Below are positions 1 through 64,000 of a stretch of 64,000 nt of DNA, in pieces. Each line of letters begins with the position of its first letter. Positions within the stretch are counted from its first letter, which is position 1. The stretch comes from Lophium mytilinum (taxonomy: Eukaryota): NCBI GenBank assembly GCA_010093605.1, contig MU004196.1, positions 208,606 through 272,605 on the forward strand, in the 5' to 3' direction. Made by a program: the position numbers and the translations under genes. Under the pieces are notes generated by a model. That model searched no databases and had not been told where the DNA came from. It saw only the letters and a list, made by a program, of their open reading frames with translations.

Positions 1-122
1 GGCTCGACGCGCGTGGGGAGGGCGATGCGTTTGCCTGGGGGTTGTTAGGGACGGGGTATTGGAGAGAGGGGAGGGGAGGGAAGAGTACCTGGGGCGGTTT
101 GGAGGAGAGGTTGGGTGGACAT
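1..122 (-). CDS. VTC1: Vacuolar transporter chaperone 1, 5' part (runs off window edge)
   Basis: Spliced reading MSTQPLLQTAPG/KRIALPTRVEP (exons 122-89 and 34-<1, GT..CTAAC..CAG intron) matches the Vtc1 N-terminus as I recall it. Confidence 0.85.
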
Positions 123-498
123 GGTGGGGATTTGTGGCTTTGGAGATGGTAAAAAGGTTGGTTTGGGGCCTCAATGGGTAGGATAGTTGTTTGAGGCAAT
201 ATTTATGAGGCTTGGGGAGCTCGACAAGGAGTTTGAGGTGAATATCTGGATGTTCTGATGACAGAGAAAAGAAAGAAGCACGGCAAAGGTCTGCGATCCA
301 TCGAGGGCTCTCGTCCGCCCACGTGCTCGGCAGCCAATCGCTAGAACCCCCGCCCAAAACCGGCGATCTCCAGGGCTCACCCTTCACTAATGCCAAACAC
401 AACAACACCACTACTCAAAGCCCCAAACATCACCATTGGCACGCCCTCGCAACCCTATTAGCTCCTTAGACTCCTAACTTTACGCGATCGAGCCCATC

Positions 499-1162
499 AT
501 GACTTCGGTATGGCTGGACTCTGGCTAAAGCGCATGTTTCCGAATGCTAATGTAAGCTCCCACAGCCTGTTTCGACGACCCGGCTGCAGCAAATCGCAAC
601 AGACGTATGTACATCCACTTCCCACTTATATGTTCGAAGAAGCTGATTGGGCTCTCAGGCATGCGAAAGCGCCATCGGCAATTCAGAGAGCTACAACCAT
701 AGCAGTGTCGCAGCTTGGAATACCGAGATCATCGTACGTTCACCGCATCACACGAGCACCCCGACTACACCTCCCAACCGCCTCATATCCTCAACACCGC
801 CTTCCGCTCTCTATTGCTAGCATTATCTCGCCATTTCCGTCAATCCCCGCATCACTCATACTCGAAGTTTTAGTACTAACAATTCCCAGAACAGCGTGCT
901 GAAAGCCCTCATCTCCGAAACCACATCCACCACCACCTCGCAACCCCCCTTCAAGTACGCCGTCAACAGCACCATCATCCAGCACATCACGCCCAGCCCT
1001 GGCGCCGCAGGCGAGAGCGGCAGCACCGGCCGGCGGGGCATGCACAGCGCCATGGGCGCGTACTGGAACAACGACCGGGACGGCATGTGGAGCTGGAAGT
1101 ACGACGGCGGGGAGAAGAAGGGCATGGATATTGTGGTCAGCATTATGTGGGTGGCGGTATAA
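499..1162 (+). CDS. Tctex-1 family dynein light chain (4 exons)
   Basis: Spliced MTS/PVSTTRLQQIATD/ACESAIGNSESYNHSSVAAWNTEII/NSVLKALIS...FKYAVNSTIIQH...GMHSAMGAYWNNDRDGMWSWKY; three canonical GT-AG introns. Confidence 0.85.
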
Positions 1163-1576
1163 GCGCGTGGCGTGTGTATAACAAAGGGGGACGTGTGCTG
1201 GAGTATTAGTATCCTAGGGGGTGGAGCCGTGTGGTTGAGAGAGGTGAACAAAAATCGGAGGAGCGGACTGCGATGGTTGAGGCCTTGGGTGCTGCTGAGA
1301 CCGGTCGGTTGCGTGTTGCATCTGCTGGCGGTGCTTGGAGTCTGTCTCTTCTTCTTCGTTGGTGTGTGACTTCTTGCGACTTGGCGGTGAGGGAAATCCG
1401 AAATCGTAACTTTTCTCTTTGATTCTTGATCGGGCTGTGATGTTCTGGTATTCCGAATGTGTAAAGTCCAAGCTGTTGAGAGATAGGCCTCAAGGTTCGA
1501 CGTTGCCAAGACAAGATATACTTCCAAAAGGAAAAGGTGCTGGCGGGTGGCTGCAGGTGGACTTCGGGTAAAGACT

Positions 1577-1795
1577 TTTTCTTGTACCACCTCAGTATCG
1601 CATAAAGATCGAGCGCGCTCCGCTTCGCTTCCTTCTTCCTTATACATACTTTCCTGTACCGTAGCATCCCACCAAGGTCGAGCGCACTCCACTTCGCTTG
1701 CTTCTTCATTATACACATTTTCTTGTACCATCTAAGCATCCGGTAAAGATCGAGTGCACTCCACTTCGCTTTCTTCTTGATTGTACACATTTCCT
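1577..1795. repeat. Three degenerate tandem copies of a ~70-bp unit
   Basis: Recurring TTTC(T/C)TGTACC...TCGAG(C/T)GC(G/A)CTCC(G/A)CTTCGCTT.CTTCTT...TACA(T/C)A starting near 1577, 1650 and 1718. Confidence 0.85.
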
Positions 1796-1812
1796 CCGCA
1801 GTCCCTCACGAG

Positions 1813-2719
1813 ATGGCGTCGTCGACAGGAGCTATGAAGACCAGAGGGCCTTCGCCTATGTATGTTCTCGACAGGCATTACTATGATGAAAACTGGCTAA
1901 TAGAAGCGTAGAACGGTGGGGGGAAGGATCGTAAACCTCGTAAACCTGAAGGTGGGCTCGGAGGAGCGAATCTACCCCGTTAACGAGGATCTGCTCGCAT
2001 ATCACTCCGAATATTTCCGGGTCCTCTTCAAAGGCCCGTTTCGGGAAGCTAAGGAAAAGGTCTCTGCTTTGCCAGACATTCAGTGCCGAACCTTTGAGAT
2101 CTTCCGGGATTGGTTGTGTTCGGGCCGGTTTCCATGGGAAGGGAGCATGACCGGCTCAGTGCCAAATTTGTCTAAGCTTAGAGGGTACACCGCTGAGCTG
2201 GCCTTGTTGGCGGCCCACGAGCACAGGGCTGCGGAAGAAATAGCCTCAGACGACGACATGGAAAACGTTGAAGAGTACGCCCTTGACCTCTTCATTCTGG
2301 CCGATACCTACGACATTCCTAGACTTCGCCTTGACGCTCTAATTTCCTTTTTCATCGTCTTCGCGCAAGACTCTACGAAGACCCCATCATCGAACAGCAT
2401 TATGTTAGCCGTCGATTGTCTACCCGAGGGCTCGCCGATGCGTACCATCATTTCCGACTTGTTCTGCGTCCGCGTTATGGGAGCCGATCTTCCAAAAGAC
2501 TATTGCTTGAAACTCCCAGACGATTTCATGTTCGACGTCCTGAAGAAAATGAAGGACATGCTTTTGTATTCGCTGTATCCGCAAACCTCTACGTACCAGT
2601 CTTTCGTGGCGGGGCACGCAGAGGTCCGATACATTCCCTGGAGGAGGAAACCCATCAGACAAAATTCTCCAAGGATGCCACGACGGAAAAACCGCCGACC
2701 TCGCCTCAGGCCGAAATGA
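1813..2719 (+). CDS. BTB/POZ domain protein
   Basis: VNLKVG...LLAYHSEYFRVLFKGPFREA...LPDI...FEIFRDWL...LFILADTYDIPRLR; short first exon from ATG 1813 with intron 1860-1911. Confidence 0.75.
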
Positions 2720-3612
2720 TTTTATAATGATAGGTCAAAGGGTTTAGGTACACGACCATCCGACTGCTTGGGTCCTGGTATTGTTCGATCGATACCATTT
2801 TAGGGAGCGGTACACCTAGTAGGTAGCTAACTGCCAAAAGGCAGTCTTATTCCCACTGCTTCAGCCCTCATGACCTGTGTTGAGTCTCAGAGACATATGA
2901 GGGTACCCCAAACGGCAGTAAGTTTGTGCGAGGCCCTGCCACTTCAATCATTTGAGTTGCGAAAGGTGACAGTGGGCGAATGGAGTCACGCAAGTGGTAT
3001 AGTGGACCCAGCTCGTTTACACTCCTGCTTGAGACTTGTCAATTGAACGCAGCATTTAAATGCGACAGGTGACGAGCGTCGTGATAGTCCATTCTAGTCT
3101 TATCTCGGACTCAGGCAGGTGTTACTGACTGAACGCTTCTTACTAGCTTGAGCTCCTGTTGTCCAAGTGAGACGGTGTGTTTTTAGAAAGTCTTAGAGTG
3201 CCTAAGTGAATGTTTCTAAGTGCATCTACACATGTATGAACACTGGGCACTTGGTTAGATAGCTGGAGGCACCCTGGGCTGATGCTTTCAACAATTCCGA
3301 TATAGAAATTTGCGCACTCGAGATCGCGTTTGGAAACTAAGGGTTCTTCGAGGTCGGCCTGAACCGCACACTCTCTCTTCCTGTCTTCCTCTCAGCTCCA
3401 CTCCGTTTCACCTTCAACCTTCCACCCCATCTCGGCGAACTTTCTTCTTCCGTCTGATCAAGTACCGGATGGCTTGATGTGCCCCTCGCTGGCTGCAACT
3501 TCTCTGGCCCACCTCCGCTGTTTACGCGTCGACGCGCCTTTCATCGCCTGCCCAACACGACCTTGTCCGATCCACCTCACTTCCATCACCTCCTGGTGAA
3601 ACGGCAGCTCCA

Positions 3613-4696
3613 ATGTTACCTCCAGGCGGCTTTGGAAAGCCTCGTATGCAAACTGAAGGCGGCTTTAAGATGCCGCCGGCCCCATCTGCTCTCGGGCCTG
3701 ACCGGCGCAGTCTCACTTTCGGACAAGTTGCGCGCATGTCACCATCACCCGCTCCCACTCAGCCAACCCTCTCTATTGAAGCATCGAAGATGCCGGATGC
3801 GACGAGCGACTCAACCTCTGCCGAGGCGCAGAAGCCACAGCCGTCGGGAAAGCCAGACAAGGACAAGAATGAAGGATGCCCATCCTTCACGTAAGCTATC
3901 CAGCCTTGCGCTCGTACGCCACGTGTGGAAATAGTCTAAACAACAATCTAGGACAATGAGCGTGATGTTGGTGCAGGTGAAGGTCGGAGCAAAGGGACAA
4001 GGCTCTGGCTCACCGGTCGCCTACGGCGTCCACAGAGATCTCCTTGCGCACCATTCTGGACAATTTCGAGATCTCTTCATAAAGGGAGCTGAAACGGGTG
4101 ATGATGTGACGGTACTGTTACCGGACATCAGTACAAATACCTTCAATATGTTCCTAGACTGGCTTTACTTCAATCGCTTCCCGTGGGACCCGCGCGGAGA
4201 GCTGACGACAGCGATCGATAACCCGTCTCTGGAGATCGACCTCGTGGATCTCTATTACATGGGCGAGAAATACGACATCCCGAAGCTCCGTCGCGACGCT
4301 ATCAGCCGCTTCTTCCTTCACTTCGCCAAGAACAATCGCAAGTGCGTTGCCCTGCCCACGATCAAGCACGCGTTCCGGACCCGCAACCTTACTGTACTTT
4401 CGCCCATGCTTTCGCTCATCATTGACATCTTTTGCGGCCGCATGGGCGCCGCCGTACTCGACGACGCACTCCCGGAACTGTTCATGTTCCGAGTTCTACT
4501 CCAGCTCCAGCGGACAATGCCACCACAACGCGACTTCGATGGAGCGGCGAAATTGGGACACCACATCTGCAAGTACCACGAGCACAAGAACCTGTTCGAC
4601 AAGTGCGAATACGAAGGGACTCAGGCTCGACTTGATCCGTATAGGACTTTTGTTCGACTTCCAGCTTCTGATTCCGCAACCCGTGAAACTGCCTGA
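3613..4696 (+). CDS. BTB/POZ domain protein, paralog of 1813-2719
   Basis: VKVG...VHRDLLAHHSGQFRDLF...LPDIS..TFNMFLDWLY...LYYMGEKYDIPKLR...CKYHEH; phase-2 intron near 3891-3951 at the same relative position as in the paralog. Confidence 0.8.
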
Positions 4697-5532
4697 GCCA
4701 GGTAACCTCTTAAGTCTCGCGGTATTTCATTCGATGTTTCGAGAGCACAGAGAAACTTGGAAGCCTCTACTTGGGAGGACCCTGTGGGCTCGGATTTTGC
4801 GAGTGTGGGAGACACATGAGGGTTCTTTTCCTTTCTTAAGGTCATGGCGTCGATGTTTCTAGGGTTCATGTGCTGCAAAGGCTGCGCGTTTTGGAGGTTT
4901 ATGTGTCTCAAGACAAAGTGAACGAATTAATGTCTAAATGCCCTACTATGAGCTTGTGCAGTGACTCCTCATAGAAATACGTGAACTCATTTACCACTGC
5001 TTGAGGAGCCTTATAGTGTTTTCAGCATTCGGAACAAGAGACAAGTACGGCCTGTTGGACTACTAATAAACTCGCCAGGTTACTCCAGACAGTTACAACA
5101 TGGTCTATACAGATTAGAAGCGTATTTGCAGTCCCCGAGCCCCAGGAACACGTAAAACCCCTTTGGTCGATGGTAGGGAAGTATAGGGATATCTAAAGCA
5201 AAGGACTGTAAAGTTTAAATACTCAGCATGAGCTTGTATCTCCTTTTCCCTCCTCTATCTTCCCTTCTACTCACCTCCTATACCAATACCCCCTTCACGA
5301 GTCTTACCCTCAAGGTAGACATTCTCGCAAGCAACCCAACTGCACTGCTTCCTCTCACACCCCAGCTTCCATGGCTCAAGACCAATACAAAACCCTCGCG
5401 CTCTCCAAACCCTCCAAACTATCGCGAACGCACCTTCCTACTGCGGTCCGATCTAATCAACAGCTAGCTCCCTCCAGCATAGCACGCTGGACATGAGAAT
5501 AAGTAGCGCACTCGACCAGCATTCTGCCTTCC

Positions 5533-5663
5533 GTTACACCTGTCTACCGCTGTTTGGAGTGCTTCCATGCGCATTTCAGTAATATGAAGGAGATAATAAC
5601 TCTTAGCTCTTGGCTATATGGAACCTTGTTGAAGCACTCCAAGCAGTGACAGACAGGTGCAAC
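5533..5663. repeat. 33-bp inverted repeat (hairpin) with 65-nt spacer
   Basis: 5533-5565 GTTACACCTGTCTACCGCTGTTTGGAGTGCTTC versus the reverse complement of 5631-5663: 28/33 identical, all differences are transitions. Confidence 0.85.
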
Positions 5664-5699
5664 CTTTCCTAATCCCAGCATGTCCCAGCCCCAGCCCTC

Positions 5700-8092
5700 T
5701 CACCACATAAACCGCTGCACCCTCCCCGGCTCCTGCTTCCACTCAAACCCCTTGTACAAAAACATATACGCCGTCCCCACATTCACAACCACATGCCACA
5801 CCGTCTCCAGACACAGCCGGAGGTCATACCCCCGCCACAACTCAGCAGCGTCCCCCTTCAACCCGCCTGCCGGCTTCGACGCCCTCCCCTCTCCGCGACG
5901 TACACTATTGAGAGACTGCACTGGTTCCCGGCTTGGGCTCGAAGCCTGCTTACGTGGTTAGCTAAGCTACAGTATCGTTTATATAAAACATTATGTTGCA
6001 GTAGAAAGATGTCTGAGCCGGGCGTCCATGGACGGTGTTTCACGACGGTCTAAATCCCAGATGTCCGCCCGATTCTCCATGGTGGTAATTTGGAGTCGTG
6101 GAACGTGCCCGCGCGTCACATCCAACGGATAGGTCAAGAAAAGATATCGAAACGTCTTCATGGGACTCTCTTGCCATATTCGTGGACACATTTTTCATGT
6201 TGGCACCGTCCCCCCGCGGCACGACTATGAGGAAGTCGGCGCGTTTCGGATGGCGGTGCCGAAGGTGCAGGAGTTGAGGAGAGGCATGAGATGGCTTACT
6301 TTGTATTCCGAAGACAGTTGCAGCTGCGCAGCAGTCGAAAAACCCCCTGCGGAATTGCTGGGCACATGAAGCCGCCACATAACCCACGGAACGATGAAAT
6401 ACCGCGGCTCGACCAATGGCGCTGTGACGACCGAAAGCGTTGTAGTCGCTAGCCACACGATGACGAAGCTGGCTGGGCGGGACTGATCGCCCGCGGGCGC
6501 GGCGCGGCGGTTCACCTCCTTGCCGCGACGCAGGTTTGAGGCCTGCGCTTGGGTTGGGGGTTGGGATGGCGGGGAGGTGTCGAGGGCGTGGATGACGAGC
6601 CAGCCGCAGGAGTAATAGGCGGGGACGGCGAAGTATTTGAGTGCTGGGTGGAGGCGGAGGAGGCGGAGAACGTAGAAGACGTAGTGGCGGTTGTCGGCTA
6701 GTGTGAAGGGGTGGATGATGGTGTTGTAATTGACGGTCAGGGCTGCGAGCGCTATGGAGATGATGGCAACAAGGATTCGTGGTGCTTTGATGGAGGTTGG
6801 GATAGATAAGTGGGACTCTAGGAATGATCGGATCTTGCCTTGTGGAAGGCGATCACTCAAGGGGGTAAGGATGAGTGGGATGGTAAGTGGAAAGGAGAAG
6901 AAGAAGATGTATGGCCAGATGTAGAGCATCTGTGGGAAGTGCAGAGTTGCGACGTGGTTCGATTTGTCACCTGGTTATTTAGCAATTGCCCTGAAAGCGT
7001 AGTGGTATTAAGCATACCGAGGACCACCCCGCCGTTCCAGGCTACGAAGCCACCAAAGGCCCCCAATAGGGCTAAGTAGGGTACAATAACCTTCAAGAGG
7101 GACGGCAATCTTCCCACAGCTGCTAGGCCCGCAGAAATAATAACGAGGAGATAGTCTGTGAGAGTTTAGACAATTTGCTTTACTGAAGAATAGCAAGGTC
7201 AATTACCTTCTACTCCCGCCTGGCTCACAGGGCAGTCATATAGCGTGGAATGTGTCCAGCTATATTTCAAGACATCTAGTGGAGCCTTTTTCATACTCGC
7301 GTTACTTTCAGCAGATGCCTTTCCATCTTTGAGCCCCTCCAATACGGCCAGACCAGCAGGGAACACAGCAACCCAGAAGATGTTGGTCTGTCGAAAGAGT
7401 AATGCCGTGAGGCCTATGAGTATAGTTTGGACCGTAGATAGAAGCTGAGATGCTCCAGGCCGCCGTGACTGTAGGAGGGTCATGTAGCTCTCCAAGACAC
7501 ACAGCGTAGACACAACGTCTGTGTAATATAACGCAGAAAAGAAAAATAAAGGAGGAAAAAGGGCAATGTTCAAGGCCGAGTGAGCATCGAATGAAAAGCC
7601 CTGCAATCTCCTCCCACTCTGAAAATCGTTTCGGCTCGCTTCTTCCCCTCTTGCTTCACGAAGAAGCCGCACTATCCTGAAGGATGAGAGCAGTATTCCA
7701 CAAATCGCGGTAACATTGACAAGTCTTAGGATGTCTATATCGCAACGACCCGTGACGAGGTAGACTAGATAGGAAACGAGATATCTGACAGGGACATTAG
7801 ATGGGGAAATTGCTGTGTGAGAGGACAGATTTACAATCCCGGAGGTGTGGTGATTTTAGGATCCCATTGACTGAATGCACCAGTGCAGTAGACTTGTGCC
7901 TGTCGAACATGAAATACTTCGTCCTGTGAATTCATGTTAGATGTTGAAGTTGTATATAATGCTCCCCAGGGCACATACTAAATACGGATCAGGGACATTC
8001 GCAGACACTTTTCGCTGCCATACTGCGCTGGCCACCGCTATGCAAACCAAAGCTGTCCGCGACGCCCACAAATCGCTGTTGGAGAAGCTCAT
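5700..8092 (-). CDS. ALG10: Dol-P-Glc alpha-1,2-glucosyltransferase (ALG10/DIE2), multi-exon
   Basis: [75 protein letters not shown], last exon ending [24 protein letters not shown]. Confidence 0.92.
6007..6265 (-). ncRNA. Candidate intronic box H/ACA RNA in the last ALG10 intron
   Basis: 354-nt intron (6299-5946) holds a 5' hairpin (GGCACCG/CGGTGCC), then ACATGA (ANANNA, 6200-6195), further hairpins, and ACA plus 3 nt (6012-6007). Confidence 0.5.
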
Positions 8093-8203
8093 TTCATTGC
8101 TATGTTCGCGTGAAGTTGGAGATAGTCGAATTGCCGATGTATTAGTGGAGGTTGAGGTCAAGGTTTAGAATATATAGACCTCGAAAGCGCCTCGCTAAAC
8201 TCG

Positions 8204-8209
8204 ACGCGT
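8204..8209. promoter_or_regulatory. MCB-like element ACGCGT in the ALG10/PSF2 divergent promoter
   Basis: ACGCGT about 70 bp upstream of a DNA replication gene; short motif, so could be chance. Confidence 0.4.
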
Positions 8210-8274
8210 CCAAGGGTCCTTCACCACCACCACCGAACTCTCATGCCTCTCACCCTTCAACACTACTCACCACA

Positions 8275-9260
8275 ATGGCGCTCCCTCTCCCCGCAGGCCT
8301 CACGCCTCCCGAAATCGCCTTCCTCTGCGAAATGGAGCTCGTCACCGTGATCCCCCGACAACGGCTCGAAGGACTAGACTTGCTAGGCGTGAGTTGAACC
8401 CCTCCACCCACAGCGGAGCAAGGCACCGCACGCATTGTACGTCCCAATTAGCTCTCACAGACAGCCACAATGCCGCCCACACACAGCCACCACACATCCC
8501 TACTACCATACAAACTATCTAACGTACCCCTCCAGGGCCGCACACCCCCCTTAATACCTCCCCAACGCGCCAACCTCCCCCTCTGGCTCGCCCTCCTCCT
8601 CAAACGCCAACGCCGCGCCAACATCCTTCCCCCGCCCTGGCTGCACCCCTCCGCACTCCTCACAATCCTCGAGCTCGAGCACGCCGGGCAATCCGCGCCA
8701 CCACGACTCCCCCCTGCGCCCCCGGGCTCCCTCCCCATCTCGCCGCCCTTCCTGCCCTCCAGCACTGCCGCCGCGCCGCGCGACGCGCTGCCGTACCACT
8801 GGCTCGAGCTCGGAGAGATACTGTTAGAAGCCGCGAGCGACGACTTTGAGGACCCGGACGGGGTGCGGCGGCTAATGCGGGATCTACGGGAGGTCAGGAT
8901 GGCGAGCATGCGGAAGGGGGTGGGGATGTTTGACGCGCAGGGAGGGTTCAACATGACGGGGTTTGGGGGCATGGAGGTTGGGGAGGGGCGGGCGTTCATT
9001 GGCGGGGTCATTGATGGGTTGAGGTTAGTTCTTTGCGCGTGTTTCGTTGTTGCTGTGAGGAGGCATGGTGCGCGCGGTATGGTGAGGGGTTGTCGGAAGT
9101 GGGATGAGAAGCCATGTTAGTTTGTATCAGCGTACTGATTCATGCCTGCAGGAAGATCGGCGCAGCGCGCGAACGCAGCGGCGATGGCGACCAGGACGAT
9201 CAGGATAACGGGTTCCCGTCGACGGCTGACGACTACGACGACGACGAGATGGATATGTGA
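8275..9260 (+). CDS. PSF2: GINS complex subunit Psf2 (3 exons)
   Basis: [63 protein letters not shown]. Confidence 0.93.
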
Positions 9261-12200
9261 GAGCGGGCGGGTGTCACATGATGGCCATCGCTCGCGCGTG
9301 TGATCTGATATTGGGCTTTGAGGCTATCGACTAGAGCAGGGAGCACGATTCGTGGAAGAACCGTGAGTCGCGACAGAACTCCCGTGCTCGAGAGAGATCG
9401 TGGGGATTTACGACTCAGAGATCCGCGCTGCGTTGCGACATACCTCTGTGCTCATAGCGTAGGGCGATCTCGTGCTAGCCACGGCTTACGGTTTGTCTGA
9501 GGAGGTTGGTACTCGGCGACGAACAATGTCTGGCGCAGAGATTCGTGGGAGGAACCTCGCAACGGTGTATACGCGGCACGCTTTCAGAAGCTCGTCGGCA
9601 TCGCCGGCGAGACGCGGCTGTGAGACACGGCGATGAGACATGGCGGAGAGACTGTGGCATAATTTTGTATAGCGGCATCTCACGGGCCGCCCTCATCAAC
9701 CACGACTCAGTCACAACGGCAACAGCCCACGGCAAAGAATGAAGAGATAGATAGATACCAAACAAAACCAGCGCTGTGCTTGTCGCCCGCCTTACCTGCT
9801 ACCCAACCCCTCCGAATCAAAACCTCGTGAGCGGATGCCATGCAGCCGACGTCCCCCATCGCAAATCCCAAAACCACACCACAAGCGTCGTGCATTACCT
9901 ATTCCAGCGCCCAAGCAAATAGTCCGCAAACGATTTTAGACCCTTGTTGAGACCCTGCAGCCCGCCCCGCTACTAACATACATACTGTACATACCATATC
10001 CCAGCAACACCATCTACTGTTCGAGAAGGCCACTACGGTATCCTAGACAATATTAGTGTGGGCGGCGCGACTATCTATCTTACTACAATCGATCGCAAGG
10101 TCGATAATCGATAATCGTGACCATGAGTCGAGTTTTGCAACCACGACTCAGGTCGCGCCGTCGCCGGTTTGCGATTGCCCACACACCCCGCAATTGCGAG
10201 GTCCTCGGCTCGATGATGCTGCAATGTTCTGAGGTACGGAGCACCTGAGGCGGGCGCATGTGAAACCACTCCCGTCATGCGAGAACTCTCAAACAGCTCA
10301 CTTTCTCTGCGATCGCCTACATAACGTCTCGACTGCGATGAGGCGGGATGGGTCGTGACTCGCAAGCCGCCTCATCTGCTGCTTTCGCGTGCGGGCTGGC
10401 GCACGAGGGGATCGCGGTGAGGGTAGGTAGTGGTTTGCGCGTGGGATGGGAACGATGGGATATCGTGACCGAGGAGAAGTGAGGACTTCAACACCAAAGA
10501 CGGCCAAGCACGACCTCCGGCCATCCCATCCTATCCCCTTGCAACGGCCGTCTGGCTCAAGCAGGTCGCGTTGCGGGCCGCCCAGGATACCGGCCTGGCC
10601 CCTGTCCTGTTAAAACGGCAACGGCTTTCTGCTGTTCTCTTGGGTTAGTGGTTATCGATTGCGGTGCGGGTTCGCTGCAGTTGGATATTTTGCGGCTGGT
10701 CGCAGCGAACTCCGGGCCCGGATAGGATGGGTAGGGTAGGGGTAATTGGTATCCTGGTGTGTAGAGACCTGGGTGTGGGAGAGCAGCCCCCCTACAGTAC
10801 CTGGTTGCCCGGAAAGATTGGGATCAGCGTGCAGTTAACCGCAACATGGTTGCTTTCCCGTGACGAGGGGCGCATTGAAGAAAAGGGAGCTGGCGCGCTG
10901 GTAAGGGTTCTGCTCGGATTTTGATGAGTTTGAGGAAGCTGCGGGAGCTGGTGGCAACCGATGTCATCGCAGAATGCTTGAAGGATTCAAGACACGGCTG
11001 CAGGGTCCAGGAGTTGGGTTGCTGACACGAACGGAGGATCGTGCCCCCGGCCCGTGTTGGACCGATGGTTTGGAGCGGTGTCGGATGAAGAGAAGATGAA
11101 GCCGGTGAATGTTTTTTTGAGGGAGTTAAGATAGATGAGGTAGGAGAAGTGAAGATCTTACATCAGCCGATTGTGTGATTGCACGATAGATCAACAAGAA
11201 GACGCAATGTGCTTTAGGCTAGCTTCATGGAACTGGTCAAACGGGTCGAACGCATTGTGATCGAAGAGTAGTCAGAGATATCATACATACGCTTTTGATA
11301 AAAAGAGGGGACGAACCTTTGAAAGAGGGGACAGACCTCGGGGGTCCACATGGTGGTGTTTGAGAAACCTGAGGATCTGGAGACATGAGGAACTTACCGG
11401 CATATATGGGGTCAAGATCGTCGTTCCGAAACCAAGAATCGGCCCGCGGTCTATGCGGTCAAGGGGATTTTTCCAGGTCAGCTCGAATTTGGTGGTTGTT
11501 GATGTCCCGAACCCCAAACGTTCGGGCTCGAATCGCTGTTAGCATGCGCAAACCTTGATAACTTTGTTTTGTACCTGACAGGATTTTCTGCTGAAAATAG
11601 TGGATCATGTAGCCATCCCTTTAGTGAATCCCAAGTTTGGTCGACCTCGGCAGAACTGAGAGCGGTAAAGGGCGCTATCGTAGCCGTCTGCCTTTAGCAC
11701 CAAAGCTTGAGGTTTGGTGCCCTTCCAGTCGATGAAACTGCGACGTTTACTGAGCTAGAAAGTAGTTGAGTATAGCGGATCTACAAAGGATACGGCACGC
11801 TGTGGGCCGCGGGAACGTCTTCCAGTTGTGTCCGGTAGAACTACTGCTTCGCGCTACGGGGTATCCCCGAGAAGATCACGAACTGAAGTAGGGTAAGCTT
11901 CTGGAGTAGTCCTAGGCTAACATGCCCGCATCAGGACATTGACGCTAGAGATCAGGCCAGAACAGTGATGCACAACAGGGCCGAATCGTGATTCTGACGG
12001 TTCCTGACGACAGGTTGTGAGGTGAACATGGATGCTGTTTGGCACTTGGTGTGTTGTGATGGGGTAGTGGGGCTGTCTTGGGATCGACAAGAGCAAAACA
12101 ACGTCACTTCTCAGAGTCCTGCCGCCCTTATTTCGACTTGTCGTATGGCAGAGCGAATCCGGTGCAGCCGGAAACTGGAATGCGCATGAATTCAGCCATA

Positions 12201-15200
12201 GAAAGAGGCGGAGAGGGCTGGACTCGACTTGGAGCTCGCTGAATGTCAGTGGCTGCAGACGGATCTTGAGGTGGCGGATGCTAGAGAAGCAAGCGGCGAT
12301 GGCGATGCTGGAGGAAATTGCACTGACGTCCTTTCAGCCCTGAATAGATCCTGGAACAAGACGCCGAGTCGCGCAGTTATCGTAGAAGAATGTTCTGCGT
12401 GACCACTCGGCTGGTCAATACTGGTGCTTTATCGAATGAAAGAGGAAGGTAACGTGAGGTTGAGAAACAGCCAGAAGGAGTTGTGCACGATAATTGTGAG
12501 GTATTGGGCAATAATTGGCTGCGTTCTTCGTCACGCGCACGAGAGGAAGCGCTGGAGAGCTGGATGATGTCGCAGGCCACAGCCCCTGCCGATTCACATT
12601 CGATAGATCTGATCTGCACCCCACAGCCGCAGATGAGAGACGTTGCCAATGATAATCGAGAGGCGATGAGGCAATGCGGCAGATGGGCAGCTGGCCGGCG
12701 GCGATGTTCACAGCTGTTCCTACAGCCGTCCAACTGAAGATGCACATCCTCGGCAAAGGCAACGATGCCCGAAACACGCGCTTTATGTGGCATAGAGGGG
12801 CTTGGCTGGCGTGGAAGCGGACTCGGAGATTATGGTAGCGTGGGGTTGGGGAGGGCTGAGACACGGGCGCTGAGAAATGAGGCCTTTCGATAAGTTTGTG
12901 CAACGTCGTGGTTGGCTGGATTAACAAATCGCTAGAGTCATTACCGGCGTGCTGGGAGCGTTGGTGGCAGCAGTGCAGTCAGCACAGCACAGAGGGCGGC
13001 CGCATTCGGGAGCGTGCAGCACGCAGCTCTCCTAGACGCAGGACAGGCGGGAACAGCTGCACAGTCCTTGGACTGGCATTGCTAGCGTGTCTGGCGCCGT
13101 CGCACCGCATCGTTGACAGCATTGACAGCGTGGTCAACGTGCCCGTGCAACTATCGCGAGACGTCTCTCCAAGTACTCGTATCTGGGCCCTTTGGAAGAT
13201 TCGAAAAAGAGGCGCACAGGACTCGAGGCACGGGAAATGCGACAGCCACGGCCGCGAGATCTGAGACCGGTCGGCTATCGCTAGCAGTTCCAATTGGCCG
13301 GGTGGACGAGTGCTCGGCAGGGGTTTCATGCTGCTCTGGTCTGATTTGGCTGGCCGACTGCCAGCCTCCACCGCGGTGCAGCGATGGCAGCGATCGCGAC
13401 AACGGTTTCCTTGGCCGCATTGCTTTTGCGCGCTTATTCAACGCACTGCTGTCGGCGAGTTTGTCGCTACGCCGTATCTCTGCTACTTCATTTCTGCTCA
13501 CGAGAAGGATGCTCCTGCTGCACTTCGCGATGGACCGACACTGAAAACTCTGGCCCTATGAAACGTTGGCGTGTCCATCTGAGGAGCTAGGAAACAGCAA
13601 AGAGTAGCGGACTTCGGCGCTGGACGGCCGCTACAGATGTGGGGGGCCTGGCCGTGGATCTGGTGCCTGAGGATTGAAGGTGGCTTTAATCTAGAGGCAA
13701 CTGAGGTCGCCGGCCTGCGTTATTCGCGGCTGTGTTGTTGGATCCGCGGCCATATTCCCTGAGGTAGTAGTGCCACAATTGCAGGATAGTGTTGTGAATT
13801 GCAACGACGTGTGCATTAGCAGAGCCATGGCGACGAGTGGGCGTCCGGGTCTGCATCCCCGTCACATCACATCGCAGGGCCGCGGGCGGGCCGGCTGGGA
13901 TCGCGGTGCGGGCTGGAGAGGTTCACGACGCCACGAGAGAGAAAGAGTTGACCACTGGCCGAAATCCTCCGGCTGAGGAGCTGTTTTCGCTCACGCGTTG
14001 GATGGGGCGGCCGTTGGGCGTCGACGAGCCGCTGCTGTTTACTCGATATCTCCCGAACACGCCGTCCAAAAAACAACTGCTTTCGACGCTTCCGGGCCGC
14101 GCTGATTGGCAGAGTTCGTGACGGTTCGACTCCAGATATCGCGGGGAGCTCGAGATCGCCCACGAAGCCTCAAAGCGGCCGACGCGTGCAAACCGAGCCC
14201 TGCCCCCGGCCTCGCGTTCGAGCTTCCGCCCGCAAGCCTCTATGCAGCCCGACCCTCTCTTGGTTCAGACCGTGCGCCCTAGCTCTGGGAGCGGAGCTGG
14301 ACGCGTTGCTGTGGAGGAGCAGAGTTTTCCAGCGTAATGTGGGCGGAAAGGGGAGTGGACATGTCGTCCTGTCCCCATCGTCGGCACTCCCCCAAATGCC
14401 TCGCCGCAGTTGGTGGCAGTTGGTGCTGCCCGCTGCAATATCGTCGCCCCCGCGGATTGGCCGGCGAGGTCTTGGGGATTGAGGCCTCGTGTGATTGCGG
14501 TTCGACGTTGCGGCCCGTGAGGTGCAAGGTTGGGTGCAAGGTGTGCCGGGGCATAGGGGAGGCGGCCAGTGTGCAGTCAGCACCGCATCTCTGCATGCTC
14601 CCCCTGGCGCTCAAAGTTCCCCACGCCACTTGCACGCTTGGGCGGCGTTCACTGACCTGGTGGCGCGCTGCTGGACCGGGCCAAGGCCCCAGGCGCAATT
14701 CACTGCCGGAGAGTGGTCGGGGTCGCTGCGAGCCCGCCCGTGCAGCTGCTGGGGTCTCCCTGGACCACAGCCGATACCACCTTAAACTGCTTCCGTCGCC
14801 CGCCGAGTACTCGAGGCAGATATTCCCCGAGTCGTGAAGACGTCGACTCCTTGCCCTCAAGTCTGCATCATTGTGTCTCTATACGCATCCTTGCGCTTTC
14901 ACTCTTTCCACTGCCTTCACGACCTCGTTGTCGGGTCTGCTTCTGTCTTTATATCTGCCCTTGACCACGTCCCGCGTTCTGGCAGCCACACCCTTGCTTG
15001 GCTCCTGCTCCCTCGATATATCGCGCCCTCCAGCTTCCGCTATCCGTGATCGTGAAAGAACAGAACCTGAGAAGAAACAGAGTGCGTCTTGAGTCCGCCG
15101 ACAGCCATCGCACGCATCGGCCCTGTCCTGCGGCACTCCTGCGGCACAGAAACCCAGTCCGTCTGACGCAAATCGCCCAACTCGGCAAACCGTTTCAACA

Positions 15201-15759
15201 GACGCAGCATCGCGGTCCATGGTGCTCGTCATATTGCAACAACATTCCGGGGTCGCAGTATAAGCATCCCCTCTCGGCGGACGATCCGACAGTCCCGCGC
15301 GCGGAACTTTTCTCAGCTTTGAATTGTGCATCTTGAGACAGCTTAATTGGTCTTCTGAGACACCTCCCGCCCTCTTGTGGAAATACGCAGGGTCAAGGAA
15401 ACGGGTAGGTGCCTTTCCGTTGAGACCACATCGTCGACGCATTCCAATTCGCGCACCCCGCCTCTTGGCCCATTCCTCGCCCAAAGGACTCACATAACAC
15501 GAACGAGATCCACACACTAACAGCTACGCCACAGTAAACACCACCATTCTAACGTCCTGTGCTCGATAAATACCGCCCCGCCATTCAGGAATCTAACTGC
15601 TTCTCCATTTCGCCACCGCCGAGGACCCGCATGTATCCATGAGTTGGTCCCGCAAAACTGCCGCTGCGTTGCAAGATTAGAGATTTCCAGTTCGAGTTTA
15701 AGTTTTGTGTGCAAGAGAAGTCTGCTTGGTGATAGGACAGGCAGCAAAGCCTCGACAAA

Positions 15760-18700
15760 ATGGCCGACTTCCAGGATCTGAATCTCGACGAACCGCAATT
15801 CCATGCAAGTGCATTTGTAGCACCGCTAGTCATCAACAAGTCGCCCCAGAGGTCGCGCAGCGCATCGCGACACACTCGGCAATCGTCCTCGAAGAGCGTG
15901 TGTAGGAGGACGACGTCGATACGATCCCAGTCTCAATCGCAAATATCGCCTCCTCTCACGCCCCGGACATCCCGAGAAGAACTCCCCTCCGCTGAGCCCC
16001 AGGCCGAGTTCCACAACTACCTGCGCGCGTTCTACCACTTCCATCCCACGTCTACCGTGTCCTCCTCCACGGACGAATCATCAATCACCGTCCCGATCAA
16101 CCAGGGCGATGTTATTCTGGTCCATTCGGTGCATCCCAACGGCTGGGCAGACGGCACCCTCCTCGCGTCAGGCGCGCGAGGCTGGCTCCCCACGAACTAC
16201 TGCGAGGCCTATGACCACCAGTCCATCCGCAGTCTGCTGAGCGCCCTCACCCATCTCTGGGACCTGGTGCGAGATGGCGAGAGTGGAGACCTAGACGTTT
16301 TCACAAAGCAAGATTATGTGAGGGGGATGATTGCAGGAGTCCGATTCTTCTTGGTAAGTCACAGCGTCATTCACCGTCGTAAGGGCGCTTGTGGCCGTCT
16401 CTAACGTTGAACAAACAGGAGAAAACGCAGTGCTTGACAAGGGAGTCTGCGCTTATTGTTGCCCACGTTGGCCTGCGACGCATGAGGAAAGGCCTGCTCG
16501 GAGACTTGTCCACGCTCGTCAAGACGGCGAAGAAGCTGCAAGAGCTCCTTCAAAGCGCCGGCTCGACGCTGGCCGTGTTCGAAGCACTGGACGAGCTCGT
16601 GCTGAAGGCCTTCAAGCTTGTGACACGCGCCGTACGGTTCCTCGACATCTGGGCGCAAGATGCCGTATCTGTGCCTGTGCCATTCGACCTCAGCGAGTCC
16701 ACCAATAGGCCTCTGACCCCACCAGTTGACTCCGCTGACGCTCAGATCGCGCCCGCAACACTGCCCTTAGACCTGGGGCTGAACGAGGATGCGACTGCTG
16801 ACCATGCGGCTATGGTGCCACAAGCGAGCTCATCGACACGGGACGAGCGGGAAGATCCGCGAAGCCAGCAGCATCATCCACGAACACGTAGCCGCGCATC
16901 GTTCACCTTTGCCCTTCCCCCCACAGAGTCCAGCGCACCACAGTCATCGTCGCTGCTAAGCGCCCAGCCTCAGTCGAAGCGCCTCTCCGTAACGCACCGA
17001 CTGTCGTACACAGGCAAGTCGCAGGGCCTCCGCAGACAGAACCTTGCTTCGGAGAGGCTTTGCGCTGCACACGACTCCTTCCTCGGTTTCATCGGCTCAT
17101 TTATTGGGCTGCACTTGCAGTCACGATCATCCTCAGAACTTCTTATGACAACCCGCGACTCTGTCATTGCCTGTCGTCAACTACTCACCGTCGTGGAAGG
17201 AGTATGGGAACGCGACTCGCAACGATCCGACCCACTGGAGCACGCAAGGGCTACGATGTACGTCAAACTCTCGGAGCTCGTGCAGGCGACGAAGGAGATG
17301 TTCTCCAACTCCGAATCTGTGAATGGCGAGGATGTCTTCATGCCGGACTCTGGTAAGCAGCTGGTTACCGCTGCCACGAGCTGCGTTCGAGCCGCCGGCG
17401 AATGCGTCACCAAAGCTCGTGTCGTCATTGAGCGTATTGGCGACTTTGAGTTCGAGCAAGCTGGCCCGGGCATCTCGGAGACTATTCTCGAAGGTATCAA
17501 CGCGAACTTGGAGAAAGAGACGGAGACCTGCAATCAAGAGCCGCAAGACACGGACAAGCCATTGCCTGCACCGCCACCAGAACCAGTTGCCCGCCCTCCT
17601 CCACCGCCGCTACTGATATCGGAATCCAAACCCCTCCCGGAACCACCCGCGCCGTCACCAATACTAAACCCCGAAACCCTACACCCAGTTATCGTCGAGA
17701 GCCCGACTGCAGTGTCTTTCAGATCGTCAAGGTCCTCGCTACCACCACTCAGTCAGCTTCCCATCCCCACGCTTCCGCAACCAAGCCCTTCAGACGCATC
17801 TCAGAGTCCCGCGAGTGCTACTCATCGGTTCTTCGGCCAAGCCGGGAGAGCAGATAGCGTCAATGTGTCTGTGGCAGGCTCAACTAGCACCTACCCAAAC
17901 AGTGTGAGAGGCGACAGTGCAAGCATCATCTCTGAGGTCTCAACAAGAGCAACGACCCCGGATCATTCGCCCACAACCCGCCATGGTGAACAAGCCTTCA
18001 TAAGCAGCTTCGGTAGCACTTCCGAGCTTCACTCTATCGCGAGCGAAGAGACAACCGGACTCGAAGCCCAACTGCTTGAGAAAACCTTCGTACATGAACT
18101 TATATACAACAAGGAAGGCCAAATTTCGGGAGGTTCGTTGCCGGCCCTCGTGGAGCAGCTTACAACGCACGAGTCGACGCCGGATTCTATGTTTGTCACG
18201 ACGTTCTACTTGACTTTTAGGCTCTTCACTACTCCCGTCGATTTCGCGAACTGTCTCATCGACCGTTTCGACTACGTCGGCGATAGCCAAGAGGTTGGCG
18301 TGCCTGTCCGCCTACGCGTGTATAACGTCTTCAAGGGCTGGTTGGAAACCCATTGGCAAGCCGACTGCGACCCTTCAGCTCTTGGTGTCATTCTCAGCTT
18401 CGCAACCGGAAAACTGAGGACTGCCCTGCCCGCAGCTGCGAAGCGACTTGCCGAGTTGACCACGAAGGTCACTGAAGTGCGCGCTGGTGCCTTGGTACCT
18501 CGTCTTGTATCCTCAATGGGCAAGACTGGAATATCAAGCACTATCTATTCTGCTGTGGACAGTGCAGCACCTAACCCGGTCATCTCAAAAAGCCAACTAA
18601 ACGCCTTGAAGAATAAGACTTCACAGTGCAATATTCTCGACTTCGATCCCTTGGAGCTTGCAAGGCAGATCACCATCATCGAGTCGAAGCTCTTCTGCTC

Positions 18701-19511
18701 CATCCAGCCCTCTGAGCTTCTTGCCTCAGAGTGGACGAAGAAGAACACTAAGAAGGCCGTCAACGTCCGTGCCATGTCCACGCTGTCCACGGATCTCGCA
18801 AACCTAGTTGCGGACACCATCCTCAGCCTAGAAGATCCTAAGAAACGAGCTATTGTCATCAAGCATTGGGTCAAGATTTCGATGAAATGCCTGGAGCTGA
18901 ACAACTACGACTCCCTGATGGCGATTATCTGCTCGCTGAACTCGTCAATGGTGCTTCGCTTAAAACGAACATGGGAGTGTGTCTCTATGAAGACCAAAGC
19001 GCGCCTTGAGGAGTTGAAGACTATTGTGGACGTCGGCCGGAACTATGCCGTCCTTCGCCAACGCCTACTAAATCACGTCGCTCCTTGCATCCCATTCGTA
19101 GGTATCTACCTCACAGATCTTACCTTCGTCGATGTCGGCAACCAGACTACCCGTCAGCTTCCCGGAGATGATGGCCACGAGGGTGTATCTGTCATCAATT
19201 TCGATAAGCACATGCGGACCGCGAAAATCGTTGGTCAGCTCCAAAGCTTCCAGGTGCCATACCGCCTGGTTCCTATCCCAGAGATGCAAGATTGGATGGA
19301 GGCTCAGATCAAGCGAGTACGAGCCAGCGACCAATCCAATGTTCAGAGCTACTACCGTCGCTCGCTCTTGCTAGAGCCACGCGAGCCTGCACAAGCCGTC
19401 AAGGCAGCGGCACCATTGGAGAGCAGTGCGCAGAGCATCACCTCCAAGGATCGCTTCGATTTCCTAAGCACCTTCACGTTCTCTTCGGCATCAAACATTA
19501 AAGACCGATAG
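15760..19511 (+). CDS. Ras guanine-nucleotide exchange factor (SH3, RasGEF_N, CDC25 domains); intron 16354-16418
   Basis: SH3 (NGWADG...RGWLPTNY); GGSLPALVEQLT, FYLTFRLFT; ELARQITIIE, LNNYDSLMAI, PCIPFVGIYLTDLTFVDVGN, INFDK. Confidence 0.93.
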
Positions 19512-21117
19512 ACTTACTCGACGCGCCTCGCGGCGCGCACTTACCTTGCATAATTCTCCCACCACCTCTTCCAGCTCTTGTATCATGTTTGGATTGGATA
19601 TCATGACCGTGCACGGCAAAATTTGCGCGTGGCTCATACCATGATATCCCTCGGTCGTTTTTCTTCTTCTCTGGATGTTTTCATACCGGGTCTATGGCAC
19701 CCGATTTCTTTCCTTTGCATGTCACTATTACGATTGCCACGGCCCCCTTCCGATTGCACTTTCTTTTCCTTCTAGATACCACTGTGAGCGTTTAACATGG
19801 GATTTTCGGGGATCGGTGTTTAAAGGGGTCTTTTGCTGCGACAAGAGTCGCCGACACTCGTTCCTCGCAGGACTACTTACTGCTTGGGGAACCTCACATT
19901 TCGATTCACTTTGTCCGCGGGGTGTATCACGGCAAAAAGTTGGGGACTGCGGCATTGCGGACACACCCGGGACGGGTATGGGAGCTCGGGCTGGGAAAAA
20001 TGCTTTGTATCATATCTGAATTGCTGCTGAGGACAAAGTAATTACGGATATCAGAATTTAGGACGAGGATGCATAATTCAATGTGTAAAGTCACTACTAC
20101 TACGCTGTGTTTGAGCCGTGAGTGATGAGTGATGAGTTAAAGGGTACTCCGCCGGCGGATTGCTTTTTGATGTCTAATTGCTGCTCTAGTGTCCTAAGAA
20201 TCGCTAAGCCCGACAGGCGAATGATACTGATCTTGAAAAGTAGTGGTAGCGGCTCGATTGTTAGGCTACGAAGGCTTTCGTGGTTGCGAGCACCCATGCC
20301 ATCTTGACATAGAACGACAACGGGAGCTTCTGTCGGGACGTCTCCACATCTCCTCGTTGTGCTTGACCCTGAGCAGATGGCTTGACCATTTCGATGACCG
20401 TTGGCCGAGGACGAGCAGGCATTATTGAGAAAAAGAGTAGATCTGTAGAAGAGACAAACAGGACGGTGAGGTAGGACGTGAGAGTGATATGGACGGAAGC
20501 ATTGGGGTGCTGGCTAGAGACTTCGAAGGGTCGTAACGAGGCTTTAAAGGTGAGGAGGGCAATAGCGAACGAGTCCTTGTGCGGTCCGACCACATTCGAA
20601 CAAAAAAATAATGCAATTATTAGAGTCGTGAAAGGGACTGGCCTTTGTGATGGCCGACGCCTTTGAGGACACTCATCGGATGCCACCTCGAGCCCTTGCC
20701 AATTGACGCAGAAAGCAGACAAAGGGTCCAGTGGACGGGAATTAGGAAGACTACATAGGACTATAAACAGCACTTCGATAAATTATGTCAGTATAAGTGA
20801 ATGGCATAAGAATAGACTGGACCTTGGCGTTTCATCGGCTCTCCACTGCTCATCTTCGGAGGCTCTACAAACTGGTGATTTGTGAACATCTGAATATCAC
20901 CAACCTGAATACTTACTCAGGCCACCATTGGTCGACGGCATTCACTTTCGGACATGCTTGCGAAAAGCCCTGACCGTCGGCGAGGAGGCTAAATCGAGAG
21001 GAGAGCCGTCACCAAAAGGTGGCGCATCCCGCCAGCTGTCTGTCCAACGTCCTTGGTCCACCACGGCGCAACTCGACTCCTTTCCTCAAGTCGAGCAATC
21101 CCCTATACATCTACTCA

Positions 21118-23298
21118 ATGAGCAATTTGATATCCTCCTTCATCATCGATCCTGTAGTACGACAAGCCCGCCGGTTCTCAACCGCATACTCTTCTGACGA
21201 GGCGCATAGCGATCGCGATCTTTCACATGCCACTCCACGTCAAGGTACGGCGGATCACCGCCACGATGAGCACCACGAGGCCGACACTGCGGTAGAGATA
21301 GAGGACGACCAGCATGCGGATCTGCTCGGCACATTTCGCCGATACTCGACGTTTATTCGTCGGGGGCGGCCAGCGTCACGACCACGGGAGCGTGCAGCTG
21401 TGGAGAACCCCGACCTCGAGGCGTTATCTATCATCTCTACCGCGGAAGAAACTCCGTTGGGCGTGACTACGAGTGGCCGCCGCAGCACGACATCGCTCCC
21501 AATACATGGACCTGCAGACAGAGGCATGTCCCAGAACCCGACGCACGGCATACCCCAGGGCTTCCGCCCGCTGAATCGGGCTGCCTCGACGCCCGTATAT
21601 CCCGTGGCCGCCCACACTGAGCAGGAGAGGAGGGACAGAGCTGGCTCTGGGGGAGGAGGGAACAATGCGCCCGTCATGTCTGAGCTGCTGCCCGCAGACG
21701 ATGGCATGCGCCATCTTAGGAGGAGGATACATGAGATACGGGACTTGACAATATCAAACGACGAGAAGGCACGCATGATGCACTATCTCATGACGGAGCG
21801 GTACCATCTTCTCAGACCACAGTCGCCGGTCAGCCTTGCGTCTCACGACCGGCCGTTCACCCCTAGCTCTACGCACTCGCTCCTCGACTCGGATATGCAC
21901 GCCTCGTCCCCGATCTCGATGACCTCGGACATCGACCCTGAGAACCCTTACAATCTCCGCCTTGGGGACACCCAGCCTAGCTACAGGACAAGAGCGGTAC
22001 GAGCGGACGGCACGGGCGACGATGACGATTTTGATACAGCGGAGGACGGAAGCTCATATGGCTGCCAGCACTACAAGCGCAATGTCAAGGTCCAGTGCCA
22101 CAGCTGTCACCGGTGGTATACATGCAGACACTGCCATGACACGGTAGAAGACCACAGCCTGAACCGCAAGATGACCAAGAACATGCTGTGCATGGCGTGC
22201 GGTACACCCCAGCCCGCAGGACAGCATTGCCGACAATGTGGACGGGAGGCTGCGTGGTACTATTGCGCCATCTGCAAGCTTTGGGACGACAACAGCAGCA
22301 GGAAAATATATCATTGTGAGGAATGTGGGATCTGCCGAATGGGAGAGGGCCTAGGGAAAGACTACGTCCACTGCAAGGTATGTCTAGTGTCTCTGTAAGG
22401 GGTTGATGATGCTAACCATGCCAAGAGGTGCAACGTGTGCATTTCAATAGCATTCGCGCAGTCGCATCGCTGCGTTGAGCGGGCTACCGAGTGCGACTGT
22501 CCTATTTGCGGCGATTATCTCTTCAGCTCATCAATACCCGTGGTATCGATGCCTTGCGGGCACTATCTCCACAAAGAGTGTTACAATTCCTACATGCAGA
22601 CAGCATATAAATGCCCGATGTGTAAGAAGAGCGCGGTAAACATGGAGCTACAATGGCGGAAACTCACTCACGCGATCGAAAGCCAGCCAATGCCCGAGGA
22701 ATTCGCAGACACAAGAGCCGTCATCCAGTGTAATGACTGCTCTTGCAAGTCTTCCGCAAAGTATCACTGGCTGGGAAACAAATGCACCAATTGCGACTCG
22801 TATAATACTAACGAGCTCCGTATTCTATCAGGAGAAGAGAGCGATCAGGCGGCAGAAGCCATGCTGTCTACGGAAATGGATACCGCGCCTAACTCGCCGC
22901 TTGCTAGACCCTCGGTCGAGATCAGAGCCGCACGCCCCTATTTCCTCAGCGTTCATTCAGGGCAGGATGACCGGTCCCGTGCCTCAACAGCCGAGCAACC
23001 CGCTTCTCTGCCTTACCAGTTGATGGAGCGTATGAGCCGGTCGCTGTCTCCTCTCAGGAACTATCTTAGCCGCTCACAAGAGGACATTAGTCATCCGACT
23101 GAAGACGAAGATGACGATATCCGAGACCGCTGGGGTACCGATGGACGTTTCCTCTCTGGTGCAGAAGACTCGAGCGGCTCTGATTCGGATTCCGACAGCG
23201 ACGAGAGTTTAAACGACGCCGATGGGGCGCTTGACGACGATGAAGCCGATGATGCTAATGAAGACTTGAACGACTTTGATCTTGTTGGACACCCTTGA
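21118..23298 (+). CDS. CHY zinc finger / RING E3 ligase (Pirh2/RCHY1-like); intron 22378-22425
   Basis: GCQHYKRNVKVQCHSC...CRHCHD, IYHCEECGICRMG, RING CPICGDYLF...CGHYLHKEC...CPMC, C-terminal CNDC...HWLGNKCTNCDSYNT. Confidence 0.92.
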
Positions 23299-23977
23299 TT
23301 TCAACTTGCGCGGGCATTTGGCAGGACTGCCGTGGGCGTTTGGGTAGCATGGCAATAGGAATGGGTTGCGGCGTGAATGACTGAAGCATGGCCTTATGAC
23401 GGGCGACGGGGTTGGTTGGGATCACTTTCGCTCATGCAGCTGGGTTTTCCCTCGGAAAAGTGTGCATTTGCATCCTACATATATAATTATTCGCATAAAC
23501 GATTCCAGTTCTGAAGTGATTGCGGGCAGAATTGCCCAAGACAGCCGAAGGATTGCGCTGAACATGAGGATATATATTGATGAGACAACGCGAGCTTATA
23601 TAGGTTATGCCAAGGGAGCTATATAGGCTACATAGACAGGACGGTACGGCTACGTGGGCGCACCGTATATAGATCAAAGCTATATATAGAGGGCCTAGCC
23701 CGCAGTCATGAAGAGACTCAACATATTACCGGCTCTTAGCGCGATACTTCAGCACGTGATGAAAGCAATTTCGCCAAGCCGTTAGCCGAGATCTCAAAAT
23801 TGATCGTGTGCGAAAACCACCAACCTCACTCCTTCGCAACGCCAAACGTCCGACCAACCCGGCCTCTCGACACCAATCTCCGACGACAAGTAAGGCCCGA
23901 TCCTCGTCACGCCCTCCTCTCCCCACCTCTGTATCAACCTCGCTAACCTCTATCTCCCGCTACCCGCAGACAACACA

Positions 23978-24666
23978 ATGGCCCCACCGACCGGCAAAGC
24001 CGCAGGCAAGAAGCCCGCGGGCACCAAGCCGCAGCGCAGCGCCATCCAGGACGTTGTCGCGCGCGAGTACACGATCCATCTCCACAAGCGGGTGCGTTTC
24101 CTATTACCCATAATACACTCGGTTTTGTGAAGTCCAGATCATGGCCACAAGAACTTAGTTTTTTGTGTGCATTGGACGGAAGACTGATTCTATGGGTTTC
24201 GTTTGGCAGGTTCATGGCGTGAGCTTCAAGAAGAGGGCGCCGCGCGCGATTAAGGAGATCAAGGCGTTTGCTGAGAGCTCGATGGTATGTTGGGATCTCT
24301 TCTTTTTCTTCTTTGACAGTCATCGGCCTGAGATGGGGTCTTTGGGGGTGGGGGGTGCGGGAGCGCGCTGCGACGACTCCGCGTAACATCCTTTCCTTCT
24401 TTCTGTCCTTTTTTTGATGGAAAGACGCAGCATATGCTAATCTCGAATTTGTGACCCAGGGCACCAAAGACGTCCGCCTCGACCCCCAGCTCAATAAGAA
24501 GGTGTGGGAGGCCGGCATCAAGGGCGTGCCATACCGCCTGCGCGTCCGCATCTCGCGCAAGCGCAACGACGAGGAGGGCGCCAAGGAGAAGCTGTACAGC
24601 TACGTGCAGGCCGTCAATGTCAAGAGCGCCAAGCATATGCAGACGACTGTTGTTGAGGATGCTTAG
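23978..24666 (+). CDS. RPL31: 60S ribosomal protein L31 (eL31); two coding introns and a probable 5'UTR intron
   Basis: [71 protein letters not shown]. Confidence 0.96.
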
Positions 24667-25938
24667 ATGGGATCTGGCCGTCGAGATGAGATGAGATGAG
24701 ATGGCTGGCATTGGGGATGAAAATGGGTGGGCGTTGGTGGGCGGATACATATGACGCTCATATGAGCGTCTGGCGGGCGCGGCTTTGTTGCTGCGGATGC
24801 TATGCTAAGCTACTGCCCGGGCTTTGGCATGGAACGATAAATCACAAACGTGTTTGTTCTTGTCATGTTTGGAACTGAGATGTTGAGGTAGTGCGGTGCG
24901 TGAAGGAAGCGGTGATATGACAAGACGATACCAGATGGAGCTCCGAGCTAATCAACACATCCTCCCAGAGCTCTAGATGCTCTATAGCACCGCGGAAATG
25001 GCGCAAAACCTAGCAGATCCACTCCATCGCATTCTTCCACTATCCCCGTCCCGTCCATTCATCATCGCCCCCAGATCCCCTATCTAACCCACCCCACAAA
25101 CACTGCATACTCTCCTCCTCAAACCCCCTCCCAGCACCCCTTTAGCAGCACACACCCACCTCTCCTCAAGCATCCTCAAGTTTGATCATGCAACCGGGTG
25201 GGACCGTCCCAACCCCCGCCTACTCAACCAGCTTCAAATCCAACCAACGTTTGAATATGTAGCCAGCATGCCAGCGGCTATAGCGATCGCACGCAAGCGT
25301 CACTTCCCGGCTCTTTGGAAATCCGATGGGGAAAGAGCAGGGAGAGTGAGAGAATGGGGATTGGAGAGAACGGTAGCACGAGCGGCTGGGACGAAGGGGG
25401 TTAGAGCGAACATTTAGGGATGGAAAGGGGTAGAGAGGTGGTGAGGTGAGGTGAGGTGGGCTGAGAAGCCTGAAGGCGTGGGGTATGCGCGATTGGCTGG
25501 CTCACGCGGAGGGGGGGATCGTGGTGTGGGCGAATGAAGGCGGTGAAGCGACCGCATTGCAGACGTGTGATGCGTCGGGGTGGATATTATTTTAGCTTCG
25601 GTTGGTCTTTGGTGAGATGAGAGCACATAAACCAGGCCTCGGGAAGCAAGGTCGATTGCTAGCATCCGGACGTGAGATGCAACGAGGAGTCTGATACTGA
25701 TATCGCTGCAGCTGGTAGGTAGAGGGAATAGGTTCCCAGCGTCCCAAAATCGCCAGCGCCCCAAAACCGACCCAAAGCGCCTCAATTCACCTGATAACCC
25801 CAACCCCTATCCCATCCCATCCCAATCCAACCCTAGCCCAGTCCAATATACCATACAAACCCCCAATTTCATGCCGATTCCTTTCCATCCCATTAACCCA
25901 ACCCAAACGCCATCCCACCCTCCCCCCCAAAAAACACC

Positions 25939-28693
25939 CTAAACCCCCCCACTCAGAAAGAAATCCAGCTCGCTCGGCCCGCCCCGACTGACCTCATTCT
26001 CCGCCAACTGCTCCAGCAAGCTCAAGAACGGATCCTTCTCCGGATCCGTGTGCGCGCTACCGCTCGCGCTCGCTGCGCCAGGTGTCGGCTGCTGCTGCTG
26101 CTCATACGCCCCGGTCGGGGTAGGCATGCTAAACATAGGATCGAAGCTGCCGTTGCCTCCCCCCGGCTGCTGCTGGATGGTGGAATCATGGTTGGCGAGG
26201 CTGGGGTCGTCGACGGCGGCGAAGTTGAACGAGGGGCTGAAGGGGGCCGGGGGCGTGAAGGGGGTGAAGTGGGCGGGGTCGTGGGCGGGCTTGGCGAGGG
26301 AGGTCAGGGGGCTTGTGGTGGAGGTGAGGAGAGGTGGGAAATGGGGATGTTCGGCGGAGGTGGAGGGGGCGTCGCGAGTGGCGGATTTAGAGCTGTGGAG
26401 GACGGGGCGGGGGCCGTTGGCGGTGGAGCGGCGTTTCTTGCGGCTTTCTGGGGGTGCGGCGGGTTGGTGGGAGAGCGAGAAGGTGGGTTGGGGCATGGGT
26501 TGGAGGTTGATGAGGTTGGGGCCGTTGTAGAGGATGTTGCGGTTTTCTAGGTTGTAGGAGGAGAGGCTAAGACCTTGAGTTAGTGTTGGTATGGTGGGAG
26601 GGATGGTTTGGAGCTTACACTTCGTGTACAGACTCAACCTGAATGTCACTAAAGGTGAGATGTGCACCGTCGAAAGCCTGTCCTGGATAGCGGTCGAAGA
26701 AGTCTTCCAATTGGAAAACGGGGGAGAACCGCATTGGGTTGCTGGCGAGAGATTTTACCAGCTCGGTGTGGCAGCCGTATATGGTCTGCAAAGTTTCACG
26801 TTGGTGCTGCACGCCAGCCCATATGAACCGAAGCTCGGAGAGTTGGTGCATTTCTCTTGACAAGAATTCTGAGCTCGAGGAGAATACTTCGCCTTCTCTC
26901 CCTCGATAGTGTGCCCCGTGAACGTGGATAGTGCCTGCTGTGCAGACGCAGTATCCAACAAAAGCAGGCCAGTCGATGATGGACGAAGCCCGGCCAATCT
27001 CAACGAGTTCCGCAATGGCATTGGCATGGAGAAAACAAAGATTTGTGGCTTCGATCTGCCATGATTGATGCTGTGAAGTACCAGATAGTTCCGCGAGGTC
27101 GACCGGAAGAAACGGCCGGTAGATGAGACAATGTATGAGGTGGTATATGAGTTTGCTGAGAACATAAATCGTACTATCTGGTTGTCCAAAAAGTGCTTCA
27201 ATCGACGTGAACGTGTCTTGTGTTTCGGACGCCCAGATGTCTAGTTCTTGGCGTATCTTCGAAAGATTCGACAGTGAGTGCCAAGGAAAGTGCGAATCTC
27301 CTTTGACACCACCTGCAGCAAGGTAACGGTTCGTGGTACCTAGTATCTTGACTATACCAATCAGCATACCCATACTGCCCTGACCTTGCTTGCCGGAGCC
27401 GCCCATGTACTGGAGATTCGAGCCATTGGGGAAATAATCTCCTTCGAGAAGCATAGCTCCAGGATGGAGTTGCCATGAGGGCAATCGGAGTACGATGGAT
27501 TCATCCGCGATTAATGATGGACGTTTTGATCCACACGCAGAAAATCGGTCTAGGAGGTAGCAGGACCAGAACAGTCGTCGGCGTCCTTCTCGCTCAGCGG
27601 GAGTAATTTTCATGGCGAGCGGGAGTTCCCGATGTAAGTCTAACGCGAAGGCCATGCTCACTCCGGACGCTAGAAACGTGTAAGGACCAAGAGCTTGAAG
27701 CCTGAGAATTGTGATACATACTCAGCAGCATATACGCCTTCTTTCCTCTCCCTGCCTGGTAGCTGGCTTGGGCTAGGAGGAGGAGCGTCTGCAGAGCCTC
27801 GATGGATGGCTCGTCAATGTCCAGCTCCAGCCGAGAACGTCTCGCATACTCCTGACTGACTCTGACTGCGCCGTTGTAGCCGCCGAAATGCGGTGTGTGC
27901 CTAAAGGATTTAGTAAGAGGAGTAAGATCACAGTGCCAAACATACCTCGCGCTCACTGCATATATGGCGTATGCCAGATAGGGCGGGAGCAAGCCAAGCT
28001 GCATACGCTGCCTCGTCGTTGCTTCATCCAGGATATTGTACGGCTTGCTGTGTATCCTGGTAAAATAAATGTCTAGGAGGACGTCCGGGACAACGGTTGA
28101 GGTTTGCAAGCTGCTGATTGGTCAATGCCGGTTTTGGACATCATAACTCAGACAAGAGATAGTCACCTCGATTCAGTAGGCGATATCAGCGCCGGGGTAT
28201 GATTCGGAAGAGGAGCAATGTCGACCAGGGGCCGCGGTGGCACGGTGCCGTTGTTGTTGGTGGTGTCGCTGCCGGTGTCCTGGCTCGTGGAGTCGTGATC
28301 CGGTGATGAGTCGGATTTTTTCTCACTGTGCAGCCGCTTCTCCAGCCCATCCACTCGCTTTAGCAAAGCTTCGAGAACATCTGTCTTGGGACCTCGTTTC
28401 TTCGGTACCGCATCTGTGCTCAACTGTCAGCTCCCTTGGACCAATCGAAGATCAGAATGCATGGAGCAGATGTCATACCATAGATACACGGACACGCAAA
28501 TACCTGGCAGGCTTCACAGGTTGGCCGCAGACGGTTGCATTTGATCTTCCTACTCGTCAATAAGAGGCATTGCTGCTTGGCAGAGCTCGAGTACCTTTCT
28601 CTTGCGACAGCTCTTGCAGTTCATCGACTCGCGCGGCTCGCTCGTCATTCGCCGAGGCGGGAGGCGGTCAATGCCGATCTGTGGTCGAGACAT
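25939..28693 (-). CDS. Zn(II)2Cys6 fungal transcription factor, multi-exon
   Basis: [28 protein letters not shown] cluster; fungal TF middle region ([25 protein letters not shown]); in-frame ATGs at 28693 and 28648. Confidence 0.9.
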
Positions 28694-29931
28694 TCAGACT
28701 CCAGACGGCAGTGCAAGTCGGACGGAGGGCTGCAGACGGGCAGAGGGCAGAGAGACGCATTGCTCTTGGGTGCAGGAGCGTGAGTTGGTGGGCGCGAGGG
28801 AGCCAGCAGCCGGCGCAACGAGTTTTGGACGAGGTGTTGCAGCACGCAGCAAATTAAGGTGCCTAAGGTGCCCTGCTGCCACCCAGACCCGCCACGAGTG
28901 GCATGGTGGGGAGATGGAGAGAGTCAGGGCTTTGGGCTACGGAGCACCTCAACCGCCTCAGAAGCGCGGTCGAGCCCGGCCAAGTGCCCGTCTTTTTGCC
29001 TGGGGAAGGGTTGCCGTGTAGGGTTCGCGTGACGATCGTGTCGGCAGTCAGCATCGTCGTCCCGCTCACGCTGACTGACACCGCGGAGTGTGAACGAATC
29101 TTGCCTTTGCCCCGTGTTTATAGCCTCGGTTGCACACCCCCCCGTCAGTTCCTCCGCAGTAGGTGCAAATAGACGGATTTCAATGGAATGACGCTAGTAT
29201 CTGCATGGCGTTTAGCTAGGCTCAGAGGGGTAAGAAGTATGTCGATTTTGGTGGTGACACTAACAAATTGGCACAGGGGGCTACCCTGGCGCCACCAAGT
29301 CACAAAAATTGGATACCTGCCAGAGGCTCTACGTCAGCAGCCCGTGACCTTCGGCTTCTTTATCTTTAACACTATACCAAGCGCCCCTATAGCCCTAAGC
29401 AGATAGATATAATAATAAACTGCTTCTACTAAGCTGCCTCTATAGCCCTAGTTCCTTTTTAGGCGCTTTTAGGGTTAGACTTTGCCAGCATAGTCACGAG
29501 GTAAGCTACCAAAAGATGAGGAAGTTCGGGAGATCTACCGTGATAGAGCCCGCAGCCTCATCTTATCGGCGCGTTGCCGTATACGGCCTGCACAAGCTGC
29601 CTCAAGCAGAGACCTTAGATAAGGTCTCCGGGCGTGCAGAGGTATTCCGCTAGCTAGGGGCCCCCCTACTAGCTGGCATTTTATGAACATTTGTGAATAC
29701 GAGGCTAGCCAGGGGCCTGCAGTAGCTCAAGCCTCATCACACTGATTTGCGTGGCGAATTCCCTTCTACGGCCGTGCAATTCGTCTCTGAAATCCGTCTA
29801 ATTGCTCAGTTGCGGGGCGGCAGAACCCATATGGACTGGCCCATTGATTGGGCCCTTGTTGGGCCTCACGCGGGCAGAGGTGCTGGGGAAATCTTCTGGA
29901 AATTGAGAATCCGGGGTAATAGCGTCCTCTA

Positions 29932-30268
29932 CAGTAAAACCTCGGTATAGTGTTTCCGGTGGATAGTGATATACTCTATAGAGTGATAAATTTCGGCTGA
30001 CCGTGGAAATTTGTATGGGCATAGTAATATTGTTGGTTACTATGGTATCACTAGTACCCTCTCACCAAAATCATACTAACCAGGGGGGTTTTTGTATGGG
30101 CGTGTGGTCCGTGGCACCTCCGACCACCCTCAAAGACCCCTTAATCTCGCTCTTTTGGGGGCTGATGGCTTACAAATCACCCACACGTGACTTTTGTTAC
30201 AGTGATACTCTCTGTATAGTGATACGAAACCTTGCAAAAAACCGTATCACTATACCGAGGTTTTACTG
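29932..30268. mobile_element. Tc1/mariner-pogo-type MITE, 337 bp
   Basis: Perfect 21-bp terminal inverted repeats CAGTAAAACCTCGGTATAGTG, TA on both flanks (29930-31, 30269-70), repeated internal AGTGATA motifs, no transposase ORF. Confidence 0.9.
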
Positions 30269-30522
30269 TATATGCCTGGCATGCACGGCGGCACATCTAT
30301 CCGCAATTTCGGTCTCTAGCGACGGCGTTTATGCATTGCTGTTGGCTCCGGGGAGCTGGTCTCGATGAACCGCCACCGTTACGAGTATATATACGACATG
30401 GTACATGTAGAGATGACAGGGGCTCTTGTAGATCTATGCAATGTCCTCCAAGCACAAACAGCCTCCTGCACCTAAACGGCCTCCTGCACCTGCACAGAAA
30501 GGAACCTACCTAACCAGGTTTA

Positions 30523-32547
30523 TCAAAACAGCCCTCTCCCGGACGCTAGCCGCACAAAGTCGTAGGGAACGTTTTGCCCTACCAGCAACCTGAGCGTTTC
30601 CACCGTCGTCCAAGCACTCACGTCTGCAATGCCGTACGCTGTCCACCCTGACGAGGCCGCTATAACAAGTGGGTCGCCTTTCCTTGGCCCGTTGGCGAGG
30701 TCTACAAACACCTTGCCCGCAAGACTACCCGGACTCCTTCCGTCGACACGGTAGTGCTTCAACAGAGGAACCACCAGCAACGACTTCTCCGCAGGGAGCG
30801 CCGAGATGATGACGAATGGCTGCTGCAGTCTCTTGACGTCGTCCACCGATCGAACTGGGTCGACCTCGGATGCCAAGGGCCCATGCGTCTTGAAACCGAT
30901 AGTATATATCGGGCCGATGCCCAGACTCTTCAATGCGAATATTGCTGCCGCGGCATCGGCCTCTGCACCTGCTAATACCAGTGCTGCCTGTCCGCTGTAG
31001 GCCGAGGGAACGAAATCGCGGCTCAGTGTTGCCCGGATACCTTTCCATGTCGCGTTGTCTCCTATAAAAGTAGGTCGACCTCCCTCCGAGCGCACTGTGA
31101 CCACGTCGACCTGTCCGATCGTCCTAGCAGCCGTCGAGAGTGTGGGCAGGTATGGAGCCGAGGCTGCAAGAGGAGGATTGATGTAGGCTCCGCCGAAACA
31201 TGGTCGCCGGATGATGGCGTCTATTGAGCCCTTAGGCGCCCTCTCCACGAACCTGAACTGATGCGGTAAGCCCAGCTCATTGAAGCATTTCTCAAAGAAC
31301 ATAGCTTGTGTCATCGACCGATAGCTGCCAATACCGTATATGTCCAGTTTGGGCATTTGGCCCATGCTATGAAGAGCCACGTTGATTTCTGCAGCGCTGA
31401 GCTGGCCCGGCGCAGCAATCATGGGGAGTAAAGGATGGGTGATTGGTGTAAACACCTTGTTCAATGCCCGGGACAGCTGCCCCATAGGCCCCATGTTGAG
31501 TCCAGAGAGGGGCGGATGGGGGTAGGCCGCCTGTATGGTAGAGCGAAAGTATTCTAATTCGTAGTTTTCCTGGATGGAATTGACCAGAGCAATCATCTTC
31601 ACTACGTCGCCGTACACAGCACCTCTCCTAAAGAGCTCTTGTGCCTCCGGCGATGTCCATTTGAAGGTCCCAGAAAAGTCATGGAAAGCCGAGATGATTT
31701 TGCTGTTCCCTTTCTGTTCCGCTAAGCGTCGTCTAATATCTTCTGGGAGCCATAGCTCGACATCAACGTACTCGCACCCCCACTTGATTGCCCTGGAAAG
31801 GTATTCGTAGAAAAGGTTCGGATCGTCCATAGGGAATCGGCCATTCTCTTTGGTGCACCTTGTGGTGTAGATGATAGGCAGCTCTGTACGCTGCCGCAGA
31901 AGCATGAGTTGCTCGCCAACGTACTTTAAACTCGGGACTCCACTGAATGATCCATCAGGGAGGGGTTCTTTGAGGAGATCAACTCTCAACTCCACTACGT
32001 CTGCTCCAACGGAAAGGATGTCTAGGTTCGGTAGGGCAGCATGGACGTCAGGGAACGTGGTGGATATCTGCGTAGTCCGCGCTTTCTTCGTCAAGTCCTT
32101 GTGGTGGCTAATTTGACCAAGAACAAAACCAAGAAACCGAGCTACGTCTCTTCTAAAGAATGGTGTCCTCGTATAGAGGTACTCGTAAGCACAAAGCGAT
32201 GTGAGGTCCTCATACAGCGGTTGGCCTCCGTCCACACAGTGTGTATTTATAACTAGCCGTGATCCATTCCAGTCCTGCAGCTGGGAGCCAATAGATATGT
32301 TCGATATTCCGTAAATGGTTCCTTCGAATCCCGCTTTTATTTCTGACAACGATGCGGCCAGCTCCCAAGGTTGGCCTAGAACATCTGCGATGGTATTGAC
32401 AATGCTCTCCTGTCCCGCCCCGTATATAACGAGCAATGCTGGCTTGGTCCGATTAGGAGCTCCATTGGGGAGCTCCCGGATGTCGACGAAGCCGTTGTGC
32501 TTCAGGGTGGAGGGGGGGATAACGTCGGTCTGTATCATCGTTGCCAT
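30523..32547 (-). CDS. Type I 3-dehydroquinase plus shikimate dehydrogenase-like protein (AROM C-terminal / QutR-like)
   Basis: GADVVELRVDLL, PIIYTTRCTKENG, EYVDVEL, SAFHDF, GDVVKM, NMGPMGQLSR, AAPGQLS; downstream GDNATWKGI, SDH-like and degenerate. Confidence 0.85.
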   Translation of the reverse strand: MATMIQTDVIPPSTLKHNGFVDIRELPNGAPNRTKPALLVIYGAGQESIVNTIADVLGQPWELAASLSEIKAGFEGTIYGISNISIGSQLQDWNGSRLVINTHCVDGGQPLYEDLTSLCAYEYLYTRTPFFRRDVARFLGFVLGQISHHKDLTKKARTTQISTTFPDVHAALPNLDILSVGADVVELRVDLLKEPLPDGSFSGVPSLKYVGEQLMLLRQRTELPIIYTTRCTKENGRFPMDDPNLFYEYLSRAIKWGCEYVDVELWLPEDIRRRLAEQKGNSKIISAFHDFSGTFKWTSPEAQELFRRGAVYGDVVKMIALVNSIQENYELEYFRSTIQAAYPHPPLSGLNMGPMGQLSRALNKVFTPITHPLLPMIAAPGQLSAAEINVALHSMGQMPKLDIYGIGSYRSMTQAMFFEKCFNELGLPHQFRFVERAPKGSIDAIIRRPCFGGAYINPPLAASAPYLPTLSTAARTIGQVDVVTVRSEGGRPTFIGDNATWKGIRATLSRDFVPSAYSGQAALVLAGAEADAAAAIFALKSLGIGPIYTIGFKTHGPLASEVDPVRSVDDVKRLQQPFVIISALPAEKSLLVVPLLKHYRVDGRSPGSLAGKVFVDLANGPRKGDPLVIAASSGWTAYGIADVSAWTTVETLRLLVGQNVPYDFVRLASGRGLF

Positions 32548-33025
32548 AAGAGTGTAGTTTGCCTGGTGGGATCGCGCGTAGCTAGCCGTAGGTGTTGAAG
32601 CCGTTGATGCGGAGCTGCAGCTCTACAAGAATGCGACGGGACGAGTTCAGCGGGCAAGATTTGAGGGCCGTCTCTCGCATCTCCGTGGTTTTGGGGGAGA
32701 AGATACTCCTGTGGGCACGTATTTGCGACAATTCAGGCGTGTCGGGTACTCGGTGCAGGCTGCAATGCAGTTTTGAGGTGGTGATATAGGGAGGAACAGC
32801 GAGGATGAGATCGTCGTGGGTCAAGTCAGGTCGCCGATAGCAAGGTAGCACCATTGCTTGCGCAGACGGAAACTCGAAAGCTCCGCGAAAGCCGCAGGTC
32901 ACTTTTGTTCCTCGTATGGGTCGTCGTGGTCTGTTGCCGAGCGGAGGTCTGGGAGGGGCCTCTCATGGCGCGAGAGGGCTTGGGGTTCGCCGGAACGGAT
33001 TGCCTCAAGCATCCTTGCCCTGTGT

Positions 33026-33083
33026 CGGGCACCATTTATCCGCTATGCCCTCTCCAAGCAGGCCATGGACGACATTTATCCGC
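33026..33083. promoter_or_regulatory. Two putative Zn2Cys6 binding sites (C/T)GG-N11-CCG sharing CATTTATCCGC
   Basis: CGGGCACCATTTATCCG at 33026-33042 and TGGACGACATTTATCCG at 33066-33082, 40 bp apart, about 500 bp upstream of the QutR-like ATG. Confidence 0.45.
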
Positions 33084-34749
33084 CAATCCGCGGGCTGCGC
33101 ACCAGGCCCAGCTTTCCTCTCCGCCGGTGATATAACCCTGCCCAGCTTAGCTGCCCGCCTGTAACCTTTGTAGCATCCCAGGGCGAAATTACTGGCCGGC
33201 AAATGGGACGACGACCCTCCCAGTGGACGAAATCGGACGCTCGACTATATGGTATTATAGGCGAGGATGTAGATTGGCACCGTATGCGTTCCATAGATAT
33301 GGCGTTCCTGCCTGATGCCATGGCGTACGGCCAAAACAGTCGAGAGGACCTCTGTGAGCTCGTTAAAAAGCATGACGTTTGAATCCGAAGGGAAGTCCGC
33401 TCGTCTGCTGCATGCACAGCGCGGCCTGGTGGAGGATGTTACGGCCCACGCCCGGCACGATGCTATGATCTATCCTAGTCACAGTAGCATCCGTCAGCCT
33501 AGACTAGGCGGATTCAAGGCAGAGTCTTCGGTCGGCAGTGCGGATATTTTCCGTCGGCAGAATGAAGAGCAAGTATACGTGCGTAGTCACCTCCGTCTAA
33601 TCCGCATGGCGTGTTACATCCCCAAGGAATTTGCAGAGGAAGTACTTGTACATTGTTAAGTATCAATCCAGAGGTAAAGGACTTTCCTACCGCATAGTAC
33701 GCAAGCACTCAGTGCCAAACCCTGAATCCAAAGGCAGGTATCGAGGCACCATAAGCACGAGCGAGGCGATATCTGTCTCGACTCTTCAATGCGGGAGCGG
33801 CCGCCGCAGGGGGGTCGAACCGTAACAGCAATGGAGATAAGAAAGCCTTGTGCCTATGAAAGCATTACCCCAAATGATATACCAATTCCCAAACTTAGGG
33901 ATGTTCCTTTCCTTAGATGTCACTTGTCCATAGCTTCTCTAGCCACCGCACTTTCTCTCCCTACTATTTTTCAATCTTCGATCCTACGCCTTCTTCTGAA
34001 AAGCACTTTCCTGACACTTCTCTACGATAACTCAGCTGAGGGGTACCGACGAATCACCCCTCCGATTATATCTTATACTAATAGGCAAATCGATATACGA
34101 TAGGGTTACCTTTAAGCGCTCCTTTGATAGAATATCTGATGTCCACATTAGTACTATGACCCGGAAGCTAGTTTTTCAACGTCATTTCTGTACTTCCTGG
34201 ACAGTCAGCGAAGTGTACCTCGAAATCAAGCCCTTAGCTACTTCAGTGTTTATTTTTTGGCCTCTCATACAAAACCGAAGGCATAGCCTCCGTGCCATCC
34301 ATTATGTGCATCATCGAATATATTCCAGATTGAAATTTCAGACGACGACATGCAAAATAAACTAATGTAAAGGACAAATGAGACTGTTGACGTTCCTAAA
34401 GCTAAAATGTATTCTTGGAGCATGTGAATAAGCCACAGTACCGGTATACCGACTCTGCATGCACCCATCACGCATCAATTCACAGCAAACACGCGGATAC
34501 GTTCCCCAATCTGACTAGCTCCCCACACGCACCCAGAACCGCCCATGTCCCTTCAAACCTGCTAAACCCTGCCTCAAACCCCTCTCTGCCGTGTCTGATT
34601 GGCCGCAAACTCATTCCAGTGACTCTTTGTGCGCCTGCCCCCACCAAGCCCGCTTTCCCCCACCAAGATCGCTTTCCCCCTCCCGTCTGCCACACTATCA
34701 GTACAGAATAATTTCCCGCAGTCCCAAAATCCATCGATTTACGGATCCA

Positions 34750-34876
34750 GTTCCGCTGGCGCAATGGTAGCGCGCCAGACTTCTAATCTGGAGGCTGTGG
34801 GGTATGTCATTTACCTTGCTGCGAGTAATCATGTCCGCGTACTAATGATGTATTAGTTCGAGCCCCACGCGGAATG
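34750..34876 (+). tRNA. tRNA-Arg(TCT) interrupted by a 55-nt GT-AG intron (34802-34856) between G53 and T54
   Basis: After removing the intron: acceptor GTTCCGC/GCGGAAT, D stem GCGC/GCGC, anticodon stem CCAGA/TCTGG with loop CT-TCT-AA, T stem GTGGG/CCCAC with loop TTCGAGC; oligo-T runs downstream. Confidence 0.92.
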
Positions 34877-34884
34877 CGATTATC

Positions 34885-34902
34885 TTTTTGTCATTTTTTT
34901 TT
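34885..34902 (+). terminator. Pol III oligo-T terminator of the tRNA gene
   Basis: T5 at 34885-34889 and T9 at 34894-34902, just after the discriminator base. Confidence 0.7.
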
Positions 34903-35198
34903 GGGTCTTCTGGCTTGGATTCATGTTGATGGTGAACGACACAGGCTTGGGTGGTGATGATGGTGCTATTTAGAATTTTGAGGCGACGAGCGCTCCGATG
35001 AGGACTTCTAGTTTATGGTGGTCATGGGGTGAGTTCAGTTTACAGTACCATAAAGCTGATCACTAAGTTGCTCATGCTGGTTGTATGGAGAGGTGTTTTA
35101 TTACGCGTTAGAATTATGTAGTTTTACATCCAGTGCGTATACTCTTTGCACCGTAATTTTTGAAGCCGTGAGCTACACGACTGACGCAGAATAGTATA

Positions 35199-36195
35199 CT
35201 AAAGTAATCCCGGTATAACAGCCTTCCTGTTCCCGACTTTATCCCTCCCAAATTTAGCCACATACCACCTCCATCCTTGAAGCGCTCGCGGCAGCATAGT
35301 CGCAATCTCATTGACCAAGAAGCTCCTCGCAGGATGACAGTTCAGACCCCCAACCATCCAGAATCCAGCCCACTCAATCCACTCGCAAAAGTAGTGCGCG
35401 TACAAGATGTATGCGAACAGGCCATTTTTGGGTAGCATATAGATCTTGTCCACCGTCTCCGGCGCCTGGCCTGTCTTCTCTGCTTCCGCTCGCTGTCTAC
35501 GATCGGCCGCACGCCGGATCTCGCGAAGATCGTCATCATGGTATATGTTGGCCAGCAGGCCCCAGCCCCAGATCACGAGACCGACTTCCATCCAGTATAG
35601 ACGCCCTGCCCAGTCATACACAGTGGTTGGGCCATACCCTGCGAGCCAGCCGCCGATCGAGATGGCGTTGCAGAGTTGGAAGCAAGTGGCCGCTGCCCAG
35701 ACGAAGGGGTGGATGGGAGACATGCTTGGGTTGAGGACGAGGGGCGCGAGAAGGGCGCGGTATAGGTAGTGAATAGTCTATTGTAATACGTCAGTACCTG
35801 CAGGCAGCCGACTGTCGTACGACGTCGATTCTGGAGTTATTTCGACTCACGAAGCATCCTGCCATAGTCCAGTTTCCCCAAGGCAGCTCCTCGATTCCCA
35901 AATGCTTCGGAAGCGTGAACATTATGTACAGAAGAGTAGTAAATCCAGGCGCTTCCATAGTTGCCCACGCCAGTTTGCCGGGGATGTTGAAGCGGGAGTC
36001 ATTGGAGGTTTTGCCTTGCGGGTACCAGTCTGTGATCCATTGCACGGCTGCAAACTATAATGCGAAAGAGGGTTGAGCTTTTGATCTTCGTGCCAGTTGA
36101 CGACGGGTTCTTACCAGTGGGAAGAGTTGCCAGATCCAACACAGGGTTTCCCAGTTCTCCCGGGACGGCGGAAGCCAATTCTCAATGAGTACCAT
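35199..36195 (-). CDS. 3-oxo-5-alpha-steroid 4-dehydrogenase family protein (3 exons)
   Basis: FNIPGKLAWATMEAPGF, IHYLYRALL, NIYHDDDLREIR, YMLPKNGLFAYILYAHYFCEWIEWAGF, RKAVIPGLL. Confidence 0.9.
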
Positions 36196-37333
36196 ATCCT
36201 AGATGACGAATACGCGTTGCGTACACGTCTAGTAGTTGTATGCGAAGAATTGCCTTGCGAAATGGTGAAGACGTATCACGATGTAATGAGATCATCGAAG
36301 TGCTCGGCTGTACCTGCATTTTATGTACGACGCCGCTAAGCTGCATTAAATCTTCGATATTATCTATCACCGTCCAATGAAATCCTCCAGAAGCTGTCTC
36401 ATCTATGATGAACACGATAAAGGTATCCAATCAGCCTTCAGTCCGAATGGCTCTCAAAAACTGGCTCCACTGGCTCTCTACGATACGCCGTAGCAGTTTA
36501 TCGAGGACTGTAAATCCCTTCAGCACGAACGGCATCTCTTTACCATCCTCACATTGCAAGACTTTGATTTGATTTTAGTAGAAACTTGCATCATTTTCGA
36601 CCTCGCTCGATGGTAAAGTCGCTTATTTAGTCTCAGAATAATGCTGAGTATCACGTGCTAGTCATGTGAGCGAGACCATGTCAGAGATTCCAAATCTTAA
36701 GGACGAAAGAAGAGTTTGGAAAGTCGGAAACCGGAAACGTCGACTGCCAGGCCCACATGCTAGAAACGCTTTCTCTTACCGGTCGAGCCTTTTATAGTTC
36801 CGGGCGAACAGACTTAGTGTTTCAGGCAACGCCCACGCCCTTCGTTTCTCGCGGCTGCGAAACTCACACCTCAACTCCGCGTCACCATTCGTCCTGACAC
36901 GAAGAATGAGGCGGTGCCAGGCCCAAAAGGCAGCATTTCAGACTACGCATGACAGTTATTAACGTTCACCGGCTGCCAGTTCTGCAGCGTACTAACTTAC
37001 TTCGCGATGGCGAGGCTCCCCAGGCAGAAATGCCAGCGAAGCCAGCGCGAGTTGGGCGGAGGGCGTAGACCGGAAGGCTATGGCAGTAGAGCCTCAATTG
37101 CAAGGGTAGAAGGCGTACTCTGATGAGCAGAGAAAACGCGAGACCGCGCCTGCAACCTTCTCAAGTCTTTTGATTTTCTAAATTTTCACCTGCCCTCCGG
37201 TCAGTTTCAAGGGCTTCACGCGTCACTTTTTTGTCATTTCCTCAGCCTCGTCATCAGCCTCTTTCCTTCAGCCTCAGCCTTGTTGACTTTCTCCTGTCTC
37301 TTTGCACCTCCCTAAGGGCGCAGAAAGGAGAAT

Positions 37334-40300
37334 ATGGCCGACCCTTATAATCACAAAAGGGCCCCACCAGGCAACAACGGGGCTGCACAAGGCTGGACCG
37401 CACCTCAGCAAGATACAACCAATAATATACCAGATTATCCCCTTTTCCACAACAACTACGCCCAAATCGAGGCACCGCCCCCATCGCATAATCTTGGTCT
37501 TGTCCAATACGAGTCACCTGTTTTTTCCAATGCTCACTATCTATTCCCTGAGCCTGGGAATATTACCCGACCTGAGGACCACTGGCAGGTGAGCTTCGCT
37601 CCTTCTAGTTCAAAATGTAGGCGGAGGAGGGCCTTGCATGACCTAGTGTCACCCATCACCGGTCAAGCAGCTGAAAGAGTTGCTTGTGTGTGTACTGTAT
37701 TTGGCAAGGCAGTGACGATATCCTTTAGCCTCGCCCCTTAGTCTATTCGAAATTGCAGCAACTAACATTTTAGCTAGACCAGTAGCTCGAATGACACTGG
37801 ATATGGATCGCAAGCAACAAGCTCCGGCACTTTTGCTATACCAAGACATCCAAACCCATACCCGTATCAACAAGACTCGTCCTTGTCCTCGAGCAACTTT
37901 TTCATCTTCTCCATGGAGCCGCCCTCAGACATTGACGATGCCAATGTTCGAGGCCAGCCGTATGTGTTTGGAGAGGACCCGAGCCAATACTACGCTGTTC
38001 CGGACCTGGGAGCAGAACTTGACTCCGAACATGCAGGGGGCTCCCAACCAAGGAAGAGACGGCGAACCAGGAGCTCAGAAGCTCAAAACACCTCTGATCG
38101 TCTCCGCCCTCCTGCCAAAATTCCTAGACAAAACAGAAACCAGACCTCCCAATTAGGACCACAAGCGACGGGACCGACCTTTAACACTACAGGAGCCTTT
38201 TTAACTCATCTAGGCCATCCTGTTCAACAAGGTTATGGAACACAGCCCGTAGTCATCGAGCGTGGAGCTGCCCCTGGAACAACGAGGGAGTTGGGACCAC
38301 CTCTAGGCTATCGTTTACCAGCGTCGTCTGAAGCTACCCTTCGCAGTGTCCTCGAGAACCAATTTGCTGACGGCTCATTCCCATCCAGCGAAAAGATTGA
38401 AGCACTGTCAACCTTAATGGATTTGCCACCTCAAGCTATAGATTTCTGGATCAGAACGCATTTACGAGGCCGAGACGTACTGCACCGCTCTAATTCGCCT
38501 TCCGTATCCTTTCCATCAATCAGAGCCGCACGTCCGCTTCCGGCTACAATAGAAAATGCAGCTGGTCCGAATCCCAATGATCGCTTGCCCCAAAACGTTC
38601 GTCAAGCAATCGAGAAATATGTGGAGGCTTGTAGCAAGAAGCGTGCGAGAGGAGACGGCCGCCGGAAGGTCAACAATGGTCGATATGCGTGTACAGCTGA
38701 CTGTGGGTATCTCACTAAACGCCCGTTCGACTGGAGAAGACATGAGGAAACACATCAGCCACAGGAGTTTTGGTTGTGCGAGATCTGCAGAACTGCCTTT
38801 CCCCCAAAAATGGTACTCGTTAGTAGAGGCGATAAGCTGCGACCACACATCAAGAACGACCATCCTGAAGACGACGCGGACGATGTAGTAGAGCAATCGA
38901 AGCAAGACTATGTGGCTGACTTCAAACGGAGATGTGGGTTCTGCGGTGATCGCTTTGAATCTTGGGATTCTCGCAACACTCATATTCTTGCACACTTCGA
39001 TGGGAAACTTGAGGGAGGAACCCGACATATGAGTGAATGGAGAGATACTTGGTCTGAAGAAGAGAGTGAAGATGGAGATGGAGGCGAAGACCCTTCGGAT
39101 GACTCGGACGACTCAAGCAACGATTCTGACGGGCAAGACTTTCCGCATCAGGGAGACCACGCTGGTGCATCTGGAGGAAGTGGCAGTAGCCACGAATATG
39201 GCCAGCAGCAGCCTCCAGGCAATTCAGGCCAGCAAGGACAACATGGACAAGGCGCACTCCAAGGGCATCAAGAACAGACCCATGGCGCTAATTTTGACTA
39301 CGGTTGGCGTTTACATTTGTCTCCAGCTGATCGATCGCTGTCTAACCTGAAGCGCACTCCATCGGAGATAAAAGGGCCTTCTCTACAAGAAGCTGTGGTT
39401 TCCAGGATGAAGTCGGGATATGGATATTGTGGCAGTCATCGTATCATTTCCCTGTAAGTTTCTCGACCCTCATCTTCAAATGCCATACTCAATCCTCTTG
39501 CAAATATAGGCCCACCGATAAAACCCCAAATCGTCAGCTTACTGTACCTCGAAAATTATACCCTAGCCCCCAACCCGAGAAACAAGAACACTCTTTCCGG
39601 GTAACTCGAAACGTCGGAAGGATAATCGGGAAAGGAACCTACGGATCCGTTGATATTGTCGAGAACCGCGTGACAAAGCAATTGTACGCTAGAAAAAGGT
39701 GTCAGCTATCACCTGACAACCTATCCGGGTTAAAGCCATTCCAACGAGAGGTGAAGATCATGAAAATGGTGGCTCATCGTCATGTTGTGCGCTTGGTATC
39801 GGCTTATGTTCAAGACTCCTGCCTGAACATCGTTATGAGTCCACTTGCGCAAGGCACGCTGCGCCAATACCTAGATCTTCCGACCATGCCGCAGGGAAGT
39901 GCCCCTCGCATACGCTCCTGGGTTGGGTGTCTATCATCGGCACTATCTTATCTTCACGCCAACCGCATTCGGCATGCAGACATCAAACCACAGAACCTCC
40001 TAGTAAAAGAATCCGACGTCTATATTAGCGACTTTGGCATATCGAGGATCGTGTCGGAGCCGGACTCAACCTCCTCTAGTATTAGCCCCATGACTCCAAT
40101 GTATGCCGCACCTGAGATTGCTCAGCACCAGCCTCATGGGAGAAAGGCAGACGTCTTCTCGCTTGGATGTGTGGTATTCGAGATGCTGACGGTGGCCCAA
40201 GGCCATACTGTTGCGGATATTCATCGCCATCTAGGGATTTCAAATCACAAGAAACGACCGCGGTCTCGCCAAGCGTACTATCAGCAACAAAATGGACTGG

Positions 40301-42078
40301 TCTCCTGGATCGAAAACTTGTGTTCACCAACAAGCACGATGGCCCAGCGTGGCCTTTGGGATGTGTGCAAATGGATGCTGGAGAACAACGCAGAACAGCG
40401 ACCCTCTTCAAGCCTTCTAGTAAAGTATCTTCGTCAGCTTTGGCTTTCTCAGAATCTTGGGACCTGCCCAGATTGCATGAGCACCACTGTTCCATCGAAA
40501 ATGGAGCCCATGCCCCCTACCCTGACCCCAGTATCTGACAGTCAACAAGTCTGGGCTGGCCCCATCCCAGCACAAACTTCCTTTCGACGTAGTCGTCCTC
40601 TGAATCCGAACGTCAACCCTCCGGCTAGTCCGCGGTCTTTCTACTATACTCCACCAGCGACCCCGCCGCTGACGCCTTCGAAGGGAAGCTCGTCATACTC
40701 TAAATTTGAGTATAGTAAGATGACAGGAGATGCATCAATATTGCTATCAAAAGCCCACAATATCATAGAGCAGGAGAAAGAGTCTATTGATGCCGCCTCC
40801 ACAGCAGATGCACAGCCGTACGATGCGCTTAAGCTCTACATGACGGTACCTACCGCCTTCATTTCTCTCGTGCCATCGGATAGTGGACGGATACACCTCC
40901 AGGTCACCTTCATGGTTCTTCCAATCGTATTGATCTCTCAACCCCAAAATGAAGCTAGCGAAGCAAGCGCACACCATCCATCCCGCAACGAAGGCTTCTC
41001 AAATTCATATCTTCCTCCACGAAAAGAGAGCTCCAAGATCGAAGCCCGCAAAGGAGGCGTGGTTCGGTTGATGGACAGGCAGACCTGCCATGTTTGTGGA
41101 CGACTTTTTACGGCCCCGAGGTTGACGGATTGCCGAGAATGCGGCCATATACGCTGCGAAGATTGTCCACGATTACGCCATGAGATTCATGAGAAGAAAC
41201 TCCCCCTGGATCGAGATCCAGATCTGACTGAGATTGGCAGCCATCTCAGTCCACCAGCATACTCCATCACGGACTCTACTCCGCTTCTTGAGGACCAGTA
41301 TGTGTTTGATAAAATTGTAGATCAGAACCAGGCGGTAGAGTACCCCAAAGAACATTTCCTGCAGGCCTCTCCTTCCACTTTTGATCTCCTTCGACCTCCG
41401 GTTCGAGACTGTAGGGACGAATGGTGGCGTCCTAAAACGCCATCGATAGACTCTCCGGACCTGGATCCGCCACGTTTGATGTCAGAAGGGTCACTCTATT
41501 CTGCGATACAGCCAGCCCATAAGAGGATGAGACTCAACTACCATATACCTGGATCCGAAGCTAACTCAACATCACCTCTTAATTTCGACGGACGAAGACG
41601 TATCTCAGTACGGTCTCAGCAAACCGTCCATATCAGGCAAGCCGGGAGTCCAGCCGTCTTCTCTAGAATAAGGGCTTTCCGCAAAGCCGTCCCAGCAGTT
41701 GAAATTGCAGAACAGCCCTTCGAGCGTCTCCCACCTATGACCAAGTCGGCCTCCACGTCTACCAACGGCATTGATGCTGTTGCAAGGCTACCCATGCTCA
41801 AACATACTCAGTCAATATCTTACAGTCATACAGTGTCGCCGAACAGACGACGGAGGCTTTTCGGCCAGCTTTTGCCCTCGACTTCGCATGACGCGGTACA
41901 TTGTCCGCCCATCCTCCATCCTCAACTTGATGTCGGGCCCTCAATCGCGGTGTCTGGGGGTGCATTGAGCATCAAATCGACTGGAAGTAAGGAATTTGGG
42001 TCTTTCGGCCGGCGCGCGAAGAGGACGATGGTCAAGTTCTGGGCTGGGGGGAAGGGGTCGAAAGACATATATGAGTGA
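37334..42078 (+). CDS. ~1499-aa fusion: homeodomain-like, C2H2-type zinc fingers, Ser/Thr kinase, Cys-rich finger (introns 37589-37777, 39454-39509)
   Basis: Frame-consistent GT-AG splicing joins three ORFs; FPSSEKIEALSTLMDLPPQAIDFW; CTADC...WRRHEETH, CGFC...HILAHF; GKGTYG, RHADIKPQN, DFG, APE, DVFSLG; CHVC...CRECGHIRCEDC. Confidence 0.75.
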
Positions 42079-43492
42079 TGCTTTCCTGTAATCTTTGATT
42101 TTCATCTTCGCTTTTGATTTAGTTTTCTTTTGGCATCTTTTGTATAACGCCTTTTATTCAAGGAAATTTCTCAGGTCACATACTTAGGCCATCTCGTTTC
42201 GATGTTCAGTGTTTGTACTCTGCTGTACGGATAACGTCGGGGGTGGTCTGAGTAGAGGTGGCGCTAAGTCTACTGGTGGGACTAGCGTCTCAACCCTCGC
42301 ACTCTATATCGACGACGAGAACGTCTTTCAATATCAGTTCCTTAACGTGCATCATGGACGGAAGACCTTTACATTGATCTATATGTGAATTTTCCTTTGA
42401 CTGACTTATTCGCGTCACTACAGTAGAGCTAATAGCTTTTTGAGTATTTTCTCCGAACCACAATGAGTTCCCGCCAACTTCTACCATATGAAAAGAAATC
42501 AAAATGGAAATCAGATTTATCATTACAATCCGTTCACGCTCTAGACCATTATAGAGCGTACTTATTTCCTACCACTCTCAACACAGTCGAGCTAGTTATT
42601 GTCCGCAAATCCTCCTCATTTGGGTCATTTCCTTCAAATTAGCCTCTAACAGTTTGTTGAAAGAGGATGACGAAAGGCTAACGTTCCGGAAACTAGACGT
42701 TAGGCGTTTCTATTTGCCCATAAGCTTACAAGAACAATTCACGAAACATGTCACATGTTAACGAGCGATTGACGTAACAACGATACGAGCCCGAGAGCTC
42801 AACACCTCTGTGAGTGTGTTTCAAAATCCTCCACGACCACATTTGACACGATCATATCAAGATTTGATGATATAGTCGCTAGTCTATCTTGAGTGTTCAG
42901 TCGAACACTCGAAAGCCTACCACTACTCACGAACCCGTGAACGACAATTCTTGGCCTACCTAATCCGAACTGGAGATTGTGCTTACACCCGAATCCGGCG
43001 GTCCCTGTCTCGAAAGTGCTTGCTGGTACGGTCCGGTGAAACACCTGCGATCCTATTTTTCTTTTTGAGATACCAAGGTCTGAGTATCTCGTTCTACACT
43101 ACTGGCAATCCCAGGATGGATCCTCTCTACAAAATCTGCTTCCTACAAATTCTCAATCGCACTTCCAGCTAACAAACAGCATTCCCGTTCATTACAGCTC
43201 GAAGTCAATTATCAGATCACACAACCCTCCGTCAGGATATGAATCTCCCTTATGTCTATCAGTCACAATGAAGGTCTATAACATGGCCCAAAACATCAGT
43301 AAAAGTAGATCATATTGTTAAGATTGAGCGAACGCGAGACCTAAGAGACGAAGCCAAATGCGCAACAACTATAAACTAGCAAGACAGAACAACGAACAGC
43401 AAACAATCAACGCGAGTACGAGAACGAATATAACGATCCATGTTGATACAACAATTCAGGCTGCAGGTAATTCGGAGGACGGGAGAACCGAT

Positions 43493-44298
43493 CTAAGCCA
43501 CCCCAAGAGTATGCTTGACACGCCTGACCCTGTTCTCTTGGTTGGTCCGAGCGTATGTAGTGACGAAATGCTGTCGGTGTGCCTGGTTGAGCTGCGCTCT
43601 GATGGCATAGATCTGCTCAGCATAACGCAAGATTAGGAAGACAAGATCGTTGTAATCATTGATTGCTCCTCGCGCGAAGAATGCACCCAGCTTGCTGATC
43701 ATTGTGTTGAGGATGTCCAGAACAAGATATTGTTTTGGTCCCACGGAAGTGGTCACTGACACAGTCTCCGAAGCAGTCTGAGGGTTGTCGGGGGCGCCAA
43801 GAGAGCCTATGGAGGGACAGAGTTAGCGAGAGTCTTCGCATTCTTGAAGACTTGTGTTATTCACCTCGAAGGATCAAGTCCACCATCACCCAGAGTTCAG
43901 GTATGCCTGGAGTAAGTTGTCCGCCCACTTTGACAAAGACTCTCATAACACCAGACGTGGGGCCAGCCGGGCGACGGATTCTATCACTCCAATTAGAGAT
44001 TGGCCAGCTGCAAATGTGTATGTATTTCTCTCACCGGGGCTGGGCCGAGAGGACTTCGATAAGGCGTTGCATGGTGCATCCAAGGGCGATATCGACGTCT
44101 CGCGTATCACGAGTACTTCCTCGAAGTTTTAGTGCGAAACCACCCATGATGGCAAATGCAATGTTGTTCGCCTGGAACACCCGGGTCATAGTCTGCTGCC
44201 GCGATCAAGTGACCGGCTTGAGCACCATGAGCTGCTTGTACCAAAGCAGGCATGTGCTCGTAGGTATACGTCCCCGGTTGCAAATTTGGCTGAGCCAT
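43493..44298 (-). CDS. Nucleotidyltransferase-fold protein (AbiEii/DUF1814-like); 5' end ambiguous
   Basis: Spliced AIMGGFALKLRGSTRDTRDVDIA...VDLI...SKLGAFFARGAINDYNDL; ATG 44298 is out of frame with the catalytic frame that begins at ATG 44189. Confidence 0.7.
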
Positions 44299-45723
44299 CT
44301 TCGAGGTAAAGTCAACAGATAGTAAGAGTGCGTTGAGCGGTGGGAATTGCAGTATACAAGAGAATAAAGTGAGAGGTGCTGGGAATGTTGAGGTGCGCTT
44401 TGATACAGTCAGAAGAACGACATTTACTTCGATATATATGCATTTTTGCCATAGGCGAAGACCATATTTAGAACTTCAAAGCGCGCGCGAACTCAGCTCA
44501 TCGATCATTGCGGCGGAGGCTGTTTCAACTTCAAAACAGGAGATTGCATATGAGGATAGTTTTGATCAGGAAGCGCCGGCCAGGGCCAGAAAGATGGCAA
44601 AAGGGGAAAGGTCCCACCGCAGCTTTCCTCCCTTGCGAGTCTGTGTGGGGCTGGTAAGTTTCGAAAAGTTCTTGGGCTCTAGAGAGAGAGTTTATAACTT
44701 ATTCTGGCTAATCGGTATCTTTCGATAGATATGGAAGGGGTGGGTAGAGCTTGGTCGGTACTGGTGGAGTTGGCAGACCGAGTGTAAAATATACGATACA
44801 CAACGTAATTTGAAAGATCAATACCATGGTATTGCGATGTAAATATCGCTCCCCGTCATGCCCCCTGTAGACAAAACCTCTGAGACGTAGTTCAGCTCAT
44901 CAGTGTGGGTTGCGGCGAGATGTGGCGGCAACAGCGGGTGACAGTGTCAACAGTAGCACCTGTCGTCATGCTTGTTATGTAACCACGGTGCAACGTAGTC
45001 GAATCGTTTGAGACTCAATCACTCTTTCGTTGGTGATAGCTTTGGTCAGTGGGGGCGTCTGCGCGGCACAGTGGCGGCTACAAGTGCATCTGATTCGAAA
45101 TCTCTTCGAAGCGCTGGTTCCACAGCCATATTACTTGTTTGGATATAGAACTTACTTCAGTAGGCGCACATAACAGGGGGCTAGTCTGATCGGGGCACAG
45201 CAACGTCGAATCATATGCCATCCCTGGGCGAAGAGGCGATGTTGACTCCCAGCGCGGCACAGCAGCGGTTACTGACGCTGCCATGGGCTGACCCACTTCG
45301 CGAAAAATGCTTAGCTAGCGAAGCTTGTTCAAGCCTAGCAACAAATATCGAGTAGGAGATACTGAGATGCATTCTTATTTTTGGGTTAACAGGTGAATCC
45401 AGGCGCATAGCAAAACATCGAACCCTCCTCGTCTGCCTTGGGTATGTTTGAGATCAGAGACGGAACTTGAAAGAAACTATGGTCTAAAAATAAGTGGATT
45501 AGGGTCAAACCTACGCTCGTTATATGTTACAGTGGCGAAATCTTCACATAAAATCAAGGTCGAATTTGTTGAGGCGTCCTTAAGTCCGCAAAGCTCGAGT
45601 ACTGTACTCTTCATTTTCGGTACATCAATTGTTTATCGTTTGCTTGTTTTTGGCCTGTTTCATCTTGAACACCTCGTTACTTCTTACTTCAATTCTGGGT
45701 AACCGGCCGTCAACTGGTTCAAC

Positions 45724-46601
45724 ATGGTCAATATTCCCGGAATAGGGGTGACGATTCTGACGTATCTCCTGACCATCCCACTCCTTCTCTTTTACAGTAA
45801 GCTCCCTTCTCTTTATTGTGTAGCAGAAAACTGATATGGCCGGCTGTAGGTCTTCTCCTTGCTGGATGTGTCTCCACTTCCCCAGGGATTCCAAACCTCC
45901 ATCTAGTCGAGCTCCGAATAAACGAGCAGTTCCGAGTTCGTGAGGGATACTATGGTGAGCGCAGGAGTCCTCGTCGCAAGATCAATCAGCTGACGTTCTT
46001 AGGACTATGCGTGTTCGGTTCGGGGGGACCGATCTGCGTCTCGACAGGATTCTCTTCGAAAGCTGCCATCATCGATAAGCTCAGAAAGGCCTCTCAAACG
46101 CAAATATCCGAGGCAGCTGTTGATGAGTCTATAAAGCTCCAAACCGGTGCTTTCATCAATGTTCTCTCAATTGGCACCGTCTTATTCTTATTCAGCCTTC
46201 TACTCGATTTGCTCCGCATCCACAGTACCAAACGAGTTCGCAAAGGAGCTGTTACCTCATCTACGACGCGCCGCCAAAACTTCTATAGACAGGTATCCTT
46301 GACCCTTGCCTGGGGAGCGTCAGCCTTCACCCTAGCTGCGGCGGTTGCCAATACTCAAACTGGGCATGCGGCGGAGATAATTTCGAACGGCAAAATAACT
46401 TTAGGGCAGGCTTCCGTCGCACTGCACTGGGTTACTTGGGCAATATCATTGATCTTCTGCTACGGGTGGACAATGTTGCTTCGAACACGTAGCGGGGCAG
46501 CTAAAGATCCTTCGGCGTCCGGTTCCGGTTCCGGCACCGGCTCTGATGACTTCACTCCGATGGGTTCGGGCCAGGCTGCTGGAGGGGTTGTTACCCTATA
46601 A
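45724..46601 (+). CDS. Fig1/SUR7/PalI-like membrane protein (3 exons)
   Basis: N-terminal hydrophobic segment, LLAGCVS, spliced GYY/GLC motif with a second Cys, three further hydrophobic segments. Confidence 0.7.
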
Positions 46602-46966
46602 TCCGATGCTATGGGTCCCTCGAAGAGAAGACGGTAGAAGTGAAAAGGGTGGATTCGTGCACTATGTTCTGGGATGGGTGTGCTATATTTGATGCGCCCA
46701 GTATGTTTTTGCGTTGAGCTGTCATGTATTTCTTTGAACTTTCTTGTTGGGAGTAATTAGGTTCTGTATCGCTTGCCATGAATATCATCGTTTATCCGCA
46801 ATCAGTCATGTCACATGGGTTTGGAGAGGCTTATGTATAGGCCCGGGTTACAGCAAATCTGCTATGTTAGCATGGAAGAGATCGTTTGGGACTAGACGTG
46901 ATGCAGTACGCACCCCTAGAGAATCGTTATATTCTTGGTATCAACGAATAACCTACTTTGTCCAAT

Positions 46967-47885
46967 TCATGCCTCATCTCTGTCTCTCAGTCTTGGGTCA
47001 CCGTCACCTCGGACGCGGAACCGAGTAGCAAAAACCTCCTTTGGGCATTCCATACCAATGCGACTGTCTTTCCCTTGAACAACATTGTGCCAGGTGTCCT
47101 TCAGACTCATAGGAGTCGTACTAAGCTCAAGGAGGCACGAGTCTTGGGTCGCTGGAACAGAAGATCGAATCTTTTCATTCTTCTGCTCGGCCCATACTAC
47201 ATCATTCTCGCTGTCGAGCTTAAGATGCTGCAAGCCCCATTCATACGTCAAATCCATTCCATCGACGAGGTCAGTGAGCGTAACTATGTCGTTCCTATCA
47301 AGAAGACTCTGCGTAAACGTTTCGAGCGTCGGGTACGGAAGGCCCATGCGACTTCGTTCGATATTAGAGGCGCTGCAATCGAGGTGGGAATCTTCCGAGG
47401 GAGTTATGATGATATAGAGTGATTTGCCCTTGACTTTGAATCGCGGAAACGTATGAAGTAGCGACCAGGGCTGGACAGGGCCAGGCTGGTAGGTTACATA
47501 GATGTCCTCGGAGTTCAAAAGTGCGGCGGCTTCATTGACCATATCTGTAGGCACACATATTTCCCAGTCCTAGTAAAGAAAGTCAGTAATGTGTCAACAA
47601 GAAAAATAGCATACTCGGTAAGCGTATCGATTTTTGGCTTACATTCCGGACTCTCCAGGCGCCAAAGTATATGAGGGCTGAGATCCCTACCATACAGCAG
47701 GGAAGACCAGCTTTTTCAAACAACCGGGTTACTTCCAAGATCTCCAATGTCCCAGCGCCTCCGCAACTTGCCACTTCATCATCAGGGTTTGCTCCAAAGA
47801 AAACAGGATCATCGAGCTGGATGGACTGTTGTGCAACGGACGCAGCTGCATGAACTTCCTGTTCGTTTACCGTGCTATGGTCCAT
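46967..47885 (-). CDS. Uncharacterised protein, probable nucleotidyltransferase-like fold (2 exons)
   Basis: Spliced LPCCMVGISALIYFGAWRVRN/DWEICVP resembles the hG..AL...G..R...D-x-[DE] NTase motif; GLPYPTL, DLVDGMD. Confidence 0.6.
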
Positions 47886-48157
47886 GGCGTATTTAATGTG
47901 CTATCTACAGGCTGGAAGTATTCAAGACGTGAAGAGGGAAGAAGAGGGTCAAGGAAGGACTGTGCCGCAACTGGACAGGATCTACCGACCAAGTACCATC
48001 CCACCCCCAGCTACTAACCGCAGCGCTATCATCAAAGCCCAAGGGCTTACCTCGTATCTCATTCTCATCGTCATTGAAATCACCCCTTCTCATCCCGGAC
48101 ACATCGCCGTTTGGATCGTCCATTTCATCTCGCATCATCTGCACACTGGACCGCTTT

Positions 48158-49643
48158 TCATCCACCAGCCGCCTCCCGATAGAACGCCACACTCCCATCT
48201 CCCCCCGCCAACGCAAACAGCTCGCTCCGCCCAGTCTTGGGCAGCCACTTCACCGCCCACAGCGCCTGGTCGCCGTGCGAGTGCGTGGCGACGCAGGTGC
48301 GGGATTCGAGGGACCAGACTTTGGCTTTGCTGTCGTGGGAGCTGTCGCAACCCATCAGCATCAATTGAATACATAAATATCAAAGATCGTTAACCGCTCC
48401 ACAAAAGTACTTGAGGAGGATAACGTTGATGTGAACGAGGGAGGGAAAAGGGAGGAAGGACAGTCAACATACCCACTAAGCAACCACTCCCCCGTCGCGC
48501 TCCAATCTAGGTTCAGCACCCACCCGGCGTGGCCGGATAGATTGGCAACTTGCTCGCCGGAGCTCACGTCGTAGAGGGCGATGATGCGGGTGTCGCCAGC
48601 GGCGGCGAGGAGCTTGCTTGCGGGCGAGAAGGAGAGGGTGCGGATTGGTTTTGTGAGGCCTGTGGATGTTAGAATGGTTGGAGGGTGTAATTGAGAAGGA
48701 GGAGGGGTGGATTTACCGGCTAGCGAATGCAGCATACGTCCCGTGTCATTGTTGAAGACGTAGACGCTGCCGTTCTCGTGGCCGGAGGCTGTGAAATGGC
48801 CGTCTGCAGACTGTGGCGAAGTGTCGATTAGCACACTTTTCTGGGAACACGAAATTGGTGTGCAATTTGATAGGGAAGATGATGGGGATCATGGGCTTGC
48901 GACGTACTAGATCTACACACATCCCGAAGCTGCCCTTGGTCTCGTACTCGCGGATCTTAGGCATGGAAGCCTGGCCTAGATCCCACACATTGATGCGGCC
49001 GTCATAGGTGGTGCTGGCGAGGTAGGAGCCGTCGGCTGAGAGAGCAATAGCCCATATCTCACCGGCTTTGTTTGAGTCTGACTTCTGTTAGCAATCCGAA
49101 AGGGGTATGATATCGGTCCTTGAGATTGAGAGAAAACAGACGAATATGAATCGACAAGAAAATAGATAGAGATAGATTTAATGAGAGCTTGAGGATTGCA
49201 GAGAAAAGAAGCGGTGATTCAAAGCCTTTTTCGTTACCTTTTATAAGCCCAACCTCTCCCCACACCCCCGCCTCATCCTCCCTCCACACCTTGACTGTTC
49301 CCTCAAATCCTGCACTCGCCGCTACCTTCCCATCTTTACTTGTGACTAGGTGGTGCACACCCAATTTATGCGCATTTTCTATGCTCTGCGTGAGGGGGAA
49401 ATCGGGAGCTGTGGTGTCGAATATGCGGATTGTGGAGGAGCCGGAGGCGGAGAGGAGCGTCGTGGGTGTAGCTGCCAGGGCGAAGATGTCGGTTGGATGT
49501 GCTAAAAATAAATTAATCGTTGATCGTAGGGTAGAGGGACGGAAGAGGTACCCTTGTCGGCCGTGTGCAGGGTGAGGAATTGTTTCGACTACGGCGCTGT
49601 TAGAAGAGTGTGGGGTATTTCGAGAGTGTACAAAGCTTGCCAT
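48158..49643 (-). CDS. SKI8: WD40 protein Ski8/Rec14, multi-exon, first intron GC-AG
   Basis: M/SKQFLTLHTADK/AHPTDIFALA...AHKLGVHHL...ETKGSFGMCVDL...LLAAAGDTRIIALYD...FYREAAGG. Confidence 0.88.
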
Positions 49644-50020
49644 TGTCGCAGCAGAGTCAATCGAGTACTTAGATTACCGGTGTACCTCTTGCATGGTACC
49701 TCAGACTCAGGACTGCGGTTGTGGCGTTATAGATGGTGGTATGGGGGGAGCTGGTGGGGTTTGAGTACGAGGTCGAGCTTCGAGGTGCAAAGCCCTATGA
49801 CGCGTCTCATAATAATTTATAGATCACTGCAACACTCGGGACGGCACATTGAATGATGTCACATGGATCGACTGTATCGGTGAATTTCATACATAGTGGC
49901 TTCACGCGTATCCCTCCGTTTCGACTCTAATGTCACAAGTTTGTGCAATATGGTGTCAAAAAAAGTACCCAAACTCCCGCAATGCGCTTGCAATATGCTT
50001 GAACCCTCCAATCCCAGTGC

Positions 50021-50515
50021 TTATGATGGCTGACCCCCGTCCGTAGGTTTATCACTCTTCATTGCCGCAGCTGTATCCGTGTCTCCGCGCAGTTTCCTCT
50101 TGAAATATTGCTTGATCGCTGTACAACATTAGCAAGACCGCACCGTATTGCTTGCTAAATCGCAGAACGTACATTCCACGCAGTATGGACATAGATGGTT
50201 CGCCATCTTGATATTTCCACACCCCGAACACCTATTCAATGCTGTGACATCCTTCAATCCTTTGCCTGCCATGAACCGATGCCTCTTCTTCATATGTGAT
50301 GTCTTCTTCTTCGGCACAGCGCGGAGGACTGATTCCCATATATCGCCGAGTAATGATGGGATAGATGCGATCGATGACAGAGAAATCGGTATGCGGAGTG
50401 ATTCGAAGAGTGGCTGTTGTAGTCGGCGGAGAAGCGGCATAGCGATTGGGTGTATGGGGGCATTGGCGGCGGGAAAGAGGGCGTTGAGCAGCGGCGGGAG
50501 CTGGCGGAGCGCCAT
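50021..50515 (-). CDS. MRPL32: Mitochondrial ribosomal protein bL32m (2 exons)
   Basis: WESVLRAVPKKKTSHMKKRHR...CSGCGNIKMANHLCPYC with an N-terminal presequence. Confidence 0.9.
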
Positions 50516-50828
50516 TATGGGTGTCAGAGTATGGACGGCGATGGAGATGCAGCAGCGGAGTGAATTGACGGAGGTTTGATGTCTGGTGGTTGCTGTATGG
50601 AAAGAATTAAGAAACGGCGCTTTCCGTGTTGGGCCTAGAGGTGCATCGCTTCCTTCTCCCCCTTTCCGCAGGACATGGGCCACATCTGTGCTCAGAAAGA
50701 CCCTTAGACCACCACGACAACTTTCTCAACACCGCACTCCGACCCAGCAACCCGTCCCCGTATCTCGAAACTCCCCCTTCTACACCTTCTCGTCGTCTCT
50801 CGCTGCCTAGAGGCATTAGTCGCCCGCA

Positions 50829-51998
50829 ATGGCCGCCACCGCCAACTCCGTCTACCCCAAGAGCTATGTCGGCTTCGACAGCATCACCTCGCAGATCGAG
50901 AAGAAGCTCGTCAAGCGCGGCTTCCAATTCAACATCATCTGCGTCGGTACGTGTCATGAGGATAGCACTACTACAATCTCGCGTCTAACACCTCGCAGGC
51001 CAGACCGGACTCGGCAAATCCACCCTCATCAACACCATCTTCGCCTCACACCTGATGGACAGCAAGGGCCGCCTGTCACCCGAGGAACCCATCCGCAGCA
51101 CCACCGAGATCCAAGCTGTGTCGCACATTATCGAGGAGAACGGCGTGCGACTACGCCTCAACATTGTCGACACCCCCGGCTACGGTGACCTGATCAACAA
51201 TGAGCGCTGCTGGGACCCCATTGTCAAGTACATCAAGGACCAGCACAGCGCGTACCTGCGCAAGGAGCTGACTGCCCAGCGTGAGCGCTACCTCCAAGAC
51301 ACCCGCATTCACTGCTGCTTGTTCTTCATCCAGCCCTCCGGCCACGCCCTGAAGCCCATTGACATTGTTGTCCTGAAAAAGCTATCTGAGTTTGTCAATG
51401 TGGTCCCTGTGATTGCGAAGAGTGATTCTTTGACTCTAGAGGAGCGTGCCGCATTCAAGGAGAGGATAAAGGAGGAGTTTGCTTTCCACAACCTGAGGAT
51501 GTACCCGTATGACAACGAGGAGCACGACCAGGAGGAGGTCGCGTTGAACGCGTCCATCAAGGTAGCTCTAGCTATTAAGGCGGCCAAGTGGAACAATTGC
51601 TAATAAGAGTATAGAACATTCTCCCATTCGCCGTCGTTGGCTCCGAGAAGACCATTGTCGTTGCAGGCAAGCAGGTTCGCGGCCGCCAGAACCGTTGGGG
51701 CGTGATAAATGGTACACTTTGGATATACTTGACCGTTCGAACATGCAGCTAATACTTCCTAGTTGAGGACGAGAACCACTGTGAATTCGTCTACCTTCGC
51801 AACTTCCTCACCCGTACCCATCTGCAAGATCTCATCGAAACTACCTCGCAGATCCACTACGAGTCCTTCCGCGCCAAGCAGCTGCTTGCTCTCAAGGAAA
51901 GCTCCGCTGTCGGTGGCCACGGCTCGCGACCCATCTCCCCCAGCGCCGACCGGGAACTCAGCCGGAACAGCCAGCGTATGACGATGAATGGATACTAA
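50829..51998 (+). CDS. CDC10: Septin, Cdc10/AspD class (4 exons)
   Basis: [64 protein letters not shown]. Confidence 0.93.
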
Positions 51999-53199
51999 GC
52001 CAATACAACATCTCCCGGCGCATTGGTTAAGGTAGATGCAATGGCGGAGCTTATTACGGAGTCGGTAGGAGTGATAGTAGCAGTAGTAGTGTGATACCCG
52101 TGCATGTATTTACCAGTTTGCATGCACGACATTCAGACCGAGACAGCAGGAACACGGCTAGCGCAGGTGCTGGGGAAATTTTTGTTCTTATTCCAATTGA
52201 AGGGGGTTAAGCTTCTTTTGCTACTGGCTGCACCTTTTAGTCTCCCTTTTGTTCGTACGATTAGTGTTAGGATGGCTCATCGAGGCAGGCTGGTTTGCTG
52301 AGATGGGCTGTAGAGAGTCTTAATATCTAAAATAGGATTATTGGTTCTTTTGATGCGTATTCATATTTGAAAGTGACTGAGGATTGGTAGAAACTCCCTG
52401 GTGTCGTGTCACATCGTGATACGATATGCACGACATATGGTATGTCAAGTGATAACTCGCGACTCCATTATTTGCTGAGTAACTGACTGACTCCTGGATA
52501 CACCTTACAGGAGCTGCCGTTTATTTAGTATAAATGCATATTCATGTGCCCTGACTGGCTCGGAAGCTACTCCCCGAGGCCCGAATGTTTTCGGAGGACT
52601 TTTAATACCCCCGGAATCCGAAACAAACCTGAACTTCACCACGCACCTTTCATGAAGAACTGAGTAGCTGAGAACAAAAGTGCCTTGAAAGACTTGCATC
52701 TCATCTGAGGTTTGAGATATGTTCGGTCTACGTACTAAACGAGCCTGCGATCTTGAACACACTTTCAGAACTACCTGGGTATCAAAGGGGCCATAGGTGG
52801 TTTCCGAGTGACTCACGCTAGAGCTCGGATAAACCGACGACGACTCATCCCGATACGGCCACAACACCCCTTACAGGAGGTCAATTCACGGGGAAATCAA
52901 CGTTGATTTGCTCCGGAGAGCATATGCTAATCCAATTAACTATTTCCAAAGCCTCTCCGACCATCGGCCACTGTCTTACATCTGTTTAGTTGTAGCTACA
53001 TCGAGGGCCTTGTGTTGTTAATCAGGGCCATGATTTCTTGCCCTGCTAATTCTGAATCAGTACTGTATAGCTTCATGAAGCTTAGCCGCCGAATACCGGA
53101 AGGAGGGTGGCAAGTGGGTCGTGCTATCAGTGTTCTAAAGTTAATTGTGAATGAGTCGTCTGCTCCAGCCCACTGACATTCCCTTTTCCCACCATCACC

Positions 53200-55384
53200 A
53201 TGAAACGATTGATTCCTTCGAGCAGAATCTCAAGGTCGATTTCGACCAGTCTTCCGGCTAGGGCTTCGTTAGCAACTGCTCAAGCAACTACACCCAATGC
53301 TCCGCCAGCTATCCCTACATACATCGGCGGAGCGCAAACCAAAGAGTCAGTGTATCCTAAAAAGACTCATGAGACAGGTACTGACCGGCTTTCAGAGGCA
53401 GACCGGTCAATGCCAAGTCCAACGAGCTTTCGAATCTCCCCCAATGGCAAGATCATGCCGCGACACGGCTTTCTCAAGCATCACCGCCCCTGCGGCTAGA
53501 AACAAGATTCGTCGGCTGCAATACTGCTCAAATATTACACGACGTGATGATCGAGAATGGCGTCGAACAGATATGTAAGCTATCTATCTAGTCTTCATTA
53601 CAGCCTACCTACTAACATGTACTCAAGTTGGCTTCCCTGGGGACCTTGTATATCCCCGAGGCCACGATGCATTCGAAGCTCTTAATGACTCCACCCATAT
53701 CGAAGCCGTCTCCCCCAAGCACGAGCAAGGCGCCGGGCATATGGCCGAAGGTTACGCACGCGCTTCAGGGAAAGCTGGCGTCGTTATAATCACCTCTGGG
53801 CCAGGCGTCACTAACATGATTACGCCCATGCAAGATGCTGCATGCGATGGCACACCCATGGTCGTGTTCTGCCGACAAGCACCCTCTGGAACGTATGCGT
53901 CCGAGCAAACCGACGTCTTGGGTATCACGAAGTCTTGCACGAAATGGAACATACGCGTCAACTCGATCTGGGAGCTCCCACAAACCATCAACGAAGCCTT
54001 TCAGGTCGCTGTCAGTGGCCGCCCCGGGCCCGTCCTCGTCGAGATCCCGAACTCAGTATCTGCGGACGTACTCACACATGCAGTACCGAATGCTATCAGC
54101 AAGCCCTTCTCGAGACGCTTGCACGCTGCAACATTCAATGCGCTCACGGCTTCCAACTTTTCCCTCACTAAAGCCCTAGACCGCGTCGCGCACCTCGTCA
54201 ACATCTCAAAGAAGCCCATTCTCTACGTAGGCCAAGGCATGCTTGCTCACCCCTTCGGCTTCGACATCCTCAAGGAATTCGCCGACAAAGCCTCGATCCC
54301 CGTAACGACCTCCCTCCAAGGGCTCGGTGCCTTCGACGAGCTCGACCCCAAAGCCCTCCACATGCTCGGCCTCCACGGCTCCGGCTACGCCAACATGGCC
54401 ATGCAAGAAGCCGACCTAATAATCGCCCTCGGCGCACGCTTCGACGACCGCGTGACAGGGAACATCCCCAAATTCGCGCCTACCGCCCTCACCGCCGCGA
54501 AAAGGGGGCTCGGTGGCATCGTGCACTTCGACATCGCGCCCAAGAACATCAACAAAGTCGTCCAAGCCACCGAAGCCGTGCTCGGCGACTGCGCCGCGAA
54601 CCTCGCCGCCCTGATCCCGCGCATCAAAAGCGTCCCAGACCGCCCAGCCTGGCTCTCCCAGATCCAATCTTGGAAGAAGCGCTTCCCCTTCAACGCCTAC
54701 AGCCGCACCCGCACCCCCGGCGTCATCCAAGCCCAAGCCGTCATCGAGAAACTCTCCGACCTAACCGCCCACATGAAAGACAAAACCGTAATCACCACGG
54801 GCGTCGGCCAGCACCAAATGTTCGCCGCCCAGCACTTCCGCTGGCGCCACCCACGCACCCTCATCACCTCCGGCGGCCTAGGCACGATGGGCTACGGCCT
54901 CCCTGCCGCCATCGGCGCCAAACTCGCGCGACCCGACGCCCTCGTCGTCGACATCGACGGCGACGCGAGCTTCAACATGTCAGTCACCGAGCTCTCAACC
55001 GCAGCGCGCAACGGCATCGCCGTGAAAGTGCTGCTCTGCAACAACGACGAGATGGGCATGGTGATGGATCTGCAGCGGCTGTACTACAACGGCCGGTTTG
55101 GGCATACGAAGCAGCGGAATCCGGATTACGTGAAGGCGAGCGAGGCGTTTGGCGTGCAGGCGGATAGGTGTAGGAGGCCGGAGGAGGTGGAGGAGAAGCT
55201 GCGGTGGCTGATTGAGTGTGAGGGCCCGGCGGTGCTGGAGGTGGTGGTGGAGAAGAATAGTCCGGTGTGGCCGGTTGTGCCGGCGGGGAAGGGGTTGCAT
55301 GAGTTTGTGACGTATCCGGAGGTTGTGGAGGAGGGGGGTGGGGATGGGAAGGCGAAGGATGCTTATGATGTCTTGGAGGGATGA
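53200..55384 (+). CDS. Acetolactate synthase catalytic-subunit-like, divergent paralog (3 exons)
   Basis: HEQGAGHMAEGYARASG, TSGPG, GARFDDRVTG, TGVGQHQM, SGGLGTMGYGLPAAIGA, DIDGDASFNM; N-terminus resembles a mitochondrial presequence. Confidence 0.88.
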
Positions 55385-56669
55385 GGTGGGTTGGGTTGGG
55401 GGCGTCTAGGTTGTAAAAGTTTACGGTATATCATGAGTCTTGGTAGGTGGTAGGATTGTTTCGTGGAACAGTTGAGTGATATCAATATTGAAGGGAAAGG
55501 CCATAGTACTGCTGGTACTCACACAATTGACCCTGTCTATTGGTTCAGAGTGAAAAGTCTCCTGAGCCCCTGTCTACACCGTCACGGGATTTATTACTAA
55601 TCACGAGACCACTCCCATCCCTCGGCCCCTCGCTGGTATAAAACCTCACCTCGCCCACTGCTCCAGCCTTCTTTCTCACAGGACCTCGTGTATGGGGATT
55701 TTGGGACACCTTGGCTGTTCAACTCTTGCAGACGAACGTATTATGAGCGCTGGGAGGGTGGTGGATCAAAATGTGCTCTGATGAAATGTGATGTTGGCTC
55801 AGTGGGAGGAGGAGAGTGGTGTGGTGGACTAAATCGATGAAGTGATGATGGAGTTTATCTTTCTGGTATTGAGCTGGTAGAACGTAGAATGAGGCCTTAT
55901 CGTTGAGCTCTATCAGCGTGGTCTGGCAGGGCGGGATAGCGACTCATATAGATAGTGGTGGGCAGTATCGAACAGGGTCGCTTTAGCCACCACTCCATGA
56001 GATCCAGGACTCGAAGTTGTCGAAACCCACAATGCCATACTTGTCGAAGTCGGCGTTGTTTACACAGCCCCGGGCAGTCTCTCTCCATATCATCTTTGAT
56101 GACCGCCTGTTGATCACCTCGCCGCATTGTACCGCTGCTCCATGGTCCAGTGTTGAGGACGCGGAGGATGGTTTATACTTAGTTCGCAAGACGAAGGCAC
56201 GTGCTTAGCAAGCTGATCACGCGCTGCTGCTTATTAAGATTGGGCACGAGTATTTACAGAGGCAGGTCCCGCAGGAAAATGAGGTATACATATTTCCAGG
56301 AGGTTGGAAAAGTGATCTGAATCCCCTCGCTTACTACCGTGTGGGGTGCTACAGTGAGCTGTGAAGTCACTGAAGGACATGTAAGATCTTCAATCGTGTC
56401 ATTTAGAGCAGTTTTAATTTGATATGGGATGACTGAGCTCGCTGCTGTCCCGGCTGCCGAGTGATTAAGAAAAAGGGGAAATATGGTGGAAACAACGGTG
56501 AAAAGGTGTATACGAATTCATGTGCGAGCACTATGCGCAGGTTTGATTATGGCTTGAAGTGTCGACATGAAAGCGAAATCTTAAAACTCATCTACTTTTC
56601 GAACCGTGGTATATGCGAGTGCTCCGAGCAGACTCAGCTCTTTATTATACGCCTCGCCGGGTGCAGCCT

Positions 56670-57335
56670 CTAGTCCTTCTTCGCCTCCTCCTTGGTATCC
56701 CATTCCCCATCCACTATAGCGCTCCTGACCTTCTCATATGCCTTATCCAGATCATCGTTGACCACCACCTTGTCATGCGGCGCCTCTTCACTCACCGCAA
56801 ACGCCATCTCTACCTTCGCCTGTTTCAACCTCTTCAAAACCGCCTCCTCCTTATCTGTTCCCCGCCCCCTCAATCGCGTCTCCAGTACCTCCAGGCTTGG
56901 CGGTTGCAGAAACAAAAACTTCGGCTTCGGGAAAAATGGATGGCTGGCCACCTGCTTCACGCCCTCCATCTCGATATCCAGTATACACACCTTCCCTTCC
57001 TCCGCGATCTTCTGCACCGCCGCAATCGACGTGCCGTAGCTGTTCCCGCCGAACGTCGCGCTCTCCACAAAGCCACCTTTCTTAACCAGGTCGTCGAAGA
57101 ACTCACGCGTTACGAAGTGGTAGTGTTCACCATCTTTTTCGCCCGCTCGCGGTGAACGTGTGGTGTGGGAAACGCTGAAGCCGAACTTGCCGTCGTACTC
57201 GGCGAAGAGACGCTTGAGGATTGTGGATTTGCCGGAGCCTGAGGGGCCGGATATGACGATGGGTTGGTGGGCGGCGAGGGCGGCGCGGTCGATCTGGGGA
57301 GGGGTGGTGGCATCCTTGGGATCGATGGGGGCCAT
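56670..57335 (-). CDS. GUK1: Guanylate kinase (in-frame upstream ATG at 57593)
   Basis: PIVISGPSGSGKST, FSVSHTTRSPRAGEKDGEHYHFV, YGTS, LDIEMEGV, RLRGRGTD, VVNDDLDKAY. Confidence 0.95.
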   Translation of the reverse strand: MAPIDPKDATTPPQIDRAALAAHQPIVISGPSGSGKSTILKRLFAEYDGKFGFSVSHTTRSPRAGEKDGEHYHFVTREFFDDLVKKGGFVESATFGGNSYGTSIAAVQKIAEEGKVCILDIEMEGVKQVASHPFFPKPKFLFLQPPSLEVLETRLRGRGTDKEEAVLKRLKQAKVEMAFAVSEEAPHDKVVVNDDLDKAYEKVRSAIVDGEWDTKEEAKKD

Positions 57336-58211
57336 GGCGAGAGGTATAGAAGAGCTGAAGGGCTTATGGAGGATGGAGGAGCTGATAGACACGCTGGAGC
57401 GGTGGAATGGCAAGGAAGTGGGAAGGGTGGTTGTAATAAGGATGTGGTCGAAGGCCCGCTTTAGCGGTGAGGGGTGGGTGAGGTAGCTCTGGGTTCGTAC
57501 CGCGTATGGGGTATTTCGAGCTCTGAAAGAGGTTGAAATAGACGGGGAGAGACGCTTTTCGACTGCTTGGGCTTTGCGTAAACTCAATGGCATCGGTTGA
57601 TTGCGTGGAAGTAGTCACAGTGTTTGGTTGTGAGTGGTACCGAGACTATTTGGTGGGATGAGGTGCGGGCGCGGCCACGTGACCTTGACACCTCCGACGT
57701 CTATTCCTTCTTCCGCAGCTCTCATCTATATTTCTCCCTATCTATCTCCTTTGGCACAATCGAACTCATCTCACATCGACGTCATTCAAGGGATACAATA
57801 CTTGAAAACTATTCTCAACGCCGACAACAGTCACATGGTTCATGGGAATCTACTGCGTCTCGATGACCCATATGTATCGCAAGTTACAGAAAACATTTTT
57901 AATCATATACCCGCATTTAAGCTCTTTAAATTGCGAAATGGCCTCTATCACACTTGCGATATAACAACGCTTATGATTTACACATGCCATATGTTTCGCG
58001 CTAGTTTGCTCAACCTTGCCATTGGTTTAGCAACATGCAGCTCAGCCTCAGCCTTGTCTTTGGCATTCCTCTTCACATCTTGCGTTTTTTCCTTCAAGCT
58101 GCCCTGGACTGAGTCTCCATTTAGTCTCTACCACAAAGACGGCCTTGACGCACACACGAAAGAAAGCCAATGCTGCATCCCCCGCTCCCCCCTATTCCCT
58201 CCTCGGCCACA

Positions 58212-59966
58212 ATGAGCGGGAACGAACCCTTGAAGCCGCAACTTTCGAGAGCACTCGCGTTGGCGAGTACTGCAGTCTTACAAGATAATGCACAGAATTT
58301 CGAAGGGGCCCTGGCGGCGTATGAGGAGTCGTGCAAGCTGTTGCAGGACGTTATAAGGAGGAGTGCGGCCGCGGAGGATCGACGGAAGCTAGAACTAATT
58401 GTAAGGAGGTCGCGACGATTATATTGCATCACTGATCATAACTTGATATAGCGCAAGACTTATACTACCCGCATAGAGGAATTACAACAGCATTTGGAAA
58501 TCACCGAGGCAGTCACAATAACGTCTTCTAGAGATGACTGGCCTTTTAGTGGTACTGAGCCCAGCCCACCTTTGACTGGCACGAGCGTCGGAAGCGCGAA
58601 GACTCAAAGCATGGACCAATATATCAGCAGTCTAAAGGAAGCTAATCTCCATGCTCGACAACATGCCGAGGGAGGACGCGATGATAATCGCACTCCGAAT
58701 GATAATCGCACTCCGAAACTAGAGGCTCCACGCCCTCTGACTTCGAAATTTATTCCCGTCATAGAAGACCGATATGCAGGGCACAACACCTACGCCAACA
58801 GGGCGGAAGTACCATATAAACACCTGGAGGTTCTAGGCCGTGGGAACTATGGCCTCGTCGACAAGGTCGAAAGAACATTACCACTCTCAGACTGGGACAC
58901 GCCTGGAATATACGCAAGAAAAGTTATTCGCACTGGCTACTCCCGTGCCGCTAGACAGCAAGAGCGGATAATGTCAGAAATTAACATAGTTCGAAAACTA
59001 AGACACAGCCACGTCGTAGAATTGGTCGAGACCTATCAAGCTGGCCTTGAATTTGGCATTATCATGAGCCCAGCCGCTGAAATGGATCTGAAAGAGTTCC
59101 TCGCTCACGCTCACGAAGACGAGGCTATCGTGCACAGGACCGACAGTTGTCTGCTATCCTGGATAGACTGTATTGTTAGTGCGGTCTCTTACATCCATTA
59201 CCAACGCGTACGCCACAAGGATCTCAAACCGGCCAACATCCTGGTGCGTGGGAAGGGAATCTTCATTACAGACTTTGGCATATCAAAAGATCTCATCGGC
59301 GAAACGACAGGGTCGGTGGGTGACCCTAGCGAACGATCACCGATGTACTGTGCACCGGAGAGCAACGTCGAAGGCGAGCGCCGAGGCCGCTCTGCGGACA
59401 TGTTTTCTCTGGGATGCATTATCCTTGAGATGCTAACCGTCCTCATGGGAGAATCTTTGGGGAACTTCGAGGACTACCGCATCACCGACCATTCACGTGC
59501 TTACGCTGCCAACCACAAGAAGAACTATCTTTGGATGATCGAGCTCAAAAACAAATACCATATCAAGAACCCTAAGACATATCCATATATGTCTCATAGC
59601 GCCCGCATAAGCACGAAACTCGCGATAGTAGCAGCACTCCTTGACTTAGACCCGGATGATCGACCCAGGGCGTCTGAACTGGACGGATACAACGGAGCCG
59701 GAGCGTGCGACGGAATTGCGTCGTGTTTCCCGTACCAGGATCGCGATGGCCTCGTGTCGTTTGAGAGCCTGAAGTGGCCATATTCCGCCTCCTTGGAGGA
59801 CGACGAACTACCACAGACGGTCCGCGATAAGAGATGGCTTGACAGGCGTTATCTTACCCAACGACACGTAGTACTCAAGCATGTGGATCTAGATCCGCCC
59901 GTCACCATTAAAGAATTTTCGCCAGAAGAATGGTTGGAAAATTATAAACACCTTGACCCATCCTGA
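58212..59966 (+). CDS. MIT-like domain plus Ser/Thr kinase (~567 aa; intron 58401-58451)
   Basis: LSRALALASTAVLQDNAQNFEGALAAYEESCKLLQDVI...RRKLELI/RKTYTTRIEEL; GRGNYG, RHKDLKPAN, DFG, APE, DMFSLG. Confidence 0.8.
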
Positions 59967-60559
59967 ATGCTGCCATAAGATCGGCCCGCAACTCGTGCCT
60001 ACGAGCTGCTGGTTTTACCACTAGATTAAGTCGTCTCGACCAGACGTCAGCTCTGGATTCCATCCCAGGACGGCACTTATATTCAAGGTTCCTGGTCTTA
60101 TCTACACTTGCCCACAACCTTTTGAGGTCTTCTAGGCCATTATGCGAAGCTCCAAAGCGACCGTTTTGGGAAGCGTCACAGCGGGCCGGGCCAACCCCAA
60201 CGACGTTGGACTGTTGTCGAGGAAGGACGAGTGAGATGGCTAGCCCGAGCCTTCGTGCCAAACCCACATACCACAACGGTACCGCAACTCACTTGACACT
60301 CACACCAGCTCATATCAGATCAGACCACGAAACTTCATGCCATTTACGAGCGATCCACAAATATGGCCAGCCCTTTCCTAACCACCCGCCCAACCAAAGC
60401 CGCTCTTAAACATGACTTCATGAAAGGCAGTGTATGAACCCATCCCAGTATCCCTATCCTGGTTCCAATCCCAAATGCGCGCAGAAAACGACTGATGCTA
60501 TGATACATTCCGATCTCGATGAAGCACCTTCAACGCGCTTCATAGACAAGATACTACTT

Positions 60560-62751
60560 CTACCCAAGCCCCAACCCTTTCGCGCCCCCATCCGGCGTTA
60601 TGGGCGTCTTCAAATCTGCAGCTTTACTTCCTCTCCGTGAGCTAGCGCCAGGTACGCTTTCCTGCGCTGCTTCTTGCTCGAGGTAGCTCGACCACAGCTC
60701 GGCGAGCGTTTCTTTGCTGGTGGAGCTGTTGGCGGAAAGAAGGGTGTCGGTGGTAAGAGATGGGGTGGAGGGGGTGCGGCGGAAGGGCGAGAGGGGAATG
60801 CGGAGGGAGCCTGTCAATGAGGAAGCGCCGGGTCGGGCGAGACCGGCTTGTTCGCGTTGTTCTGAGGAGACTTGTTAGCCTACTTTGGGGTGCACGCGAG
60901 AAGCTGGGGAAAGGTACCATCTGTCCACTTCAAGAGAGCGGAGATGAGGTTTAGCGCCTCGAATTTCTTGGGGTCGGAGCGGTCTATAGCAAGGAAGTGT
61001 AGGAGGTAGTTTGTCACGATTTGCCTAGTCTGATGTGAGTGGGGAATTCTTGATAACGCATGGCCTGAGAGGTGTACCTATCGACGTTGTCCTCGGGTTT
61101 CCCCTTTTTCAACATCCGCAACGCTTTCGTGAGGTGATCGTTCAATGTGACAGCTTCATGCCGAAGTTTTCCAATGAGGAGGTTCTTCTCCTTGACCTCC
61201 TTCTCAAAGGGCAATGCGCGCTCGAGCTCCTTTTGCGTGGTCTCAAGAGCTGTTCGTGACAGATCAGCGGCTGTTTCTGCGGCTTGTAGTTGCTTCCGGA
61301 GTTCGTCGAGTTGAGTTTGCGCTTGCTCAACCAGTTCTCTCCGTTCTGTTTTCCGGGCTGCGTATTTGAATTAGCCAAGACTTCGTGACATAAGGCCAAA
61401 AATAATATCCCACCATTTTGAACCTCCTGAAGCGCCCTCTGCAGCCCATCCACGGTCAAACTCTGCGTATCCCGCTCACTAGACGCTTTCTCATAGGCCT
61501 CTCTTTGCGAGTTTAACTGCTCCTCTAGCTCTGTAACTCGATCACTAAGACTCTCTCTTAATGATCTCTCATCCATAGCTAAGACTTCCCAATCCTGCAT
61601 CGCCTGCTTAGCATTCTCAAACTCCTCTCGTGCGAAGGCTTCCCGCCCAATCAGCTCGTCTCTCTCTTTGATCCAATTCTGCTGTGATAGACTCGCTCGG
61701 CTGCGTAAATTCGCAATCTCTGATGCTTGTGTTTCGGCCTCTGTGCGGAGGTCGTTGATATCTGAATTTAGCGTCAAATTCGCCTCTTGCATGGCTCTGT
61801 TCTCTGATTCCAGCTCCTCGATTTGGCCGCGGGCCTGTTCCAGCGATTCCTACGTCATGTCAGCAGTGCCAGCACTGTACCACCTCATATACGCCGAGAC
61901 TCCGCACCACCCCCTTTCAACACCATCCTACGAATAAATGTGACCCACCTTATCCGACTGTAACCGTCCCTCCAGACTCCTCTTGATCCCATTGATCTTC
62001 CCTAACAGGTTCCGATATTGCTCTTCTGCATTTTCCCGTCCCTCATTACTTTCATCCAACTGCTCCTTCAGCCCTCCAATCTCTTCCTCATGCTTTTCCT
62101 GTATACTCTCCAAACCTCGCCGTAGCTCGGCCACCTCCGCGCGTAAAGAATCACGCTCTTGCGCCAGCGCCTCTAGCCTTGATTCCGTGTCCGCTGTCGG
62201 GGGAGATGAGGAGGATTGCTGCCGGCTGCGCGCCATAGCAGCGGCAACGGCATTGGAGATACCACTGGGAGGGGGACTTGTAGTGCCATTTGTGAGGGTG
62301 TGCGAGGGGGTGTCTGGTTCGGAGTCGGGGTCATGGTCGTGGTTATTTGGGGTCGGTTTCTACAAGGCCTTTAGCTGCTTCTTCTTTCCCATAGACTAGA
62401 GAGTATAGGGAAGGGTTTGTAGATAGAGCAAACACGCACACTTATTGTTTCCGCCTCTTCATCCTCCTCCTGTATCTCCGGCTCTGGTGTCTCGGGCACG
62501 CTGTTCCCATTCACGCTCTCCTCCACCTTCGCGCCCGCTCCACCACCTCCACCGCCGGCGCCCTTCTTCTTCTTGCTCTTCTTCTTGGATTTGGAACTCG
62601 GCACTGTCCACTCTTATCAGCATTGGTCTTTCAAGATCTCGATATAAGCTTCCGAGCCTTCCCCAGCCCTCCCTTGCCCGGTCTTAGAGTAAGAAGTGGC
62701 ATACGTACCATGAGCATTCTCCACCAGATCCGCTGAGCCGGGGGCGGACAT
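60560..62751 (-). CDS. Coiled-coil Golgi matrix protein with GRAB domain (Rud3-like), multi-exon
   Basis: Long coiled coil; EVKEKNLLIGKLRHEAVTLNDHLTKAL...NVDR, DPKKFEAL, ETLAELWSSYLEQE. Confidence 0.8.
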
Positions 62752-63437
62752 TGTGACTAGACTGATTCCAGACCGCGGGAGTTGATCGAGGGGTAAAGCT
62801 GTGGAACGCGTGGGGTAAGGTATGGGAAGCGTGGTGTTTAGTTAATTCATTGGTACCCTCGACTTGGCGTCGTGGCCGTTAATCTCAGACGGGGATCATG
62901 ACGGAAGCTACGCAGCGGTACCAAATGTACCCAGGCTCAAAATCAACCACTCAGGAGCATGCATATATTTGCAAAGCCCAAAGGGTTAAGAGCTGTTCTG
63001 GACCGATCTGATTATTTAGAGATAGCGGAGTTGTACCCCACCAATGGCGGTTGATTTGGAATACTTCGAGTACTGGAACTGAAACCCCTCATCCTTCGAC
63101 CCGATGCGGGAACTAATGCACTTGAGCACCATCATCTGGCTCCCGCTGAAGCTATTTGCGGGGTAGTTTGTAGCCAATACTGTCAACCGATTATACTCCT
63201 AGGCGTTTCATAGGTTGCGGAGTGTCTTTGTTCATGTCTACGGCCAGATGGAGGGTCCAAATAAAGTTATGAAGCTCTATAGTAGCCAGACCCCTCATGG
63301 TGTAGACGTCATCATGGATAGATATATAATTTACAATTGGCGATTCCACTCATTTAATTGCAATATCGATGTCTTCATTCTTGACAGTAAACTCTGAATT
63401 CTCCCTCTCATCCAACCCTCCTGCACCATACACCGCC

Positions 63438-64000
63438 ATGGCTGACCTCTCCAACCGCCCCTACATCCATTGGAACGACCCCAATGTCGAAAAGATTCCG
63501 CCAAATGAAGCCGAGGACATTCAAGCTGTGGCAGACATGATCAATCTGATCCAGAAAACCCACTATAACAAGACGAGACACGCGTATGGAGGAACACACG
63601 CTCGCACCCAAGGCGTCGTCAAAGGGACCTTCGTGGTCCCTGATGACCTCCCGAAACATCTCAAGCAGACCGAGCTATTCGAGAAGGGTGGAGAGTATCA
63701 ATGTATTTGCAGGTACAGCAGTGAGCCCGGTGATCCAGGCCTTGACGTAAGTCAACCGGGCGTTTGAGATTTAGGAAAGGGGTAATCTTGGGGATGAGAC
63801 TCATGATACTGAGGAAGAAGAATTGGTAATTACCATGAAACAGCTAACAAACCTCCCAGGATCGCATTCCTCAACCACGCGGCTTCGCCATGAAACTATT
63901 TGACGTCCACGGCAAGATGTTCTCCGGTTTTGATTGGCCAACGCAAGACATCGAGTTCAACTCCACCCCGGCTCTCGACCTTGCCGACGCAAAGACAACA
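63438..64000 (+). CDS. Heme catalase-like protein, 5' part (runs off window edge)
   Basis: THARTQGVVKGTF, RYSSEPGDPGLD/DRIPQPRGFAMKLF...TQDIEFNS. Confidence 0.8.

Follow-up and report, generated by a model that had tools for sequence, protein, structure and literature searches.

A candidate spliceosomal intron in the T arm of a nuclear tRNA-Arg(UCU) gene from an ascomycete fungus

Canonical tRNA introns of eukaryotes lie between positions 37 and 38 (37/38), and the tRNA splicing endonuclease together with a ligase takes them out (excerpts of PMC12530127 and PMC10946435). In the same excerpts, tRNA introns and spliceosomal introns are treated as unrelated classes with separate machineries. The tRNA introns at non-canonical positions, described for archaea and for red-alga and nucleomorph genomes in excerpts of PMC4090602 and PMC3978253, depend on a bulge-helix-bulge (BHB) motif.

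Spliceosomal introns have been reported in other non-coding RNA genes of fungi. The U6 snRNA gene of S. pombe, which is transcribed by Pol III, has an mRNA-type intron that the spliceosome excises (Tani and Ohshima 1989, via an excerpt of PMC5855946). A Pol III transcript can therefore be a spliceosome substrate. Fungal U6 genes have up to four unrelated introns each, with canonical signals and an unconserved interior, and many of these introns are species-specific (Canzler et al. 2016, via the same excerpt). Expression and splicing of most intron-bearing fungal U6 genes still need experimental validation, as stated in that excerpt of PMC5855946. Spliceosomal introns are also present in U1, U2 and U5 snRNA genes and rRNA genes of ascomycetes (Takahashi et al. 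1993, 1996; Bhattacharya et al. 2000, via the excerpt of PMC5855946). Introner-like elements and recent intron gain in fungi are the subject of parts of PMC5647799 and PMC3514964. For a spliceosomal-type intron in a tRNA gene, the first-pass annotation of the present DNA knew of no case, and no precedent was found in open-access and bioRxiv full texts either, with subscription journals and supplementary files outside the scope of that search.

A tRNA-Arg(UCU) gene was recognized on the + strand of the window, i.e., the whole 64-kb (64,000-nt) stretch of DNA analysed here. The gene is split in the T arm by a 55-nt insert, and its coordinates and motifs were read directly from the sequence. Both exons were assigned by the Rfam alignment and by ARAGORN on the in-silico spliced form. 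Exon 1 (34750-34801, 52 nt) comprises the 5' strand of the acceptor stem, the D arm, the anticodon arm with the anticodon TCT, the variable loop and the 5' strand of the T stem. Exon 2 (34857-34876, 20 nt) comprises the T loop, the 3' strands of the T stem and of the acceptor stem, and the discriminator G.

The spliceosomal-type intron at tRNA position 53/54 (34802-34856, + strand, 55 nt) was delimited by the sequence, ARAGORN, the contig of a close relative, the 55-mer signal test and a delete-and-scan search. It starts with the 5' splice site GTATGT (34802-34807), and this boundary is fixed by the cloverleaf and the relative's contig. The branch-site motif TACTAAT was found at 34840-34846, with the putative branch A at 34845, i.e., 11 nt from the intron 3' end. 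The 3' splice site TAG (34854-34856) is placed by the sequence and by the relative's contig, with an ambiguity of one G in the position of the junction. These motifs and their spacing had been described in the first-pass annotation, together with a location at 53/54, no intron at 37/38, and a last intron G that replaces G53 in the genomic B box. All of this agrees with the sequence, and the anticodon loop (7 nt) was intact in both Rfam and ARAGORN. Degenerate stems, missing arms or repeat-like flanks, as in a tRNA pseudogene or tRNA-derived repeat, were not seen, and the exons are intact.

The Rfam family RF00005 aligned end to end with 34750-34876 (model positions 1-71, 48.0 bits, E 3.5e-07), with 62 nt in the place of the expected 7-nt T loop. 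It was the sole Rfam match at the gathering score and the sole tRNA match at E<=10 in the 64-kb window. ARAGORN predicted no tRNA in the 64-kb window, and none on the genomic locus with default or anticodon-intron settings; a low-stringency run on the locus gave only a false tRNA-Ala call. After deletion of 34802-34856, a 73-nt tRNA-Arg(tct) with four paired stems was called, as expected from the earlier claim that the insert-free form folds into a cloverleaf with all stems paired. The earlier suspicion that standard tRNA scanners could overlook the gene is true for at least one scanner, i.e., ARAGORN.

In the delete-and-scan search, intron-like segments were defined as GTRNGY..YTRAY..YAG of 40-150 nt on both strands of the window. 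Only one of the 196 segments, namely 34802-34856, yielded a tRNA when it was deleted. The splice-signal test was passed by only 5 of the 127,890 55-mers of the window, the insert among them (approximately 4e-5 per 55-mer). AGA codons made up 28 of the 263 Arg codons in Pfam-supported exons. As a general point, any clean insertion gives back its host sequence by construction once it is deleted.

The insert was compared with mRNA introns of the window. Three of these are backed by domain architecture, i.e., 16354-16418 (65 nt), 22378-22425 (48 nt) and 50947-50998 (52 nt). The donors of the validated introns are GTATGT, GTACGT and GTAAGT and their branch sites CTAAC; the donor of 22378-22425 is GTATGT, the same hexamer as in the tRNA insert. 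The first-pass annotation had likened the insert in signals and size to the mRNA introns, and at 55 nt it does resemble the validated ones of 48, 52 and 65 nt. Its distance of 11 nt from branch A to the 3' end falls inside the range of 6-30 nt seen in candidate mRNA introns of the window. Its branch motif type, CTAAT, was the rarest among the heuristic mRNA intron candidates (1/47). With a GURNGU donor, a YURAY branch motif, a YAG acceptor and a host-like length, the insert has the features of a U2-type GT-AG intron. In the neighbouring gene, the upstream exons of the candidate intron 35778-35850 had no Pfam match, so Pfam continuity gives it no support.

The sequence of the insert was not repeated in the window. 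A blastn search against the 64-kb window returned the insert itself only, plus matches of 12 nt or less. A second near-identical copy, the sign of an introner-like family, was thus absent from the 64-kb window. Pairwise alignment of three tRNA inserts, i.e., the present one and two from a second locus described below (L005), and three mRNA introns gave no significant similarity over 15 comparisons. The best pair was the second L005 insert and intron 2 of the Mob1 gene (z = 2.6), whose score was reached in 1% of shuffles.

No BHB motif, in the hBHBh' or the relaxed form, was present at the window insert or at the two L005 inserts when all registers were enumerated. The maximum was three of the four central pairs, and the relaxed form was reached in no register. 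The MFE and centroid folds contained no BHB motif, and the MFE fold had no pair of 3-nt bulges. The insert also lies away from 37/38, the canonical location of endonuclease-type introns. A special RNA structure in the inserts was considered and rejected, because 36-47% of 500 shuffles folded at least as well across the three inserts. A 10-bp helix with three G.U pairs, between the donor region and the stretch after the branch site, was rejected likewise (equalled in 36% of shuffles; precursor z = -1.36).

Promoter-like and terminator-like features were found around and inside the gene, all on the + strand. An A/T-rich, TATA-like stretch at 34706-34714, about 36-44 nt 5' of the mature end, is a possible TFIIIB/TBP site, and the L005 gene also has an A/T-rich stretch at a similar upstream distance. 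The 5' leader was set at 34738-34749 from the start of the relative's contig at 34738. An A-box-like element, by comparison with the A-box consensus, covers tRNA positions 8-18 (34757-34767). A B-box-like element (34855-34865) begins with the final two bases of the intron and continues through the T loop into the beginning of the 3' strand of the T stem, and it fits the B-box consensus at 10 of 11 positions in the genomic DNA. The two elements are about 88 nt apart owing to the insert.

Two oligo-T runs resembling Pol III terminators follow the gene (34885-34902), i.e., T5 at 34885-34889, which begins 9 nt past the tRNA end, and T9 at 34894-34902. The longest T run within the insert is 3. The earlier description of an intact A box and oligo-T terminator agrees with the A-box-like element and the oligo-T runs. 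Judged by its sequence, the locus has the layout of a type-2 Pol III gene, with internal A and B boxes and oligo-T after the gene and none inside.

A second interrupted tRNA-Arg(UCU) gene was found among metagenome loci. This locus, L005, is a eukaryotic contig with a Mob1 gene and shows no synteny with the window. Its tRNA gene has two spliceosomal-type inserts, i.e., insert 1 of 56 nt at tRNA position 7/8 (GTACGT..TTCTAAC..CAG) and insert 2 of 72 nt at 59/60 (GTACGA..GGCTAAC..TAG). ARAGORN found no tRNA in the genomic form of L005. With both inserts removed, a canonical tRNA-Arg(tct) was obtained with a perfect cloverleaf and 7/7 acceptor pairs; the caveat to this pairing is that the acceptor 3' strand is G/T-rich and that five upstream 7-mers could also pair 7/7. 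The Mob1 mRNA intron at 349-421 of L005 has the same donor and branch motifs as the tRNA inserts. The tRNA gene lies 453 nt downstream of the Mob1 stop codon on the same strand.

The spliced tRNAs of the window and of L005 differ at 8 of 72 positions, and pairing is kept at all 8. Much of this divergence may be older than the insertions. Inside the three inserts, T runs did not exceed 4, and at both loci oligo-T was found no more than about 20 nt from the tRNA 3' end.

An insert-less form of the locus was found in a contig of a close relative (run X1, 1283 nt). The contig matches 34738-34800 and 34856-34900 with three differences. It carries the leader and the trailer of this very locus, and the gap is exactly 55 nt with GT..AG ends. 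The contig represents an allele without the intron or else an RNA after splicing, and it is most simply explained as DNA of the relative without the insert. If it is DNA, the insert is young, and intact exons and signals would therefore be expected even in a dead copy. The contig starts at 34738, directly after the sequencing adapter and 12 nt upstream of the tRNA, which hints weakly at the 5' end of an RNA, and it extends more than 1 kb past the tRNA. No X1 contig spans the intron interior, an observation that proves nothing alone.

Other sequencing data were searched for the locus. No run contained at least half of its 20 sampled words; the shares were 0.10-0.25 in 17 of the 18 runs listed and 0.00 in the 18th, which had been added by its species label. 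Runs X2, X3 and X4 were rejected as informative. They contained only exon 1-like pieces that run into a T loop with other acceptor stems, i.e., tRNA-Arg genes without an intron, or RNAs, from other organisms, and are thus uninformative on the locus. The gene's own acceptor stem tags its product.

In the metagenome survey, 47 of 47 loci that share the anticodon arm had no insert at 53/54. At the positions inspected, 46 of the 47 had no spliceosomal-type insert, and L005 was the exception. The intron-less gene at L044 was identical to the spliced tRNA of the window at 66 of 72 positions, and the six differences were all in the acceptor stem. With the insert removed, the tRNA of the window has the form of a functional tRNA-Arg(UCU), with a canonical paired cloverleaf that is conserved against intron-less homologues. 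A metagenome scan for G-T after an exon 1 end gave no hit, and a collection of prokaryote genomes gave none with the fungal-type Arg-UCU body as query. L014 and L022 were considered as further interrupted genes and rejected, being two copies of one repeat with a tRNA-Arg-derived 3' half; the D-arm region is replaced in both and the flanks are repeated. As a control, delete-and-scan was applied to the 47 loci, with a donor pattern that leaves out the second insert of L005 (GTACGA). The 25 calls that spanned a junction all fell in loci where tRNAs or tRNA arrays are present anyway, and the control is hence uninformative.

The explanation slightly favoured here is that the insert is a genuine spliceosomal intron of the U2-type, GT-AG class at 53/54 of a working nuclear tRNA-Arg(UCU) gene in an ascomycete fungus. 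The precursor would be transcribed, most likely by Pol III, because the A box, a near-intact B box and the oligo-T terminators are in place and the T runs of the intron do not exceed 3. The terminal AG of the intron would substitute for G52-G53 in the B box. U1 and U2 would recognise GUAUGU and UACUAAU, and the spliceosome would excise the 55 nt as a lariat. Pairing of exon 2 with the end of exon 1 in the T stem may keep the exons together, and RNase P and RNase Z would then trim the ends. Transcription, the polymerase, splicing by the spliceosome and the function of the product at this locus are what we infer from these features. The first-pass annotation had already proposed a Pol III pre-tRNA matured by the spliceosome, and that reading is supported in part. 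The wider proposal is that nuclear tRNA genes of some ascomycetes have repeatedly gained spliceosomal introns, in tRNA-Arg(UCU) at 7/8, 53/54 and 59/60, and that the spliceosome and not the endonuclease matures these precursors into essential tRNAs. Its chances are taken to be about even.

The gene might instead be a young pseudogene, one of several tRNA-Arg(UCU) genes that received a spliceosomal intron by reverse splicing, by reverse transcription and recombination, or by another route of intron transposition. The Pol III transcript would then stay unspliced, and the copy would not yet have decayed. This is the main rival and is unlikely on balance. The relative's contig lacks exactly the 55 nt, which makes the insertion recent if that contig is DNA; perfect signals and exons would then be expected from the origin of the insert and not from selection. 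An insert at 53/54 is absent from all 47 related metagenome genes, and annotation of the ARAGORN type would overlook it if such a copy were lost. However, L005 carries two inserts with intact signals and fully pairing exons, for which a dead gene must have been hit twice, or else the gene must have stayed functional from one insertion to the next. Promoter-like boxes and terminators are also intact at both loci, with T runs inside the inserts of at most 4. The preservation of pairing at all eight differences between the spliced tRNAs points the same way, although that divergence may be largely older than the insertions. The tRNA could also lie within a longer Pol II transcript, either non-coding or read-through from a neighbour, be spliced co-transcriptionally and be released by RNase P and RNase Z. 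The A box sets the position of a standard Pol III start (TFIIIC/TFIIIB geometry). The 7/8 insert of L005 puts 56 nt between a 7-nt first exon and the A box, which would bring such a start to lie within the intron, and this route is kept open because that insert is hard to fit with such a start. The position of the L005 tRNA, 453 nt past the Mob1 stop on the same strand, and the run of the X1 contig more than 1 kb beyond the tRNA also fit a long transcript. A contig that spans two genes is, however, no proof of a single transcript, and at both loci oligo-T runs still follow the tRNA 3' end at a distance of about 20 nt or less. In the window, the upstream + strand ORFs (32809-34711) show no coding signal (LLR per codon -0.06 to 0.04 versus 0.06-0.12 in Pfam-supported ORFs), and the closest gene on the downstream side runs on the opposite strand. 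A host protein gene on the sense strand was rejected on the same ORFs, which have neither coding signal nor a Pfam match. Pol II transcription of this kind is considered quite improbable.

Excision by the tRNA endonuclease and ligase, with the GT..AG ends as a coincidence, is very improbable. Non-canonical positions of tRNA introns are known in archaea and a few eukaryotic lineages (excerpts of PMC4090602 and PMC3978253), but neither hBHBh' nor relaxed BHB was found at any of the three inserts, and 3-nt bulges do not occur as a pair in the MFE fold. All three inserts moreover have a donor, a branch site and an acceptor at the right spacing. Least credible of all, and hardly worth entertaining, is a chance resemblance or an assembly artefact. 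The insert is a single copy in a single window, but the joint frequency of its signals is approximately 4e-5 per 55-mer, and a tRNA was restored by only 1 of 196 candidates. Its boundaries also coincide exactly with the gap in an independent contig from a relative, and a second, unrelated locus of the same kind exists in L005.

If the inserts are spliced, tRNA would be a new class of spliceosome substrate, and these genes would join U6 as a second example in which the spliceosome processes a presumed Pol III transcript. They would also offer a natural system for the study of intron gain in abundant structured RNAs outside the spliceosome. There is a practical warning as well, because ARAGORN missed both genes, i.e., those of the window and of L005. 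If the reading is true, scanners that are blind to such introns under-count fungal tRNA genes, and isoacceptors that appear "missing" may be hidden in this way.

Compared with the known systems, the locus has a mixed character. It resembles the canonical tRNA introns as an intervening sequence in a nuclear tRNA gene that must be removed to give a functional tRNA, but the insert sits at 53/54, carries a branch site between its GT-AG ends and leaves the anticodon loop intact. With the BHB-type introns it shares a position outside the anticodon loop and the possibility of several introns per gene, whereas their defining feature, a bulge-helix-bulge at the junctions, is absent at the window insert. 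Differences in presence and absence between close relatives are a likeness to introner-like elements, yet introners form families of near-identical copies, and the window insert has no second copy in 64 kb.

The spliceosomal introns in other ascomycete RNA genes are a further point of comparison. In the snRNA and rRNA genes, spliceosomal introns likewise interrupt structural RNA genes, including ones not transcribed by Pol II (rRNA), but tRNA is not among the host RNAs named in the excerpt of PMC5855946, i.e., U6, U2, U5, U1 and rRNA. The fungal U6 genes are matched in the number and distribution of the inserts, i.e., one in the window and two in L005 elsewhere, of unrelated sequences and absent in a close relative; the class of the host gene differs. 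The U6 gene of S. pombe is, like this locus, a short non-coding gene of a kind that Pol III normally transcribes, and each is split by an intron whose donor, branch site and acceptor are canonical. Intron gain in U6 is usually explained by reverse splicing, given that U6 resides at the catalytic centre of the spliceosome, whereas a tRNA has no such proximity. Splicing of S. pombe U6 was demonstrated by experiment, whereas splicing of the window insert is proposed from its sequence.

A tRNA-Arg(UCU) gene was read directly from the sequence as exon 1 (34750-34801, 52 nt), a T-arm insert (34802-34856, 55 nt) and exon 2 (34857-34876, 20 nt). The insert starts with GTATGT, ends with TAG and contains the branch-site motif TACTAAT (34840-34846), in which A34845 lies 11 nt before the insert end. 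This anatomy, i.e., exons, motifs and spacing, was exactly as the first-pass annotation had described it when 34600-35020 was read. The segment 34750-34876 was a full-length match to the Rfam tRNA model (48.0 bits, E 3.5e-07), in which 62 nt stand in place of the 7-nt T loop. No other tRNA signal appeared in the 64 kb when the threshold was relaxed to E<=10. ARAGORN detected no tRNA in the whole window, and nothing at the genomic locus with default or anticodon-intron settings. A tRNA-Ala call at the locus arose only in a low-stringency ARAGORN run and was rejected as false. After deletion of 34802-34856 in silico, ARAGORN predicted a 73-nt tRNA-Arg(tct) with all four stems paired. The anticodon loop of the spliced form was intact, so this tRNA has no 37/38 intron. 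The fully paired cloverleaf, the lack of a 37/38 intron and the failure of a scanner on the genomic form were therefore as had been anticipated.

Intron-like segments were defined as GTRNGY..YTRAY..YAG of 40-150 nt on either strand, and the window contained 196. By deleting them one by one, a tRNA was created in one case only, namely 34802-34856. In the splice-signal test in the right register, 5 of the 127,890 window 55-mers passed, the insert counted among them. The insert had been likened to the mRNA introns of the window, and three introns supported by domain architecture were indeed comparable in length and signals. These were 16354-16418 (65 nt, GTAAGT, CTAAC), which joins SH3 to RasGEF_N/RasGEF, 22378-22425 (48 nt, GTATGT, CTAAC), which joins zf-CHY to RING/zinc ribbon, and 50947-50998 (52 nt, GTACGT, CTAAC) at the start of a Septin domain. 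The CTAAT branch core of the insert was the rarest variant (1/47 heuristic mRNA intron candidates). No second copy of the insert was found within the 64-kb window.

A metagenome scan for the exon 1 end plus G-T gave no matches. A second scan, whose query combined the anticodon arm with the 5' strand of the T stem, yielded 47 loci. None had an insert at 53/54, and the T-stem led directly into the T loop in 47/47. One of these loci, L005, showed an exon-1 sequence nearly identical to that of the window, but its T loop gives way to GTACGA after six bases. The locus consists of exon 1 (1116-1122, 7 nt, acceptor 5' strand), an insert at position 7/8 (1123-1178, 56 nt, GTACGT..TTCTAAC..CAG), exon 2 (1179-1229, 51 nt), an insert at 59/60 (1230-1301, 72 nt, GTACGA..GGCTAAC..TAG) and exon 3 (1302-1315, 14 nt), then a T7 run. 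ARAGORN made no tRNA call on the genomic L005 sequence. Removal of the second insert only gave a call with a 5/7 acceptor stem, and removal of both gave a canonical tRNA-Arg(tct) with 7/7. Five upstream 7-mers can pair with the acceptor 3' strand, because this strand is G/T-rich, and a donor site follows only the one at 1116. The contig is eukaryotic. A Mob1/phocein gene is located upstream of the tRNA on the same strand (stop 661-663), its introns were validated by Pfam profile continuity, and one of them (349-421) has GTACGA and TTCTAAC, as in the tRNA inserts.

The tRNA body was the sole sequence common to L005 and the window, which makes the two loci independent. Their spliced tRNAs differed at 8/72 positions, and pairing was kept in 8/8 (three double compensatory changes, two changes to G.U). 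An intron-less gene, L044, differed from the window tRNA at 6/72 positions, all in the acceptor stem. The three tRNA inserts showed no detectable kinship to one another or to mRNA introns nearby. In one metagenome, two long contigs (L014:1140-1260 and L022:1140-1260) carried parts of a tRNA-Arg(UCU) resembling that of the window, namely the anticodon arm, the T arm and the acceptor 3' strand. They were rejected as interrupted genes; the D-arm region was replaced in both and their 5' and 3' flanks were nearly identical, which looks like a tRNA-derived repeat (SINE-like).

Excision by the tRNA splicing endonuclease was assessed by searching for its bulge-helix-bulge (BHB) motif. Every register at both junctions was enumerated, with the relaxed hBHBh' criterion included. 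The best register at the window insert had 3/4 central pairs, and no register of this insert, or of either L005 insert, gave the motif even in relaxed form. Neither the MFE fold nor the centroid fold of the window precursor contained the motif. The three tRNA inserts folded no better than shuffles (36-47% of 500 shuffles equal or better), which fits a spliceosomal, not a structure-defined, intron. A 10-bp RNA helix with three G.U pairs (34802-34811 / 34844-34853) can form between the donor region and the stretch just past the branch site. In the MFE fold this helix is stacked on the T stem; shuffled controls were no worse.

None of the public sequencing runs searched contained as much as half of the words sampled from the locus, and the four best (X1-X4) were compared with 34500-35100. 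In X1, from organism A, one 1283-nt contig (depth 289, library type not on record) lay on the locus. It matched 34738-34800 (1 difference) and 34856-34900 (2 differences), including 12 nt of leader and 24 nt of trailer proper to the window locus. Between the two matches exactly 55 nt are missing; their ends are GT..AG, with a one-base ambiguity in the cut. Past 34900 the contig diverges from the window, and organism A is therefore closely related to the source of the window but a different strain. A DNA origin of the contig, or an origin from antisense mRNA of the convergent neighbour, would mean that the gene of organism A has no insert, and the insert would then be a young gain here or have been precisely lost there. 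A sense RNA would be a spliced precursor. DNA-level absence is the more likely. Adapter sequence abuts 34738 at the contig start, which hints weakly at an RNA 5' end 12 nt before the tRNA. Whether DNA or RNA, presence and absence concern precisely the GT..AG segment, which is how an intron behaves. X2-X4 gave only intron-less tRNA-Arg sequences of other organisms. On 34759-34801, X3 had a 182-nt contig (depth ~2200) with the T arm and acceptor end of a tRNA-Arg from another organism, then adapter; tRNA-sized RNAs were thus captured in some of these libraries.

By protein similarity, the organism belongs to Ascomycota. The gene lies in a spacer of ~2.5 kb between two minus-strand ORFs, of the DHquinase family upstream (30523-32622) and the steroid-5-alpha-reductase family downstream (35199-35777). 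The plus-strand ORFs in 32809-34711 had no Pfam match and a codon log-likelihood of ~0, compared with 0.06-0.12 in Pfam-supported ORFs; a host protein gene on the sense strand is thus not recognisable. Elsewhere, a microRNA-precursor family was matched weakly and below threshold by both strands of 30200-30268 (24 bits, gathering score 75). Two long plus-strand ORFs in different frames (37778-39457 and 39346-42078) overlap by ~110 nt, one with a weak C2H2 zinc-finger match, the other with a protein kinase domain and a weak FYVE match. They are one gene via an intron in the overlap, or two neighbours.

On the best-supported reading, the locus is a functional tRNA-Arg(UCU) gene interrupted by a real spliceosomal intron, and its precursor would be transcribed by Pol III. 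Several features are compatible with such transcription. An A-box-like element at 34757-34767 is intact. Most of a putative B box (34855-34865) is recreated by the terminal AG of the intron, largely in line with the earlier B-box claim. The longest T run inside the insert is 3, and two oligo-T runs 3' of the gene (T5 34885-34889, T9 34894-34902) are compatible with Pol III and agree with the terminator described before. The trailers 34877-34910 and L005:1316-1350 share a motif closing the oligo-T run (T-run, GGGT, C/T, TTC), and the X1 contig goes on with a similar string. As the loci are otherwise unrelated, the motif may have arisen by chance or represent a common 3' element. The exons would be held together by T-stem pairing of the exon 1 end with exon 2.

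The weak point of the Pol III reading is the L005 insert at 7/8. With 56 nt between the first exon and the A box downstream, a standard Pol III start, set by TFIIIC/TFIIIB geometry, would miss that exon. At least in L005, transcription by Pol II or an upstream-directed start must be considered. The main rival to a working window gene is a young pseudogene, with its intron gained by reverse splicing and recombination. Such an origin would leave perfect signals and flanking exons, spliced or not. The two inserts in one intact gene at L005 make this reading less likely. AGA makes up 28/263 Arg codons in Pfam-supported exons, so the organism needs at least one working tRNA-Arg(UCU)-type gene somewhere in its genome. 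Functional splicing of the window insert is considered somewhat probable. The anatomy, the absence of an endonuclease motif, the independent two-intron analogue L005 and the precise intron-less form in the relative point to a real spliceosomal-type intron. The proposal of a spliceosome-matured pre-tRNA is partly supported by these points, with transcription, splicing and function inferred.

Spliceosomal and tRNA introns are treated as unrelated classes with different machineries in two recent papers on tRNA splicing (PMC12530127, PMC10946435). In the open-access and preprint full text searched, no tRNA gene was described with a spliceosomal intron, and tRNA is absent from the list of intron-bearing non-coding RNAs in a review (PMC5855946). 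The same review describes spliceosomal introns in U1, U2 and U5 snRNA genes and ascomycete rRNA genes, and up to four unrelated ones per gene, many species-specific, in fungal U6 genes. The U6 gene of fission yeast shows that the spliceosome can act on a Pol III transcript and splice it (PMC5855946). The fungal U6 introns are the closest known cases to the window insert, which would extend spliceosomal introns of non-coding and Pol III genes to tRNA.
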